A stretch of 64,000 nucleotides of DNA from Terriglobia bacterium (GTDB lineage Bacteria; Acidobacteriota; Terriglobia; 20CM-2-55-15). This document shows, in pieces, positions 1 through 64,000 of the stretch. The notes below the pieces were generated by a model. It did no database searches, was not told where the DNA came from, and was given only the letters and a program-made list of their open reading frames with translations. The DNA lies in contig CBDAPB010000032.1 of assembly GCA_965198265.1 (NCBI GenBank), positions 194,557 to 258,556 on the forward strand, in the 5' to 3' direction. Each line of letters starts with the position of its first letter. Position 1 is the stretch's first letter. The translations under genes were made by a program, and so were the position numbers.

Positions 1-726
1 ACCCGTGATCAGGCTGAAGTTGTCGGTGCTGGTCGCAGCTATACCGGTCATGTCCTTATGCGGTACGGTGATGTCGAATTTCCATTTGGTTTCGGTGGCA
101 CTTGTCGAGTCCTTGAGGAAGCTGATGGTCGCCAGATGAGGCGCACCCAGCGTATCGTAGAGCTGGAACGTGGTCGAGAACGTGTCGCCGACCGCGGAAC
201 TGCCGTCGAGGTTGAACGCGAGTTCGACCGTTGACGTCGGGCTCGAGTTCCCGGTCGTCGAAGGTATCTTGACGTTCACGGGGGTGCTGTTCTCGTCGAT
301 GAGTCCAGTAGTAGCATTCTTGGGGTAACCCTGGACGAAATGGCCCGTGGCCGTCACCAGGTTGCCGTCCGCGTCGGTGTGGAAATTGCCGCCCCGCGTG
401 TAGAAGGTTCCGGCTCCGTCACTCACGACAAAAAAGCCGGAGCCCTGAATCGCGACATCGGTCGGGTTGTTCGTTGTCTCAACGCCGCCCTGTGTGAAAT
501 TACCACTGATGTTTCCGACGGCGGCCCCGAGGCCGATGTGGCCGCTGCTCGAGGATTTCGCGCTTCCCGCGGCGCTCACCTTCTGGCCCAGAACTTCCAC
601 GAAGGAAATGCTCGTGGCCTTGTAACCGACCGTGTTGATGTTCGCCAGGTTGTTACCCACGACGTTGAGACCCTGTGTGTTGGTCGACAGACCGGATAGC
701 GCTGTCGAAAAGGTGTTGAAACCCAT
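1..726 (-). CDS. flgE: Flagellar hook protein FlgE, 5' part (gene continues beyond window start)
   Basis: Reverse-strand ATG at about 726. The N-terminus MGFNTFSTALSGLSTNTQGLNVVGNNLANINTVGYKA matches the conserved flagellar rod/hook N-terminal motif. The gene is long, as expected for the hook protein, and lies downstream of flgD. Confidence 0.8.
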   Translation of the reverse strand, partial: MGFNTFSTALSGLSTNTQGLNVVGNNLANINTVGYKATSISFVEVLGQKVSAAGSAKSSSSGHIGLGAAVGNISGNFTQGGVETTNNPTDVAIQGSGFFVVSDGAGTFYTRGGNFHTDADGNLVTATGHFVQGYPKNATTGLIDENSTPVNVKIPSTTGNSSPTSTVELAFNLDGSSAVGDTFSTTFQLYDTLGAPHLATISFLKDSTSATETKWKFDITVPHKDMTGIAATSTDNFSLITG

Positions 727-735
727 TAACTCTCC

Positions 736-1107
736 TTATTCGCCAAAAATTTGAGATGGGTCGGGATCATTGGCGTTCCCGCTCTCATCAGGACTGTTCT
801 GGTGCTCCAGGGACTGATGGACATCCTCCATCACACTCCGGATGTTGATCAGCTCTTCCAGGCTGCTGAATTGCGCAAGTTGCGCAACGAACTCGGCACC
901 GTCCATCGGGTTCATGGGATCCTGTCCCTTCATCTGCGCGACCAGCAGCTGCAGGAACTGAGATTTTTGTTCCTGTGCCTTGGTCGTCGTGAGCTGGAGC
1001 TCTTTCGACACGGGAGTAGACGTAACTGATTCAAGCATTCTCTGCCTCCTCGGTCCTCCATAAGGCACGTCCGCTGCCGAATCTTTCTTGCCCACAAACA
1101 ATTGCAT
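736..1107 (-). CDS. flgD: Flagellar hook assembly/capping protein FlgD (short form)
   Basis: Carries the FlgD motif [31 protein letters not shown]. Lies immediately upstream of flgE. The true start may be internal (MLESV...). Confidence 0.8.
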
Positions 1108-1260
1108 TCATTGATGCTTGAACCTTCGACCGAAGTCACTGCTCTTGAAAAATTTCCCCACCCGGCAGTTTTTTCTCATGTCAGAGGGCCCGGGTGCCGA
1201 TACGTTATGGCCCCTGCCGGCTGAGCCCAGCGGGGCCCGTAGCCGTTGTGCCCTTCGGCT

Positions 1261-1289
1261 GTAGTCAGTAGTCAGTAATCAGTTGGGCG
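1261..1289. repeat. Heptamer-repeat element, half copy: (GTAGTCA)2 GTAATCA GTTGGG
   Basis: Tandem 7-mers in the fliK-flgD gap. No partner arm. Confidence 0.8.
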
Positions 1290-1448
1290 CCCGGAATTCC
1301 CGAAGATATCAAGAACTTTCGAGAGCGGTGGAGGCGTTCGCTTAGACAAGGAATGCGCCGCGAGGACGACGGAGGCGTATATGAAATACGTTGAGTACGG
1401 CCGAGCAAGCATGACGCAGGATAAGCGGACGGATCCGCCGCTCCTGCA

Positions 1449-3113
1449 CTACGCGTGGACGTTGACTAGCGAACCCTCGGCCGACGATTCGAAGTGGGTC
1501 GTCAAGGAAGCATCCTCGACTTCACTCATCGTGGACGCCTGCTTTTTGGGGGAATGCGGGTTTCCGCTCTGCGAATGATTCGAGTCGGCGCCCGTGTCGA
1601 AGCGACCGGAGAACAGGACGTCCGACACCGAAACCTGTTCGCGGCTCAGCGATTCGACCAGGTGGTGGACGGAGCCCTCCAGGCCGGAACGAAGGACTGC
1701 GGGCGCATCGAATCGGAGCGAGACCTCACCCTGGTGGTCTCGGATCTGGACACGTACCTCAGCGTCGGAGTCTCCGAGCATCATGGTCACGCGTCGAGCG
1801 GGTTCGAGCGAAAACGTGGTGTCAGCCACCGGTCTGACAGGCTGGGGAGGGGCGACCTGCTGTGGGGCGTTCTGACGTTCGAAGCGGTCACTTTGATTCG
1901 GAACGTCCGCCGACATCTGCACGATCGTGCCGGCGTCCTTCGTCTCTGCAGAGGCGACGGATGGTTGCGCGGCAGCGGAGCGGGCCTGATTGAACTGCCT
2001 CGATGCGATGGCGACTTCCTTCCACACTGGATGGGACGTCACGAGTTGATCGACGGCGGTACGGACGAGAGGCAGCTCTTCGACGGGCAATCGGGGCGCG
2101 GCTTCTGTCGGGCGTGGCGCGTTCGTGCGCGCTTCAAGACGGGCCAGCAGATCCGCTGCCTCGGGGGCTGCCTCGAAATTTACTCTGTACGTGCCCTCGA
2201 CGTCGCGGGGCTGGGTCGCTACCACGACCGGCGTTGAAGAGGGCAGTTCCGAGCGAACGGCTCCTGCAGAAGGCCGTGAGGCGTCCGACACGGCCGATCT
2301 GGTGTTTGGACCACTCGAGGTCGGCTCCGGGCCGGCTGTCTTTGAAGCGGTATCTGGATCCAGGTCGATCGCGAGCTTTCGGACACCGTGCCCTTCCAGG
2401 TCGAGTGCTTCGGTCGAAACGCCAGCCGCTCGAGGGCGCGGGCCCGACACGCTGATGTCCCTAGCTGCAGCGCCGAGCGTCTCATCGTCACCCTGGTTCA
2501 CCGGTGTAGCGTCTTGTGGTCGAACCCTGCCTCGCTGCTCGAGGGGAATGTCGACACCCGGTTCAACGTTCTCGGGTGCGCCGGTCCGGGAAAGGGTGGC
2601 CGTCCGCTCCCCGGATACGACATCCGGCACGGGCCGTTCAACCGGGACTGTATCCCCGTGGGAAACCCTAACGGTCGATTCGACTGGGGCTTTCCCCGTC
2701 GATTCCATCCGCGGCTCAGACCGAGCGTCGTCGCCAAAGCGTTCCAATACCTCGAGAATCTCGGGCACATCAAGAGTTTCTGAATCCGCCAGCTGCTCGA
2801 CCGGCGGCTCGGCCCCTCGCTCGAGCGATTCGCGAATAAAATTAGAAAGATCTATCTCGGGGGGTATTTCGGCGGCTTCAGCAAGGGATGCAATCTCAGC
2901 GGTTTCGGCAAGGACGCCAGAAAGAACCGTTCCACCTTCCGGAGCACCGGCCTCGCCTTCGCCCTCGAGCCCCGCCTGCGTCAGATACGCTTCGAACAAG
3001 GAAGGATCGGAGGCCGCGTCCCCAATCGGGGCGCCGGCAACGGCGGGGTCCCCCTGTGGGGAGATCGGCCCCTGCGGGGAGATCGGCAGGTTTGACTGTG
3101 TCAGGTCTTCCAT
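1449..3113 (-). CDS. fliK: Flagellar hook-length control protein FliK (Pro/Ala/Ser-rich)
   Basis: 554 aa, low-complexity and proline-rich. Sits between fliJ and flgD, as in fla operons. The C-terminal 100 aa or so are more ordered and FliK-like. Assignment rests on position and composition. Confidence 0.65.
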   Translation of the reverse strand: MEDLTQSNLPISPQGPISPQGDPAVAGAPIGDAASDPSLFEAYLTQAGLEGEGEAGAPEGGTVLSGVLAETAEIASLAEAAEIPPEIDLSNFIRESLERGAEPPVEQLADSETLDVPEILEVLERFGDDARSEPRMESTGKAPVESTVRVSHGDTVPVERPVPDVVSGERTATLSRTGAPENVEPGVDIPLEQRGRVRPQDATPVNQGDDETLGAAARDISVSGPRPRAAGVSTEALDLEGHGVRKLAIDLDPDTASKTAGPEPTSSGPNTRSAVSDASRPSAGAVRSELPSSTPVVVATQPRDVEGTYRVNFEAAPEAADLLARLEARTNAPRPTEAAPRLPVEELPLVRTAVDQLVTSHPVWKEVAIASRQFNQARSAAAQPSVASAETKDAGTIVQMSADVPNQSDRFERQNAPQQVAPPQPVRPVADTTFSLEPARRVTMMLGDSDAEVRVQIRDHQGEVSLRFDAPAVLRSGLEGSVHHLVESLSREQVSVSDVLFSGRFDTGADSNHSQSGNPHSPKKQASTMSEVEDASLTTHFESSAEGSLVNVHA

Positions 3114-3128
3114 CTATTCAGCTAAGAG

Positions 3129-3584
3129 TTACGCCCGGCTCTTGCGTACATACCGGACGAGGGAAGTTTCGTCGATCATTTTCTGCATCATTGCAGATTC
3201 TTCCCGCTCCGCTTGTTGCAATTGGCGTTCCCGCAGCTTTTCGACGGTCTTTTTCTCCTTGAGGGCTTCCCTCAGGACTGCCTTGCGTTCTTCAAGCTTA
3301 GTAGTTGCTTTTTCAATATCTTGGCGGATTCGGCAAGAGCGACTTTCGGCCGCTCCGACAAACTTTTCGGTACACTGCAGACCCTCGGCGCTGAGCCCTC
3401 CAGGCTGGGAAAATTCTTCCATCGCCTGGCGGATTTTTCCCGCCTCCTCCGCCAGCCGCCCCTCGAGTCGCCGGATATCCCGCTCGCTCTCCCGGACGCG
3501 GGCTTCGGCCGCATCGACGGCGATCTGCCGCACGGACATGAGGCGGTCAAGGCGATTGAGGCTTTGTTTAGTTTCGGTCTTCAT
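3129..3584 (-). CDS. fliJ: Flagellar export chaperone FliJ (coiled coil)
   Basis: 151 aa, charged coiled coil, between fliI and fliK. Confidence 0.7.
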   Translation of the reverse strand: MKTETKQSLNRLDRLMSVRQIAVDAAEARVRESERDIRRLEGRLAEEAGKIRQAMEEFSQPGGLSAEGLQCTEKFVGAAESRSCRIRQDIEKATTKLEERKAVLREALKEKKTVEKLRERQLQQAEREESAMMQKMIDETSLVRYVRKSRA

Positions 3585-3593
3585 GGCGCAAAA

Positions 3594-3676
3594 GTGGTCA
3601 GTGGTCAGTGGTCAGTGGCCAGCAAATCGCCGCATCAACTTCCGATTCTGACCACTGGCCACTGGTCACTGGCCAC
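3594..3676. repeat. Heptamer-repeat palindromic element: (GTGGTCA)3-GTGGCCAG / 25-nt spacer / (CTGACCA, CTGGCCA) arm
   Basis: Inverted arms of tandem 7-mers that exactly fill the fliJ-fliI junction. The right arm encodes the last 3 codons and stop of fliI. Confidence 0.85.
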
Positions 3677-5003
3677 TATCCAGCGCTGCCAGTTCGACGA
3701 GACTCGAGCGCGTGCCGTCCATGTCGGCTCGCTCCTCGGCTGGCTGCTTCAGAAAACTGTTGATGGAATCGAGGCGGTCGATCGCCGTGTCGACACGCGG
3801 GTTCGAACCCTTCTTGTAGGCGCCGATCTGGATCAGGTCCTCGGCCTTCTTGTGCGTGCCGAGCAGGTCACGGATCTCGGTCGCCGATTTCTGGTGTTGG
3901 GCGTCCACCATCTGCATCATGAGCCGGCTGTTACTGGCGAGAAGGTCAATGCAGGGGTAATGACCTCTCGAAGCCAGTTCGCGGTCCAGCACGATGTGGC
4001 CGTCCAGGATCGCGCGGACCGAATCGGCGATCGGGTCGTTCATGTCGTCGCCTTCGACCAGGATCGTGTAGAAAGCCGTGATGCTACCCTCGTCGAACTT
4101 GCCTGCCCGCTCCAGAAGCCTGGGAAGCAGCGAAAAGACCGACGGCGTGTACCCTTTGGTCGACGGTGGTTCTCCCGCTGCCAATCCCACCTCTCGCTGC
4201 GCCATCGCGAACCGGGTCACCGAATCCATCATCAGCAGCACGTTGTGTCCCCGCCTCTGGAAGTACTCGGCCGCAGCGGTCGCCGCGAACGCGGCGCGTA
4301 TGCGCACCAGCGCCGGCTGGTCCGAGGTCGAGACAAATACGACGGAGCGCTTCAGACCTTCTTCACCGAGGTCGTTCTCGATAAACTCGCGCACCTCCCG
4401 GCCTCGCTCGCCGATCATGGCAATCACGTTCAGGTCGGCGCTAGTGTAACGGGCGATCATGCCCAGCAGCGTACTCTTGCCCACGCCGCTTCCTCCGAAG
4501 ATTCCGACTCTCTGGCCCATGCCACAGGTAAGCAATCCGTCTATGGATCGAATACCGGTCTGAATGGGATCTCGGATGGGGTCTCGAGACAGCGGATTCG
4601 ACGGCTCCGCATACAAAGCCTGCTGGCCCAGACCGGTGGGCAGTGGCCGCTCATCGATTGGACGACCGAGGCCGTCCAAAACCCGGCCCAGTAGCTCGTC
4701 TCCCACACCGATGGTGGCGACGCGGCCTGAAGCGTACACACGGTCACCCTGCTTGACGTTTTCGAGCTTGCCGAGCGGCATCGTGATCACCTTGCCTTCG
4801 TTGAAACCCACGACTTCCAGCGGGACCTTTGTCCCGGCGCTCTCGGCCCAGCAAATGGAGCCCGTCGTCACGTTCGGACCATGGGATTCGATGGAGTTGC
4901 CGACGACCTTATCGATAAGTCCGAATTCGATCAGAGAGTTCAGTTCGGCGAGGCGGGAGTAGCGCTCGGCAAGGTTCAAATCTTTGGCAAACTGGTTCGG
5001 CAT
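3666..5003 (-). CDS. fliI: Flagellum-specific ATP synthase FliI
   Basis: Walker A motif GGSGVGKST. Shares the F1/T3SS ATPase family. Confidence 0.95.
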   Translation of the reverse strand: MPNQFAKDLNLAERYSRLAELNSLIEFGLIDKVVGNSIESHGPNVTTGSICWAESAGTKVPLEVVGFNEGKVITMPLGKLENVKQGDRVYASGRVATIGVGDELLGRVLDGLGRPIDERPLPTGLGQQALYAEPSNPLSRDPIRDPIQTGIRSIDGLLTCGMGQRVGIFGGSGVGKSTLLGMIARYTSADLNVIAMIGERGREVREFIENDLGEEGLKRSVVFVSTSDQPALVRIRAAFAATAAAEYFQRRGHNVLLMMDSVTRFAMAQREVGLAAGEPPSTKGYTPSVFSLLPRLLERAGKFDEGSITAFYTILVEGDDMNDPIADSVRAILDGHIVLDRELASRGHYPCIDLLASNSRLMMQMVDAQHQKSATEIRDLLGTHKKAEDLIQIGAYKKGSNPRVDTAIDRLDSINSFLKQPAEERADMDGTRSSLVELAALDSGQ

Positions 5004-5019
5004 GAGCCCCGGCGGTTCT

Positions 5020-5598
5020 TCAGGATTGTTCCAGCAACACGCGGCCGATGCCGTTGATGCGGCTCATCATCCGCCCGTCCAGGTGCGTCTTGCTCGTGTC
5101 GATGAGGAAGTCACCCCGCTCCAGCGTGGGTTCGGGAACCACACTCACCGCGGGATTGATGTGCTCGATGGTGGCCCGGACGCGCTCCAGGTCGTCCGAA
5201 CTGACCTTCAGCGCAATCTCGTGGTGACCCTCGAGTCGTTTCAGCGCCAGAGTGGCCAGTGCGCTGACGACGTCCGGGTCCGTCGAGACTTCCCGCTCCA
5301 ATATCGTCTTCGCGATCTCCAGCGCTAGCCGGACGGTTTCCAGTTCCATCGACTCGACCAGGGACTTGTGCGCGATCGCGAACTGGACAATACTCTGGTC
5401 GTAGCGCTTGACGACCGTTCCGATCATCTGCTCGCCCATCTGTTTGCCCATGCGTTCGCCTTCGTGGTAGCCCTTCTCGAACGCCTGTTTCTCGACCGTC
5501 ATCACGTGGTCCTGGGGTAGTGCGCCCACACCTCCGGGCGGCGAGCTGATCCTGGGCCTCTTGACGCGTTCGGCGCCGCGGATGATCCTAGAGGACAT
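5020..5598 (-). CDS. fliH: Flagellar assembly protein FliH
   Basis: Lies between fliG and fliI and carries the FliH-like EKGYHEGERMGKQ motif. The ORF track extends to 5688 but that overlaps fliG; the likely start is 5598 (MSSRIIRG) or 5502 (MTVEKQ). Confidence 0.75.
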   Translation of the reverse strand: MSSRIIRGAERVKRPRISSPPGGVGALPQDHVMTVEKQAFEKGYHEGERMGKQMGEQMIGTVVKRYDQSIVQFAIAHKSLVESMELETVRLALEIAKTILEREVSTDPDVVSALATLALKRLEGHHEIALKVSSDDLERVRATIEHINPAVSVVPEPTLERGDFLIDTSKTHLDGRMMSRINGIGRVLLEQS

Positions 5599-6586
5599 AC
5601 TCGTCGGAACCTCCGCCGATGGCGATAACACCCTCGTCCTCGAGCTGTCGGACGATTTCGACGATGCGCTGCTGAGCGGCGTGGACATCGCGCATCTTCA
5701 TCGGTCCCATGATTTCCATCTCTTCCCTCAACATCTCCACCGCACGTTGCGACATGTTCCGGAAGAACTGATTCTGGAGTTCCGGGATGGTGCCCTTGAG
5801 CGCCTGCCCGATCGTTTTCTTGTCGACACGCTGCAGGATTTCCCGCATCGCGGTGTCGTCGAGTGTCGAAATGTCTTCGAAGATGAACATCAACTGCCGG
5901 ATGGAGTTCGCAATCTCCGGTGTCGTCGTATCGATCTGCTCGAGCACGGTCCGGCTCATCCGGCGGTCGAGGCGGTTGAACATTTCCGCCACGGCCCGGA
6001 TGCCGCCGAATCCCTCTCCGTCTCCGTAATTGCCCACCGGTTTGAGCTTTTCCTCCAGTACGGAAGCAACTCCGCCGATCACGTCGGGCGAGATCTCCTC
6101 CATGTTCGCCATCCGGACGGCGACCTCGGCCTGGATGTCCTCAGGCAGCGATTCCAGAAGTTCCGCGGCGGCTCTGGGGCCAAGATGGGCCAGGATCAAA
6201 GCAATCGTCTGCGGGTGTTCGTGCTGGATGAACTGCGCCAGCTGGAGCGGGTTGACTTTGTCGATCGACTGGAAGGCGTTGGTGCTGGCGTAACTGGAAG
6301 AAAGCCTGTCGATGATTCGCTTGGCAGAGCCCGCGCCGAGGGTCTTCAGGATGACCTTTCTGGCGTAGTCCACGCCGCCCTCGGACACGAAGCGGTTCGC
6401 CACGAGCATCTGGTACAGCTCTTCGGCGTTCTCTTCGGCCTGGTCGGCCGAGATCGGACCGACGTTGGAGATTTCCTTCGATAACTGTTCGATCTCGGAC
6501 TCGTTCAGATGGGCCATCACGCCGGAGGCGGTTTCTTCGCCCAGCAGAACGAACATCGATGCGGCTTTGTGTGCGTCTCCACCCAT
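5588..6586 (-). CDS. fliG: Flagellar motor switch protein FliG
   Basis: 332 aa, full-length similarity pattern to FliG (FliG middle and C-terminal domains, EHPQTIALIL). Confidence 0.95.
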   Translation of the reverse strand: MGGDAHKAASMFVLLGEETASGVMAHLNESEIEQLSKEISNVGPISADQAEENAEELYQMLVANRFVSEGGVDYARKVILKTLGAGSAKRIIDRLSSSYASTNAFQSIDKVNPLQLAQFIQHEHPQTIALILAHLGPRAAAELLESLPEDIQAEVAVRMANMEEISPDVIGGVASVLEEKLKPVGNYGDGEGFGGIRAVAEMFNRLDRRMSRTVLEQIDTTTPEIANSIRQLMFIFEDISTLDDTAMREILQRVDKKTIGQALKGTIPELQNQFFRNMSQRAVEMLREEMEIMGPMKMRDVHAAQQRIVEIVRQLEDEGVIAIGGGSDEYVL

Positions 6587-6789
6587 ATCTAACCTGCGCT
6601 CTCTGTCTCAGCCCGGATTATTCGTGCTTGTCGTCGCGAAGCGGTGGAGACGCCGCAGAGACAAGGCGCGCGACCGAGGCCCCCGCAGGCGTATATGACA
6701 ATACGTCGAGGAGGCCGACCGAGCGCAACGCCGTATCTGCGAGTGTATCCGCCGCTGCAGTAGACAATTCATGAATAAATCCGGGCTAA

Positions 6790-8601
6790 CTACTGTTTCT
6801 CTTCGTTCAGCCACACGCGAACCAGGCGTGCGACGGTTTCGGGTTCCCGTTTGGCGTGTTCGACCACGCGCGATCGGATCAGATCCACCTTGTTGGACGT
6901 CGGCAACGGGAGGAACTCGCGTTCGGGCGACCCATCAGTCGCCGCTGACGCAATCGCCGGAACCGTGTTCGGACCCCTGGCCGACGCGATCGACGGGATG
7001 CTGTTCGGGTCGATCCCGGCAGGTGCCGGATTGGCTGGAGCCGGCATACCGACCTGGGCCGGCAGGGCTTGGGCCTGGCCGGGAACCGTCGGTAGCGGGG
7101 CTGAATTCAGTTGTTCTTCAAGCTGCTGGACCGACACCGGTGTCTGGATCGTCGCGCCGAAATCACCGGCGGCGGCCGCCGCCGCGGCCAGCTGCGGACG
7201 CGGTTCCCAGTTGGCAAATATCGTCTTCTGCAGGGGCCGCAGGAACAGCAGGTAGACGAACAGGAACACGATCGGGATGATCAGGTACCGGAGCGCCGTC
7301 AGAATCAAGGGCGCTTGCTGCTCCAGCATCGTGGGCGGGATGACCGGCAACGCTTCATTACCGAACGAGACGTTCTCGACGATTAGCGAATCCCCGCGAT
7401 TGGCGTTGAAGCCGACGGTGGCCGCGACCAGATCGCGGTACTTAGTCATTTCTTGCTGCGGCCAGGGCTCCGACAGGGGCGTCGCGACACCTTCGTCGTC
7501 GACTTCAATCGTCGTCTTGTTGTCGAGGATCACCGCGACCGACATGCTCAGGATTTCCCCGACCGGGTTCACGACATGCCGAACGGATTTGGAAACCTCG
7601 TAGTTAACGACTTCGTTCTCGCTGACGTAGTCCCCTTCGCCGGGCTGCGCCGGCACCGCGGCCGGGTCCGCCTGGCCCTGGGGGCCGGGAATGCCGATGG
7701 CTGGGTTGTCTCCGGGAGTCCGCTCGGTGCGGATCTGCTGGGATCGGATCACGGACGCGTTGGGGTCGTACTGTTCGACAGTTTCTTCGACCTGCTGCCA
7801 GTCCATCACCACCGATACCTGGGGCCGCACTTTCCCGACACCGACCACCGGCTCGAGTATGCGCGTGATCTTTTCGGCCAGTTCGGACTCGATCGTCAGT
7901 CGTGTTTCCAGCTGCCGGCCCGACATCGGGCCGGAATCGTCGTTTTTCGACAGGATCCGTCCCGCGAAATCGATGACGGTCACCTTGGCCGGCTCCAGCC
8001 CTTTGACCGAGCTAGCCACCATGTGAACGATCCCGTTTACGGATGAGTCGGCAAGCGACCGACCACGACTCAGACGCAGGATCACCGATGCCTTGGTCTG
8101 ATTTTCGTCCGACTTGAACAACGATTCGCCGGACAGGACGAGGTGAACCCGCGCGACATCCACCTCCGAGAGTGTCGAGATGCTTCGCGCGAGCTCGCCT
8201 TCCAGGGCCCGCTGGAAGTTCACCTGTTCCTGGAAGTTCGTCAAACCGAAGTTAGTCCGGTCGAAAATCTCAAAACCGATGCGTCCTGACTCGGGCAAGC
8301 CTTCGCTGGCGAGCTGAATCCGAATCTCGGACATCTTGTCCCGGGGGACGCGCACCGTGGCGCCGTCATCGGACAGTCGGTATTCGACCGACATGCCCTG
8401 CAGTCGTTGAACGACAGCCTGGGCATCGGATGGATCCAGCTCGGAATACAAAACCTGGTAGTCCACCCGGTTAACGAAGTACACCAGAGTCCAGAGCAGG
8501 ACGATGACGGATGCCGCGGAACCGATGATCGCGACTTTCTGCGACAGGGTGTAGCTGTTCAACCAATCTTTGAGTTGATCGATGCTAGAAGGTGCAGCCA
8601 T
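6790..8601 (-). CDS. fliF: Flagellar M-ring protein FliF
   Basis: 603 aa, N-terminal transmembrane helix, YscJ/FliF ring domains, C-terminal transmembrane helix plus the FliG-binding tail. Confidence 0.95.
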   Translation of the reverse strand: MAAPSSIDQLKDWLNSYTLSQKVAIIGSAASVIVLLWTLVYFVNRVDYQVLYSELDPSDAQAVVQRLQGMSVEYRLSDDGATVRVPRDKMSEIRIQLASEGLPESGRIGFEIFDRTNFGLTNFQEQVNFQRALEGELARSISTLSEVDVARVHLVLSGESLFKSDENQTKASVILRLSRGRSLADSSVNGIVHMVASSVKGLEPAKVTVIDFAGRILSKNDDSGPMSGRQLETRLTIESELAEKITRILEPVVGVGKVRPQVSVVMDWQQVEETVEQYDPNASVIRSQQIRTERTPGDNPAIGIPGPQGQADPAAVPAQPGEGDYVSENEVVNYEVSKSVRHVVNPVGEILSMSVAVILDNKTTIEVDDEGVATPLSEPWPQQEMTKYRDLVAATVGFNANRGDSLIVENVSFGNEALPVIPPTMLEQQAPLILTALRYLIIPIVFLFVYLLFLRPLQKTIFANWEPRPQLAAAAAAAGDFGATIQTPVSVQQLEEQLNSAPLPTVPGQAQALPAQVGMPAPANPAPAGIDPNSIPSIASARGPNTVPAIASAATDGSPEREFLPLPTSNKVDLIRSRVVEHAKREPETVARLVRVWLNEEKQ

Positions 8602-8661
8602 AGTTCAGTAGGTCAGGATTCGTACGTCGGGTTGTCGTTCCCCGTCGGGGGTTGTCGTTCC

Positions 8662-8952
8662 TTAGACCTGAGCCCTCATGAGCTCCTGGTAGGCCTGAAC
8701 GATCTTGTTTCGAACCTGCATCATCATCTGGAAGGAAAGGTCGGCTTTTTCCAGAGCGATCATCACCGAGTGCAGGTCGGATTCGTTGTTCAAGAACTTC
8801 TGCAGCTGCTCGTTCGACCCCTCTTCCAGTTTGTTCACCTGGTCGACGGCTTCCTTGAGGATGTTGCCGAATTCGCCCTCCGAAGGCTTCTCTTCGAGCG
8901 GGGCGGGCTGAACGAGCTTCTGCAGGTCGTTGTAAAGCTTGAAATCACTCAT
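8662..8952 (-). CDS. fliE: Flagellar hook-basal body complex protein FliE
   Basis: MSDFKLYNDLQKL...QMMMQVRNKIVQAYQELMRAQV. The start overlaps the flgC stop (ATGA). The ORF track's N-terminal extension was rejected. Confidence 0.85.
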   Translation of the reverse strand: MSDFKLYNDLQKLVQPAPLEEKPSEGEFGNILKEAVDQVNKLEEGSNEQLQKFLNNESDLHSVMIALEKADLSFQMMMQVRNKIVQAYQELMRAQV

Positions 8953-9377
8953 CGTCCGAGATCCAGAGTTCGTTGAATCATCGTCTTGAGCACGCTGATC
9001 GCGGAGATGTTGGCCTGATAGCTGCGCGCCGCACCGGCGAGGTTGGCCATTTCCCGCATCGTGCTCACGTTCGGGTACAGGACATACCCTTCTTCGTTGG
9101 CGTCCGGGTGGCCGGGTTCGAAGCTCCGGATGAAATCGGTCGGGTCGTCGACGACCTCCACCACTTCGACTCCCCTGGGAGACCATCCACCTCTGGCGGC
9201 ATCCAGCGTTTGCTCGAACGGTGTCGCTTTGAACACGACGTCCTGGCGGCGGTACGGGCCGCCTTCTTCCGTACGCGTCGTGCGTGCGTTGGCCAGGTTC
9301 GTGGTGGACACTTCGACCCGCTGGCGCTGTGCCGTCATTGCACTCGCGTTGATGTCAATCGCGGTCAGTAGGCTCAT
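8949..9377 (-). CDS. flgC: Flagellar basal-body rod protein FlgC
   Basis: Contains the rod-protein motif LTAIDINASAMTAQRQRVEVSTTNLANARTT and the conserved C-terminus. Confidence 0.95.
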   Translation of the reverse strand: MSLLTAIDINASAMTAQRQRVEVSTTNLANARTTRTEEGGPYRRQDVVFKATPFEQTLDAARGGWSPRGVEVVEVVDDPTDFIRSFEPGHPDANEEGYVLYPNVSTMREMANLAGAARSYQANISAISVLKTMIQRTLDLGR

Positions 9378-9751
9378 CAGGCACCTCCATCGGTGATGCT
9401 GGACCGAAGAGTCCGCATCTTGTTCTGCAGGAACTGCATCAACGTGACGAACTGCAACCCGTTCTTGGTGACCTCGGTCAGTTCCCGGTCCAAGTCGACG
9501 GTGTTCCCGTTCGGCTTGGTCTTCGTGTCGACGTCGAACATCCGAAAGCCGGAGCTCGTTGCAGCATTAGTCATGTGGCGGCCAGCGGTGCCAACCAGGT
9601 TGAGCAACTCCAGCCGTTCTTCGAACGTCACGTCTTGGGCCCTGTACCCGGGCGTGTCGACGTTTGCGATGTTTGCAGACAGCACCTGCTGTCGCTTGGA
9701 AGCGACGGAGAGCTGGCTCTCGATGAAGTTCATGAAGCTACTTTCGATCAT
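9377..9751 (-). CDS. flgB: Flagellar basal-body rod protein FlgB
   Basis: Carries the SANIANVDTPGYRAQDVTFE motif. Confidence 0.9.
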   Translation of the reverse strand: MIESSFMNFIESQLSVASKRQQVLSANIANVDTPGYRAQDVTFEERLELLNLVGTAGRHMTNAATSSGFRMFDVDTKTKPNGNTVDLDRELTEVTKNGLQFVTLMQFLQNKMRTLRSSITDGGA

Positions 9752-11055
9752 GCTGTTGCTTCCTCGAGTCGATATTCTTTCAACTTGTTGCGTAGGGTCC
9801 GTAGCGATATGCCGAGCAGCTTTGCGGCGTGGGTGCGGTTACCGTCGGTCTGGTCCAACGTAGCCAGAATCAGCTTTCGTTCCATCTCACTGACCGAGTA
9901 GCCGGCTTGCAGTTGCAGGCCGTCTCCGGTGTCGACCGCCTGGTCGAACAGATCCGCCGGCATGACCTGCAGGCGACCGCGCAGCGCATAGGATCGATGG
10001 ATCACGTTCTCGAGTTCCCGGACGTTGCCCGGCCAACCAAAACTGGTGAGGACCTTCAGCGATTCGTCGTTGACGCTTGGGTCGGTTGCGCCGCCGTACT
10101 TGTTGGCAAAGTGCGCAGTAAGGATGGCGATGTCGTCTCTTCGCTCCCGCAGAGGCGGGATTCGCAGCGGCACGACGTTCAGCCTGAAGAACAGGTCTTC
10201 CCGGAACTGGCCGCGGCTGATCAACTTCTTCAAGTCCTTGTGCGTGGTTGCAATGACTCTGACGCTGATCGGAACCGGTTTCTTGCCACCCACGCGATCG
10301 ACTTCCTGCTCCTGGAGAACCCGCAAAAGCTTCGCCTGGAGCAGGGGCGCCATCTCGCCAATCTCGTCGAGCAGAATCGTACCCTGTTGCGCAAGTTCAA
10401 ATTTCCCTAGTTTCAGAGCGTTGGCGCCCGTAAAAGCACCTTTCTCGTATCCGAACAGTTCCGATTCCAGCAGGTTGTCGGGAAGAGCGGCACAGTTAAC
10501 CGCGACAAACGGCCCCTTGGATCTGTTGCTGCTCTCGTGAATCCAGCGCGCCAGCAGTTCCTTACCAGTTCCGCTCTCGGCCTGAACCAGGACCGTCGCA
10601 TCCGTCCGGGCGGCCTGGGCGGCATCGGCAAGCAGTTTTTTCATCTGGCGGTTCTCGCTGATGATCTCGGTCCTCTTCGTGGGCGCCGGCCGGGAGTCTT
10701 TCTTTGGAAGCCGCGCCAGCACTCGATCGAGCGCCTCCTGTGAGAACGGTTTCACAAGAAAATCCATCGCGCCGTTCCGCATGGCATCCACCGCGGTCGG
10801 GACGCTTCCGTATGCTGAGAGCAGGATTACGGGGAGGTCGGGACTCGTTCGGCGGACGTGGTCGAGCAGCTCCAGGCCGTCCATCGCCGGCATCCGTAGA
10901 TCGGTGATGATAGCCCTGGGTAACCGGACTTTGAGCTTCTGGACAGCATCGATGCCGTTCGAAGCCGTTTCCACCTCGTACCCGCGGCTGAGGAGAGCAG
11001 CTTCCAACGCCGACAGCATTTGAATGTCATCATCGACAACCATCAACCAACTCAC
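9748..11055 (-). CDS. Sigma54-dependent response regulator (REC + AAA+ sigma54 activator + Fis HTH), FlgR/FlrC-like
   Basis: Has a receiver-domain DD...D start, the GAFTGA loop (EKGAFTGA), ESGTGKE Walker A and a C-terminal HTH. Its stop overlaps the flgB start. A GTG start at 11055 is preceded by AGGAGG. Confidence 0.9.
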   Translation of the reverse strand: MSWLMVVDDDIQMLSALEAALLSRGYEVETASNGIDAVQKLKVRLPRAIITDLRMPAMDGLELLDHVRRTSPDLPVILLSAYGSVPTAVDAMRNGAMDFLVKPFSQEALDRVLARLPKKDSRPAPTKRTEIISENRQMKKLLADAAQAARTDATVLVQAESGTGKELLARWIHESSNRSKGPFVAVNCAALPDNLLESELFGYEKGAFTGANALKLGKFELAQQGTILLDEIGEMAPLLQAKLLRVLQEQEVDRVGGKKPVPISVRVIATTHKDLKKLISRGQFREDLFFRLNVVPLRIPPLRERRDDIAILTAHFANKYGGATDPSVNDESLKVLTSFGWPGNVRELENVIHRSYALRGRLQVMPADLFDQAVDTGDGLQLQAGYSVSEMERKLILATLDQTDGNRTHAAKLLGISLRTLRNKLKEYRLEEATA

Positions 11056-11211
11056 TACAACCTCCTGCTCTTCAAACCGCTGCGCCTCTTGCCGCCGTCG
11101 CGGTTGGCGTCACCCGATGGTGGGGACGATAGTGTTTTCGTTTGACACGAGACGTCCCGGTGCGCGGGGTCCTGAAACAGATCTCGAATCGCGTCCCCCG
11201 ATCGGAGGATT

Positions 11212-11949
11212 TCACCGAAATGCTTCCCAGATGCGCTTCACGATCGGCAGACCCAGCCCGCGACCACTCTTACTGGCTGAGAACATCGGATCGAAAATCT
11301 TTGCCACGATCTCGGGCGGAATCCCCGGACCGTCGTCTTCGACGACGAGCTGGAAGTGGCCTGAAAGGTGCTCCGCCTCGAGTCGAATGGATCCCCCACT
11401 GGGAGTCTCTCGCAGTGCATTCAACACCAGGTTCAACAGCATCCGGTGGAGCAACTCATAGTCTCCGACGCCCCGGCATCCTGCCTCAACGCTTGACGAG
11501 ATTCGAATTCCCTTCTGGTCTGCCAGGGGGCCCAGAAACTCCCGGACGCCCTCGACGAGATCGTCGACCACGATCTCCTCGGGCCTCGGATGGATCGGCT
11601 GTCCGAACTGGAGGATGTTGGTTACGGAATGGTTCAGGAGCTGAACGCCCCGGACGATCTGGTCGGCGTGGGGACCCTTGATCATGGACGCGTAGAGTTC
11701 GATGCTGCCCAGCGGATTCCGAATCTCGTGCGCGAGCTCCATCGCCAGCTCTCCCATCGCGGCCAGGCGTTCCAACCGGATCCGCTGCTCGCGTTCCTCG
11801 TCGAGCTCGGCGGACAGCGTGCGCACCCGATCCTGGAGCTGACTGTAGGACCGCTCCAGGGAGTGCGAAGTCTCTTGAAACTTAGCGATGAGATCTTCGA
11901 GGCCCTTCAGGTGTGCGGAGGAAGAAGCCTTGCTCGGTCGATCCGTCAT
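11212..11949 (-). CDS. Cytoplasmic sensor histidine kinase (HisKA + HATPase_c), FlgS/FlrB-like
   Basis: H-box ELAHEIRNPL; N, G1 and G2 boxes present; no transmembrane helix. Confidence 0.85.
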   Translation of the reverse strand: MTDRPSKASSSAHLKGLEDLIAKFQETSHSLERSYSQLQDRVRTLSAELDEEREQRIRLERLAAMGELAMELAHEIRNPLGSIELYASMIKGPHADQIVRGVQLLNHSVTNILQFGQPIHPRPEEIVVDDLVEGVREFLGPLADQKGIRISSSVEAGCRGVGDYELLHRMLLNLVLNALRETPSGGSIRLEAEHLSGHFQLVVEDDGPGIPPEIVAKIFDPMFSASKSGRGLGLPIVKRIWEAFR

Positions 11950-11960
11950 GCCGGCGAATA

Positions 11961-11978
11961 TTGCAGCTTGCGTGCCAA
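11961..11978 (-). promoter_or_regulatory. Sigma54-type -24/-12 element TGGCAC-N5-CTGCA immediately upstream of the histidine kinase gene
   Basis: The reverse complement of 11961-11978 reads TTGGCACGCAAGCTGCAA with GG-N10-GC spacing. It lies only about 14 nt from the annotated ATG. Confidence 0.5.
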
Positions 11979-12182
11979 GCGGGTGGGCCGCAAGGAACCG
12001 GCGGACATAGATCCGTCACCTTCAAGTAGGCAGATCAGGCGCTTGAGGCAACTTTTTCCTAGCCCTGAAGACTCCCGAAAGGAGTGGCGGAACCACCGGG
12101 AAGCGCTGAAAAAGTCAGCCAGTTGACATAACCCGCCTGCTGGGTGACAGGATGTTGACAGGCCAAAAAGGTGGCTAATGTG

Positions 12183-12740
12183 TCAAATCTTCAACTGTGT
12201 CAACGTTTTGTCGCTCTTGTCAAGAATGGCAATGAGCCTGCTTAAGGAAGTTTCGATCGCATCCAGACGGGATTCGACGGAGCGAGCCTGTTCGGAGAGC
12301 ATGGAAAGCTTTCGGTTGAGCCGCTGGTTTTCAGCCGCGAGAAGCTGGTGTTCGATGATCCGATTGACGACGATCTCGATCTCGACCAACTCGAACGGTT
12401 TGGCCAGATAATCGAAGGCGCCGCAACGAATGGACTCGATTGCGGTTTTCAAGGACGAATAACCAGTCATGACGACAACGTGCACCAGGGGGTTGACTTG
12501 CTTTGCCGCTTTCAACACGGCGAGGCCGTCGACCCCCGGCATCACCAGATCCGTCAGGACAATATCGAACTGCGTACTGCGGGAGGCCAGCAGTTCGACG
12601 GCATCGGCCCCACAACGCGCCGACACGACATTGAACCCCCTGCTCTCAAAGTAGTCGGCGAGGGTTACGCGGAGGTCGGCATCGTCGTCAACGATCAGCA
12701 TCCGGGTCTTTTCCGGTCGGAATTCACTCAATGGGCTCAT
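12183..12740 (-). CDS. Response regulator, receiver domain with C-terminal coiled coil (no DNA-binding domain)
   Basis: Receiver signature LIVDDD...D...K, then about 60 aa of heptad-like coiled coil. Confidence 0.8.
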   Translation of the reverse strand: MSPLSEFRPEKTRMLIVDDDADLRVTLADYFESRGFNVVSARCGADAVELLASRSTQFDIVLTDLVMPGVDGLAVLKAAKQVNPLVHVVVMTGYSSLKTAIESIRCGAFDYLAKPFELVEIEIVVNRIIEHQLLAAENQRLNRKLSMLSEQARSVESRLDAIETSLSRLIAILDKSDKTLTQLKI

Positions 12741-12766
12741 ACGTCTCTTTTCTTCGGCATATTCTG

Positions 12767-12796
12767 TTGCAAACTTTATGACACTGTTCCTATAAT
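12767..12796 (+). promoter_or_regulatory. Sigma70-like promoter (TTGCAA-N18-TATAAT) for the second sigma54 activator gene
   Basis: Consensus hexamers 36 nt upstream of the ATG in a divergent intergenic region. Confidence 0.5.
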
Positions 12797-12831
12797 CGAT
12801 TCAAATTTTTGACGCAGGAGGCGCTATAAAT

Positions 12832-14256
12832 ATGGAAGTATCGAATACTCAGATACTTGTGGTTGATGACGAAGAGGAGCTTCGTCAAGCCATAGTCGAA
12901 ATTTTGACACTGGATGGGTTTGAGGTCGATTCTGCGGGCTCAGCCGAGGAGGCAACCGAAAAACTGGCGCAAGTCCCCTACGACGTACTGATCACCGATC
13001 TCATGCTGCCCGCCAGGAACGGCGTCAAACTCCTCGACGAGACTCTCGCCAAGTATCCCGAGACGATCGGCCTGGTGATCACCGGCCACGCATCCATCGA
13101 AACTGCCGTCCAGGCCATCAAGAAGGGCGCGCACGACTACCTGACCAAACCGTTCAAGCTGATCGAGCTCCCCTTGCGGGTCCGTAAAGGACTGCGTCAA
13201 AGGCAGTTACGTTTCGAAAACCAGTACCTGCGGCGACAGCTGAAGGAAAAGTACGCGTTCGACAATATCGTCGGCACGGGCCGGCCGATGAAAGAGATCT
13301 TCGAGCTGATCGAGGCGGTCGCGGGGTTGAACACCACCGTGCTAATCCAGGGCGAAACCGGCACGGGCAAGGAATTGATCGCCAGGGCCATCCATTTCAA
13401 CAGCCCTCGCCGCGACCAGAAGCTCGTCAGTATCAATTGCGGCGCAATCCCGGAAACTCTTTTAGAATCAGAGCTTTTTGGTCATGTCAAGGGCGCCTTC
13501 ACCGGTGCGATCCAGACGCGCATCGGGCGATTCGAGCAGGCCAACGGAGGCACCCTCTTCCTGGACGAAATCGGGAACATGCCACAGACACTGCAAATCA
13601 AGTTGCTGCGGGTCCTCCAGGAGCGGGAATTCGAGAGGGTCGGTGGCAACTCGACTATCAAGATCGACGTCCGGATCGTCGCGGCCACAAGTGCGGATCT
13701 AGAGGAAATGGTCCGTCAGCGTACATTCCGAGAGGACTTATTCTACCGACTGAACGTGATCCCGGTCGACCTGCCGCCCCTCAGGGAGCGCCGGGAGGAC
13801 ATTCCGCTGATGATTCAGCGCTTCGTCAAGCACTTCACGGAAACCCACGGTTTGGAATCCAAGACTGTCGCCCCGGAAGTCGTCAAGGCCCTGATGTCGT
13901 TCGACTGGCCCGGAAACGTTCGTCAGCTGGAAAACATCGTGGAGAGGATGGTGGCGCTGACCGGGCCCCGCCCGACGATCGTCGCCCTCGATCTGCCCCC
14001 TGAGATACAGAGCCGGTCGGGCGCCAATCTGCCCCCGATGATCGAAATCCCTGACGAAGGGATCAATTTCCAGAGCGTCGTGTCGGGCATGGAGCGCGAG
14101 TTGATCCTCCAGAGTCTGCGAAAAACCGGCGGAAACAAGAAGCTTGCCGCGAAGTTACTGAATCTGAAGCGGACAACGCTGATCGAAAAGATCAAGCGAA
14201 TCGGTCTGGATCAAGGCCCGGCCGAACTTAAGAAGATGCCGGCAGTCGCCGGATAA
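12832..14256 (+). CDS. Sigma54-dependent response regulator (second NtrC-family activator)
   Basis: Receiver domain, ETGTGKE Walker A, GAFTGA, C-terminal Fis-type HTH. AGGAGG ribosome-binding site. Confidence 0.9.
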   Translation: MEVSNTQILVVDDEEELRQAIVEILTLDGFEVDSAGSAEEATEKLAQVPYDVLITDLMLPARNGVKLLDETLAKYPETIGLVITGHASIETAVQAIKKGAHDYLTKPFKLIELPLRVRKGLRQRQLRFENQYLRRQLKEKYAFDNIVGTGRPMKEIFELIEAVAGLNTTVLIQGETGTGKELIARAIHFNSPRRDQKLVSINCGAIPETLLESELFGHVKGAFTGAIQTRIGRFEQANGGTLFLDEIGNMPQTLQIKLLRVLQEREFERVGGNSTIKIDVRIVAATSADLEEMVRQRTFREDLFYRLNVIPVDLPPLRERREDIPLMIQRFVKHFTETHGLESKTVAPEVVKALMSFDWPGNVRQLENIVERMVALTGPRPTIVALDLPPEIQSRSGANLPPMIEIPDEGINFQSVVSGMERELILQSLRKTGGNKKLAAKLLNLKRTTLIEKIKRIGLDQGPAELKKMPAVAG

Positions 14257-14262
14257 AGACTA

Positions 14263-14400
14263 TCCGCGTAAGAAAGCCACGGATTACACAGGTTACACGG
14301 ATAGGACAGAATTAACTGGTCATGCTGTCCGAAAGACCTCTCCTAATCTGCTAAATCCGTGCAATCCGTGGCTGAATTCGTCCGTGCAGTCCGTGACTAA
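14263..14400. repeat. Cluster of short dispersed repeats (CACGGATT / AAATCCGTG / GAATTCGTCCGTGCA units) related to 28690-28750
   Basis: GAATTCGTCCGTGCA and GCTAAATCCGT recur in inverted orientation at 28697-28745. Confidence 0.7.
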
Positions 14401-14433
14401 TCTTCTCATCCCACGCATAACACCTTCGACGCG

Positions 14434-14628
14434 ATGACGAGCAACCGCCCATACCGGCGAGGCCTCTCGACAGAGCGCGCCGTCGAGGAGTTGCGAGAGT
14501 CTTCAGGGAAGCAGTTCGACCCGGAACTAGTCGACGTGGTGATCGACGCGGCACCGGCACTGGAAGAGGCGCGTCGGCGCTCTATCGAGACAACGAACAC
14601 GCTGATGGACTTCCCGAAAGTGGTCTAA
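14434..14628 (+). pseudogene. Remnant of an HD-GYP phosphodiesterase (last 60 codons or so only)
   Basis: [33 protein letters not shown] matches the extreme C-terminus of HD-GYP domains. The conserved frame continues a few codons upstream (TFDA) and is then lost in repeat DNA. Confidence 0.5.
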
Positions 14629-14641
14629 GAGAACGGGAAAA

Positions 14642-15638
14642 CTATTGCGGCGACGCGAGCATTGTGCCGACGTAGTATCCACCCCTGTGGCGGATCGTCG
14701 CTCCCGGATGCTCCAGTTCCACCTCGATCTCCCGCCAACTCGTGTCGACGGGACCGCTCGACGGATAGTAACTGAGCGTGTACTGCTGGTGTAACTCCTC
14801 CAGCAGCACCTCCGCGAGGCTCCGCAGTGCGTAACGACGTCCGGTGAACAGGCGAAACGCCCGGCCCCCTGTGACACCCGTCAACCGCGCCAACATGTAG
14901 TGGTAGATGTGGTACCGGGTCCGTCGACGCACTTCCGGGTCGTCGTCATCGTCATCGATTCCGATCGCGTACACGAGCACCTCGGCACGTTTGAGCATCT
15001 CGTCGATGTCATCGGCTTTGAGCTTGCTCTTGGTGTCGAAACCATCGGTGATCATCAACAGAATCTTCTTGTCGTGCTTCGCGGCGTCCATCATTTCCAG
15101 GCCCAGACCGATCGCATCGAAAGCGGCGGTCTCACCGCGGGAGCGGATGCCCCGCAACGTTTGCTGAATGTGCGGTCCATTGCGAGTGAAGTTCTGAAGC
15201 ACCTTGACGTTGTTGTCAAAGGCGATGATGAACACTTCGTCTTCGTCAGACAGCGCTTGCGCCAGCTCCCGCGCGGTCTGCAACGATTGCTGCAGTTTGT
15301 GACGCATGCTGCCGCTCGTGTCGACCAGAATCCCCATACTGATGGGCACTCTGAGATCGTGCGAGAAGAATGAGATTTCCTGTTCCACCCCGTCTTCAAA
15401 AATCGTGAAATCGGTCTCGGTCAAACCCTCGACGTACTTGCCTTCCTGATCCAGCACAGTCGCGGTCACGTTGACCAGCTCGACCTCAACCGAGAGACGA
15501 AACTGATCCGGCACCCGCTGCGGATTCCCATCCGACGTGCTTTGCTGTGAAACGGGCAGGCTCTGGCCCGTGGCGAAAACACCTGCCCCCAGGAGGCACA
15601 CCAAAGCGCCGACCAAGATCGCGCGATATTGGTTTGTC
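14642..15638 (-). CDS. Secreted or membrane-anchored VWA (von Willebrand factor A) domain protein
   Basis: MIDAS motif DTSGSM. Signal peptide or transmembrane helix after the internal Met (MATMTNQYRAIL...). The ORF track's TTG start at 15700 lies inside a repeat element. Confidence 0.8.
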
Positions 15639-15688
15639 ATGGTTGCCATATTTTTATGCCAGTGCCCGAAAGCGTCAAGGGGAAAATA

Positions 15689-15780
15689 GTAATCAGTCAA
15701 AAGTAGTCAGTGGTCAGTTGAAGAAGGAGCGGAAAGAGGCGGGTCGCGGCTGGCAACTGACTACTGGCTACTGACTATTC
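15689..15780. repeat. Heptamer-repeat palindromic element (GTAATCA/GTAGTCA/GTGGTCA arm; AACTGACTACTGGCTACTGACTA arm)
   Basis: Lies between the VWA gene start and the ferredoxin stop. Confidence 0.85.
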
Positions 15781-15781
15781 T

Positions 15782-16197
15782 TCAGTGACTTTCCCGTGCC
15801 GCGTTACGGTTCCAATCCGGGATGTAAACAACGATATCCACGGACCCGTCGGCGACGGCCTGGCAGCTGAGGCGGCTGTCGGGGGTGAGGCCCGGCGCGT
15901 TGTAGAGCTGGTCTTCTTCGGCGTCGCTCATCTCGGAGAGCGTGTCTCCGCCTTCCTGAACGACGCAATGGCAGGTTGAGCAGGCGCAGACGCCGCCGCA
16001 GGCGTGATCGATCTCGATGCCGTTGGCCAGGGCAACATCCAGGATGCTGCCCGGCAGGCCGGTGTCGCCGAGGGGGAGTTTGTCGGGGTCGACCTCGACC
16101 GTCACGTTCATCGGAAGGAATGTGACGGTGAACTTCTCGGTTGCCAAGTGCACCGAGGCAAGCTCATCAAAGTATGGATTTCGTCCGCCCATTCGAA
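15782..16197 (-). CDS. [2Fe-2S] ferredoxin, adrenodoxin/Fdx type
   Basis: CGGVCACSTCHC...C cysteine pattern with Fdx-like alignment. Start uncertain (16116-16197). Confidence 0.8.
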
Positions 16198-16381
16198 CCT
16201 CGCTCCCTACGACCTCAGTGATGAAATGGTAACACGGGCCCGGGAGTCTTACGGGCCTGCCGAGACGGGTTGAGGCCTGGGGGTAAACCGCACCGGCGGG
16301 GGGGGCGAAGGGGTGTGAATTCCGGCAAAGAGATTGAAAAAGCAATGATTAAGTCAAGGTGTCAGTTTTTTGACTTTCGGG

Positions 16382-16410
16382 CTAAACATCCCAATCTGAG
16401 GGGCCGATAC
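16382..16410 (+). promoter_or_regulatory. Sigma28 (FliA)-like promoter for fliC: CTAAA-N16-GCCGATAC. A second degenerate copy lies at 16422-16453.
   Basis: Matches TAAA-N15-GCCGATAA. Lies about 95 nt upstream of the fliC ATG. Confidence 0.6.
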
Positions 16411-16504
16411 AGAGGGTACAACTAAACACGGATGTTTGGACGGGCTCGGATACCCGTGCTCAAGATCAAGGAGGATCAATTTAACTCTTTCAGGGAGGAT
16501 CCTT

Positions 16505-17332
16505 ATGAGCTTTTCTGTAGTCACCAACCTTTCGTCTATCAACGCACAGGCCACCCTCGACCAGACCCAAGGCGGTCTCCAGAGGACCCTGGCACGGTTG
16601 ACGTCCGGACTGCGCATCAATAGCGCGGCCGATGACGCCGCCGGTCAGGCGGTCGCGAACCGGCACAGACTGGACAACACCGGTCTGACGATCGGTATCC
16701 GCAGTGCGAATGACGCCATCAGCAAGCTGCAGATCGAAGACGGCGCGCTGAATAACATTTCTTCTTTGCTCGACCGTGCCTTGACTCTGGCCAGCCAGTC
16801 GGCCTCGGACACCTTTACCGGTTCCCGGGCGACTCTGGACGCGGAGTTCCAGTCGGTGCTTTCGGAAATCACCCGAAACGCGACGGCTGGCGGACTGGAA
16901 ACGGGCAACGCGAACCTGAACGCCCGTTCGGTCTTCGTCGGTAACACGCAGACGGCGACGTCCGCGACGGTTACATACGTCTCGTTCGCCCTGACCACGG
17001 CAGTCGACACGCAGGGTCTCGGTATCAGCACCCAGAACATCACGAGCCAGGCGAACGCCAACACCGCTATCACCGCCATTCAGACTGCCATCGGTACCCT
17101 CGGGACCGTTCAGGGTCGGGTCGGTGCGGCGATGAACCGGTTGAGTTTTGCCGTCTCGCAGGCTCAGACGATGTCGGTCAGTGTGAAGGCTTCGGAATCC
17201 CGAATCCGCGACGCCAACATCGCGGAAGAAGCGGCACAGTTGACGAAGTTCAACATCCTGACCCAGAGCGGCCTCTCAGCGCTGGCCCAGGCGAACCAGT
17301 CATCGCAGTCGGTTCTGCAGTTACTCCGGTAA
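16505..17332 (+). CDS. fliC: Flagellin (short, about 276 aa)
   Basis: Conserved flagellin N-terminus (LRINSAADDAAGQAVANR) and C-terminus (ANQSSQSVLQLLR). GGGAGGA ribosome-binding site. Confidence 0.9.
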   Translation: MSFSVVTNLSSINAQATLDQTQGGLQRTLARLTSGLRINSAADDAAGQAVANRHRLDNTGLTIGIRSANDAISKLQIEDGALNNISSLLDRALTLASQSASDTFTGSRATLDAEFQSVLSEITRNATAGGLETGNANLNARSVFVGNTQTATSATVTYVSFALTTAVDTQGLGISTQNITSQANANTAITAIQTAIGTLGTVQGRVGAAMNRLSFAVSQAQTMSVSVKASESRIRDANIAEEAAQLTKFNILTQSGLSALAQANQSSQSVLQLLR

Positions 17333-17369
17333 TAGACGGATCGCGTCTTTGATGACGCGCAGAAGAATA

Positions 17370-17404
17370 GGCGGTAGGCCTCACGGCTCTACCGCCCTTT
17401 TTTT
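17370..17404 (+). terminator. Rho-independent terminator of fliC
   Basis: GGCGGTAG...CTACCGCC stem followed by CTTTTTTT. Confidence 0.85.
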
Positions 17405-17421
17405 AGCCCCGAAAAACGCGA

Positions 17422-17694
17422 AGCAGCCAGTGGCAGAAGTCTGATGGTTCGCGCGCACGGGTCTTGCGAGGCGGAGACGAGGCGGGAGGAGGAACTGATG
17501 CGGTTTCATCATGACGACGAGCAACAAAGTATCCGGCCGCAATCCCCGTGCGCCCGAAGGGTTACGGCGGCGTCACACCATCTGCGTTGTTCCCGCGCCT
17601 CAACGATGTACCAGCATCGCCGTCGGCGCGGCGCCTAGCATCTGGCGCAACGCCGCCGTAACGCGAGCCATCAGACTTCTGCCACGGGCTGCTA
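17422..17694 (+). repeat. Stem-bounded conserved element, copy 1: a 32-bp inverted repeat (2 mismatches) enclosing a core of about 210 nt with a Shine-Dalgarno-preceded mini-ORF (MRFHHDDEQQ...)
   Basis: 17422-17453 is reverse-complementary to 17663-17694. The core is about 80% identical to the reverse complement of 59310-59534. GGAGGAGG lies 5 nt before the ATG at 17498. Confidence 0.8.
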
Positions 17695-18204
17695 GCGCAA
17701 CGCCTCGAGCTCACTGAAGATCGTCAGCATCGCCGGCCGCTCTCCCGCACTCATTCCGACAAACTGCCATCGGATCTTGCCTTCCCTATCGATGATGAAT
17801 GCGGACGGCCGCGCGATTCCTTCCTGCGGATGGAGGACATCGTAGGCGCGGATATGGTTTCGGTAGGAGTCCGACAGCACGGGGTACGTCAACTTGAGTT
17901 CCCGAACGGTCTGTCGGGCGGTTTCCTGCGGGTCTGCGCTGAGCGCGATCAACTCCGCGTCGAGTTCCTTGATCTTGTCGTAGTTCGCTTGCAGCTCACC
18001 GAGCTGCTCTTGACAGAACGGTCAAGTGTGCATCCGGTAGAAGATTACCAGAACGTTCTTCTCACCCTTGAAATACTCCAGGTTGACCGACGTACCCTGT
18101 ACGGCCATGCCCGTGATGCCCGGCGCCTCGCGTTCCTGGGCGGCCGCCGGCAACGCGGCAGCCAGGGCGAGGACGAGCACCATTGTGATTCGTAAGATTT
18201 TCAT
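17692..18204 (-). CDS. Secreted thioredoxin-fold (TlpA/redoxin/AhpC-TSA family) selenoprotein; in-frame UGA (Sec) at 18022-18024; redox motif U-P-F-C
   Basis: The ORF track splits this into 18022-18204 (signal peptide ... VLVIFYRMHT) and 17692-17952. These join in frame through a TGA, giving HT-U-PFCQEQLGELQANYDKIKELDAELIALSADP..., where U occupies the first position of the CxxC motif. A SECIS-like hairpin follows the UGA. Confidence 0.75.
17991..18007 (-). promoter_or_regulatory. bSECIS-like stem-loop (GCAGCUC-GGU-GAGCUGC) 14 nt downstream of the UGA
   Basis: A 7-bp stem (or a 6-bp stem with CGGUG loop) containing G-U in the apical loop, about 23 nt from the UGA. Confidence 0.55.
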
Positions 18205-18232
18205 GACTATTCGGCGGTCGAACCAACCGTCA

Positions 18233-18919
18233 TTAGGAGTCGGTCGATCCCCCCACGCCTCCTCCTGTGCTTGAAATCATCGGTACAAATCGTACCGGAA
18301 CCGTGTCTTTGATGTCTATCGCTTCATCACTCTGCTTGGTGACAAGTTGGAGGATCTGGCCGTGTAAGGTGTCGCCCACAGGTATCACCATCCGGCCACC
18401 GGCTCGCAGTTGAGCGACGAGCTTCGGTGGAATCGAGTCAGCTCCGGCTGTGACTACGATGCAATCGAACGGTGCGGCCGCCGGCCATCCGGCGTAACCG
18501 TCGCCGATCCTGAAGTCAATGTTCGTGAAGCCGAGTTTTTCGAGGTTCAGGCGAGCCCCTCGAGCCAGTTCTTCACGAATCTCCACCGTGAACGTCATCC
18601 GCGCGAGCTTTGCGAGCACGGCCGTCTGGTAACCGGATCCGGTTCCGACTTCGAGTACCCGGTCTTCGGCCCCGACTCGTAGCATCTCGCTCATCAGGCC
18701 GACGATGTAGGGCTGGGAAATGGTCTGGCCGTCCTCGATCTGCAAGGGAGTGTCCTCGTAGGCGCTGGTCAGCGAAGACGACGGGACGAACTCATGTCTT
18801 GGTACCCGGCGCATCGCGTCGAGTACGCGCTCGTCCCGAACCCCCCGCGCGCGGATCTGCTCGCCGACCATCCGGCAGCGCGCGGATTCCCACTGATCCT
18901 TGCCGCGTGCGCAATCCAT
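18233..18919 (-). CDS. pcm: Protein-L-isoaspartate O-methyltransferase
   Basis: SAM-binding motif VLEVGTGSGYQTAVLA and PIMT family pattern. Confidence 0.9.
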   Translation of the reverse strand: MDCARGKDQWESARCRMVGEQIRARGVRDERVLDAMRRVPRHEFVPSSSLTSAYEDTPLQIEDGQTISQPYIVGLMSEMLRVGAEDRVLEVGTGSGYQTAVLAKLARMTFTVEIREELARGARLNLEKLGFTNIDFRIGDGYAGWPAAAPFDCIVVTAGADSIPPKLVAQLRAGGRMVIPVGDTLHGQILQLVTKQSDEAIDIKDTVPVRFVPMISSTGGGVGGSTDS

Positions 18920-19729
18920 TCAGGGCTCGATCCCGACCAGGGAGATCATCCGGCCCGCCCGGTCTCCATCCCTGCGGTACGAATAGAAGAGGTCAGCCCG
19001 ACACTTCGTGCACAATGAGGAAACGATCACGCGGCTGTGATCAACGCCCGCTGCAATTAACTGAAGCCGGTTGGCTTCGGCCAAGTTCAGGTGGGGCTTC
19101 GTCCACTCCTCACGCCGCTCGAATACGGCCGGGTGGGCAAACCAGTCGTAAACTTCCTCGCCCACTTCCATACAACAGACTCCGATGTGCGGACCCACGA
19201 CGGCCCAGATGTCGCCCGGATCGAGTCCCGATTCTATGACCATACGATCGACGGTGCGACGCGCAACACCCTCGGAGGTGCCACGCCAACCGGCGTGGAC
19301 GGCCGCAACCGCGCGAGAACCCGAATCGGCGATCAGAATCGGCGCGCAGTCGGCTGTTGCGACACCCAGTGCCATTCCCGAAAGCGACGTGAAGGCCGCG
19401 TCTCCCTCGGGCCTCTCGTTCACCGACATGTTGTCATTCACCGCATGAACGATGTTGGAGTGGATTTGCTTCGGCCTGAAAGACGGCCATCCGGGAACTC
19501 CGATCGCGGCCATGAACCGTTCCCGGTTCTCCTCGATATCGGGTCGATCCGGCCCCGTCGCAAAATCGTCGTTCTCCCCCCTGCGCGTCGAGAACGCATG
19601 GACGATCCTGGGAATCCCGGTCAACTGAGGGGCCGTCAGAAAAGTCACCTGCGAGTTACGCTGTACCTGTAACATATTCCGTCCCGCATTAACGAACGGC
19701 CTCCGGCTGTCAGCGATCAGTTTGAGCAC
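18920..19729 (-). CDS. pgeF: Peptidoglycan editing factor PgeF (YfiH/DUF152, laccase-domain purine nucleoside phosphorylase)
   Basis: HAGWRG motif, conserved His and Cys. The true start may be the internal Met at about 19675. Confidence 0.85.
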   Translation of the reverse strand: MLKLIADSRRPFVNAGRNMLQVQRNSQVTFLTAPQLTGIPRIVHAFSTRRGENDDFATGPDRPDIEENRERFMAAIGVPGWPSFRPKQIHSNIVHAVNDNMSVNERPEGDAAFTSLSGMALGVATADCAPILIADSGSRAVAAVHAGWRGTSEGVARRTVDRMVIESGLDPGDIWAVVGPHIGVCCMEVGEEVYDWFAHPAVFERREEWTKPHLNLAEANRLQLIAAGVDHSRVIVSSLCTKCRADLFYSYRRDGDRAGRMISLVGIEP

Positions 19730-19738
19730 GCGTCCCCT

Positions 19739-19774
19739 AACTGACTACTGACTACCGACTACTGACTACTATCC
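19739..19774. repeat. Heptamer-repeat element, half copy: (TGACTAC)5
   Basis: In the divergent pgeF/acpS promoter region, ending 2 nt before the acpS ATG. Confidence 0.8.
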
Positions 19775-19775
19775 T

Positions 19776-20153
19776 ATGATCATCGGAATCGGAATCGACG
19801 TCATTCAGAATGAGCGGATCGCAAAGTCGATCGAGCGGTTCGGAGATCGGTTCCTGAATCGAATCTTCACAGAAGGTGAGACCGCATACTGCAAAGGATG
19901 CGCTCGTCCCGAAATCCACTACGCGGCCCGTTGGGCGGCAAAAGAGGCGGCGTTCAAAGCGCTCGGAACTGGCTGGGCCGCCGGCGTTCGATGGAAGGAC
20001 GTCGACGTGCATCGACTCCCTTCAGGTCAGCCTGAACTCCACCTTTACGGCGAAGCATTGAACCGGGCCACGGCGCTGGGCGCCGGCCGGTTTTTCGTGT
20101 CGCTGACACACGATCATACGGTTTCGGCCGCAGTCGTCATCCTGGAAACCTGA
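19776..20153 (+). CDS. acpS: Holo-[acyl-carrier-protein] synthase
   Basis: GIGIDVIQNERIAK start and AcpS family pattern. Confidence 0.9.
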   Translation: MIIGIGIDVIQNERIAKSIERFGDRFLNRIFTEGETAYCKGCARPEIHYAARWAAKEAAFKALGTGWAAGVRWKDVDVHRLPSGQPELHLYGEALNRATALGAGRFFVSLTHDHTVSAAVVILET

Positions 20154-21460
20154 TCATCGACGGCAAGCCCCGCTCCCTCGAGCGCCGATACGGGGAGAGT
20201 GTGCCATCGGTTCGGCGCCAGTTCCTCAGGAACGCGAATCTTGATGAAGTTGTCGGTCATGCCGGCGCGCTGCCCGTCGACGGCTTTCTCATCGAGGATC
20301 AGCACGGCCAGATCGCGGCCGATGAACCTCTGTCTGAACCGCTCGTTCTTGCGGGCTGCCAAGTTGCGCAAGAGTCGGCCCCTATGCCGGGACACATGGT
20401 CCGGGACAGGGTTCGGCATCTCCGATGCGACGGTTCCGGGGCGCGATGAATAAGGGAAAACATGCAGATAGGTCAGCGGCGACGCGTCGATCAACCGGTA
20501 GGTCTCCATGAAATCGTCGTCGCTCTCGCCCGGGAATCCGACCATGACGTCGGCACCGATCGCGGCGTCGGGCGCACGTTCGCGAATCCGGCACACCAGG
20601 TCGGAGTAATACTCCGGGCTATAGGGTCGGCGCATCGCTCGAAGAATCCGGGCGGACCCGCTCTGCAGCGGCACATGGAGGTGACGGGCCACCCGGCTGT
20701 GGGCGGCCACCAGATCGATCAATCCAGGCGTGACTTCCAGAGGCTCGATGGAGCTCAACCGCAATCGCTCGAGCCGGGGCACCTCATCCAGTACGCTTCG
20801 GACCAGTTCCTCAAAACAAGGCGCGCCACTCAGGTCGCGACCATATGAACCAAGGTGAATCCCGGACAGAACCACCTCACGGTAGCCACGTTCCACGAGC
20901 TCCCGGACCTGTGACAGCAGCGCTGCGGGGGACAGGCTCCGGCTGCGGCCGCGAACCGACGGAATGATGCAGAAAGAACAGTTCGAATCACAACCGTCCT
21001 GTACTTTCACAGTCGCCCTGGTACGTCCGCGCGAACCCTGGTGCGGTGTGCGCGTCAGTTCCTTCTCCTGGAAGATGTCGCTACAGAAGACTTCCGCACG
21101 GCCCTCTCCGGAGGGATCTTCGAGAACGTCAATGGCAAGCTCACCGACCATCGACTTGTGGGAGTTGCCGACAACGTAGCTTACGTTCGGCATCGTGGCG
21201 AGTTCTTCCGGACAGCGCTGGGCGTAGCAACCCGTAACGATAATTCGGGTTTCGGGACTGCGGCGAGCGACACGGCGGATCAAGCGACGAACCTCACGGT
21301 CGGCTTCCTCGGTGACCGTACACGAATTGACGATCAGGACGTCCGCTCCGAAAGCGGTCTTGGAGGAAGAGAGCTCCCCAGCCCTCAGCTCCTCGTGAAC
21401 GGCGGCCCCTTCGGATTGAGCGGCGCGGCAGCCGAAATTGGCGACATGAAACTTCTTCAT
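20114..21460 (-). CDS. Radical-SAM methylthiotransferase (MiaB/RimO/MtaB family, MtaB-like)
   Basis: UPF0004 domain with 3 Cys, radical-SAM CDSNCSFC, TRAM-like C-terminus. Confidence 0.85.
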   Translation of the reverse strand: MKKFHVANFGCRAAQSEGAAVHEELRAGELSSSKTAFGADVLIVNSCTVTEEADREVRRLIRRVARRSPETRIIVTGCYAQRCPEELATMPNVSYVVGNSHKSMVGELAIDVLEDPSGEGRAEVFCSDIFQEKELTRTPHQGSRGRTRATVKVQDGCDSNCSFCIIPSVRGRSRSLSPAALLSQVRELVERGYREVVLSGIHLGSYGRDLSGAPCFEELVRSVLDEVPRLERLRLSSIEPLEVTPGLIDLVAAHSRVARHLHVPLQSGSARILRAMRRPYSPEYYSDLVCRIRERAPDAAIGADVMVGFPGESDDDFMETYRLIDASPLTYLHVFPYSSRPGTVASEMPNPVPDHVSRHRGRLLRNLAARKNERFRQRFIGRDLAVLILDEKAVDGQRAGMTDNFIKIRVPEELAPNRWHTLPVSALEGAGLAVDDQVSRMTTAAETV

Positions 21461-21966
21461 CAGCCTGATTGCAGTCGTTCCTGGGCACGCCGGTTCTTTT
21501 CGGCGACGCCCTCAGCCAGTTTCTTCTTGTGCTCCACCATGCCGGCAGCCAGCGCCTCATCGGCGGTGGCTAGGATCTGTACGGCAAACAGCGCCGCGTT
21601 GGTGGCGCCTGACTTGCCGACGGCCATCGTGGCGACCGGAACCCCCGGCGGCATCTGGACTGTCGATAGCAGCGAATCGAATCCCTTCAGGGGGGAACTG
21701 TCGATCGGGACCCCGATGACCGGCAAGGTGGTCTCCGCCGCGATGACCCCGGCCAGGTGGGCCGCCGACCCAGCCCCGGCGATGATCACCTTCAGCCCAC
21801 GCTCTCTCGCCGTCCGCGCGAATTCTCCGGTACGGGCGGGAGATCGGTGGGCGCTGGATACTTCGACCTCGCAGCCGACTCCGAACTGCTCCAGGACCTT
21901 CACTGCTTCGCGCATGACGGGAAGGTCCGAATCGCTTCCCATGATGACTCCTACCGATGGTTTCAT
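21460..21966 (-). CDS. purE: N5-carboxyaminoimidazole ribonucleotide mutase
   Basis: [11 protein letters not shown] and GAGSAAHL motifs. Confidence 0.9.
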
Positions 21967-23229
21967 GTGGCTTTCCTGAGTCCTTTCTGTCCGATATCTC
22001 GGCGATAGTCTTTGCCTTCAAAGTCTATCATTTCTGCGACAAAATAAGCCTTTTCAAGGGCTTCCGACAAGGTGGCTCCGATCGCGGTCACGTTCAGGAT
22101 GCGGCCGCCGGCCGTATAGACCCGACCGTCCTCCCATCGCGTTCCGGCATGGTAGACGGTGACGTCGGAGACCCGGCGCGCCTCCGCCAGGCCGGAAATC
22201 TCTTTTCCGGACTCGACCTTGCCCGGGTAGGAGTCCGCCACCAGAACGACAGTAGCCGCGGCGCCGTCCTTCCAATCGAGATCGATGTCGTTCAGGCGGT
22301 GATCCAACATCGCCTGGAACACGTCCACCAGGTCGGTCCGGAGTCGCGGCAGCATGACCTGGGTTTCCGGATCCCCGAAGCGAACGTTGTATTCCACCAG
22401 CTTCGGCCCCTCGTCGGTCAGCATCAGCCCGGCGTAGAGAATACCGAAGTAGCTACCGATCGCTAACAGTGTGGGACGAATGATCCGCTCCACGACATCC
22501 TGCCGCTCCTGCCCGGTCAGCAGCGAGTCCAGGGAATAGGCCCCCATGCCGCCGGTATTGGGACCCTGGTCTCCTGCAAAGCGCGGCTTATGGTCCTGCG
22601 AAGCAACCATGGGTTTGAAATCGGTCCCGTCGACGAACACGTGAAAGGAAGCTTCTTCACCGGCCATGAACTCCTCGATAACGACCCGGGAACCGGCCGC
22701 ACCGAGCGTGCCCGTTTCCATGAGATCGTGGATCGCCCGGCGGGCCTCATCTCGATCCGACGCCACGACCACCCCCTTGCCCGCCGCGAGACCGTCCGCC
22801 TTCACAACGATGGGATAGCTGCCCTCCTCCAGCACCGCATACGCCTCTTCGGCGGTGTCGCATTCCGTGTACGCAGCGGTGGGGATCCCGTTTTCGGAGC
22901 ACAGACGTTTCGTGTGGCTCTTGCTGGACTCGAGCCGCGCCAACTCTGCGGTGGGACCGATGATGGGAAGCTGCCTCTCGCGGAACCGGTCGACGATCCC
23001 CAGGCTGAGAGGCACTTCCGGGCCGACGACGGTGAGCTCGACGCCGTTGTTCTCGGCAAAACCGGACAACGCCTCGACATCTCCCCCGGGTATCGACACG
23101 ACCTCGGCCTGGTCGCGAATGCCCCCATTCCCGGGGGCGGCGTAGATCTTCGAGGCTTTACGGCTCCGGGACAGGGAGTCGACGATGGCGTGCTCCCGGC
23201 CGCCCGACCCGATGACGAGAATCTTCACT
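21963..23229 (-). CDS. purD: Phosphoribosylamine--glycine ligase
   Basis: [14 protein letters not shown] start (GTG), ATP-grasp domain. The ORF track's N-terminal extension to 23411 was rejected. Confidence 0.9.
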
Positions 23230-23575
23230 TCTCTTCCGGTGTCTTCAGGGGCGCCAACGTTTCGTTCAGGGCCCCGGACCGGTAGCCCTCCACGTCGAGC
23301 GTCACGAAACGAAAACCGATCGCTAGCCAACGCTGAGGGGCCGACGGCCGGTCGCTGGGCAAGCCGACTTCGTCGAGGCCGGGCACCAACAGCCATGCGG
23401 AAAAAGGCCATTGTAAGCCAACCCTGGCGCCGGAGCGATCACCGAATCGGTAACGCCACGTCAGATCGTCTCAAACCTATTGTCAAATAAGGGTTTGGGT
23501 CGGGAAAAGCCTTGACAAAGACACGGTCGTCGCTAAGAATTTTCCTAATCAAGTGGAGGAATAAGAAGAATCGAA

Positions 23576-24102
23576 TGCAAGCTACGCTGTTGCTCAATGC
23601 ATCCTACGAACCGCTGCGCATCATCTCGTGGAAGCGAGCGCTGACCCTACTGTTCGCGGGCAAGGTGGAGGTCATCGACGAGTACGACCGCGAGGTCCAC
23701 AGTGTCACGTTTGCGATCAAGCTCCCGTCCATTTGCCGGCTGATCAAGTACGCCCGGGTCAAGAATCGGCACCGCGTCAAGTTCTCCCGCGCGAACATCT
23801 ACGCGAGGGACGACTACAAGTGCCAGTATTGCGGCAAGAAATCCCCGACCGAAGACCTGACTTTCGATCACGTGACCCCGGTCGCGCGGGGCGGCAAGAA
23901 GAAGTGGAACAACATCGTGACCGCATGCTTCAGGTGCAACCACCGGAAGGGAGGCCGCACGCCCGAACAGGCCGGCATGGAACTCATCCGGCCGCCCACC
24001 GAACCTCGATGGCTCCCGGCCTACCACATCACGTTCAGGATCAAGTCACCTCCCGATAGCTGGCGAGACTATCTGTACTGGACCGTCGAGCTGGACGCCT
24101 GA
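23576..24102 (+). CDS. HNH endonuclease family protein (McrA/COG1403-like, stand-alone)
   Basis: CQYCG...DHVTPVARGG...N...CFRCNHRKG HNH motif. GGAGGA ribosome-binding site before the ATG at 23576. Confidence 0.8.
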
Positions 24103-24172
24103 AGCCCCACGGCAGAGATCTGATAACATTCCCCTCCCGAATTCGACGGACCGGTCACAAGGGAGATAGGAC

Positions 24173-24619
24173 GTGGGATTACAGGAGAGAATCCAGGCAG
24201 ACCTCGCATCGGCGATGAAAGCCAGGGAAGCGCTGAAACTGGGCGTCCTGCGGATGGTCAAGACCGCCGTGACGCACAAGGAAATCGAGAAGCGCGAAAC
24301 ATTGACCGACGGCGAGGTGCTGGCTGTTCTGAACACCCTCGTGAAGCAACGTAGAGATTCTGCAGCACAGTTCCGCAAGGGTGGCCGCATCGAATTGGCA
24401 GAGAAGGAAGAAAGTGAGATCGAGGTGATCGAAGCGTATCTGCCGCCGCCCGCAACCGACGAAGAGATTCAGCAGGCGATCGAGGGTGCGATTTCCGAAA
24501 CCGGGGCCGAGGGGCCGAAAGACATGGGCAGGGTGATGAAGGCAACCATGGCTTTGCTCTCGGGAAAGACCGTCGACGGGGGCAGGGTCAGCGGCCTCGT
24601 ACGAGCAAAGCTTCAATGA
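24173..24619 (+). CDS. GatB/YqeY domain protein
   Basis: YqeY family pattern, about 148 aa. Confidence 0.8.
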   Translation: MGLQERIQADLASAMKAREALKLGVLRMVKTAVTHKEIEKRETLTDGEVLAVLNTLVKQRRDSAAQFRKGGRIELAEKEESEIEVIEAYLPPPATDEEIQQAIEGAISETGAEGPKDMGRVMKATMALLSGKTVDGGRVSGLVRAKLQ

Positions 24620-25416
24620 ACGCAGACTTGCGGGAGCTCGGGCAGGGCCGTCCGGACGTTGGCGTCGGTGAACTGGTCGTATTCGATTCGACGGCAGTCG
24701 CGAACCGAGCCGACCCAGCCCCGATCGGCAAGAGTCAGGTCAGGGAGTGGGTCGAGAGCCTCACTTTCACGATCATTTTCGTCCTAATCTTCACAAGCTT
24801 CGTCGCCCAGGCGACGCAAGTCCCGACCGAATCGATGAAACCCACAATCATGGTCGGTGATCACTTCTTCCTCGACAAGTTGGCTTTCGGCGCAAACTAC
24901 CCGGATTTCATGCGCTCGTATCTGCCGCGGCGCAGCCTCGAACGCGGCGATATCGTCGCGTTCCGTTCTCCGACGCAGGGAGACATCCCTTTCGTCAAAC
25001 GCCTGATCGCGCTGCCCGGCGACACCGTCGAAATCCGCGACAAGAACGTCTTGGTCAACGCCGAACAACTCGACGAGCCTTACAAAATCCACGTCGATTA
25101 TTCTATCTATCGTGCGGACCCGTGGACCCCGAGCGAACTCCAGGCCCGCGATAACTACGGACCGGTCACACTGCCGGAAAATTCATACTTCGTGATGGGC
25201 GACAATCGGGACAACAGCAACGACAGTCGGTACTGGGGCTTCATCCGGCGCGGGGACATCATGGGCAAGCCCCTGTTCATCTACTGGTCCTACCGGAGCG
25301 ATCCGTATGTGCCTGGACGCCGCTCCTGGAGGGAGCGCGTCGAGGCCTATCTCTCGATAGCCGCGCACTTTTTCTCCCGGACACGTTGGTTCCGTATGGG
25401 GATGATCATCGATTAG
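24616..25416 (+). CDS. lepB: Signal peptidase I
   Basis: Catalytic SMKPT (Ser), transmembrane helix, GDNRDNSNDSRYWGFI box E. Confidence 0.85.
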   Translation: MNADLRELGQGRPDVGVGELVVFDSTAVANRADPAPIGKSQVREWVESLTFTIIFVLIFTSFVAQATQVPTESMKPTIMVGDHFFLDKLAFGANYPDFMRSYLPRRSLERGDIVAFRSPTQGDIPFVKRLIALPGDTVEIRDKNVLVNAEQLDEPYKIHVDYSIYRADPWTPSELQARDNYGPVTLPENSYFVMGDNRDNSNDSRYWGFIRRGDIMGKPLFIYWSYRSDPYVPGRRSWRERVEAYLSIAAHFFSRTRWFRMGMIID

Positions 25417-25427
25417 GAGGCGCTACG

Positions 25428-25799
25428 ATGGAAGAAGCAGAACGACGCTCGACGCACTACCGTTGGGACGAAATCGAACTCGAAACGCTCAGCCCGGCGA
25501 TATCCAGGAAACTCGTGACGGGCGACCGCGTGATGCTGGCACACGTCATCCTGAAGGCGGGAAGCGTCGTTCCAGCACACAGCCATGAGAACGAACAAGT
25601 GACCTATGTTCTCGAAGGGGCACTCAAGTTCGACATCGAGGGACGCGAGATCGTCGTCCGTGAAGGTGAAGTCCTGCACATCCCGTCCAACGTCGTTCAT
25701 GCGGCTGAAGCGCTCGAAGATACGCTGGACCTCGACGTGTTCTCGCCGATACGGCAGGACTGGTTGGACAAGACCGACGACTACCTCAGACAAACCTAG
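25428..25799 (+). CDS. Cupin domain protein
   Basis: Two-His cupin motifs (PAHSHENEQVTYVLEG ... HIPSNVVHAAEA). Start uncertain. Confidence 0.6.
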   Translation: MEEAERRSTHYRWDEIELETLSPAISRKLVTGDRVMLAHVILKAGSVVPAHSHENEQVTYVLEGALKFDIEGREIVVREGEVLHIPSNVVHAAEALEDTLDLDVFSPIRQDWLDKTDDYLRQT

Positions 25800-25823
25800 C
25801 TTAGCCAGCTAAAAGGACGGTCT

Positions 25824-26615
25824 ATGGATTTAGGACTTCAGAACAAAGCAGCTCTTGTGGCAGCCGCCAGCAAGGGCCTGGGCCGGGCCGTGGCCGAAGA
25901 ACTCGCCCGCGAAGGCGCGCGGGTTGCCATCTGCTCCAGGAACGAAGCCCTTATCTTGCAAGTGGCGGGCGAAATTGCCGGCGAAACCGGCAGCGAGGTC
26001 TTTGGGCTGAAGGCCGACGTTTCCCGGACCGAAGACGTCGAGAAGCTGGTTTCCGGGGTTGCTGGCCGCTTCGGTACGATCGACATCCTCGTCACCAACG
26101 CAGGCGGCCCGCCGCCGGGGACCTTCGACACGCTCGAGAACTCGGCGTGGGCAGCCGCCTTCCATCTGAACCTTTTGAGTGTTGTGAACCTCTGCCGGGC
26201 AGCCATACCCTACATGAAGGTGAATCGGTGGGGGCGAATCATCAACATTACCTCGATCTCGGTCAAGCAACCGGTGGACGGATTGCTGCTATCGAACAGC
26301 CTGAGGGCCGGTGTCGTCGGGCTAGCGAAGACTCTCTCAAAGGAACTCGGACCAGACAATATTCTAGTCAACAATGTATGTCCGGGATTCACCATGACCG
26401 ACCGGGTGGAACAACTCGCAAACGCCACGGCGGAACGCACGGGCGTGTCGAGAGACGACGTAGTCCGAAACTGGGAGTCCACGATCCCGCTGGGCCGCAT
26501 CGGCAGTACCGCAGAGTTCGCGGCTCTTGTCGCCTTCCTGGCTTCGGAGCGGGCCAGCTATATTACAGGCACGACGATTCCCATCGATGGAGGCGCGGTT
26601 CAGGGATTGATGTAG
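25824..26615 (+). CDS. SDR family oxidoreductase
   Basis: NAD(P)-binding fold (G-rich AAASKGLGRA), YxxxK-type active site, NAG motif. Confidence 0.85.
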   Translation: MDLGLQNKAALVAAASKGLGRAVAEELAREGARVAICSRNEALILQVAGEIAGETGSEVFGLKADVSRTEDVEKLVSGVAGRFGTIDILVTNAGGPPPGTFDTLENSAWAAAFHLNLLSVVNLCRAAIPYMKVNRWGRIINITSISVKQPVDGLLLSNSLRAGVVGLAKTLSKELGPDNILVNNVCPGFTMTDRVEQLANATAERTGVSRDDVVRNWESTIPLGRIGSTAEFAALVAFLASERASYITGTTIPIDGGAVQGLM

Positions 26616-26784
26616 TTGAGTAGTCAGTAGCCAGTAGTCGGTAGTCAGTTGGCGGACGCTCAGCAGCCATTGTGGCCCGAACCGCCACGACAAGCAAAAC
26701 CGACAGGTGACAAGCCAGTCAGTGAAACGCGGAAACGTAACTGACTACCGACTACTGACTACTGACTACTGACTACTGACTACT
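26613..26784. repeat. Heptamer-repeat palindromic element with an 85-nt core (arms (GTAGTCA)n / (TGACTAC)7)
   Basis: Fills the entire SDR-HDAC-like intergenic space. Its core is related to the 35241-35374 copy. Confidence 0.9.
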
Positions 26785-27722
26785 TGTTCTCCCATGAAAA
26801 TCGTTTACTCCCCGATTACTTCCTCAACTTCGGAGACGCCCATGTCTTTCCGATCGAGAAGTATCGTCTCGTCTACGAGGAGATTCGAGCGTTTGTCGAT
26901 GACGACGACTTTGTAACCCCCAATCCCGCGACCGACGAAGACATCCTCACCGTCCATGACTTCAACTACCTGCAGAAGCTGAAGACGGGCATGATGTCCG
27001 AGGGCGAGCTCAGGGTCGCAGAGGTCCCGTTTTCACCCGCACTCGTGGACGCTTTCTGGCTCGCCACGGGCGGCACGCTTCTCGCTGGAGAGCTTGCTTG
27101 CGAGGAGGGGCGCGCTATGAACCTGACCGGAGGGTTTCACCATGCCTTTCCCGACCACGCGGAAGGATTCTGTCTGGTCAATGACGTTGCCGTTGCCATC
27201 CGGGTGCTCCAAAAGAAGCGGAGCATCGAGACGGCCATGACCATCGATTGCGACGTCCATCACGGCAACGGCACGGCGTTCATATTCGAACAGGACCCCC
27301 GCGTGACGACGATCTCACTGCATCAGGCTGACAACTACCCGGCCGTCAAGCCACCGAGCGACATCGACGTCCCGCTTCGCGATGGCTGCACCGACCAGGA
27401 GTACGCTCGGGAATTGGAGCGTGCGCTCGCAACCGGATTCGACGATGCCTCCCCGGACCTGGTCTTCTACCTGGCCGGCGCCGATCCCTACCGCCAGGAC
27501 ATGCTCGGGGGGCTGGGCCTGACTATCGACGGGCTGGCGAATCGTGATCGCATGGTTCTGGAAGCGTGCGCAGATCAAGGTGTCGCCTGCGCCGTCGTCC
27601 TCGCGGGCGGCTATGCCCAGAATACAAACGACACGGTCACCATCCACGTCAACACTGTCCGCGTCGCCCGGGAGACCGCGTTACCGTCGACAAACCCTAC
27701 CGGAACGGGTTCCTTGAAATGA
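26784..27722 (+). CDS. Histone deacetylase-family (arginase/deacetylase superfamily) protein, AcuC/HDAC-like
   Basis: GGFHHA, DxDxHHGNG and GGY motifs. The N-terminus is ambiguous (TTG start per ORF track; an ATG MKIVYSP lies in the +1 frame). Confidence 0.85.
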   Translation: MFSHENRLLPDYFLNFGDAHVFPIEKYRLVYEEIRAFVDDDDFVTPNPATDEDILTVHDFNYLQKLKTGMMSEGELRVAEVPFSPALVDAFWLATGGTLLAGELACEEGRAMNLTGGFHHAFPDHAEGFCLVNDVAVAIRVLQKKRSIETAMTIDCDVHHGNGTAFIFEQDPRVTTISLHQADNYPAVKPPSDIDVPLRDGCTDQEYARELERALATGFDDASPDLVFYLAGADPYRQDMLGGLGLTIDGLANRDRMVLEACADQGVACAVVLAGGYAQNTNDTVTIHVNTVRVARETALPSTNPTGTGSLK

Positions 27723-27816
27723 ATGGCCGCGAGTGCCAGCCCTCCGAAATGGCGTTACAATCGCCTTCTTGGAGGATCAGCTCTTGACCGACGTCGCTCA
27801 CGGACTCTCCAGCACC

Positions 27817-28689
27817 ATGCAGATCCGAAAGGCCGTCTTCCCGGCCGCCGGGCTCGGTACCCGTTTTCTTCCCGCGACGAAAGCTCAGCCCAAAGAAATG
27901 ATGCCGCTCGTCGACAAACCGCTAATCCAGTACGTGGTCGAGGAGGCGGTGGCGTCGGGAATCCGCAACATTACGATCGTGACCGGCCGAGGCAAGAACG
28001 CGATCGAGGATCACTTCGATGTGTCCTTCGAGTTGGAACGCATCCTCGAAGAACGAGGCAAGACCGCGGAGCTGGCCGAGATGGACCAGATCTCGAACAT
28101 GGTCAACGTCTCGTACGTTCGGCAGAAAGAAGCGCTGGGACTCGGGCACGCGATCATGATGGCTCGGGAGTCGGTCGGGGCAGAGCCCTTCGCAGTGCTG
28201 CTTGGCGACGACATCATCGACTCAGAGACACCCTGCCTGAAGCAGATGACGGATTTGTTCGACAAGCTTCAGTCGTCGATGATCGCAACCTGCCGAGTGC
28301 CCACCGATGAAGTCTCACATTACGGGATCATCCAGGGATACCCGTTGGACGGTTACGCAGGTCGTGTCTTCCGAATCCAGGACGTCGTCGAGAAACCCGA
28401 AGCCGCCGAGGCGCCTTCCGACCTGGCCATCATCGGCCGTTATCTCCTGACCCCCGAAATCTTTCATGCTCTCGAGCGCACCGATGCCGGCCGCGGCGGC
28501 GAAATTCAACTGACCGACGCGATTCGCCTGTTGCTGGAGCAGCAACCCGTCTACGCCTATATGTTCGAGGGCACCCGCTACGATGCCGGTGACAAACTCG
28601 GTTTCCTCAAAGCCACCGTCGAATTCGCGCTCAAACGCAACGACCTGGGCTCGGATTTCCGCGAGTATCTGCGCTCCTTGAACCCGTAA
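27817..28689 (+). CDS. galU: UTP--glucose-1-phosphate uridylyltransferase
   Basis: AVFPAAGLGTRFLPATKAQPKEMMPLVDKPLIQY signature. The start was taken at the internal MQIRK. Confidence 0.9.
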   Translation: MQIRKAVFPAAGLGTRFLPATKAQPKEMMPLVDKPLIQYVVEEAVASGIRNITIVTGRGKNAIEDHFDVSFELERILEERGKTAELAEMDQISNMVNVSYVRQKEALGLGHAIMMARESVGAEPFAVLLGDDIIDSETPCLKQMTDLFDKLQSSMIATCRVPTDEVSHYGIIQGYPLDGYAGRVFRIQDVVEKPEAAEAPSDLAIIGRYLLTPEIFHALERTDAGRGGEIQLTDAIRLLLEQQPVYAYMFEGTRYDAGDKLGFLKATVEFALKRNDLGSDFREYLRSLNP

Positions 28690-28750
28690 GCCCTGGATTG
28701 CACGGACGAATTCGGCTACGGATTTAGCGGATTTAGCGGATTACGAGACG
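28690..28750. repeat. Second copy of the CACGGA / GGATTTAGC repeat cluster (GGATTTAGC x2 tandem)
   Basis: Shares 14-19-nt blocks with 14340-14385 in reverse complement. Confidence 0.7.
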
Positions 28751-28761
28751 CCAAAGAGGAA

Positions 28762-28787
28762 GCCCCGGTTCTTGGTAGAACCGGGGC
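28762..28787 (+). terminator. Hairpin after galU (GCCCCGGTTC-loop-GAACCGGGGC), weak or no T-tract
   Basis: Perfect 10-bp stem 70 nt after the galU stop. Confidence 0.45.
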
Positions 28788-29025
28788 CATGTATTCAAGT
28801 GAGGATATCAATAAGAGAATAGCTACGCTATGTAAGCAGGACCGCTCTTAGGAACGAACAGTGGCTATTGTTGATTGGGCATTATGGTAGGTTTTTGTTG
28901 ATTCCTTTCGGTACTCGTCAAAACTGAGATTCAATCTCTAGTCCTTTAGGCGTATACCAAGCTAGCTATTGTAGCGAGCCAACCGGTCGAGTCAAGCTTA
29001 AAACCGGCCAAAGTGATTTCTCGCG

Positions 29026-29817
29026 ATGTCAAAAGGCACCCTCTACGTCGTCGGGACACCGATCGGCAACCTCGCTGATTTGTCTCATCGAGCCGCGTCA
29101 CTCCTGGCGAAGGTGGATCTCGTTGCCTGTGAGGACACGCGGCGGTCCGTCAAGCTGCTCAATCACTACGGAATCCGCCGGCCGCTGGAAAGCTATCACG
29201 AGTTCAATGAAGTGGAAAAGGCCGAAGAGCTTGCTGCACGCATCGCCTCGGGCACCGACGTCGCGCTGATATCCGATGCGGGCACACCAACAGTGGCGGA
29301 CCCCGGATACCGCCTGATTCGGCTGTGCCGCGCGCGTGAAGTCCAGATCGTACCCGTGCCGGGACCGTCGGCCAGCGTGGCCGCACTATCGGTCTCAGGC
29401 CTGCCGAGTGATGTCTTCTCTTTCGGGGGCTTTCTACCGGCGCGGCAGAGCCATCGCCGCCGCAAGCTCGCTTCGTACGAATCCGTTCCAACCACGTTGA
29501 TCTTCTTCGAAACACCGCGCCGCATTCGGTCCGCCCTGGAAGACATGCTGGAGGTACTCGGGGACCGGGAGATCTTCGTGGGCCGGGAGTTGACCAAGAT
29601 TCATGAGGAGCATCTGTCCGGACACATCTCGGAGATTCTGCCCCGGATCGTCGAAAAAGGGGAATTCGTGATCGTGGTCGCGGGTAACCGGGATTCGAAG
29701 TCCGAGCGTATCGACGTGTCCGGCCTGACACGCAAGCAGCTGCTCAAGTTGTTGTCCACGCAAACCGGAATAAGCAAGAAGCAGCTCTACGACATCCTCT
29801 TCAAGAAGGAAGACTAG
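29026..29817 (+). CDS. rsmI: 16S rRNA (cytidine1402-2'-O)-methyltransferase
   Basis: TLYVVGTPIGNLADLS...ACEDTR tetrapyrrole-methylase fold. Confidence 0.9.
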   Translation: MSKGTLYVVGTPIGNLADLSHRAASLLAKVDLVACEDTRRSVKLLNHYGIRRPLESYHEFNEVEKAEELAARIASGTDVALISDAGTPTVADPGYRLIRLCRAREVQIVPVPGPSASVAALSVSGLPSDVFSFGGFLPARQSHRRRKLASYESVPTTLIFFETPRRIRSALEDMLEVLGDREIFVGRELTKIHEEHLSGHISEILPRIVEKGEFVIVVAGNRDSKSERIDVSGLTRKQLLKLLSTQTGISKKQLYDILFKKED

Positions 29818-29834
29818 GGGGGTCCCCAAAAGCT

Positions 29835-29989
29835 CCCCTCCTTGGATATAAGGAGGGGTGGATGCGCCGCCAGGCGCAGACGGGGTGGTTGGATCAACTG
29901 GGTGGATGCCTCCCAAACACACACGGAGTCGTTTTCTTGATCAACACCACCCCGGCGCTTCGCGCCACCCCTCCTCATCTGAGGAGGGG
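29835..29989. repeat. Pair of related hairpins, CCCCTCCT-loop-AGGAGGGG (29835-29858 and 29968-29989), between convergent rsmI and blaI-like genes
   Basis: Two 8-bp-stem hairpins with nearly identical stems. Likely bidirectional terminators. Confidence 0.6.
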
Positions 29990-30030
29990 AGTCTGATGTG
30001 TCGAATCCCCAATTCACCAGAAATGCTCTA

Positions 30031-30390
30031 CTACAGCAGGGTGTCGTCGAGGGGTGGAGCGTCCTTCGAGGGGGGAGGGGGCGCGACGGGTTCCCTTCCG
30101 GACAGGTAGGATCGAAGACTTGCCCGGGAGCCCCCGAAAAAACCGTCCAGGAGCACTCCGACTGCTTCCCGACGCGCCTGCGCCTCGGTTACGACGGGTC
30201 GGTACACGTGTGCTCTCGACTTCTTGCGCCGCTGCACCAGATCCTTCTTGAACAGCCGATCCATTACGGTCATGACCGTCGTGTAAGCCAGCCCTCTGTC
30301 AGGTACAAGGTCGTCCTGAACCTGGCGGACGGTGGCCTCCCCCCGCCGCCACAGGGACTTCATGATTGCCAGTTCCAGCGGCGTGAGCAT
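30031..30390 (-). CDS. BlaI/MecI/CopY family transcriptional repressor (no adjacent BlaR1)
   Basis: LTPLELAIMKSLWRRGEATVRQV winged helix plus C-terminal dimerisation region. Confidence 0.85.
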   Translation of the reverse strand: MLTPLELAIMKSLWRRGEATVRQVQDDLVPDRGLAYTTVMTVMDRLFKKDLVQRRKKSRAHVYRPVVTEAQARREAVGVLLDGFFGGSRASLRSYLSGREPVAPPPPSKDAPPLDDTLL

Positions 30391-30391
30391 C

Positions 30392-30661
30392 TCAGCCCTC
30401 CGCCACCTTGCGGATGTTCTCCAGAACTTCGATCATTTCGCGGGATTCTACCTTACCGGGTGCTCGATCGGGCAGAGATCGGATCTTGAACTTCAACTGT
30501 CGGTTCGTCAGATCGAGCGTGACAATGTCGTCGATGCGGAGTTGGTGACCTGCCCGGGCGAGGCGACCGTTGACCTGGACGCGGCCGGCATCGCAGGTGG
30601 CTTTTGCCATCGGCCGCCGGGGGATGACGCGGCACCACTTCAAAAACAGGTCCAGTCGCAC
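30392..30661 (-). CDS. S4-domain RNA-binding protein (Hsp15/HslR-like)
   Basis: MRLDLFLKWCRV...GRVQVNGRLARAGHQLRIDDIV S4 fold. Its stop overlaps the blaI-like start. Confidence 0.7.
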   Translation of the reverse strand: MRLDLFLKWCRVIPRRPMAKATCDAGRVQVNGRLARAGHQLRIDDIVTLDLTNRQLKFKIRSLPDRAPGKVESREMIEVLENIRKVAEG

Positions 30662-30686
30662 TTATCCAGGAAGCGTGAGGGCGTGA

Positions 30687-31700
30687 CTAGTTCTGGCTGG
30701 AGCCGGCCCCACCCGAATCGCTGTAACCTTCACGAATCTCGATGAATCCCGCGAGTCGCAACCGCGTCAGGTAATCACGAACGCGGAGCGTGACCCGGTC
30801 GGACCAGAGGCGGTCCCGAATGTCGTTACGCGCCAGTTCGAACTCCAAGATGCCTCCGTCGTGCCGATCCGGGACCTTCAGGATGACCAGGGCGTCTGAC
30901 AATTGGATGACCTCGCTGACTTCGTTGCGACCGAGGTCGGCAGCGGCTGCTTCGTAGTCTTCACTGAGCTGGCCCTTCTCGAAAAACCCGAGGTCTCCAA
31001 AATTCGATGCGGTGCCGGACTCGGAAACCTCGTTGGCAACCTCTCCGAAATCATCTCCGCTCCCCACGCGAAGGAGGGTTTCGTCGGCCTTTTCCCTGAT
31101 CGCCTCCAGCTCCTCGGGCGTCTTGCCTGCGGTCAGGAACACGATTTCTTGGAGACGGATGCCCGCGGGCCGATTGAAATCGGCCTTGCGTTCCTCGTAG
31201 TAGTTCTGGAGATCTTCGGTCGTGATAATAATCTTCGGGTAGACTTCGCGCTGCAGAACCTGGCCGGTGAGGTACTGCATCGCGATGTTCTCCTTGAAGG
31301 TCTCGATATTCTGGCCTTGTTGGAGGATTGCGGACTCGAGCGACTCGAGGCTGTCGAACTGGTACTCCTGCCGAAGGCGTTCCATGGTCTTGATCACCTC
31401 CAGGTCGGCGGTCATATCCAGGTCCTTCGCCTTCTGGAGCAGCAGGTGGTTATCGATCATGGTGCGAAGCAGGTCCTTCCTGCTTTCTTCGACGGCTCGT
31501 TCCAGCTGCAAACCCTGCAACTGCTGGGACAGCTCCGCCTCCATCGACTGCTCTGTCTCCTCGTATTCGGAGCGCAGGATGATATCGGCGTTCACCCTGG
31601 CGATGATTTCGTCAAGGGTCTTCTGGGCGACGGCCGATCCGGCCCAGAGACCGATCCCGACAATGGACAGTACCAATACTCGACGCATGCGCTTCCTCAC
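30687..31700 (-). CDS. Periplasmic chaperone / parvulin-type peptidyl-prolyl isomerase (SurA/PpiD-like)
   Basis: Signal peptide, SurA N-terminal-like helical region, PpiC-type rotamase region. Family-level call. Confidence 0.75.
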   Translation of the reverse strand: MRKRMRRVLVLSIVGIGLWAGSAVAQKTLDEIIARVNADIILRSEYEETEQSMEAELSQQLQGLQLERAVEESRKDLLRTMIDNHLLLQKAKDLDMTADLEVIKTMERLRQEYQFDSLESLESAILQQGQNIETFKENIAMQYLTGQVLQREVYPKIIITTEDLQNYYEERKADFNRPAGIRLQEIVFLTAGKTPEELEAIREKADETLLRVGSGDDFGEVANEVSESGTASNFGDLGFFEKGQLSEDYEAAAADLGRNEVSEVIQLSDALVILKVPDRHDGGILEFELARNDIRDRLWSDRVTLRVRDYLTRLRLAGFIEIREGYSDSGGAGSSQN

Positions 31701-31757
31701 TCGCCCAAGCAGGCACTGGCTGCAGTGGGCAGATAGATTCTTCTCAAAAAGGATATA

Positions 31758-34700
31758 TCAAGACAGTTCCAGCAGCACGTCTTGAATGGTCTCGAAGAGT
31801 TCCCGCCGGGATCCGGCTGCCTTGATCCGAAGCGTCGCCGGCGGCGCGAACATGACTCTCCGACCCTCCTCCACGAGTTGGACGATCCGATCCGGGCTAA
31901 CGCGAGCTTTTTCGTGAAAAACGACGTCGACAAAGTCCCGCTTCCTGTCGATCGAGTGGATACCCAGGCTGCGGCCGAAGACCCGCAGCCGGGCGTATTC
32001 GAGAATGTTCTGAACCTGGACGGGTAGTTCGCCGAACCGGTCCTCGAGGTCGCGGTATTGCTCATCGATCTCTTCCACGGTTCGCGCCGACGCGACGCTC
32101 TTGTAGATCCGCAGCCGCAGGGCTTCGTCGGACACGAAGCTGGTCGGGAGCCTTAAATCCGCTTGGAGATTGATGGAAGTATCGACGTCCGGCGGCGCTT
32201 CTCCGGTGCGCAGCTCCTCCATGGTTCGCTCGAGCATCTGGCAGTAGAGGTCGAAACCGATCGCCTCGATGTGGCCATGTTGCTGGCCGCCAAGCAGGTT
32301 CCCCGCACCCCGAAGCTCCAGATCCAGCGCGGCGACACGAAAACCGGCGCCCAGTTCGCTGAACTCCCGGATGGCGGCCAGCCGGCGGCGCGCGATCGGA
32401 GTCAATGTCTTGTCGGAAGGAATCAACAGGTAGGCAAACGCTCGGCGGTTCGAGCGGCCGACCCTGCCGCGCAGCTGATAGAGCTGCGCCAGGCCGTACC
32501 GATCGGCCCGGTTGACCAACATCGTGTTGGCGGCAGCAATGTCGAGGCCGTTCTCGATGATGGTCGTGCTGACGAGAACGTCGAACTCATGGTGCATGAA
32601 CCGCAACATGATCCGCTCCAGTTCCTTCTCCGCCATCTGCCCGTGGCCCACACCGACCCGGGCCTTGGGACAGATGCGCTGGACGAAGCTGGCCATCGAG
32701 TAGATCGATTGGACGCGGTTGTGAACAAAATAGACCTGGCCTCCGCGGTCCAGTTCGAAGTCGATCGCGTTCTGGATCACGGTCGTGTTGAACTTCACCA
32801 CTGCCGTGTTGATCGCCAGGCGATCCCGCGGCGGAGTTTCGATCACGGACATGTCACGAAGACCGGTCAGGGCCATGTGCAGCGTTCGGGGAATCGGCGT
32901 CGCTGTCATCGTCACGACGTCGACCTGTTTTTTCAACTGCTTGAGCCGTTCTTTGTGGGTCACTCCGAACCGCTGCTCTTCGTCGACGATCAGCAGGCCG
33001 AGATCCTGGAAATCCACATCCTTCGACAGCAAGCGGTGAGTTCCCACCACGACGTCCACCTTGCCCGATTCGATGTCCCGAATGACCTGCTTCTGTTGTT
33101 TAGGGGGGACAAATCGGCTCAGCATGGCAACGGTCACCGGAAAGGCGGCGAATCGCTCTTTGAGGGTCTCGAAGTGCTGGAAGCAGAGAACCGTGGTCGG
33201 GGCCAGCATCGCGACCTGTTTGTTGTCGGAGACTGCCTTGAACACGGCACGCATGCCGACTTCCGTCTTACCGTATCCCACGTCGCCGCAGATGAGGCGA
33301 TCCATAGGCACCTGCGCCTCCATGTCTCTCTTGATGTCAACGATCGCGGCCAGCTGATCGGGCGTCTCCTCGTACTGGAACGCTTCTTCGAACTCCTGCT
33401 GCCATTCATTGTCCGGAGAAAAGGAATGTCCCAGCGCAACCTTGCGTTCCGCGTAGAGCCGCAGCAGTTCGTGCGCCATGTCCCGGATGGCTCGCTTGAC
33501 GCGCGCCTTGCGCGCCACCCAGGTCGTCCCTCCGAGCTTGTCCAGCTTGGGTTTGGCGCCCTCGGCCGCAGAGTACTTCTGCACAAGATCCAACCGCTCC
33601 AGCGGCACGTAGAGCCGGTCCCCCTCGTGGTAGCTGAGGGCCATGCATTCCCGATCGTGAATCGTCGTGATGCCTCCGTACAAACCGATTCCATGGTCCA
33701 CGTGGACGACGTACTGACCTTCCTTCAGGTCCTGGAGGTCCGACATGAAGCTTGCGGTCTTCTTACGCCGTCGGGGCGCCGCAAAATGCTCGGTCTCGTC
33801 GAGGATGTCGGTTTCGGCAAAAACCTCGAGGCCCACCTCCCGAAGACGGAAACCAGCCGACAGCCGTCCGATAGCAACAACCGGCGTGTTGTCTTCTTCT
33901 TGCGGTTTGATCGGCTGTTCGCCGAACTCGGTCCGGAAAGGGAGCTCGTACTCGTGAAGGATGTCCCGTAGGCGTTCCGCCATTCCCAGGGTGCTGCCAA
34001 GCAGGACCACCTGGGTCCCCGCCTCAAAGGACTGCCGGATGGTTTCCACCATCTCGCGAATCCGCCCGTGAAACCGCCTTGCCGGCTGTCCCACGATAAG
34101 GAATTCGGAACCGTCAGAAGCAAGCTCTTCCAGGTTCAGGGACGAATGAAACTCGATCAATTCCGCCAGATCGGATGGCGGCATGAACAGGTTTTCAGGC
34201 GCCAGAGCGATGCCGCCGGCCGTCCTGGTCTGGGAGTATCTTTGTTCGAGGACCCCGAAGAACTTCTCGTAGGATTCTTCGAGAAGCTCCGGCTCATCCA
34301 GGACAAACACTGCGCCTTCCGAGTAGTCCGTAAGGGCGGCTTTCAGCGGGTACGACTCTGGAATGAGGAATGACGAGCCCGGAAAGGGCTCGCCGTCGTC
34401 TGCGAAGACGAGCTTATCGCGAAGGTCGCTCTGGTACGTGTCGTCGACCCAACGCCGGCGTGCCGCCGAAGCCCAATTGCGGTACATTTCGCGCGTCACG
34501 AAATGCTCCTGCATCGGCAGGATGTCGATTCGGCGGATTGGGCTCCGCGATCGCTGGTCGTCGAGGTCGAACTCTCGAATCGAATCGACGGTATCCCCAA
34601 AGAATTCGATCCGCACCGGATCGGCCATCAACGGCGAGAAGACGTCCACGATTCCTCCCCGCTGTGAGAACTCCCCGACCGAGCCAACCGGCTCCTGCCT

Positions 34701-35231
34701 GAGGTAGCCGGCCGTCGCCAGGTGCTCCAGCATCAGCTCCTGGGACACCTCGTCGCCGACCTTGATCTGCAAGCCATAGGAGTCGAAACTGGCGGGACGC
34801 TCGAGACGGCCCCCCAGCGCACGCACGGAGGTGATGACGACATCAGCGGTGCCCACACGAAGCCGCCAGAGCGTCTTCGCTCTCGCCTGCTGGGTGTCGG
34901 CGTGGGGGGTCAGACCAGAATAGGGATCGGTTTCCCAGGCGGGGAAGCCGCAGACGGCGTCCGACGGACGATTGTTCAACTCGCCGTGGAAGTACCCGAC
35001 ATCGACCGTCAGGCTCTCAGTGGCAGCGTCGTTCGCGGTGAGAAGGATGATCGGACGTTTGAAGGCGTTCCAGAGAGCCGCGACCATCAGGGCGCGAGAC
35101 GATCCGCTGAGCCCCGAGACGACGACCCGGCGCTCCCGCTTCAGAGTCTCGGACGCAATCTGCCGAATATCGGTGACGTCGAGGATGCCCGACAGAAGCT
35201 TCTGTAATCGGGTCTGTACGAGTTCGGGCAT
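31758..35231 (-). CDS. mfd: Transcription-repair coupling factor
   Basis: 1157 aa, UvrB-like N-terminus, RNA-polymerase-interacting domain, DEEQ helicase motifs, TRCF C-terminus. Confidence 0.97.
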   Translation of the reverse strand: MPELVQTRLQKLLSGILDVTDIRQIASETLKRERRVVVSGLSGSSRALMVAALWNAFKRPIILLTANDAATESLTVDVGYFHGELNNRPSDAVCGFPAWETDPYSGLTPHADTQQARAKTLWRLRVGTADVVITSVRALGGRLERPASFDSYGLQIKVGDEVSQELMLEHLATAGYLRQEPVGSVGEFSQRGGIVDVFSPLMADPVRIEFFGDTVDSIREFDLDDQRSRSPIRRIDILPMQEHFVTREMYRNWASAARRRWVDDTYQSDLRDKLVFADDGEPFPGSSFLIPESYPLKAALTDYSEGAVFVLDEPELLEESYEKFFGVLEQRYSQTRTAGGIALAPENLFMPPSDLAELIEFHSSLNLEELASDGSEFLIVGQPARRFHGRIREMVETIRQSFEAGTQVVLLGSTLGMAERLRDILHEYELPFRTEFGEQPIKPQEEDNTPVVAIGRLSAGFRLREVGLEVFAETDILDETEHFAAPRRRKKTASFMSDLQDLKEGQYVVHVDHGIGLYGGITTIHDRECMALSYHEGDRLYVPLERLDLVQKYSAAEGAKPKLDKLGGTTWVARKARVKRAIRDMAHELLRLYAERKVALGHSFSPDNEWQQEFEEAFQYEETPDQLAAIVDIKRDMEAQVPMDRLICGDVGYGKTEVGMRAVFKAVSDNKQVAMLAPTTVLCFQHFETLKERFAAFPVTVAMLSRFVPPKQQKQVIRDIESGKVDVVVGTHRLLSKDVDFQDLGLLIVDEEQRFGVTHKERLKQLKKQVDVVTMTATPIPRTLHMALTGLRDMSVIETPPRDRLAINTAVVKFNTTVIQNAIDFELDRGGQVYFVHNRVQSIYSMASFVQRICPKARVGVGHGQMAEKELERIMLRFMHHEFDVLVSTTIIENGLDIAAANTMLVNRADRYGLAQLYQLRGRVGRSNRRAFAYLLIPSDKTLTPIARRRLAAIREFSELGAGFRVAALDLELRGAGNLLGGQQHGHIEAIGFDLYCQMLERTMEELRTGEAPPDVDTSINLQADLRLPTSFVSDEALRLRIYKSVASARTVEEIDEQYRDLEDRFGELPVQVQNILEYARLRVFGRSLGIHSIDRKRDFVDVVFHEKARVSPDRIVQLVEEGRRVMFAPPATLRIKAAGSRRELFETIQDVLLELS

Positions 35232-35240
35232 GGGGGTGAA

Positions 35241-35374
35241 GAAGTAGTCAGTAGTCAGTAGTCAGTAGTCAGTTGCCGGAACGCTCAGCGGCAACTGTGG
35301 CCCGAACGAGTGACGAGTCAACCAATGACAAGCTGAACCCCAACTGACTACTGATTACTGACTACTGACTACTG
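35241..35374. repeat. Heptamer-repeat palindromic element with a 63-nt core (arms (GTAGTCA)4 / (TGACTAC)4)
   Basis: Lies between the mfd start and the hldE-like stop. Its core shares ACGCTCAGC.GC.A.TGTGGCCCGAAC with the 26613 copy. Confidence 0.9.
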
Positions 35375-35866
35375 CGGGTTGTCTCCCGCAAGGCGGGAGA
35401 CAACCCGCTCTATTATTCCCGAAGTGGACTGGCCTTCTACCAGTTCCAGCGCAACAACCTTGCCGCCCCATCCCTCCACCTCGGGCTGACCCACAATCCC
35501 TTCATCCAGCCAATCGGCGCCCTTCACGAGCACGTCGGGACGGATTTCGAGAATTGTCGCGAGCGGTGTGTCTTCCTCGAAAATATACACAAAATCAACC
35601 ATTTCGAGCGCGGCGAGGATCTCTTCGCGCTCCCGCTCGTCGAAGATGGGGCGTTTGTCGCCCTTCAGACGACTGACCGATTCGTCGCCGTTGATCGCGA
35701 CGATCAGCACATCGCCTAGCGCTCTGGCTCGCCGGAACAGGTCGATGTGGCCGGCATGCAGAAGGTCGAAGCAGCCGTTCGTCAGGACGACGCGCTTGCC
35801 CTCGGCCTGCAACCGGCGAACACGCTGCACAAGGATGTCAATTGTCTCGGTTTTGGACGTGGACAT
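35369..35866 (-). CDS. D-glycero-beta-D-manno-heptose 1-phosphate adenylyltransferase-like cytidylyltransferase (RfaE domain II / HldE C-terminus)
   Basis: VLTNGCFDLLHAGH motif. The C-terminal 11 codons are encoded by a perfect hairpin (35376-35406). Confidence 0.85.
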   Translation of the reverse strand: MSTSKTETIDILVQRVRRLQAEGKRVVLTNGCFDLLHAGHIDLFRRARALGDVLIVAINGDESVSRLKGDKRPIFDEREREEILAALEMVDFVYIFEEDTPLATILEIRPDVLVKGADWLDEGIVGQPEVEGWGGKVVALELVEGQSTSGIIERVVSRLAGDNPQ

Positions 35867-35981
35867 TAGGCTGATTTCGACCCCGCTGTATGCCCTTTCG
35901 AGCGATGCTCACACTGTCGCTTGTAGCGGCCGGCGGCGGGCTAGTTCATGAAACGAGGTGGTTTAGTATAGCATCGAGGCT

Positions 35982-37382
35982 GTGCACCCCCGGAATGCCC
36001 CGAACCATCGCATGCTCGCCCTCAGCCTGGCCTGCCTCGCCGTTTTCCTCTTTGCCTGGCTCCAGTACCAACGGGCAAGCCCGGGCGCGGAAACTGGGAT
36101 TCTTCCAATCAACCCGGCCACCCCTTATATTCGATTCTCGCCCGATTCGTCGCCGGCCGCCACGGTGATCCTGGTTCACGGGCTCAACAGCAACAAGGAG
36201 TTCATGCAGAGCTTTGGCATGGCGCTCGCCGAGTCCGGCTTCCAGGTCTATGCCTTCGACCTTCCGGGCCATGGTGACTCAGGTGAGCCATTCACCTTCG
36301 AGCTCAGCTCTCTTGCCGTCGAGCGTGTCATCGACCACATTGGCGGCAAACCCCTGCTGGTAGGGCATTCGCTAGGCGGTGCGCTGCTTATTGATCTGGC
36401 GCCAACCCGCGCCCTGGAAACGATGGTGTTGCTCTCTCCAGCACCGGTGGCGGTCGAGGCCCTGGAAGTGGGCCGCATCCTTGTCGTCACCGGCGATCTC
36501 GACGCTCCCCGCATCAACGAGTTCGTGCCGCGACTCATGGACGCGGCTGGAACAGCAGGCGTGTGGTGGAAATTCCCCTACGCCGCCCATTCATCCGCGT
36601 TGTTCGATCCTTCCAAGATGGGCATGATTGTTGGCTGGATGGGAGGGGCCGACGATTCGATCCGGGCCGTCGGGCGGTACGTCTGGCTTGCGGTGATGGC
36701 CGCAGCAGGCTTGATCGCCGCGGCGGCCCTCGTTCCGAAACCGTTGTCCCCGCCGGCGGGGATTGTCAGCGTCGATCCGCGGTGGATGGTCGTGTCGTAC
36801 GTGGCTGCCGCCGCGGGAGCACTGATCGTCCTACGTTTCATCGTCCCGTTGGCCTGGATGGGCATTTTCGCGGCAGACTACCTGATGAGCTTCGTGCTCC
36901 TGACGGGCTTATTCCTGTGGCGGGGCCGCAGGTTTCGCATCAGCCGGCGGGGCATTGTCGTCAGCTTGATTGCTGTCGCCTACGTGATCGTCGTCTTCGT
37001 ACTCGGCATCGGGGAGCGACTCTTCCACGTGGTCCCGTCCGGGGAGCAGTGGTTTCGGATCCCGATCCTCGCTGCGGTCAGCTTCCCTGTCTTCCTGTCC
37101 GACGAGCAGTCCCTGCGCGGGGGCCTTTACGGCTGGCGTCGTGTTGCAACTTTTTTCCTGACCCGCCTCATCCTGTGGGCCGCGATCCTGACCGGCGTTC
37201 TGCTGCTCAACGAGTCCAGTTCTTTTCTCGTCCTGATCACGCACTTCATCGTCGTTTTCTGGCTGGTACTGTGGTGGATGGCGGGCTTCGTTCATCGCGC
37301 GACTACGGAACCAGCGGCGGCGGCCCTATTCGCCGCGCTCGTGCAGGGCTGGGCGTTTAGCGCCTTGTTTGTTACGATCTGA
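35982..37382 (+). CDS. Fusion protein: N-terminal alpha/beta-hydrolase (GHSLGG) plus C-terminal polytopic membrane domain
   Basis: Transmembrane helix at the N-terminus, hydrolase fold with nucleophile elbow, then about 8 predicted transmembrane helices. The start may be 36012. Confidence 0.7.
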   Translation: MHPRNAPNHRMLALSLACLAVFLFAWLQYQRASPGAETGILPINPATPYIRFSPDSSPAATVILVHGLNSNKEFMQSFGMALAESGFQVYAFDLPGHGDSGEPFTFELSSLAVERVIDHIGGKPLLVGHSLGGALLIDLAPTRALETMVLLSPAPVAVEALEVGRILVVTGDLDAPRINEFVPRLMDAAGTAGVWWKFPYAAHSSALFDPSKMGMIVGWMGGADDSIRAVGRYVWLAVMAAAGLIAAAALVPKPLSPPAGIVSVDPRWMVVSYVAAAAGALIVLRFIVPLAWMGIFAADYLMSFVLLTGLFLWRGRRFRISRRGIVVSLIAVAYVIVVFVLGIGERLFHVVPSGEQWFRIPILAAVSFPVFLSDEQSLRGGLYGWRRVATFFLTRLILWAAILTGVLLLNESSSFLVLITHFIVVFWLVLWWMAGFVHRATTEPAAAALFAALVQGWAFSALFVTI

Positions 37383-37397
37383 ACCTGCTGAAAGAAT

Positions 37398-38771
37398 GTG
37401 GCGGAGGATGTCTTGCGCATGATTCGTTTCGCTTACGGACTGTCCCTGCTGTCGTTTGCGACGGCCGCACCCCTCGGAGCCCAGACGCTGGACACCCCGT
37501 CGATGCCGGCCCCGCTCACCTACGAGGAACACCGACTCGAAAACGGACTGACGGTGGTCACCCACGAGGACCGGTCCACTCCAGTCGTCAACCTGCAGCT
37601 CTGGTACCACGTCGGCTCGAAGAACGAAAGGGAAGGACGAACAGGGTTCGCCCATCTCTTTGAGCACCTGATGTTCAAGGGCTCCGCCAACGTCGCTCCG
37701 GAACAGCACGCCGAGTTCATCACCGGGGTCGGAGGAATCTCGAATGCGTACACGACAGATGACGCTACCGTGTACTGGGAGACGGTCCCGTCCAACTACC
37801 TCGAGAGGATCCTCTGGCTCGAAGCGGACCGGATGCAGACGCTCGACGTTTCGGAAGACAACTTCACCTCCGAGCGCGAGGTCGTCAAAGAAGAACGGCG
37901 TGTGCGTGTAGAGAGCCCGCCCTACGGGGACCTCTTCGAGATGCTGTACGCCGCCGCCTTCGACGAGCACCCGTACCGACATCTGCCGATCGGCAGCATG
38001 GAAGACCTGAGCGCAGCGACGATCGAAGACGTGCTGGACTTCTACGAGTTGTACTACAGGCCGGGCAACGCGTACCTTGTGCTTGCCGGGGACTTCGAAA
38101 CCGCGCAGGCCATGGAATGGGTCGAACAGTATTTCGGATCGATACCCGCAGGCGAGAGTGAGGTCCCACGGGTGACCCTCCGCGAGCCGGAACATCACGA
38201 AGAGCGGCGCATCGAGCGGCGCAAAGCGGTCCCGTTGCCGGCGTACGTCGCGGGATACTACATTCCGCACGATGGGCACCCGGATTCCTATCCCTTGACG
38301 CTGGCATCGAGCATCCTGTCGGAAGGCCGCAGTTCCCGGGTTTACCAGTCGCTCGTGTATGAGAAGCAGCTTGCCCTGCAGGCCAGCGCGTACTCGAGTG
38401 TCCGGGAGCATCCGAACCTGTTCATGGCGATCCTGATCATGAACCGAGGCGCCTCACTCGAAGAAGGAGAAGCTGCCCTGGACGCAGAATTCCAGAGGAT
38501 GATGACCGAGCCGGTCACCGATGACGAACTCGAGAAAGCCAAGAATCAGATCCGGTCGTCCTACATCATGGGCCGCCAGACGGTCCGGAACAAGGCAGAC
38601 GCGCTGGCTCATGCCGCCGTCATCCATCAGGACACAGCGACCGCCGTGGACGAGTTCGAGCTGTTCATGAAAGTCACCAAAGAAGACATCATGCGCGTCA
38701 TCGGGAAGTATCTGGACCCGGCCAACCGCACGGTGGTCACGGTGCTCCCGCCGACACCGGGTCGGCAATAG
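37398..38771 (+). CDS. M16 family zinc peptidase (active subunit, HxxEH)
   Basis: HLFEHLMFKGS inverzincin motif and signal peptide. Confidence 0.9.
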   Translation: MAEDVLRMIRFAYGLSLLSFATAAPLGAQTLDTPSMPAPLTYEEHRLENGLTVVTHEDRSTPVVNLQLWYHVGSKNEREGRTGFAHLFEHLMFKGSANVAPEQHAEFITGVGGISNAYTTDDATVYWETVPSNYLERILWLEADRMQTLDVSEDNFTSEREVVKEERRVRVESPPYGDLFEMLYAAAFDEHPYRHLPIGSMEDLSAATIEDVLDFYELYYRPGNAYLVLAGDFETAQAMEWVEQYFGSIPAGESEVPRVTLREPEHHEERRIERRKAVPLPAYVAGYYIPHDGHPDSYPLTLASSILSEGRSSRVYQSLVYEKQLALQASAYSSVREHPNLFMAILIMNRGASLEEGEAALDAEFQRMMTEPVTDDELEKAKNQIRSSYIMGRQTVRNKADALAHAAVIHQDTATAVDEFELFMKVTKEDIMRVIGKYLDPANRTVVTVLPPTPGRQ

Positions 38772-38786
38772 AAGGAACGAACAAAC

Positions 38787-40235
38787 ATGCGAAGCCTGAC
38801 GATCTTGACATCCGCGCTGGCCTTGCTGCTGGCGGGGGCGTCGGAAATTTCCGCCCAGAGGCAGAACCCGCCCGACGCCCAACCGCTGGCGAAGGTGGAG
38901 TTCCCACCATACGAAGAACGGCTCCTCGACAACGGGCTTCGCGTCTTTGCCCTCGAACACGACGAGCAACCGCTCCTGTCGGTTCAGCTCGTGATCGGAG
39001 GAGGCGGTGTCAACGACCCGGCGGATCTGCCGGGTCTGGCGACGTTCACCACGGCTCTTCTCGATACCGGAACCACGACTAGGTCGGCGCAGGAAATCGC
39101 GGAATCGGTCGACATGGCAGGAGGCGATTTGTCGACGCGGGCGGCGCGGGAAGCCATCATCGTCTCCGCCTCCGTGTTGAAAGACAGTACGGATCTGGCT
39201 TTCGAACTGATGACCGACATCGTGATGAACCCCGCCTTTGCTCCCGGGGAGATCGAGCGCCTCAGACAACAGTCGGGATCGGGACTGGTCGCCAATCTGC
39301 AGGATCCGGATTTCATCGCCGACGCGGCGTTCATCGTCGCGCTCTACGGGACGCACCCGTACGCCCATCCCGCCGACGGCACGATGGATTCAATCGGGCG
39401 CATCCAACGGGAAGATATCGTCCGCTTCCATGAAACCTACTTCGCTCCCAACACGTCCGCGCTGGCGATCGCTGGAGACGTGACACCAGAAGAGGCCTTC
39501 GCGCTCGCCGAGGAGTGGTTCGGGGAGTGGGCGCGGAAGGAGGTCCCCACTCCGGATGTGACCAAACTGGATGAATTCGAAGGCCCCAAGATCGTCGTGA
39601 TCGACAACCCCGACAGCGTCCAGACCGAGATCCGGATCGGACAAGTGACGGTTGCGCGCAAGGATCCGGACTATTTTCCAGTGCTGATCGGGTCTTATGT
39701 GCTGGGTGGAGCGTCCGGGCGGCTGATGGAATCGCTGCGCGTCGAGCGCGGTCTCACCTACGGCGCATACGAAACCATCATCCCGCGCAAGGGCCCCGGC
39801 GGCCTCTACGCGTTGACTGAAACCCGGACCGAGGCGACCGGAGAAGCCGTCCGGCTCATCCTCGATGAAATCGAACGACTGCGGCAGGAGCGGGTTCCCG
39901 AGGACGAGCTGGAAAAAGTCAAAGCGTTCGTGATCGGAAGCTTCCCTCTGACCATCGAAACGCCTGCGGACCTGGCCACGCGGCTCGCAAACATCAGCGT
40001 ATTCGACCTAGGCGACGACTACCTGGCGACCTACCGCGACAAGCTTGCGGCGATCACCTCCGAAGACATCGCTCGCGTGGCGCGGGAGCGGATCACCTCC
40101 GAAGACATCGTCATTCTGCTCGTCGGGAACGCCGAGACGTTCCTCGAAGAGATCGAAGAGTTGGGTGCGGTCCAGGTGATACCGATGCCGATGCTCGACC
40201 TCGGTGTACCGTCGCTGACGAAATCCGACCAGTAG
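38787..40235 (+). CDS. M16 family peptidase, non-catalytic partner subunit
   Basis: M16 fold without HxxEH, signal peptide, paired with the upstream gene. Confidence 0.85.
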   Translation: MRSLTILTSALALLLAGASEISAQRQNPPDAQPLAKVEFPPYEERLLDNGLRVFALEHDEQPLLSVQLVIGGGGVNDPADLPGLATFTTALLDTGTTTRSAQEIAESVDMAGGDLSTRAAREAIIVSASVLKDSTDLAFELMTDIVMNPAFAPGEIERLRQQSGSGLVANLQDPDFIADAAFIVALYGTHPYAHPADGTMDSIGRIQREDIVRFHETYFAPNTSALAIAGDVTPEEAFALAEEWFGEWARKEVPTPDVTKLDEFEGPKIVVIDNPDSVQTEIRIGQVTVARKDPDYFPVLIGSYVLGGASGRLMESLRVERGLTYGAYETIIPRKGPGGLYALTETRTEATGEAVRLILDEIERLRQERVPEDELEKVKAFVIGSFPLTIETPADLATRLANISVFDLGDDYLATYRDKLAAITSEDIARVARERITSEDIVILLVGNAETFLEEIEELGAVQVIPMPMLDLGVPSLTKSDQ

Positions 40236-40287
40236 GAAGCGCGACGGTCTCGAAGTCCAAGGCCGCCAGTCCGCCGGAGAACCGCAC

Positions 40288-41181
40288 GTGAACATCAAAG
40301 ACATTCGCCATGTAGGATTGCTATCCCCGCACGTCAGTCCCCACTCGGAGTTTTACCTGCAAGTCTGGGGACTCGAATCGGCTGGAGAAGACCGGCACGC
40401 ACGCTACTTTCGGGGGGCATCCGCCGAGAACCACCTTCTCAGCCTGCATCCGGGCGATCGTCGTGGACTCCACCACCTGGCTTTCAGCGTCGATGGACAC
40501 GACGAGGTGGATGCTGCTGCCGCCGAGCTGGAACGACAGGGAATCGTCCTCGTGTCGGGGCCCGAAGAGCTGGATGAAGTCGGGGGCGGGTATGGAGTGC
40601 GATTTCTGGATCCGGAGAACCGATGCGTCGAGCTCTCGACCGATGTGGCCGAACACCAGAACGGTTGGCGACCCCAGCGCGTCGAGCCGCGCCGGTTGTG
40701 TCACGTTGTCCTGAACACGGCGCAGTTCGAAGAGATCGTAGACTTCTACACCGACGTCCTGGGTTTCCGCGTGTCGGACTGGAGTGAGAACCAGATGGCA
40801 TTCCTCAGGTGCAGTCCGAAGCATCACGTGGTTTCATTCAACCGGGCCGACCATGCATCGGTCAATCACGTCGCGTACATGATGGCGGACGTGGACGGTG
40901 TGATGAGGGGGCTTGCCAAGCTTCGCACTCACGGACAGGAACCCGACTGGGGCCCTGGACGTCATGGCCCCGGCAATAATATTTTCTGTTACTACAAGGA
41001 TCCCGTGGGTTACGTCTCCGAGTACACGAGTGACATGGACTACATCGAGGACGAAGCCACCCACGAACCCTCCGTGTGGGAGCGGGTCCCGGATCAGATG
41101 GATCGATGGGGCACCGCGGGGCCACCCAGCGCCGATATCCGGAAGGCGATGGCGGGGGACCCTGATCCCGGGTGGGTATAG
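40288..41181 (+). CDS. VOC-family extradiol ring-cleavage dioxygenase (catechol 2,3-dioxygenase-like, two glyoxalase modules)
   Basis: Two VOC repeats, each with HLAF / HVAY His motifs. Confidence 0.8.
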   Translation: MNIKDIRHVGLLSPHVSPHSEFYLQVWGLESAGEDRHARYFRGASAENHLLSLHPGDRRGLHHLAFSVDGHDEVDAAAAELERQGIVLVSGPEELDEVGGGYGVRFLDPENRCVELSTDVAEHQNGWRPQRVEPRRLCHVVLNTAQFEEIVDFYTDVLGFRVSDWSENQMAFLRCSPKHHVVSFNRADHASVNHVAYMMADVDGVMRGLAKLRTHGQEPDWGPGRHGPGNNIFCYYKDPVGYVSEYTSDMDYIEDEATHEPSVWERVPDQMDRWGTAGPPSADIRKAMAGDPDPGWV

Positions 41182-41367
41182 CCTGGGAGGCTGGCCTCCC
41201 AGGGTCAATCTTCAATCTCGAATCTCGAATCGCCAACTGTCCAATGCGGAATCTCAGATAGAAAAATCTGCAATGCAATTCGCTCAAGCCGCGGCCGCGT
41301 CATCGCAGATTGACTATCGGAAGTTCCGCAATGGAAATTTGAGATTGTAGACTTCAGATTTTTTCGA

Positions 41368-41910
41368 TTGCCCATCCCGAGCCTTAATAGAATAAAGCTA
41401 CTAACGAGGAAAGACATGGAAGAGGGAACCAGGATAGAGGACATCGACAACTGGATTGCGAAGCTCGGAAACCGTGATTTCGACTGGGACGCCCTGGGGT
41501 TTCAAGCCGAAGTGCATCCCAAGTACCGGAGGGCCCAGATCCGGTACCTCGGAGGAGGAGGTACCGGGAAACACGACGACCCCAACGTCGTCAAGGCCCA
41601 GCATTTCACGCTGAGCACGATGCTGTTGCCACCCGGGAGCGAAGGGCCGCTCCACCTGCACAGCGATGTCGAGGAGGTCTTCTTCGTCCTGGAGGGGAAG
41701 GTCACGTGCACATGGGCGGAGGACGGCAGAGAAGTCGAGCGCACCCTGGGACCGCGCGACATGATCTGCACGCCAGCGGGCGTCTATCGCGGTATCCGTA
41801 ACGACGGGGACACCGATGTCTTGATGCTCGTGATGCTGGGCACCGGGCGGCCACAGCTGCCGACCTACCCCGAAGGCAGCCCGCTGATCGAGGCCCGGAA
41901 GAATAAATAG
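41368..41910 (+). CDS. Cupin domain protein
   Basis: GPLHLHSDVEEVFFVLEG cupin motif. The start may be the internal Met at 41416. Confidence 0.6.
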   Translation: MPIPSLNRIKLLTRKDMEEGTRIEDIDNWIAKLGNRDFDWDALGFQAEVHPKYRRAQIRYLGGGGTGKHDDPNVVKAQHFTLSTMLLPPGSEGPLHLHSDVEEVFFVLEGKVTCTWAEDGREVERTLGPRDMICTPAGVYRGIRNDGDTDVLMLVMLGTGRPQLPTYPEGSPLIEARKNK

Positions 41911-41931
41911 ACGATTCTGAGGTTAATCCGG

Positions 41932-42687
41932 TTGGGCAGGCACGAAGGGAAACACATCATCGTCACCGGCGCGGGTCGCGGCCTCGGCCTTGCCTATGCC
42001 AAACGCCTCGCCTCAGAGGGTGCCGTTGTCGGCATCGCCGAGATCGATCCGGATCGAGGCGAAGCTGCTCTGGCGGCTCTCCGCGGTGCCGGTGCCCGGG
42101 CCGATTTCTGCCGGACCGACATCTCCTCGGAATCGTCCACCGCAGAAATGGCATCTCATTTCATCGGGGCTTGGGGTCGGATCGACGGGCTCGTCACGAA
42201 CGCAGCGCTCGCGGACTCGGTCGGAGGATCGCTCTTCGACGAATTGACCGTCGAGGAATGGGACCGAATCATGGCGGTGAACGTACGCGGCACATGGCTC
42301 ACTTGCCGGGCGGTCGCCCCATTGATGAAGGAACGCAAACAGGGCAGCATCGTGACCGTCGGTTCCGACACTGCGCTTTGGGGGAGTCCAAGGTTGCTGC
42401 ACTACGTCACGAGCAAGGGCGCAATCGTCGCCTTCACACGCGCGATGGCCCGAGAGCTCGGCGACGCCGGCGTACGCATCAATTGTGTCGCGCCGGGCCT
42501 CGTTCGCAACGAAGCAACTGCGGGGGTTCCCGAGGTCAAGCACGAATGGAATGTACGGGAGCGCTCGATCCCCAGGGAGTCCTCCGAAGACGATATCGTC
42601 GGTACCGTCTCGTTCCTCCTGTCCGACGACGCCGCGTTCATCACGGGCCAGCTGATCGTCGTCGACGGGGGACTGGTCTTCCACTGA
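41932..42687 (+). CDS. SDR family oxidoreductase
   Basis: TGAGRGLG Rossmann motif, Y...K active site, NAA motif. Confidence 0.85.
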   Translation: MGRHEGKHIIVTGAGRGLGLAYAKRLASEGAVVGIAEIDPDRGEAALAALRGAGARADFCRTDISSESSTAEMASHFIGAWGRIDGLVTNAALADSVGGSLFDELTVEEWDRIMAVNVRGTWLTCRAVAPLMKERKQGSIVTVGSDTALWGSPRLLHYVTSKGAIVAFTRAMARELGDAGVRINCVAPGLVRNEATAGVPEVKHEWNVRERSIPRESSEDDIVGTVSFLLSDDAAFITGQLIVVDGGLVFH

Positions 42688-42717
42688 GCGCCGTGATAAA
42701 AAAAACCGTCGGCGGAG

Positions 42718-43769
42718 TGATGGCAGAACCCACACAATTCGGTTTCGACGTCGAACTTCGAGACGGGATAACAGACCTCTGGTACCCGATCTGCAAATCC
42801 GGCGACGTCGGGAAGAAACCGCTCGGAGTGTCCCGCCTTGGACACGACGTCGTTGTCTGGCGCCCCTCTTCCGGCAAGATCCATGTGCAGGATGACACAT
42901 GCCTGCATCGGGGTGCCCGGCTCAGCAAAGGAGACATCTCCGGTGAGATCCTGAGTTGTGGCTACCACGGCTGGAGTTACGACGGTGCCGGTCGCTGCGT
43001 TCAAATCCCGACGAGCCGCAACGCGAATGAATCCCTGGCTCCACGGCTACAACTTCAGACGTACGACAGCCAGGAACGCGCCGGCCTCGTGTGGGCTTAC
43101 TTTGCCGAGGATCATGCGGCACCTGTTCCGGCTCTCGTGATCCCGGAGGAGCTGGAAGCCCCCGGATGGAGCGGGTTCATCTGCGAAGTGGTCTGGGACG
43201 TGAACTGGATCCTAATCCTCGAGAATCTGGCTGACCCGATGCACGGTCCCTTTCTTCATGGAAAGTCGTTCACCCTGCGCCGGGGTGCGCTCGCCGACGA
43301 CATGCGCGTCATCAGCAACGATGACGGATTCAAGGTCGAACGGACCGGCCAGAAGGGGGTGAACTTCGATTGGGCGGAATTCTATTGGTCGGGAACTCTC
43401 TGGGTCCGCCTCGACATCCCTCTGCCGTGGGGCCCGAAGGGCACCCTGCGCATCATTGGAATGGTCACCCCGATCGATGGACAGTCCTCTCTGGTCTACT
43501 TCCTTCGGTACCGCCGGCTATCCGGCCTGAAGAAGGCCTACTGGCGGCTCATGTACCGATACTTCTGGGAGCGACAGCACGCGTGGGTCATCGACCAGGA
43601 CCGCGTCATCCTCAAATCGCAGCGGGGCGCTCGATCGCGCGGCGCCGAACATCTGGCCAATTCCGACCGCGGCGTCAACGAGCTCCGACGCTTCCTGCGT
43701 GACTGCGTGGCCGCTCGAGGGGCGTCCGGCAACGGAAATGCCATCAACGATGCGGGAGCACGGCAGTAG
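42718..43769 (+). CDS. Rieske [2Fe-2S] non-heme iron oxygenase, alpha-subunit-like
   Basis: CLHRGARL...CGYHGWSY Rieske motif. The ORF track's 5' extension was rejected because it overlaps the SDR gene. Confidence 0.85.
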
Positions 43770-44563
43770 TGGCATCGGTTGCGCTGGAACGACACACCCT
43801 CACGTATGAGATCGCGGGAGAGGGGCCGGCGCTGGTGCTGCTCCACGGTATCGGGTCCAACCGCCTTTCATGGAAGCGTCAGCTGGCGGGTTTGTCCGCG
43901 GACTTCACGGTCCTCGCGTGGGATGCGCCGGGGTACGGGCTATCCTCGGATGCGGTTTCCGAAATTCCGAACATCGAAGAATACGCCGGCTGTGTCGCCG
44001 CATGGCTCGTCGAGCTGAAGCTGGGCCCCGTACATCTGCTGGGACATTCGCTGGGCGGGATCATCGCCCAGGAAACCTACAAGACCCACCCGGACGTCGT
44101 CAGGACGTTGATACTGGCGGACACGTCCCGCGGCGGCGGCGCGGAAGAAGCGCCGCTCCGGAAGGAAAAACTCGCCAAGAGATTGGAGATGATCGAAAAG
44201 CTCGGTCCGGAAGGGCTGGCGGCGGAACGAACCCCGGAGCTGCTTTCGACCGACGTTCCGGACGAGATCCTGGAAGAAGCCGTCTCGATAATGGCTCAGG
44301 TCCGTCCTTCTGGGTACCGCTTCGCGGCGGGCGCGCTCGCGGAGGCCGACGAACGCGACATTCTCCGCAAGATCTCAGTTCCCACGCTGCTCGTCTGGGC
44401 GGCCAACGATCGCGTGATTCCGCGCTCTGAAGTGGAGGCGATGCGGAAACTGTTGCCGGACGCGCGTTTCGAGGTCATCCCCGACGCCGGACATCTTTGC
44501 TACCAGGAAAACCCGGTGGTCTTCAACGCATTGGTGCGCGATTTCTGTCTCTCGCACTCTTGA
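43769..44563 (+). CDS. Alpha/beta hydrolase (meta-cleavage-product hydrolase / enol-lactonase-like)
   Basis: GHSLGG nucleophile elbow and catalytic-triad spacing. Confidence 0.85.
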   Translation: MASVALERHTLTYEIAGEGPALVLLHGIGSNRLSWKRQLAGLSADFTVLAWDAPGYGLSSDAVSEIPNIEEYAGCVAAWLVELKLGPVHLLGHSLGGIIAQETYKTHPDVVRTLILADTSRGGGAEEAPLRKEKLAKRLEMIEKLGPEGLAAERTPELLSTDVPDEILEEAVSIMAQVRPSGYRFAAGALAEADERDILRKISVPTLLVWAANDRVIPRSEVEAMRKLLPDARFEVIPDAGHLCYQENPVVFNALVRDFCLSHS

Positions 44564-44575
44564 GCACTCCCGACG

Positions 44576-46243
44576 ATGTCTCGACACACCGTAAGCGACG
44601 CGATCATTTCGGACCTGGCGGCCCTCGGTGTGGACGCCGTCTTCGGCATCACCAGCATCCATAACCTGCCCATCTACGATGCGCTGCATCGCCACGGGGG
44701 CTTCAGGGTCGTGACCGCCAGGAGCGAGGGCGGTGCCGTCAACATGGCCGACGCATACGCACGAGTTTCCGGCAGGCTGGGTGTCGTGCTCACAAGCACG
44801 GGCACCGGAGCCGGGAACGGTGCGGGAGCCCTCATCGAAGCCGCCACGGCCGGATCGCCACTCCTCCACATCACCGGACAAGTGGATTCGGTCTTCATCG
44901 AATCGGGCCGGGGCTACATTCATGAGTTCGAAGGCCAGTTGCCGATGCTCAAAGCCCTGAGCAAACAGGCGTTCCGCGTCCGGCGGGCGCCCCAGGCTCT
45001 CACCATCGTTCGAACGGCGATTTCGCGGGCGCTCGATCCGCCCTCTGGGCCCGTCAGCGTGGAGATTCCCATCGATTTCCAGGCCCAAACCGTCGAACGT
45101 TCCAAACTGGTGTGGTCTCGGCGCCCGCAGCGCGTCCCGGACCCGGAGCAAGTGCAGGCCGTGGTCGAGAAGCTGGTCATAGCCAGGCGACCCCTCATGT
45201 GGGCAGGCGGCGGGGTCATCCGGGCCGACGCGGCGCCTTCGCTGCGGGAGTTGGCCGAGTCTCTCGACGCGGGAGTCATCACGAGCCAGGCCGGACGTGG
45301 CGCGATCCCCGAGGACCATCCGCTATGTATCGGTCACTTTGCGACTTATCCGGAAGTGATAGAGCTGCTGGCGTCATCCGATCTCCTGCTCAGCGTCGGG
45401 GTCCGGTTCAGGGGAAACGAAACATCGAACTGGACGATGACGGTCCCGGCCGAACACATCGGAATCGACGTCGATGCCGCCGCGATCAACCGCAACTTCC
45501 CGCACTCTGAGAGCCTCGTCGGCGATGCTGCAATCCTCCTGCCGGCACTCGTCAAAGCCCTTGGCCGCAGGAGGGCGGCAGCGAAGCCCGATTTTCACGA
45601 AGAGGTGGAATCGGTTCGAACCGCAGTGCGGCAACGGCTGCGCGACACCCTCGGGCCCTGGGAGACGCTGCTGGATGCGGTCCGTGAAGGCTTACCCGAG
45701 GAGGCGATCGTCGTCCGGGACATCACGATTCCGAACACAACCTGGGGCAACCGGCTGATCGAGATCCTCCGGCCGCGAACCTCGGTGCACGCTTCGGGAG
45801 GGGGTATCGGGCAGGGCCTATCGATGGCGACCGGCGCACAGATCGCGGCACCCGACAGTCCGGTGGTCCTCTTCTGCGGAGATGGGGGCTTCCTTCTCAA
45901 GGTCGGGGATCTCGCAACTGTCCGGGAGGAACGCCTGCCGGTCGTGATCGTCCTCTACGATGATTCCGGTTACGGCGTCATCCGCAACATCCAGGACCAG
46001 TACCTCGATGGGCGGAAGATCGGGGCGGATCTATGGACTCCAGACTTCGTCCAGCTCGGAAAGGCCTTCGGCATACAGACCCACAGGGTCGAAAGCGCGG
46101 ACGCGTTGGGGGCCCGGCTGGGCGAGGCGATCGCTGCCCGGGAAGCGCGATTGATCGTGGTCGACTCCGACGCCATCGGGCCGATGGCGAAACCTTTCAG
46201 CGGCCCCCCGGGCGCAGGCCGGCTGCTGCAACCTCACGACTAA
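44576..46243 (+). CDS. Thiamine diphosphate-dependent enzyme (acetolactate synthase / benzoylformate decarboxylase family)
   Basis: TPP N-terminal, middle and C-terminal domains; GDGG motif. Confidence 0.85.
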   Translation: MSRHTVSDAIISDLAALGVDAVFGITSIHNLPIYDALHRHGGFRVVTARSEGGAVNMADAYARVSGRLGVVLTSTGTGAGNGAGALIEAATAGSPLLHITGQVDSVFIESGRGYIHEFEGQLPMLKALSKQAFRVRRAPQALTIVRTAISRALDPPSGPVSVEIPIDFQAQTVERSKLVWSRRPQRVPDPEQVQAVVEKLVIARRPLMWAGGGVIRADAAPSLRELAESLDAGVITSQAGRGAIPEDHPLCIGHFATYPEVIELLASSDLLLSVGVRFRGNETSNWTMTVPAEHIGIDVDAAAINRNFPHSESLVGDAAILLPALVKALGRRRAAAKPDFHEEVESVRTAVRQRLRDTLGPWETLLDAVREGLPEEAIVVRDITIPNTTWGNRLIEILRPRTSVHASGGGIGQGLSMATGAQIAAPDSPVVLFCGDGGFLLKVGDLATVREERLPVVIVLYDDSGYGVIRNIQDQYLDGRKIGADLWTPDFVQLGKAFGIQTHRVESADALGARLGEAIAAREARLIVVDSDAIGPMAKPFSGPPGAGRLLQPHD

Positions 46244-46248
46244 ATACG

Positions 46249-47682
46249 ATGACACCGACATCCGGCAAGGTACTGATCGACGGTGACTGGATCGACGTCG
46301 CCCAGACGAGGCCGGTCATCAACCCCGCGCGGAATACCGAGACCGTCGGAGAGGTCGGGCTCTGCGGAAACGACGAGGTGGATCGTGCCCTGGAAGCCGC
46401 GGCCTCCGCCTTCGACAAGTGGTCGCGATTCAGTCCCGCCGATCGAGCGGAAAGGCTGACGTCTGCCGCCGCGGCCCTTGATGAGTCGCTGCCCGATCTC
46501 ACCCCTCTGTTCGCCCGAGAGAACGGGAAGCCGCTCGCCGAAGCCGAGCGGGATATCCGGCGATCGATCGAGATGATGGAAATTGTCGCTCGGGACCTTC
46601 CGGTCTGGAGCGCGCCAGCGTTGATCGATTCCGGGCAGCCGGTTTGGATGCGGAAGCGGCCGCGCGGCGTGACGGCGGTCATCTCGCCATGGAACTCGCC
46701 GGTCCTGCTCAGCTTTCGGCGCTTCGTGCCTGCGGTGGGCGGTGGAAACACTGTTGTCGTCAAACCGGCCAGCTATTGCCCGCTGACGGTCATGGAATGT
46801 TTCCGGATCATCCAAGCGCAGTTTCCGGCAGGCGTCCTGAACCTGGTCACCGGAGCGGGCGGCATGGTTGGAGAAGGCCTCGTCCGGGACGCTCGCGTTG
46901 CGACCGTCGCATTCACCGGTGGCACGGAAACCGGCCGGCGGATCATCGAAGCCACCGCACCAACGGTCAAGAAACTGTTCCTGGAACTCGGCGGGAACGA
47001 TCCGGCGGTCGTTCTCGAAGATGCCGTCTTGGATGAATCCGCCATCGAACGGATGACGCGTGCGATCCTGCGGGCCACCGGCCAGGTCTGCGTGGCCATC
47101 AAACGAATCTACGTTCAAGAGTCGCGTGAAGAGGAACTGCTCGAAAAGCTCATGGCGTCGTTCGAGCGGACCGTCGTCGGCGATCCACTTCAGAGTGAAA
47201 CGACGATGGGACCGCTCAACAACAAACCCCAGTTCGATTTCGTCAGCGGCCTGATCGAAGAAGCGCGCGCAACCGGGAGCGATGTCCGCAGTCTCGGAAG
47301 GAAACTCGACCCCAATTCCTGGAGGGATGGCTACTTCATGTTGCCGGCCATCGTCGCCGACGCCGGCCACGCTGACACCCTGGTCGGTTGTGAACAGTTC
47401 GGACCGGTGATCCCCCTCGTCTCATTCAATGACGAGGACCAGGCGGTGGAGTGGTCGAACGACACACCGTACGGCCTACGGGCTTCGGTGTGGACCTCGG
47501 ACCGGACCCGCGCGGAAAACCTCGCCGACCGAATCCGCGCCGGGGCTGTCTTTCACAACAACCACGGCATTTTCCAGGATCTTCACGTGGAGTTTCCCGG
47601 CCTCAAGCAGAGCGGGCTCAGCCGGGAGTCGCGCTCGATGGGATTGGATCACTATACGGATTCGTATGGGTTCGCGGATTGA
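46249..47682 (+). CDS. Aldehyde dehydrogenase family protein
   Basis: Catalytic Cys and Glu context, FTGGTETG motif. Start taken at MTPTSGK. Confidence 0.9.
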   Translation: MTPTSGKVLIDGDWIDVAQTRPVINPARNTETVGEVGLCGNDEVDRALEAAASAFDKWSRFSPADRAERLTSAAAALDESLPDLTPLFARENGKPLAEAERDIRRSIEMMEIVARDLPVWSAPALIDSGQPVWMRKRPRGVTAVISPWNSPVLLSFRRFVPAVGGGNTVVVKPASYCPLTVMECFRIIQAQFPAGVLNLVTGAGGMVGEGLVRDARVATVAFTGGTETGRRIIEATAPTVKKLFLELGGNDPAVVLEDAVLDESAIERMTRAILRATGQVCVAIKRIYVQESREEELLEKLMASFERTVVGDPLQSETTMGPLNNKPQFDFVSGLIEEARATGSDVRSLGRKLDPNSWRDGYFMLPAIVADAGHADTLVGCEQFGPVIPLVSFNDEDQAVEWSNDTPYGLRASVWTSDRTRAENLADRIRAGAVFHNNHGIFQDLHVEFPGLKQSGLSRESRSMGLDHYTDSYGFAD

Positions 47683-47710
47683 TGGGGGAGTCGTCAGTTC
47701 GGGAAAAGAG

Positions 47711-47783
47711 ACGAGTAACAAGTGACGGGTGACGAGCAAGAGCGGGGTTTCGACTTGTCACTTGTCACTCTTCACTCGTCACC
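47711..47783. repeat. Heptamer-repeat palindromic element, GTGAC-type 7-mers
   Basis: GTAACAA GTGACGG GTGACGA ... CTTGTCA CTTGTCA CTCTTCA CTCGTCA, between the ALDH and MFS genes. Confidence 0.75.
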
Positions 47784-47815
47784 AGAGCGAAACGGTGATA
47801 GAAGAAAGCCCCTGA

Positions 47816-49081
47816 ATGAGCCAATCCGCCACAATTCCGGAGCATCCAGCCCAACCATGGTGGCGTGAAATCTCGTCGCCTCAACGAAAGGCCCTGATCG
47901 CGGCGACGCTTGGGTGGGTTCTGGACAGTATGGACGTCCTTCTCTATGCGATCGTCCTGGGCCACCTCATTGAGTACTTCGGGATGTCGTTCGCGATGGG
48001 CGGGTTCCTCAACTCCCTGACGCTGATGTCGTCGGCGATCGGAGGTGTCGCCTTCGGGCTCATCGCCGACCGGCTGGGCCGTGTCCGGGCGATGATGATG
48101 AGCATCCTCGTCTACTCGATCTTCACTGCGGCCTGCGGCTTCTCGCAGACCATCACCCAGTTGGCGATCTTCCGTATCCTCCTGGGCCTCGGTGTGGGTG
48201 GGGAATGGAGCACCGGCGCTGCGCTGATCTCGGAAACGTGGCCGGCCCGGCATCGGGGCAAGGCGTTTGGAATCATGCAGAGCGGCTTCGCCGTCGGATA
48301 CGCATTGGCTGCACTTGCCGCGGCCATTGTCTTGCCGTTATGGGGTTGGCGTGCCGTTTTTTTTGTGGGCGTCCTACCCGCTCTGTTTACGCTCTGGATA
48401 CGCCGGAACGTCGAGGAGCCGGCTGAATGGCTGGAGACCCGTCAGGAAATCGCCGCGGCGAAGCGTGACGCACCCTCGCTGGGACAGCTCCTCAAGCCGG
48501 GCATCCGGCGTTGGGTTGTCGTGTCGTCGATGGTAAGCATCTGCGCAATGTTTGCCAGTTGGGGTCTGTTTCTGTGGATTCCTCCACTACTCTCGCTGTC
48601 GACCGAGCAGGGAGGTGCGGGGCTGGGCAACTTTCAGTTCAACATGTTTCTGCTGGTCATGCACACGGGCAGCTTTGCAGGCTACCTGACCTTCGGCGCA
48701 CTCGCCGACCGCTTCAGTAGGAAGAAGATCTACATCAGCTACGTGTTTCTTGCCGCCATCCTAGTCCCGATCTACAGCGCGACACGCGATCCGATGGCCC
48801 TGCTCTTCATCGGGCCACTAATCGGCTTCTTCGGCGCTGGGCATTTTGCCGGGTTTGGCATCATCACCGGCGAGTTGTTTCCGACTCACATCCGGGCAAC
48901 CGCACAGGGATTCACCTACAACATCGGCCGGGGTGTCAGTGCGCTGGCGCCATTCACAATCGGTAAGCTCGTAGACATGTATGGGTTCACCGCCGCTTTT
49001 CAGGCGACGGCCGTGATGTACCTGCTGACGGGAATCTGTCTTTTCATGTTCCCGGAAACCCGGGGAAGGAACACCGATTGA
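47816..49081 (+). CDS. MFS transporter
   Basis: 12 transmembrane helices and MFS loop motifs. Confidence 0.9.
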   Translation: MSQSATIPEHPAQPWWREISSPQRKALIAATLGWVLDSMDVLLYAIVLGHLIEYFGMSFAMGGFLNSLTLMSSAIGGVAFGLIADRLGRVRAMMMSILVYSIFTAACGFSQTITQLAIFRILLGLGVGGEWSTGAALISETWPARHRGKAFGIMQSGFAVGYALAALAAAIVLPLWGWRAVFFVGVLPALFTLWIRRNVEEPAEWLETRQEIAAAKRDAPSLGQLLKPGIRRWVVVSSMVSICAMFASWGLFLWIPPLLSLSTEQGGAGLGNFQFNMFLLVMHTGSFAGYLTFGALADRFSRKKIYISYVFLAAILVPIYSATRDPMALLFIGPLIGFFGAGHFAGFGIITGELFPTHIRATAQGFTYNIGRGVSALAPFTIGKLVDMYGFTAAFQATAVMYLLTGICLFMFPETRGRNTD

Positions 49082-49148
49082 GACCGTCTTGCACCGTTGA
49101 CGGTCTCAGGGAGAGCGCCCATCGAGGTCATGCCTGAACCGGACACAG

Positions 49149-49652
49149 GTGCGCACAAGCCCGTTCCCGATCCGCCCGTGCCGGACCCGTACTCGACAAT
49201 CAGTCTGGGGAGCATTGTTCGTACTCGTGCTCGTTGCGCCGGTAACCGAAGAATTCCTGTTTCGTGGCCTGATTCTTCAGGGTTTCCTGGCGCGTTACTC
49301 GGCAACCAAAGCCGTGTTCTGGTCGGCTCTTCTCTTTGCCCTATTCCATCTGAACCCCTGGCAGTTTGCCGGCGCCCTCGTGCTCGGCCTTCTATTCGGA
49401 TGGGTCGTGGTGCAGACGGGCACTCTCGTCCCGGGCGTGATCGGACACGCAGTGGCCAACGGTTGGCCCCTCGTCCTCGGCGTGCTCGACATCGAGATCC
49501 AAGGTTTCAACAGGATGGGGGAATCGGTGGAGTTCCAGCCGTGGTGGATGAATCTGACCGGATTCTTACTCGTGCTCTTCGGCCTCTTTCTCCTGAAAGG
49601 TACCCTGCGCGCGGAACGAGCGGGCGCTGCAAGCCCGACGGCCAGCCTCTGA
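49149..49652 (+). CDS. CPBP family intramembrane glutamic endopeptidase (CAAX protease-like), short form
   Basis: EEFLFRG, FALFHL and HAVANG motifs. Start uncertain. Confidence 0.6.
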   Translation: MRTSPFPIRPCRTRTRQSVWGALFVLVLVAPVTEEFLFRGLILQGFLARYSATKAVFWSALLFALFHLNPWQFAGALVLGLLFGWVVVQTGTLVPGVIGHAVANGWPLVLGVLDIEIQGFNRMGESVEFQPWWMNLTGFLLVLFGLFLLKGTLRAERAGAASPTASL

Positions 49653-49837
49653 TACAATCGGGCACTTGAACCAGCGTCTCGATGAGGCGTAGCCCGTTAT
49701 GCCTGCCAAAACGAGAATTTTGTACCGGTACCTGCATAACGGGCCAGGCGCCTACGGCGCCGCCGCGAGGAAGCGGCGCGCGGCTGGCGACGCCGCGCAA
49801 GCGAACGAGCCGGGGTCCGGGGCAGAGCCCCGGCTAG

Positions 49838-50332
49838 TTAGAAGAGGGGTGGAGCGCACCGCCGGACCGACGCGCGGTCTCGCGCCTGGTCGAAGATCTC
49901 CGATACAGGCTGGTTCCGCGCCGGATCGATGACGTCGGGCGCAATCTCGGCCAGGGGCTCGAGAACGAAGCGGCGGGCGGTGTAGCGTGGATGGGGAATC
50001 GTTACCGCCTCGCTTTGAATAACGCGGTCACCGAAGAGGATGATGTCGATGTCCAGCGTCCGGGGACCGTTGGTTTCCTGACGGGTTCGCTTTCGAGATT
50101 TCTCGATGTCCAGGCAAACACCCAGAAGCGCTTCAAGATCGAGCTCGGTTACCGCTTCCACGACCGTGTTAAGGAACCAGGGTTGGGCGTGCATTTCCTT
50201 GGGTTCAGTGGAGTATATCGACGCACCCCGGACGAGACGCACCCCGCGGCGGGGAAGCTCGTCGATTGCAGCGCGCAGGTGGGCCTGACGGTCTCCGAGG
50301 TTCGAACCGAGGGCGAGAAAACAGCGCGTCAT
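49838..50332 (-). CDS. folK: 2-amino-4-hydroxy-6-hydroxymethyldihydropteridine diphosphokinase
   Basis: ALGSNLGDR start and HPPK family pattern. Confidence 0.85.
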   Translation of the reverse strand: MTRCFLALGSNLGDRQAHLRAAIDELPRRGVRLVRGASIYSTEPKEMHAQPWFLNTVVEAVTELDLEALLGVCLDIEKSRKRTRQETNGPRTLDIDIILFGDRVIQSEAVTIPHPRYTARRFVLEPLAEIAPDVIDPARNQPVSEIFDQARDRASVRRCAPPLF

Positions 50333-50383
50333 GATCGTATTAAAGCACGCCGGACACAATCTCCATTTGAGGTATATCCCGCT

Positions 50384-51196
50384 ATGAGGAAAATCAGCTT
50401 CATCCTAAGCCTTGTCGCCCTGCTGGCAGCCTGTCAGTCGCCGCCACCGCCAGAGCCGGCGGCGGCCCCGTCCGGCATTCTCGAGGGCATTGCCGACGGA
50501 AGCACGCGGGTCGTGGACATGACGCACGCGCTGAATTCGGCCAACCCGTACTGGCCCGGAGAGGGCTATGCGCCGTTCGCCTACGAAGTTTTCGAAACGA
50601 TCGAAGAGAACGGCGCCCTGGCGGCGCGCTTTATGATGGCCGAGCACACCGGCACGCACCTGGACGCGCCGAACCATTTCGTGGAGGGCCAGGCCTCGAT
50701 TGACAGTATTCCGCTTCAGCAACTGATCGTCTCCGCTGTCGTCATCGACGCTCGCGCTGCCGTGGCAGAAAACCCGGACTACCTGCTCACGACCGAAGAC
50801 GTCCTGAACTGGGAAAGCGCCAACGGACGGATCGAACCGAATACCTTCGTTTTCATGTATACGGGCTGGGACGAGCGCTGGACGGATTACGACAGCTACA
50901 AGAACGCCGACGAAAACGGAACCCTGCACTTCCCGGGTTTCTCGCCTGAGGCGGCAGAACTGCTCGTCGAGCGCGACGTGGCAGGACTCGGTATCGACAC
51001 GCTCAGCGTCGACTACGGCCTGTCGGAAGGCTTCGACGTCCACCACGTCACCAACGCACGGGACAAGTATCACCTGGAGAACGTGGCCAACCTCGGCGAG
51101 CTCCCGCCGACGGGCACTCATCTCATCGTTGCGCCGATCAAGATCGACAACGGTACCGGCGGCCCGACGCGAATCTATGCGCTCCTGGGGAATTGA
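50384..51196 (+). CDS. Cyclase family lipoprotein (kynurenine formamidase-like fold)
   Basis: Lipobox LLAAC, HxGTHxDxPxH motif. Confidence 0.85.
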   Translation: MRKISFILSLVALLAACQSPPPPEPAAAPSGILEGIADGSTRVVDMTHALNSANPYWPGEGYAPFAYEVFETIEENGALAARFMMAEHTGTHLDAPNHFVEGQASIDSIPLQQLIVSAVVIDARAAVAENPDYLLTTEDVLNWESANGRIEPNTFVFMYTGWDERWTDYDSYKNADENGTLHFPGFSPEAAELLVERDVAGLGIDTLSVDYGLSEGFDVHHVTNARDKYHLENVANLGELPPTGTHLIVAPIKIDNGTGGPTRIYALLGN

Positions 51197-52868
51197 TGGG
51201 CCGCGCCTCCTGATCTTGTTGGCCGCGGCGATCGGGTTTCCCGGCGCAGGAGCAGCCGCCGACCTCCGTCTCGCATACGACATCGGCATCGAGCCCGGCT
51301 CGCGGGAGATCCCGGTCTCGGTGAGGGTCGAGGGCATCGAGGCCGATTCTCTCCGGATTCGACTGACCGCGGACTACGGGGGGATCGCGGACTACTACAC
51401 CACGGTGGGTGATCTTCGGGTCGACGGGGAACCTTTGGAGCCGCCTGGTTCCTGGGTGGTCCTCGTCCCGACGGCCGGCAAAGATTCCCTCACGATCTCC
51501 TACCGGCTCCATCTCTCGGGCTTTGATCGATCGCGGGGCCGCACGCTGCCGATGATCGATGCCACTCATGCGTTCATCCCCGGCGCGTCGACACTGATCT
51601 ATCCGGACCAGGCCCCCGTCGACGAGGTACGCGTCCGCTTCACACGGCCCGAAGATTGGGGTCTGGCTACGAGTTGGGGCGTCGGCGACACGGAATACCG
51701 GTTTAACGGGTCGGACCTGGACGAACTGATCTATTCCTTCTCTGTGGCCGGCGACTACCGGTTCGAGACCACCCGGTTTGACGATGTCGAAATCCATACC
51801 GCTTTCCGCGGCGACGGCGTGAGCGACGATGACGATGTTCGCCGCTTTCTTTTGAGGGTCCTCGACACTCACCGGGACACTTTCGGGATGATCCCGTTCC
51901 GACGGCTCCTGGTGGTGGGGAACTTCTTCTACGAAAACGGCGTGACATCCGGCAACGCGTTCCACAACAGCATCAACCTCGTGATGCCTCGCGATCGGAG
52001 GCTCTCGGACCACGTCGCTTTCCGAAACCTGATCGCTCACGAATCGTTCCACTTGTGGAGCGGTGGTGACGGGCTGCTGGGATACAGGGATTATGACGTG
52101 CTCTGGGTCAGTGAGGGGGTCACCGATTACTACGCTCAAAAGAACCTGCTGCGCGCCGGGCTCATCTCGGAAGAAGAAATGCTCGCCGAACTCGCCGGCA
52201 AGTATCGACGCCTGAATGCGAGCTTCCTGCGCGGAACTTCACTGCGGGAAGCCGGAAACCGCTACTTCGAGGACTCGCGAGCCCGCAACCTCGTCTACAC
52301 CAAGGGCGCGCTGGCTGGCTTCCTGATCGACACCTACCTGGGCTCGAAAGGCGAAACCCAACTGGACGACGTCATGCGCAACCTGGCCCGGAACCGCAAC
52401 AATGCCGAGCGGGGCGAGTTGTATGGTTACGCGGACGTCCTCGAAGCCTTGAACGATGTCGGCGGCGCCGAACTCGTCACCCTGCTCCAGCGGTTCTCCG
52501 GCGAAGGCTACCGTGGAACTCTGGAGGGCGCGATGGCCGACGCAGGATACCGGATCGAACGAATCGCGGAGGAAGGCTATTCGCTGGGCATCTTCGACGC
52601 GGGGGATCCCGGAGGTCAGGCCGCGGTTCGGGCCCTAGATCGGGAGGGACCGGCGTGGGTTGCCGGGGTCCGGGAGAATGATGTCGTCGTCGAACTCGCT
52701 GGTATCCCCATCCCGGATCGGGGCAGGCTCGAGGAAGAACTACGCCGCATATCAAACGGAAACGGCGACGATGTTCGGCTCATCGTTCGGCGCGGCACCG
52801 AACAGATCGAGTTCCTGCTGCGGCCGGAGGGTTTCTACAGGTACCGGTTCACCCGATCCGTTCAGTAG
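51177..52868 (+). CDS. M61 family (glycyl aminopeptidase-like) metallopeptidase with C-terminal PDZ domain
   Basis: HESFHLW HExxH motif. PDZ-like C-terminal region. Signal peptide after the internal Met. Confidence 0.8.
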   Translation: MRSWGIDGPRLLILLAAAIGFPGAGAAADLRLAYDIGIEPGSREIPVSVRVEGIEADSLRIRLTADYGGIADYYTTVGDLRVDGEPLEPPGSWVVLVPTAGKDSLTISYRLHLSGFDRSRGRTLPMIDATHAFIPGASTLIYPDQAPVDEVRVRFTRPEDWGLATSWGVGDTEYRFNGSDLDELIYSFSVAGDYRFETTRFDDVEIHTAFRGDGVSDDDDVRRFLLRVLDTHRDTFGMIPFRRLLVVGNFFYENGVTSGNAFHNSINLVMPRDRRLSDHVAFRNLIAHESFHLWSGGDGLLGYRDYDVLWVSEGVTDYYAQKNLLRAGLISEEEMLAELAGKYRRLNASFLRGTSLREAGNRYFEDSRARNLVYTKGALAGFLIDTYLGSKGETQLDDVMRNLARNRNNAERGELYGYADVLEALNDVGGAELVTLLQRFSGEGYRGTLEGAMADAGYRIERIAEEGYSLGIFDAGDPGGQAAVRALDREGPAWVAGVRENDVVVELAGIPIPDRGRLEEELRRISNGNGDDVRLIVRRGTEQIEFLLRPEGFYRYRFTRSVQ

Positions 52869-52906
52869 AGGGAACACGCCGGCCCAAAACGAGGATCATC
52901 TCCGAA

Positions 52907-53464
52907 ATGAAGACAACCCTGACAACGACTCCCCTGAAGGATCTGGTTGTTATCGATATCGACTACTTCGAAGACGAACGGGGCTTTTTCATCGAGTCGT
53001 GGCATCAGCGAGATTTCGCCGCCGCCGGTCTGGATCTGACGTTCGTCCAGGAGGGCCATTCCCGCTCCGGGAAGGGCGTGCTGCGAGGCCTGCACTACCA
53101 GGACACGACCGCACCCATGGCCAAGCTTCTCCGCTGCACTGTCGGCCGGATATTCGACGTTGCCGTGGATCTTCGGATGAGCTCGCCCACTTTCGGAAAA
53201 TGGCTCGGCGTCGAGCTGAGTGCGGAAAACAAGCGGCAGATCTACGTCCCCGTCGGGTTCGCGCACGGCTTCGCGACCCTGTCCGACGTGGCCGAGGTTC
53301 AGTACAAGCAGACCGGGTTCTACACTCCTCCGTCGGAGGGAGGGATCCGATGGAACGACCCCGATGTCGGGGTGGACTGGCCGATCAAGGACCCGACCCT
53401 CTCCGAACGCGACCGGACCAGCCAGAGCCTGGCCGAATACCGGACGAGCCCCGCGTTTCCCTGA
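52907..53464 (+). CDS. rfbC: dTDP-4-dehydrorhamnose 3,5-epimerase
   Basis: RmlC cupin motifs (RGLHYQ, catalytic His and Tyr context). Confidence 0.9.
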   Translation: MKTTLTTTPLKDLVVIDIDYFEDERGFFIESWHQRDFAAAGLDLTFVQEGHSRSGKGVLRGLHYQDTTAPMAKLLRCTVGRIFDVAVDLRMSSPTFGKWLGVELSAENKRQIYVPVGFAHGFATLSDVAEVQYKQTGFYTPPSEGGIRWNDPDVGVDWPIKDPTLSERDRTSQSLAEYRTSPAFP

Positions 53465-53465
53465 G

Positions 53466-53575
53466 CTGCTGACGATTGGCTGTTAGCGATTGGCTAACTG
53501 CGTTAAGCCCTCAGTGTTCAGCTATCAGCTCCGATAGCCAAGAGCTAAAAGCCGAAAGCCAACAGCTGAACCCTT
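53466..53575. repeat. Heptamer-repeat element, TCAGCT/AGCTGA-type 7-mers, plus GATTGGCT direct repeats
   Basis: AGCCAAG AGCTAAA AGCCGAA AGCCAAC AGCTGAA array, opposed by TTCAGCT ATCAGCT and GATTGGCT x2. After the rmlC stop. Confidence 0.7.
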
Positions 53576-53624
53576 CGGGTGATATAGTGCCGAAACCCAA
53601 CCCACAGCCTGGAGGTTCGCTTCC

Positions 53625-55343
53625 ATGACCGACCGCGCATTTTTGCCGCTGGTTCTGTGTGTCGCAGCGCTGGGGCTGTCGTTCGCCTGCACCCCGACAC
53701 CCAATGGCCCACCGCCGGATCTCATCGCCTACAACGGACACATCGTGACTCTCGACCCCCAGGCCACCGAGGCCGAAGCCGTCGCTGTGGCAGACGGACG
53801 CGTGGTCGCCGTCGGGCCCGACGCCCGAATTCGCGCCCTTGCCGGTCCGGGGACCGAAGAGATCGATCTGGCCGGGCGCACAATGGTACCCGGCCTGGCG
53901 GATAATCATTTCCACGGGTTGGGCGGTGGAAGCGGGGTCGACCTGTCTCGCGCCCGGAACCTTCAGGATGTCCATGACGCGATCGCGGCGCGGGCCGCCC
54001 AGACCCCGGCCGGAGGGATCATCCGCACGAACAGCGACTGGCACGAGGGGCAGCTCGTCGAACAGCGACTCCCCTACCGGGACGACCTGGATCGGGCCGC
54101 GCCCGACCATGCGGTCGTCGTCGTCCGTGGCGGACACGAATACGTCCTGAACACCGCTGCGCTGGCACGCTGGGACATCACCGCGGCGACCCCCGAGCCC
54201 GAAGGCGGGGTGATCGGGCGGTATGACGACGGCAGACTGAATGGCGAGCTCGTCGACCGCGCAAAAAGCTTGGCGCGGCTGCCCCGCGGCAGCGAGGAAC
54301 GGCCGGACTACGAAGAGCGACTCATGGCGCTCGCCGCGGGGCTTCGAACTCTGAATGAAGCGGGTCTGACCAGCGTACGGTACGGGAGTGGTTCCCCCGA
54401 CAGGTACCGAATGCTCGTGGACCTGAAGGAGCGCGGGCTTTTGACCATCCGCGCCAGCGTCCTTTTCCGACTGGGCGGATCAACCGACCCCGCCACGCTC
54501 GGCGAGACCTTTTCGGAGTGGGGAATCGGACCGGACGACGGCGACGAATGGGTGCGCGTCGCCGGCATTAAACTGGGCGTCGACGGTGGCTTCGAGGGCG
54601 GCTGGATGCGAGAGCCGTACGAAGAACCCTGGGGAAAAGACGGGACGTTCACTGGCCTGCAGATTTTCCCGACGGAGCCCTACATCGCACTCGTTCGGGC
54701 ATTGAACACCAAGGGCTGGCGCGTCGCGACCCACGCCGTAGGCGATGCCGCGATGGATCTCGTCCTGGACGCATACGAAGCGGCTCATGCGGACTCCCCA
54801 ATCACGGGCAAGCGATGGGCTATCGAACACGCGTTCGTTGCCGGAGAGGACCAGTTTCCCCGGATGAGGGCGCTCGGGCTGCACGTTTCCGCACAAAACC
54901 ACCTCTACGTCGCCGCTCCGAGCCTCCGCAAGTATTGGGGCCGGGACCGGGCCGACCGCGTCACGCCAGTCCGGGCCTATGTGGACGCCGGCCTGGACGT
55001 CTCGCTGGGCACCGATTCGCCCGTTATTCCATACCAGCCGATGTGGGTCCTGTATCACTTCATCACGCGGGACACGATCAGCGCCGGAGTCGCCGGTCCC
55101 GAGCAGAAGGTCGGACGCGAAGAAGCCCTGCGCCTGATGTCGCTCGGCAACGCGCGTTTGACTTTCCAGGAAGACATCAAGGGATCGATCGAAGAGGGGA
55201 AGCTCGCCGACATGATCGTGCTTTCGGACGACATTCTCACCTGTGCCGAGGAGCAAATCGAAGACATTCGAGTCCTGATGACGATCGTCGGAGGGGAGGT
55301 GGTTTACCGGGACGCCGACCTTACCACTCAAGCTGCAAACTAG
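53625..55343 (+). CDS. Amidohydrolase family (amidohydrolase 3) lipoprotein
   Basis: Lipobox, HFHGLGG metal-binding motif and TIM-barrel amidohydrolase pattern. Confidence 0.85.
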   Translation: MTDRAFLPLVLCVAALGLSFACTPTPNGPPPDLIAYNGHIVTLDPQATEAEAVAVADGRVVAVGPDARIRALAGPGTEEIDLAGRTMVPGLADNHFHGLGGGSGVDLSRARNLQDVHDAIAARAAQTPAGGIIRTNSDWHEGQLVEQRLPYRDDLDRAAPDHAVVVVRGGHEYVLNTAALARWDITAATPEPEGGVIGRYDDGRLNGELVDRAKSLARLPRGSEERPDYEERLMALAAGLRTLNEAGLTSVRYGSGSPDRYRMLVDLKERGLLTIRASVLFRLGGSTDPATLGETFSEWGIGPDDGDEWVRVAGIKLGVDGGFEGGWMREPYEEPWGKDGTFTGLQIFPTEPYIALVRALNTKGWRVATHAVGDAAMDLVLDAYEAAHADSPITGKRWAIEHAFVAGEDQFPRMRALGLHVSAQNHLYVAAPSLRKYWGRDRADRVTPVRAYVDAGLDVSLGTDSPVIPYQPMWVLYHFITRDTISAGVAGPEQKVGREEALRLMSLGNARLTFQEDIKGSIEEGKLADMIVLSDDILTCAEEQIEDIRVLMTIVGGEVVYRDADLTTQAAN

Positions 55344-55445
55344 TCGCTACTCGCGACGGAAAAACCGGGCTTCTCCCGAACCGCCAACATGGTATTCTTC
55401 GGCGCGCCCGTCGGCGCTGATGCTACAAACCAAGGAGTCCAAGAT

Positions 55446-56333
55446 ATGGAACGAAAAAAAGCCAGCGACTTCGACCAGGAACTTCTTAACCTTTTCGACC
55501 GCTATATCCATGGTGGGATCACCCGGCGCCAGTTCTTCGACGGCGCGGCGAAGTTCGCCGTGGGCGGTGTGACCGCTGCAGCCCTCGTGGAGAGCCTCCT
55601 CCCCCGCTACGCCGAAGCCCAGCAGGTCGCGCCGGACGACTCGCGGCTGAATGCAGAGTACGTCGAGTACGAATCCCCGCAGGGCGGCGGGACCATCAAG
55701 GGCCTCCTGGCACGTCCGGCCAGCGCCAGCGGCAGGCTGCCGGGAATCGTCGTCATCCACGAGAACCGGGGCCTCAACCCCCACATCGAAGACGTGACGA
55801 GGCGCGCTGCGCTTGCCGGGTTCATCGCGTTCGGACCGGATGCACTGACCCCGCTGGGCGGTTATCCGGGTAACGACGACGACGGAAGGACGATGCAGCG
55901 GCAGCGTGACGGCGCCGAGATGCTCGAGGATTTTGTCGCTGCCGCCGCCTTCCTGAAATCACATCCCGAATGCACGGGTACGATCGGCGCCGTTGGTTTC
56001 TGCTTCGGCGGCAGCATGACCAACAGGCTCGCCGTACGAATCCCGGACCTGGCGGCCGCGGTGCCATTCTACGGGGGACAGCCATCGGCCGAAGACGTGC
56101 GGAAGATCAACGCGCCACTCCTGCTCCACTACGCGGAGATGGATCAGCGGATCAACGCGGGCTGGCCGGCGTATGAGGAAGCCCTGAAGGCCAACCACAA
56201 GACGTACACCGCACACATGTACCCGGCGACGAATCACGGCTTCCACAACGACACGACACCCCGGTTCGACGAAGAGGCGGCCAAGCTGGCCTGGGAGCGG
56301 ACAATCGCCTTCTTCAACGAGCACCTGCGGTAG
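55446..56333 (+). CDS. Dienelactone hydrolase family protein with Tat signal
   Basis: RRQFFDG twin-arginine motif, DLH fold (GFCFGG nucleophile). AAGGAG ribosome-binding site. Confidence 0.85.
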
Positions 56334-56360
56334 GCGCGTGATCCTCCGGATCAAGCGAGC

Positions 56361-56452
56361 GATCAGCGGTCAGCCTTCAGCTACTTCCGAAACGGGACGA
56401 TAGTCCCATCCGATTGAGCTGACAGCTGATAGCTTACGGCTGATAGCTGATC
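56361..56452. repeat. Heptamer-repeat palindromic element, (NNTCAGC)3 arm / (GCTGANN)5 arm
   Basis: GATCAGC GGTCAGC CTTCAGC ... GCTGACA GCTGATA GCTTACG GCTGATA GCTGATC. Ends at the mltG stop codon. Confidence 0.8.
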
Positions 56453-56453
56453 C

Positions 56454-57470
56454 CTACTGGCGATCGCTTCGACGGTAGGCGGCTACGGCCCGGTTGTGCT
56501 CGGCCAATGTCTTGGAGAAGGTATGTCGGCCGTCGTCGGTGCGGACAAAGAACAGGAAGTCACTCTCGGCAGGTGAGATCGCGGCCAGGAGCGAGCCGTA
56601 GCCGGGATTAGCGATCGGTCCCGGCGGAAGCTTGGGATACCTGTAGGTGTTGTAGGGCGAGTCGAAATCCAGGTCGACCCGCAGGAGACGGCCGCGATAG
56701 CTCCCGTCCAGGCGGAGCGCGTAGATCACGGTGGGATCGCACTCCAACAGCATGCCCCTCCGCAACCGATTGTGAAAAACCGATGAAATCAGCTCGCGTT
56801 CGTCCGCCACCGCTGCTTCGCTCTCGATGAGGGAAGCCATGATCAACGCGTCTCTCAGATTCAGCGGCCAATCACGCCGGTTCACAGCATCCTCGAGCTG
56901 ACGTACGGCGCTGTCGAAACCCCGCAACATCGCATCGACAGCCTCGGCTGCGGTCACACCGCGCCGGAATGAGTAGGTCTCGGGAAACAGGTAGCCTTCG
57001 ACCGAAACGGCGTCAGCGTCGAACTCCTGGACAGCAGGCAGCGCAGCTTTCGCCGCCTCGAGGAACCCATCGCTGGAGCCCAATTGGGCCGCCTCCCACA
57101 GGTTCGCAATCTCGACCAGAATCAGACCTTCCGGCACGGTGAACGTGTGGAGTCGGATCTCTCCACGGGCCAGCTTTCCGAAGACGCCCTCGACGTTCAA
57201 CGGCTCGTCAAAGAGATACTCCCCCGCCTGCAGCTTTCCGCGATAGGGACTGAAGTACAGGTAGGCCAGCGAAGCATACCGGTGTTGGAGGACACCTCTG
57301 GCGAGGAGCAGTTCGACGATTTCTTCGGACCCGAATCCGGCAGGGATATCCACGACAGTCTCCCCGGAATACCCGCGGTATTGCTGCTCGACGAGAGACC
57401 ATCCGTAGCCGAGCGAGCCCGCGGCGGTCACGGCGAGTAGAGTCACCAGGAGCAGGAGAACTCTTTTCAT
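56454..57470 (-). CDS. mltG: Endolytic murein transglycosylase
   Basis: YceG family, N-terminal transmembrane helix. Confidence 0.9.
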   Translation of the reverse strand: MKRVLLLLVTLLAVTAAGSLGYGWSLVEQQYRGYSGETVVDIPAGFGSEEIVELLLARGVLQHRYASLAYLYFSPYRGKLQAGEYLFDEPLNVEGVFGKLARGEIRLHTFTVPEGLILVEIANLWEAAQLGSSDGFLEAAKAALPAVQEFDADAVSVEGYLFPETYSFRRGVTAAEAVDAMLRGFDSAVRQLEDAVNRRDWPLNLRDALIMASLIESEAAVADERELISSVFHNRLRRGMLLECDPTVIYALRLDGSYRGRLLRVDLDFDSPYNTYRYPKLPPGPIANPGYGSLLAAISPAESDFLFFVRTDDGRHTFSKTLAEHNRAVAAYRRSDRQ

Positions 57471-57886
57471 GAGTGCGTTCCCAGGTAATCCTCGAGAATC
57501 AGCACAGCGGACACCTCGTCGACGTGCTTCCGGCGTTCTCTCCAGTCCAGTCCGAGTTCTTCAAGATGTTGTTCGGCGGCAAAACTCGTCAACCGTTCGT
57601 CCCACAGTGCCACCGGGGTCGGGAGAATTCTCTTCAGGCACTCGGCAAAAGCTTCGGTCTTCTCGCTCTGCGAAGAGACCGTGCCGTCCATGTGCAACGG
57701 GTGCCCGACAACGATCTGGCCGACTTCGTTCTCGGTGGCAAGGCGCCGGATGTGCTCGATATCCGCCTCGACCCTCGTGCGGGTCAGCGTGGGACGCCCC
57801 TGAACGGTCATTCCGAGCGGGTCGGTAATCGCTATACCGATTTTCCTGTCTCCCACGTCTAACGCCATGATGCGTGTCGTTTCCAC
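57467..57886 (-). CDS. ruvX: Putative pre-16S rRNA nuclease / Holliday junction resolvase-like YqgF
   Basis: ALDVGDRKIGIAITD motif. Overlaps the mltG start. Confidence 0.9.
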   Translation of the reverse strand: METTRIMALDVGDRKIGIAITDPLGMTVQGRPTLTRTRVEADIEHIRRLATENEVGQIVVGHPLHMDGTVSSQSEKTEAFAECLKRILPTPVALWDERLTSFAAEQHLEELGLDWRERRKHVDEVSAVLILEDYLGTHS

Positions 57887-57967
57887 GCCCTATGATAACC
57901 CGCGCGCCGCATAAAAAAGGGACTCGTGGGCGGAACCGCTCAAGCTATAATCATTGGATAGCGCGTC

Positions 57968-59182
57968 ATGTGGAGGTTTCAGTTGAACTCGAAGACCAAG
58001 TACACGATCTTGCTGATTTCGTCTGTCGTGGTCGTCTACGCCATCATCGGCGGGATGATGGGTCGCGCCAGCGCCCAGAACGGTTCGTATCAGCAACTGT
58101 CCATATTCATGGAAGTGATCAACCGCATCCAAAACGACTACGTCGACGATACCAGCCTGACGGATGCGTTCGCGGGCGCTATCCGCGGCATGGTCGAACG
58201 GGTCGACCCCTATGGCGGCTATCTCTCTCCGGAGTCGGTCAGCTTTTATGAAGATTTTGATCCCCGAACAGGCGCGGGCATCGGCGTCACCCTGGCCAAG
58301 AAGTTCGACTACCCGATGATCGTCTCGGCGGTTCCAGGTGGACCTGCCGCGCGGGCGGGTTTCGGCACGGGAGACACGATCGAGGCCATCGGGGGCGAGT
58401 CGCTACGCGAGCGTAATCTCGTGGAAGTCCATCAATTGCTGGCGGGCCCGGCCGGCAGCGAAGTCGAGATGGCTATCATCCGCCGACGCCGTCCGGCGCC
58501 CGAAATAGTGACCCTGACCCGGGCCGTCGTCGAGGCCCCGGCCGTCGAAACCCGGCTTCTGGACCAGAAGGTCGGTTACCTCAAGGTTCCGATACTGGCA
58601 CCGGGCAAAGCGCTGGAGGCCAAGAGGAAACTGGAATCTCTGATCGAACAGGACGCAGCACATATCGTCCTGGACTTGAGAAACGCCGCGGGCGGGACGC
58701 CGCCGGAGGCTTTCGAGCTCGCAAACCTCTTTGTGGAATCTGGCACGCTGGGCTATCTCGACGGCCAGACTGTCGAGCGCGAAACCTTTACGGCCAAGGC
58801 TGGTAACGCGATATCCGCGCTGCCGCTCGTAGTCCTGATAAACCAGGGGACGGCGGATGCGGCGGAGATGGCGGCAGCGGCGATCGCAGAAAACGACCGC
58901 GGAGAGCTCGTCGGGCTGAGAACCTTCGGCATGGGGTCCGTCCAACGGCTTCTGCCGCTCGATGACGGCTGGGCGCTTCTGTTGTCGGTCGCCAACTATT
59001 ACACGCCGAACGGCCGAGAAATCCAGAAGGAGGGCATCGAACCGACAATCGAGGTCGCCGAGGCGGCGGCCCTCGATCCGCTGGCAAGCCCGACCGAAAC
59101 CAGTTCTGAGACCGACCGTCAGCTGGATCGGGCTATCGAGATTCTCCTGAGTCCCGCCGATGCCGCCGACAAGGCGGCCTGA
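57968..59182 (+). CDS. S41 family C-terminal processing peptidase with PDZ domain
   Basis: Transmembrane helix or signal, PDZ, S41 catalytic region. Confidence 0.9.
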   Translation: MWRFQLNSKTKYTILLISSVVVVYAIIGGMMGRASAQNGSYQQLSIFMEVINRIQNDYVDDTSLTDAFAGAIRGMVERVDPYGGYLSPESVSFYEDFDPRTGAGIGVTLAKKFDYPMIVSAVPGGPAARAGFGTGDTIEAIGGESLRERNLVEVHQLLAGPAGSEVEMAIIRRRRPAPEIVTLTRAVVEAPAVETRLLDQKVGYLKVPILAPGKALEAKRKLESLIEQDAAHIVLDLRNAAGGTPPEAFELANLFVESGTLGYLDGQTVERETFTAKAGNAISALPLVVLINQGTADAAEMAAAAIAENDRGELVGLRTFGMGSVQRLLPLDDGWALLLSVANYYTPNGREIQKEGIEPTIEVAEAAALDPLASPTETSSETDRQLDRAIEILLSPADAADKAA

Positions 59183-59279
59183 GACCAACCCAGCTTATAT
59201 GTCGCCCGGCCCCGCTGAAATCGAGGTCCGCGAGTTCCTGACGGCTCATTGCTGCCGGATCGTGGGCTTCCACACCACA

Positions 59280-59564
59280 CTAGTGGCCTGTAACGGAGAT
59301 ATCGGTACCAGCGTTGCGGTGGAACGGCACCGGATTCTAGGAGCCGACGACGAGGTAATGCTCCTACATTGCGAGGAGGAGCGACAACGAAGACGGTGCC
59401 GTTCCGCCGCAACCCTCCGGGCCGATGGGGGTTGCCGTCGATCTCTTTGTCGTTCGTCGTCATGATGAAACCGCATCAATCGCGGCGAAGTCCTCCTCTC
59501 TCCTCGACCTCGACTGGCAAGACCCATCGGCGATGGTGCCGATATCTCCGTTACAGGCCACTAG
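59280..59564 (-). repeat. Stem-bounded conserved element, copy 2 (opposite orientation): a 30-bp inverted repeat (1 mismatch) enclosing the homologous core; the right arm ends 1 nt before the ABC-F ATG
   Basis: 59280-59309 is reverse-complementary to 59535-59564. The mini-ORF MRFHHDDERQ... lies on the minus strand from 59476. Confidence 0.8.
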
Positions 59565-59565
59565 C

Positions 59566-61437
59566 ATGCTCGTTCGGTTCCAAGACGTTTCAAAATCCTT
59601 CGGCGCTTTCGACGTTCTCCGTGAGATCTCCTTCCAGATTCAGCCGGGCCAGAAGGTCGGGCTGATCGGCGCAAACGGAGCGGGCAAGACCACCCTGCTC
59701 TCGCTCATTACTGGTCCGGAGGAGCCGGATTCCGGTCGGGTGACTCGCGCTTCCGACCTGCGGGCTGGAAAGCTGGACCAGGTTCCGGACTTCCACGAAC
59801 GCACCAGCGTCCTGGACTCGGCGCTCGAATCCTTTGTCCGACTGCGCGCCGTCGAAAGCCAGCTCGGCGAAATGGAGACTTCCATCGCCGATAGGCCGGA
59901 TCCCGATCTACTCGAGCGGTACTCGCAGCTGCAACATGAGTTCGAATTCCAGGGAGGTTACAGCTACCGGGCACGGACGGAAGCGGCGCTCCAGGGAGTT
60001 GGATTCCGCCGCGAGCAGTTCGTCCAACCGGCCAACTCGCTGTCCGGAGGCGAGAAGAACCGGCTGGCACTGGCCCGTCTGTTGCTCTCCGACGTCGATC
60101 TGTTTTTACTCGACGAACCGACCAATCACCTGGACATCCGATCGATCGAATGGCTGGAACACTACCTGCGGGAAACAGACCGTGCGCTGCTCATGGTTTC
60201 GCACGATCGTTTCTTCCTGGACCGGATCGTGTCGCGCATCCTGGACCTGCGGCAGGGTCGCATCGACGAATACGCCGGAAACTATTCCGCCTACCTGCGT
60301 CAGCACGCCGAACGTATGGAGCTCCAACGGAAGGAGTGGCGGCGACAGCAGGAATGGATCGCCCGCACCGAGGACTACATCCGGCGCAACATCGCAGGGC
60401 AGAAAACGCGCCAGGCCCAATCACGCAGGAACGCGTTGGCTCGGATCCAGCGGATCGAACGACCCATGGGAGCATCCGACCAGGTGAAGTTTCGATTTCA
60501 GTCGCCGGCACGGATCGGCCGTTATGTGATCACGGCACGGGGGCTCTCGGTAGGCTACCCAGACAGAACGATCCTGGAGGAACTGGACGTCGACGTGGAG
60601 CGAGGGGAACGATGGGCCCTGGTCGGCCCCAACGGTTCAGGCAAAACAACGTTGCTGAAGTCTCTCGTCGGCGGGGTGCCGCCGCTGGCCGGCGAGCTCT
60701 CCTGGGATGAACGCCTCGAGATCGGCTATTACGATCAACAGATGGAAGATCTGAACGGGTCCGAGTCCGTCGTGGGAGAACTACGCGCTATGGATTCCGA
60801 GCCCACCGACGGGGAACTGCGCTCGTTCCTGGCGCAATTCCTCTTCCAGGGCGACGAAGTCTTCAAGAGAATCTCGGACCTGAGCGGCGGGGAGAAGTCG
60901 CGCCTGTCGCTTGCAAAGATCATATACGCGGGTCCGACGCTGCTGGCGTTGGACGAGCCCACGAACCACCTGGACATCGCCTCACGCGAAGCGCTGGAGA
61001 TCGCCCTGGACCAATACCCCGGAACCATGCTGTTCGTGACCCACGACCGCTACCTGGTGCAGAAGATCGCGAGTCACATCATCTACCTCGACGGGGAGAG
61101 AGCGGAGTCGTTCGATCGTTTCGACGCTTTCGAAGCATGGCTGGCCTCTTCGATCGCCTCGAAGCCGGAAAAGAAAGAACCGCCGGCGAACCAACAACCC
61201 GGGAAGGAAGTTCCAGGACTCAGCAAGAATCGACGGGAGCGATTGATGCGGGAGATCCATGAACTCGAGGGGCAGATCGCAGCCGCGGAAGGAAAGATCA
61301 CGGAAATCGAAGGCCTTTTTCAGAAGCCGTCTCCCGAAACCGATTGGGACAAGACGAACCGACGCTATGCGGACCTGAAACAGGAGGTCGAGCAGCTCTA
61401 CGAGGAGCTGAACAACCGGCTGGCGATTATCGGGTAG
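59566..61437 (+). CDS. ABC-F family ATPase (two ABC domains with inter-domain linker; EttA/Uup-like)
   Basis: Two Walker A motifs (GANGAGKTT, GPNGSGKTT), two LSGGE signatures, C-terminal coiled coil. Start at MLVRFQDV. Confidence 0.9.
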   Translation: MLVRFQDVSKSFGAFDVLREISFQIQPGQKVGLIGANGAGKTTLLSLITGPEEPDSGRVTRASDLRAGKLDQVPDFHERTSVLDSALESFVRLRAVESQLGEMETSIADRPDPDLLERYSQLQHEFEFQGGYSYRARTEAALQGVGFRREQFVQPANSLSGGEKNRLALARLLLSDVDLFLLDEPTNHLDIRSIEWLEHYLRETDRALLMVSHDRFFLDRIVSRILDLRQGRIDEYAGNYSAYLRQHAERMELQRKEWRRQQEWIARTEDYIRRNIAGQKTRQAQSRRNALARIQRIERPMGASDQVKFRFQSPARIGRYVITARGLSVGYPDRTILEELDVDVERGERWALVGPNGSGKTTLLKSLVGGVPPLAGELSWDERLEIGYYDQQMEDLNGSESVVGELRAMDSEPTDGELRSFLAQFLFQGDEVFKRISDLSGGEKSRLSLAKIIYAGPTLLALDEPTNHLDIASREALEIALDQYPGTMLFVTHDRYLVQKIASHIIYLDGERAESFDRFDAFEAWLASSIASKPEKKEPPANQQPGKEVPGLSKNRRERLMREIHELEGQIAAAEGKITEIEGLFQKPSPETDWDKTNRRYADLKQEVEQLYEELNNRLAIIG

Positions 61438-61524
61438 TTCGCGATAGAAGCGCCCGCTCGGGTCGAGCCGTGGATTCGGCATTGTGGCCCGTGACATAAT
61501 CGTCCGTTAAGGAGAAAGAGTTTC

Positions 61525-61944
61525 ATGAGAGCCTTCCGCCCGGTAACCCTCTGTATCCTGGCCATTGGAATCGCGGGGCTCGCATCCGCTCAAGACGATA
61601 AGATCGCCGTCGCCGAGGAGGCTGCCCTCGCGTGGCTGGCGACGGTCGACGAAGGGAACTACGGTGGGAGTTGGGACGAGGCCGCGAGATTCTTCAAGGG
61701 GCAGGTATCCCGATCGCGATGGCAGGATGGAGCGCGAGCCGCGCGGGGCCCTCAGGGAGCGCTGGATTCCCGCAATGTTCGCTCGAGCCAGTACGAAACC
61801 GAACTGCCCGGCGCCCCCGAGGGCGAATACGTCGTGGTCCAATACGACAGCTCGTTCGCCAACAACCGCTCCGCCATCGAGACGATCAGTCTGGTGCTGG
61901 ACGGGGATCGCGGGTGGCGGGTCACCGGATACTTAGTACGGTAG
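61525..61944 (+). CDS. Secreted DUF4019-like protein
   Basis: Signal peptide. Family assignment tentative. Confidence 0.55.
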   Translation: MRAFRPVTLCILAIGIAGLASAQDDKIAVAEEAALAWLATVDEGNYGGSWDEAARFFKGQVSRSRWQDGARAARGPQGALDSRNVRSSQYETELPGAPEGEYVVVQYDSSFANNRSAIETISLVLDGDRGWRVTGYLVR

Positions 61945-61994
61945 AAAATAGACGCGGCTTCGAGTCTCCGAAGAGGTCTCGGTGCCGGCGGGCG

Positions 61995-62057
61995 TAGGTG
62001 CGCTCTATGAGCGCACATCGTTTCGGCTCGAAGAATGTGCGGTCATAGACCGCACCT
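61995..62057. repeat. REP/BIME-like double palindrome (two inverted copies of GTAGGTGCGCTCTATGAGCGCACAT) abutting the IS left end
   Basis: Hairpin 1 (61995-62021) and hairpin 2 (62034-62057) are reverse complements of each other with compensatory changes. Confidence 0.7.
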
Positions 62058-62107
62058 ACACCACCCTGGAGATCCGCATCAGAAAAACCCCCTCGAGAAA
62101 ATGCGGA

Positions 62108-63652
62108 CTAGGAGTCTGCGCGGCAGAAGGACCGGAATTGGGCGGATAGAGATCGAAGATAGGACATGTCACGAACATATCGAACCTATATCCCAGAACA
62201 GAGCCTGCTGCTGCCGCCGTCGCTGAGAGATTGGTTGGCCGAAGATCACCTGTCGTACTTCATATCGGACACGGTGGACGCCATGGATTTGAGCGCGTTT
62301 GAGCAGCGGTATGGAACGGACGGACCGGGCAATCAAGCGTACGATCCGCGGATGATGGTGAAGGTGTTGATCTACGGGTACGCGACCGGGGTGTTCTCGT
62401 CGCGGAAGATCGCGGCGAAGTTGACCGACGACGTGGCGTTCCGGATGTTGGGAGCGGAGAACTTTCCGGCGCACCGTACGATCTCGGATTTTCGCAAACT
62501 GCATCTTGAGGAGTTCGGGAACCTGTTTGTGCAAGTGGTGATGATGGCGCGGGAAGCGGGACTGGTGAAGATGGGAACCGTGGCGGTGGACGGAACCAAG
62601 ATGCGGGCGAATGCGAGCAAACGCAAAGCGATGAGCTATGAACGGATGAAGAAGCAGGAGACCGAATTGGGCGAACAGATTCGGGATCTGTTGAACCGGG
62701 CTACGGCGACCGATGAGGAAGAAGACCAGCGATACGGCAAGGACCGGCGCGGAGACGAACTGCCCGATGGGTTGTCGACCCGCAAAAAGCGATTGGCCAC
62801 GATCCAGGCAGCAATGAAACGGCTCGAAGAACGTCAGATGGCTGCGGACCAGGAAGCGGGACGGGAACCGGGAGACGACAAACCCGGATGCGGAAAGAAG
62901 CCATTCAAACGCCCCATGGGCGAGCCCAAACCGACGGCCCAGGACAACTTCACAGATCCGGAAAGCCGGATCATGAAAACCTCCACTGAAGGGTTCCAGC
63001 AATGCTACAACGCGCAGGCGGTGGTGGATTCCGAGGCCCGGATCATCGTAGCGACAACGGTGAGTTCCAATGCGTCCGACGCGGGACAGTTGGAACCGAC
63101 CCTGGATGCGTTGAACAACAACCTGGGAGAGCATCCCGAACGTGTACTGGCCGATGCGGGATATCGATCCGAGTCGAATCTAGGGATGTTGGAACAACGT
63201 CAGATTGACGGGTATGTTGCCATGGGTCGCGAGAAGAATCTGGCCGATGTTCCACTCCCACCCAAAGACACTGCTGTTGGCCGGATGATGAGAAAGATGA
63301 AAACCAAGCGTGGGCGCGACCGCTACCGGGCCAGAAAGCACATTGGCGAGCCGCCCTTCGGGTGGATCAAGTCGGTGCTCGGATTCCGACAGTTCAGTCT
63401 ACGCGGTTTGGACAAAGTGACCGGTGAGTGGAACCTGCTCACTCTGGCGGTGAACTTACGGCGGATGAACGGGATGATCGAATGGGCATAATCCGGAAAA
63501 CCGGAACCCAGCAGACCCGATACACGGCCAATTACTGGTATCCGTACAGCTCTGAACTCCTCGTATCGGAAGAATCGATGGGTTCTCCTCCGAAGACCCT
63601 CTCAAATCCCAATAAATTCGAGTTCTTCGCGCTCTGCCGCGCAGACTCCTAG
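62108..63652 (+). mobile_element. IS1182-family insertion sequence (about 1.55 kb) with 20-bp terminal inverted repeats CTAGGAGTCTGCGCGGCAGA
   Basis: The left inverted repeat at 62108-62127 is perfectly reverse-complementary to 63633-63652. Contains a single DDE transposase. GC content is lower than the host. Confidence 0.85.
62166..63491 (+). CDS. IS1182-family DDE transposase
   Basis: 441 aa, N-terminal InsH-like domain, DDE region (DGTKMRAN...DAGY). Confidence 0.9.
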   Translation: MSRTYRTYIPEQSLLLPPSLRDWLAEDHLSYFISDTVDAMDLSAFEQRYGTDGPGNQAYDPRMMVKVLIYGYATGVFSSRKIAAKLTDDVAFRMLGAENFPAHRTISDFRKLHLEEFGNLFVQVVMMAREAGLVKMGTVAVDGTKMRANASKRKAMSYERMKKQETELGEQIRDLLNRATATDEEEDQRYGKDRRGDELPDGLSTRKKRLATIQAAMKRLEERQMAADQEAGREPGDDKPGCGKKPFKRPMGEPKPTAQDNFTDPESRIMKTSTEGFQQCYNAQAVVDSEARIIVATTVSSNASDAGQLEPTLDALNNNLGEHPERVLADAGYRSESNLGMLEQRQIDGYVAMGREKNLADVPLPPKDTAVGRMMRKMKTKRGRDRYRARKHIGEPPFGWIKSVLGFRQFSLRGLDKVTGEWNLLTLAVNLRRMNGMIEWA

Positions 63653-63987
63653 CTGCTGATGTAACTCTCCAGTTGCGAGATCTGGAACTGCTGGTCGGCG
63701 ATGATGTCACGCACGAGGTCGTTGATCGAAATCATCCCTAACAGTTCTTCGCCGTCGAGGACCGGCAGGTGCCGGCAGCGCCGGTCGGTCATCACTGCCA
63801 TACATTCCTTGATGGTCTGTTTGGGCTGCGCGTAGATCACGGGGCTGGACATGATGTCGGCAACCGGCGTGTCGCGCGAGGACTTGCCTTCGAGGATAAC
63901 CTTACGGGCGTAATCCCGTTCCGACAGCATGCCAACAGGGCGACCGTCTTTCACGACCAACACGGCCCCGATTTCCTTCTCAGCCAT
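63649..63987 (-). CDS. CBS-domain pair protein (N-terminus may lie beyond window end)
   Basis: Two CBS motifs. The stop codon lies inside the IS right terminal repeat. Confidence 0.75.
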   Translation of the reverse strand: MAEKEIGAVLVVKDGRPVGMLSERDYARKVILEGKSSRDTPVADIMSSPVIYAQPKQTIKECMAVMTDRRCRHLPVLDGEELLGMISINDLVRDIIADQQFQISQLESYISS

Positions 63988-64000
63988 CAGCTTGAGGGCG

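Follow-up and report, generated by a model that had tools for sequence, protein, structure and literature searches.

A non-coding, probably MITE-type family with a folded core and divergent arms at CTAG sites in Acidobacteriota

The two related elements in the 64,000-nucleotide stretch of DNA analysed here (the window) are, with a probability of about 0.8, copies of a non-coding MITE family of Acidobacteriota that is also present in sediment metagenomes. MITEs themselves are a known kind of element, and this family is a new one. The copies are small, contain no transposase gene, end in terminal inverted repeats (TIRs), are bounded by target-site duplications, and are dispersed and polymorphic for presence and absence. 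Published criteria for MITEs comprise size, TIRs, target-site duplications, a transposase acting in trans and stable hairpin transcripts (PMC11602168, PMC10969869), with a size of 50–800 bp in prokaryotes (PMC11602168). TIRs of no less than 10–15 bp and target-site duplications of 2–10 bp are also expected of such elements, and the present copies conform to both. We observed dispersal of the copies, arms that are fixed within each subfamily, flanking repeats, presence and absence at an orthologous position, copies that are nested or interrupted, and a lack of coding capacity. In the whole account that we favour, to which we assign a probability of 0.78, stem and core would amplify together as one unit of about 230–315 bp with TIRs of about 31–34 bp, inserting at the rare palindrome C-TA-G, or at C-TNA-G in one subfamily (hyphens set off the duplicated bases), and thereby duplicating 2 or 3 bp. 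Mobilisation would be provided in trans by DDE transposases of the IS5/IS1182 (PIF-Harbinger-related) superfamily, presumably through a cut-and-paste mechanism, and inserted copies may act on neighbouring genes, for example as hairpins in read-through transcripts.

A preliminary description of the window had reported two elements of about 275 bp, and we located both, each closed by arms that are 94% complementary (Table 1). Its estimate of roughly 80% identity between the cores was borne out: copy 1, on the plus strand, and copy 2, on the minus strand, have a mean column identity of 79%, and the sequence blocks singled out at the time are identical. The 25-mer TGATGCGGTTTCATCATGACGACGA, which surrounds the ‘ATG’ of the element, occurs at only two sites in the window with up to three mismatches allowed (0 expected), and a search of the window with the family profile returned no third copy. 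Copy 2 is distinguished by a private 10-nt insert, CTTCGCCGCG. The stems had been said to share almost no sequence while each remained self-complementary. They do differ and each does pair with itself, but they are not wholly unrelated, because a gapless alignment of the arms of the two copies brings out a common terminal TAG and a common set of conserved positions (..CC.GT..C..A..T).

Table 1. Parts of the two window copies and a nearby insertion sequence (positions are those of the window; P1, closing stem; P2 and P3, internal hairpins)
Feature	Position	Strand	Basis or remark
Copy 1, inverted arms	17422-17453/17662-17693		32 nt, 94% complementary; window repeat scan
Copy 2, inverted arms	59280-59313/59531-59564		34 nt, 94% complementary; window repeat scan
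MITE copy 1, subfamily B, P3 module i, terminal G to terminal C	17423..17692	+	nhmmer E = 6.8e-63 against family profile
Copy 1, 5' arm of terminal inverted repeat (helix P1)	17423..17452	+	
Copy 1, hairpin P2	17453..17553	+	contains purine tract and small hairpin
Copy 1, purine tract GAGGAGGA, within P2	17486-17493	+	
Copy 1, small hairpin GATG..CATC, within P2	17495-17511	+	bears the ‘ATG’ of the preliminary description
Copy 1, hairpin P3, variable apical module	17561..17662	+	internal CTAG at about 17634-17642
Copy 1, 3' arm of terminal inverted repeat (P1)	17663..17692	+	
Copy 1, right-flank CTAG	17692..17695	.	
MITE copy 2, subfamily A, P3 module i, element proper	59283..59561	-	profile match, arms
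Copy 2, 5' arm of terminal inverted repeat (P1)	59532..59561	-	
Copy 2, hairpin P2	59421..59531	-	GAGGAGGA at 59498-59491; small hairpin 59479-59463
Copy 2, hairpin P3	59313..59413	-	
Copy 2, 3' arm of terminal inverted repeat (P1)	59283..59312	-	
CTAG at one edge of copy 2	59280..59283	.	putative TA duplication within C-TA-G
CTAG at other edge of copy 2	59561..59564	.	1 nt upstream of ABC-F start codon (59566)
IS1182-family IS, CTAG-flanked (transposase 62166-63491)	62108..63652	+	NCBIfam 372 bits; candidate relative of mobilising enzyme

The immediate surroundings of the two copies differ. Copy 2 has CTAG at both flanks, while copy 1 has it on the right side only, its left flank being degenerate (GAAG). 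At that right edge the TAG stop of a minus-strand AhpC/TSA redoxin gene occupies 17694-17692 and its G is the last base of copy 1; the stop codon of the gene is thus made up of the duplicated TA and the terminal base of the element. Copy 2 is antisense to both of its neighbouring genes, and the two window copies are oppositely related to neighbouring transcription. Read by eye, copy 1 also lies just after a G+C stem followed by a run of T at the end of a flagellin gene, at a place where a terminator scan reported no site.

The family extends well beyond the window. Scanning one reference genome per species with a 20-mer from the core gave 25 true matches and one chance match; 22 of the true matches fell in a single Terriglobia MAG (CBDAOY01) and the other 3 in two further Terriglobia MAGs. 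The stem of copy 2 (CTAGTGGCCTGTAACGGAGATATCGGCACCATCG...) recurs with at most two mismatches at about 19 unrelated loci, which define subfamily A, and that of copy 1 (CTAGCAGCCCGTGGCAGAAGTCTGATGGTTCGCG...) recurs at about five, which define subfamily B; within both subfamilies the arms are identical or nearly so from one unrelated locus to another, and termini of the A, B or F type include GTGGCCTGTAAC and GCAGCCCGTGGC. Since the window happens to hold one member each of A and B, its two stems look unrelated even though each is self-complementary. The earlier impression that every copy has a stem of its own is therefore contradicted: each subfamily has a fixed terminal inverted repeat, and further copies with such a repeat are exactly what the preliminary description had expected of an ordinary MITE. 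A profile search of the same loci added subfamilies with other stems, namely C/D, E and a nested pair in which F lies within G, and further diverged copies were present in the same CBDAOY01 loci as the 20-mer matches. A degenerate core pattern scanned against metagenomes recovered 42 more loci, most of them with the A+T-rich stem GTACTCCCTTTCATAAATACGGTAACGTTTG, which we call subfamily H; other stems among these loci were those of L029, L057, L068 and the group L036/L041/L063. The family as a whole has at least 14 arm types. Collections of plasmid, phage and viral contigs yielded no copies. Across the family, elements measure 128–316 bp (typically 270–285), with arms of 28–34 bp that are 94–97% complementary in every subfamily and a P3 apical region that occurs as alternative modules, i and ii, or is reduced by deletions.

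We then turned to the sequences that flank the copies. Of 24 Terriglobia copies of types A–E, 17 are bounded by CTA before the element and TAG after it, a pattern consistent with duplication of TA within CTAG and equally readable as a 4-bp duplication of CTAG. Among 22 distinct H-type loci, perfect 3-bp direct repeats (TTA, TAA, TGA) flank the element in 11 and repeats with one mismatch in 10, with inverted repeats in none; a C precedes the repeat in 73% and a G follows it in 73%. Together these patterns point to C-TA-G or C-TNA-G as the target. CTAG itself is strongly depleted in the window, which contains 37 occurrences against 228 expected.

Presence and absence at one orthologous position could be compared directly. 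Members of the ABC-F protein cluster led to three loci in related genomes (L069–L071) in which the spacer between the S41-peptidase and ABC-F genes is about 105 bp long, compared with 383 bp in the window. In the alignment, the whole 285-bp unit is missing from these loci together with both arms, and the break points lie no more than 2 nt from the arms; upstream of the ABC-F gene, both the window and L018 carry the element, and P3 modules i and ii are both met with at this site. At the one orthologous empty site the relatives have diverged and show ATAC where CTAG would be expected, so that whether subfamily A duplicates TA or CTAG can be read only indirectly.

Some copies are nested, interrupted or shortened. 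One copy is nested in another at an internal CTAG (L023), an IS256-like IS with an 8-bp duplication interrupts the arm of a B copy, and a 128-bp copy that has lost P2 keeps its TAA/TAA flanks. What appears to be the same P3 deletion, joining GGCGGAACG to CTGGTACC, is found at three different loci (L009, L013, L017). No ORF runs across any of 32 copies, several of which adjoin the stop codon of a neighbouring gene through CTAG. TAG can be read on either strand of CTAG, and the first and last bases of the element are G and C, so an insertion into a stop codon regenerates the stop; surviving copies are found between genes, often exactly at gene ends.

We next asked which enzyme might mobilise the family. 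A search of about 500 kb of fetched loci with the A, B and H arms at spacings of 0.6–3.5 kb turned up no autonomous element with matching arms, so the transposase can be named by inference only. Two candidates for a parent were rejected: B arms with a long spacing enclose nothing but an unrelated IS256-like insertion, and unpaired A arms belong to truncated copies. The window carries a CTAG-flanked IS of the IS1182 family (Table 1) whose site is a single CTAG in a relative and which is replaced at that site in CBDAOY01 by a 106-bp miniature with the same ends. Elsewhere, a CTAG-flanked IS5-family IS adjoins an A copy through a shared CTAG (L007), and in a metagenome locus an IS1182-type end adjoins a MITE (L063). 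The CTAG target is therefore common to the MITE and to resident ISs of the IS1182 and IS5 families. Insertion at C-TNA-G with a 3-bp duplication is known for transposons related to IS5/PIF-Harbinger, which show the same ambiguity between TNA and CTNAG (PMC4482050). The nearest likeness to an IS end was that between the B arm GCAGCC--CGTGGCAGAAG and the IS1182 TIR GGAGTCTGCGCGGCAGAAG: aligned by eye with a single 2-nt gap, they agree at 14 of 17 positions. All IS1182 relatives sampled at 63–78% protein identity keep the TIR GGAGTCTGCGCGGCAGA, and none of them is A- or B-like. Given a TIR that is nearly invariant down to 63% protein identity, the enzyme acting on B, and even more so on A or H, would be a more distant relative; for the same reason, slow co-drift with that clade fails to explain the wide spread of the MITE arms. 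Judging from the shared CTAG target, the mobilisers are probably IS5/IS1182-type DDE transposases acting in trans, an assignment that we hold with less confidence than that of the elements to MITEs.

An unusual property of the family is the relation between its arms and its core. The copies are predicted to fold far more stably than shuffled sequences (−166.2 kcal/mol and z = −10.7 for copy 1, −160.5 kcal/mol and z = −10.8 for copy 2), forming a three-way junction in which a long closing stem, P1, is joined to internal hairpins P2 and P3. To an alignment of 24 representatives from at least 10 subfamilies, in which copies within subfamilies are closely related, RNAalifold likewise fitted a three-way junction, with compensatory changes in 49 of 76 pairs. 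In a slightly extended version of this structure 91% of cells are paired, compared with 77% in shuffles and 37–48% when partners are slid, and 61 of 100 pairs have changed on both sides; none of 500 shuffles reached the observed values, which are confounded by relatedness and by the inverted repeats of a transposon. Double changes affect 26 of 28 pairs in P1, where 95% of cells are paired. Pairing in P2 and P3 is 95–97%, and the closing helices of these hairpins show compensatory changes as well. The covarying closing stem that had been proposed earlier thus stands as a description of the family; as evidence for an RNA gene it does not, both strands folding equally well.

Conservation is distributed in the reverse of the usual MITE pattern, the core being better conserved than the arms. 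Identity between subfamilies is 0.43 in the inner arms and 0.55 in the outer 10 bp, and reaches 0.79 in the paired core and 0.62 in the unpaired core. The arms of ten subfamilies nevertheless align without a single indel around the backbone TAG..CC.GT..C..A..T, and two copies (L015, L008) have matching changes in both arms. In H-type hosts, with 52–57% G+C, the arms fall to 36% G+C and the core lies at 64–67%. Conserved blocks outside the helices comprise GGG(G/T)CTTG, CAAAGAGATCG and GCCCGAAGGGTT. The apical regions of P2 and P3 are also complementary to each other: the pairings tested (GAGGAG/CTCCTC, GACGACGA/TCGTCGTC and loop with loop) are 73–90% paired, with clear covariation solely between the apical hairpin loops (CAGGGA/TCCCTG, CTGTAG/CTACAG), which may touch each other or may be what is left of an ancient inverted duplication. 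These data show that the arm sequence turns over while the two ends are kept paired or identical, and the compensatory changes in arms and inner helices are not what the simple decay of a selfish repeat predicts. Neutral or DNA-level routes may also lead to matched arms, among them selection for two identical transposase sites, template-switch correction of quasi-palindromes and founder effects in subfamilies.

Several other explanations deserve weighing against the MITE account. The two window stems, different in sequence and each self-complementary, had first suggested a small element consisting of just the core, which would enter the loops of palindromes already present in the host, as IS1397 and ISKpn1 do at REP units, so that the stems would be host sequence. 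Nothing beyond that first impression speaks for the idea, and it has practically no probability left: the same A and B stems recur at unrelated loci, the target duplications lie outside the arms, and the orthologous empty site has neither arm, which refutes insertion into a palindrome that was already there. Nor do we give any real credence to the proposal that the core encodes a small protein, starting from the Shine-Dalgarno-like GGAGGAGG and an ATG. The arrangement GAGGAGGA-N4-GATG is indeed kept in most subfamilies, but the ATG belongs to a small hairpin whose stem, GATG/CATC, is invariant, and the frame that follows the ATG is anything but constant. It runs for 5 codons in C/D, 1–2 in L029 and L054 and 8 in L014, for 36, 46, 54, 60 or more elsewhere, and in many A and H copies it does not close; A and H are set in different frames by a 1-nt indel, and frames vary within H as well. 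Variation has no clear codon periodicity, which is weak evidence in such short blocks, and the copy 2 product found no homologue among 5.8 billion proteins, also when considered as the N-terminus of a lost transposase. The mini-ORF, which the preliminary description had taken to be conserved, is incidental. Somewhat less remote, though still very improbable, is the view that the copies are paralogous genes for a structured non-coding RNA with a covarying closing stem. Strong predicted folds, covariation and some conserved unpaired blocks would suit such genes. Against them, Rfam 15 gave nothing at the gathering score in the window and noise alone at E values up to 10 for both copies, no promoter-like sites were predicted, and the copies have no consistent orientation. 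The consensus fold scores −101 on the bottom strand and −90 on the top, and the bottom strand has the better minimum free energy in 35 of 49 copies; overall the folds of the two strands are of equal quality and give no sign of a strand-specific RNA, and the excess of G-U over A-C follows whichever strand is folded, which makes that test of strand uninformative. Identical copies at unrelated loci, target duplications and an empty orthologous site likewise count against a set of RNA genes.

A reading of more weight, although we regard it as doubtful, is that of a mobile unit that needs a folded single strand, be it a DNA hairpin or cruciform or an RNA, and whose core is recognised by mobilising or host machinery or else is functional cargo. 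The 31-bp stem would then need only to pair and to keep its length, and its sequence would drift by compensatory changes. We are equally tentative about the corresponding proposal for the core, in which the three-way junction of about 210 nt would be a selected folded module, either a recognition determinant with the 31-bp stem as a length-constrained clamp or an RNA or DNA cargo, carried between Acidobacteriota lineages on interchangeable stems. The both-side changes in P1 and the near-complete pairing of P2 and P3, a structure that surpasses every shuffle and the slid controls, the gap in conservation between paired core and inner arms that are free of indels, the covarying apical loops, the G+C-rich core between G+C-poor arms, and the matching arm changes within single copies are all as such a reading would have them. 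Yet the folds of the two strands are equal and the wobble excess follows the strand folded, close kinship within subfamilies inflates the covariation counts, and template-switch correction or selection for identical transposase sites could match the arms without any structural role. Derivatives that lack P2 or P3 still bear flanking repeats, and target duplications of 2–3 bp suggest an ordinary DDE mechanism, as the MITE account supposes.

Recognition of the family has a practical use in annotation, since long hairpins at the ends of genes, of which Terriglobia genomes and sediment metagenomes have dozens, are explained by it. The family is also a marker of active transposition of the IS5/IS1182 type at the rare site CTAG and supplies insertion polymorphisms between close strains. 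Some copies overlap a stop codon or leave a single nucleotide before a start codon, so the elements may affect the expression of their neighbours. The family could show how inverted repeats co-evolve and, if a folded single strand is under selection, would be a good system in which to study how non-autonomous elements are recognised. If the folded-core reading were true, this would be a mobile element defined by structure and not by sequence.

Comparison with known systems places the family near several types of small repeat. Like IS1397 and ISKpn1 at REP units, it presents an element between complementary arms; in the present family, however, the arms move together with the element and the empty site lacks them, so that it neither belongs to that type nor works in its manner. 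ERIC/IRU repeats are intergenic imperfect palindromes in which internal modules are inserted or deleted at fixed positions. To our knowledge they have no known transposase, and we know of no clear target duplication for ERIC. The apical modules i and ii of P3 and its deletions recall this modular structure, but the sequences are not similar. Correia elements (CREE/NEMIS) of Neisseria are MITEs of about 100–155 bp with inverted repeats of about 26 bp, a TA duplication and arm subtypes, and they are co-transcribed with their neighbours as hairpins that RNase III cleaves; we know of no transposase identified for them. The present family is likewise TA-flanked, intergenic, hairpin-forming and so far without a parent. 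It differs in coming from Acidobacteriota and sediment metagenomes, in being twice as long, in its three-way junction and in its far more divergent arm subtypes, and it has no sequence relationship to Correia elements.

With respect to target site, the C-TA-G flanks of subfamilies A–E fit MITEs of the IS630/Tc1-mariner type (Stowaway-like) exactly, IS630 targeting CTAG and duplicating TA. Subfamily H differs in its 3-bp TNA duplications, which enzymes of the IS630 type do not make, as far as we know, and among the fetched loci we saw no gene of the IS630 family. The Tourist-like MITEs associated with IS5/PIF-Harbinger (PHIS), including C-TNA-G groups such as the eukaryotic ‘NuwaII’, are likewise short and non-coding, have TIRs and duplicate 3 bp of TNA with a C before and a G after (PMC4482050). 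Compared with these, the present family is without a known parent with matching ends in the fetched loci, the duplication in its Terriglobia subfamilies appears to be of 2 bp (TA within CTAG), and it has a core that is common to subfamilies whose arms are almost unrelated.

Comparison of one locus across three genomes revealed three states of an IS1182-family insertion sequence (IS). The window carries the full IS, the Terriglobia genome CBDAOY01 (fetched locus L018) carries at the same site a 106-bp miniature with identical ends, and the site is empty, with a single CTAG, in a related genome (L069). Taken together, the full IS, the miniature and the empty site at one locus look like an IS-to-MITE reduction. 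The terminal inverted repeat of this IS, GGAGTCTGCGCGGCAGA, is kept in relatives as far as 63% protein identity. Across the whole window CTAG is strongly depleted (37 observed vs 228 expected, ratio 0.16); TTAA and TATA are likewise low, and TCGA and GATC are two- to threefold enriched.

Coordinates of mobile elements, repeats and the redoxin gene (L-numbers, fetched loci)
Feature	Window	Other loci
IS1182-family IS, CTAG on flanks	62108-63652	
106-bp miniature		L018:4471-4586
Empty site		L069:4870-4885
MITE at ABC-F site	59283-59561	L018:7121-7391
IS5-family IS (NF033581)		L007:3667-4997
IS256-like IS		L012:5217-6645
AhpC/TSA-type redoxin gene parts (- strand)	17692-17952; 18022-18204	
~70-bp palindromic repeat	61995-62062	L002:370-440; L004, right of MITE; L006:2890-2960; L013
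54-nt inverted pair	14339-14392 / 28695-28748	
7-nt-unit hairpin repeats	26618-26785; 35237-35375	
Partial 7-nt-unit arrays	1258-1285; 3594-3675; 15696-15791; 19730-19771	

The MITE at the ABC-F site exists in two versions at an orthologous insertion site. The window copy has module i of the second internal hairpin, P3, together with a 10-nt insert; the CBDAOY01 copy has module ii, and one of its flanks lacks TA. Either one copy may have been converted by another, or the site may have been hit twice, independently.

Other ISs adjoin or interrupt MITE copies. An IS5-family IS (terminal inverted repeat CAGGCTGCTGAAAAACT), flanked by CTAG, is the immediate neighbour of an A-type MITE, with one CTAG common to both, and a B-type copy has its 3' arm interrupted by an IS256-like IS, whose insertion is accompanied by duplication of 8 bp (CAGACTTC). 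The transposase frame of the latter is broken in the record, and two further fetched loci (L005, L019) represent the same locus. Adjoining window copy 1, an AhpC/TSA-type redoxin gene seems broken in two, with the signal peptide on one piece and the C-terminal region on the other; the gene may be frameshifted or a pseudogene, or the assembly may be wrong here.

Further dispersed repeats were observed alongside these elements. A palindromic repeat of ~70 bp, GTAGGTGCGCTCTATGAGCGCAC...GTGCGGTCATAGACCGCACCTAC, is scattered through the Terriglobia genomes compared; its window copy is missing at the orthologous site in L069. Two 54-nt segments 14 kb apart form an inverted pair with 85% complementarity (TCTCCTAATCTGCTAAATCCGTGCAATCCGTGG...), probably a member of another repeat family. 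Besides the MITE, the window holds a second hairpin-repeat family, in which a ~90-nt core lies between arms built of 7-nt unit arrays, (AGTAGTC)n ... (GACTACT)n; at a metagenome locus (L041), arrays of this 7-mer (AGTAGTC/GACTACT) adjoin a truncated MITE.
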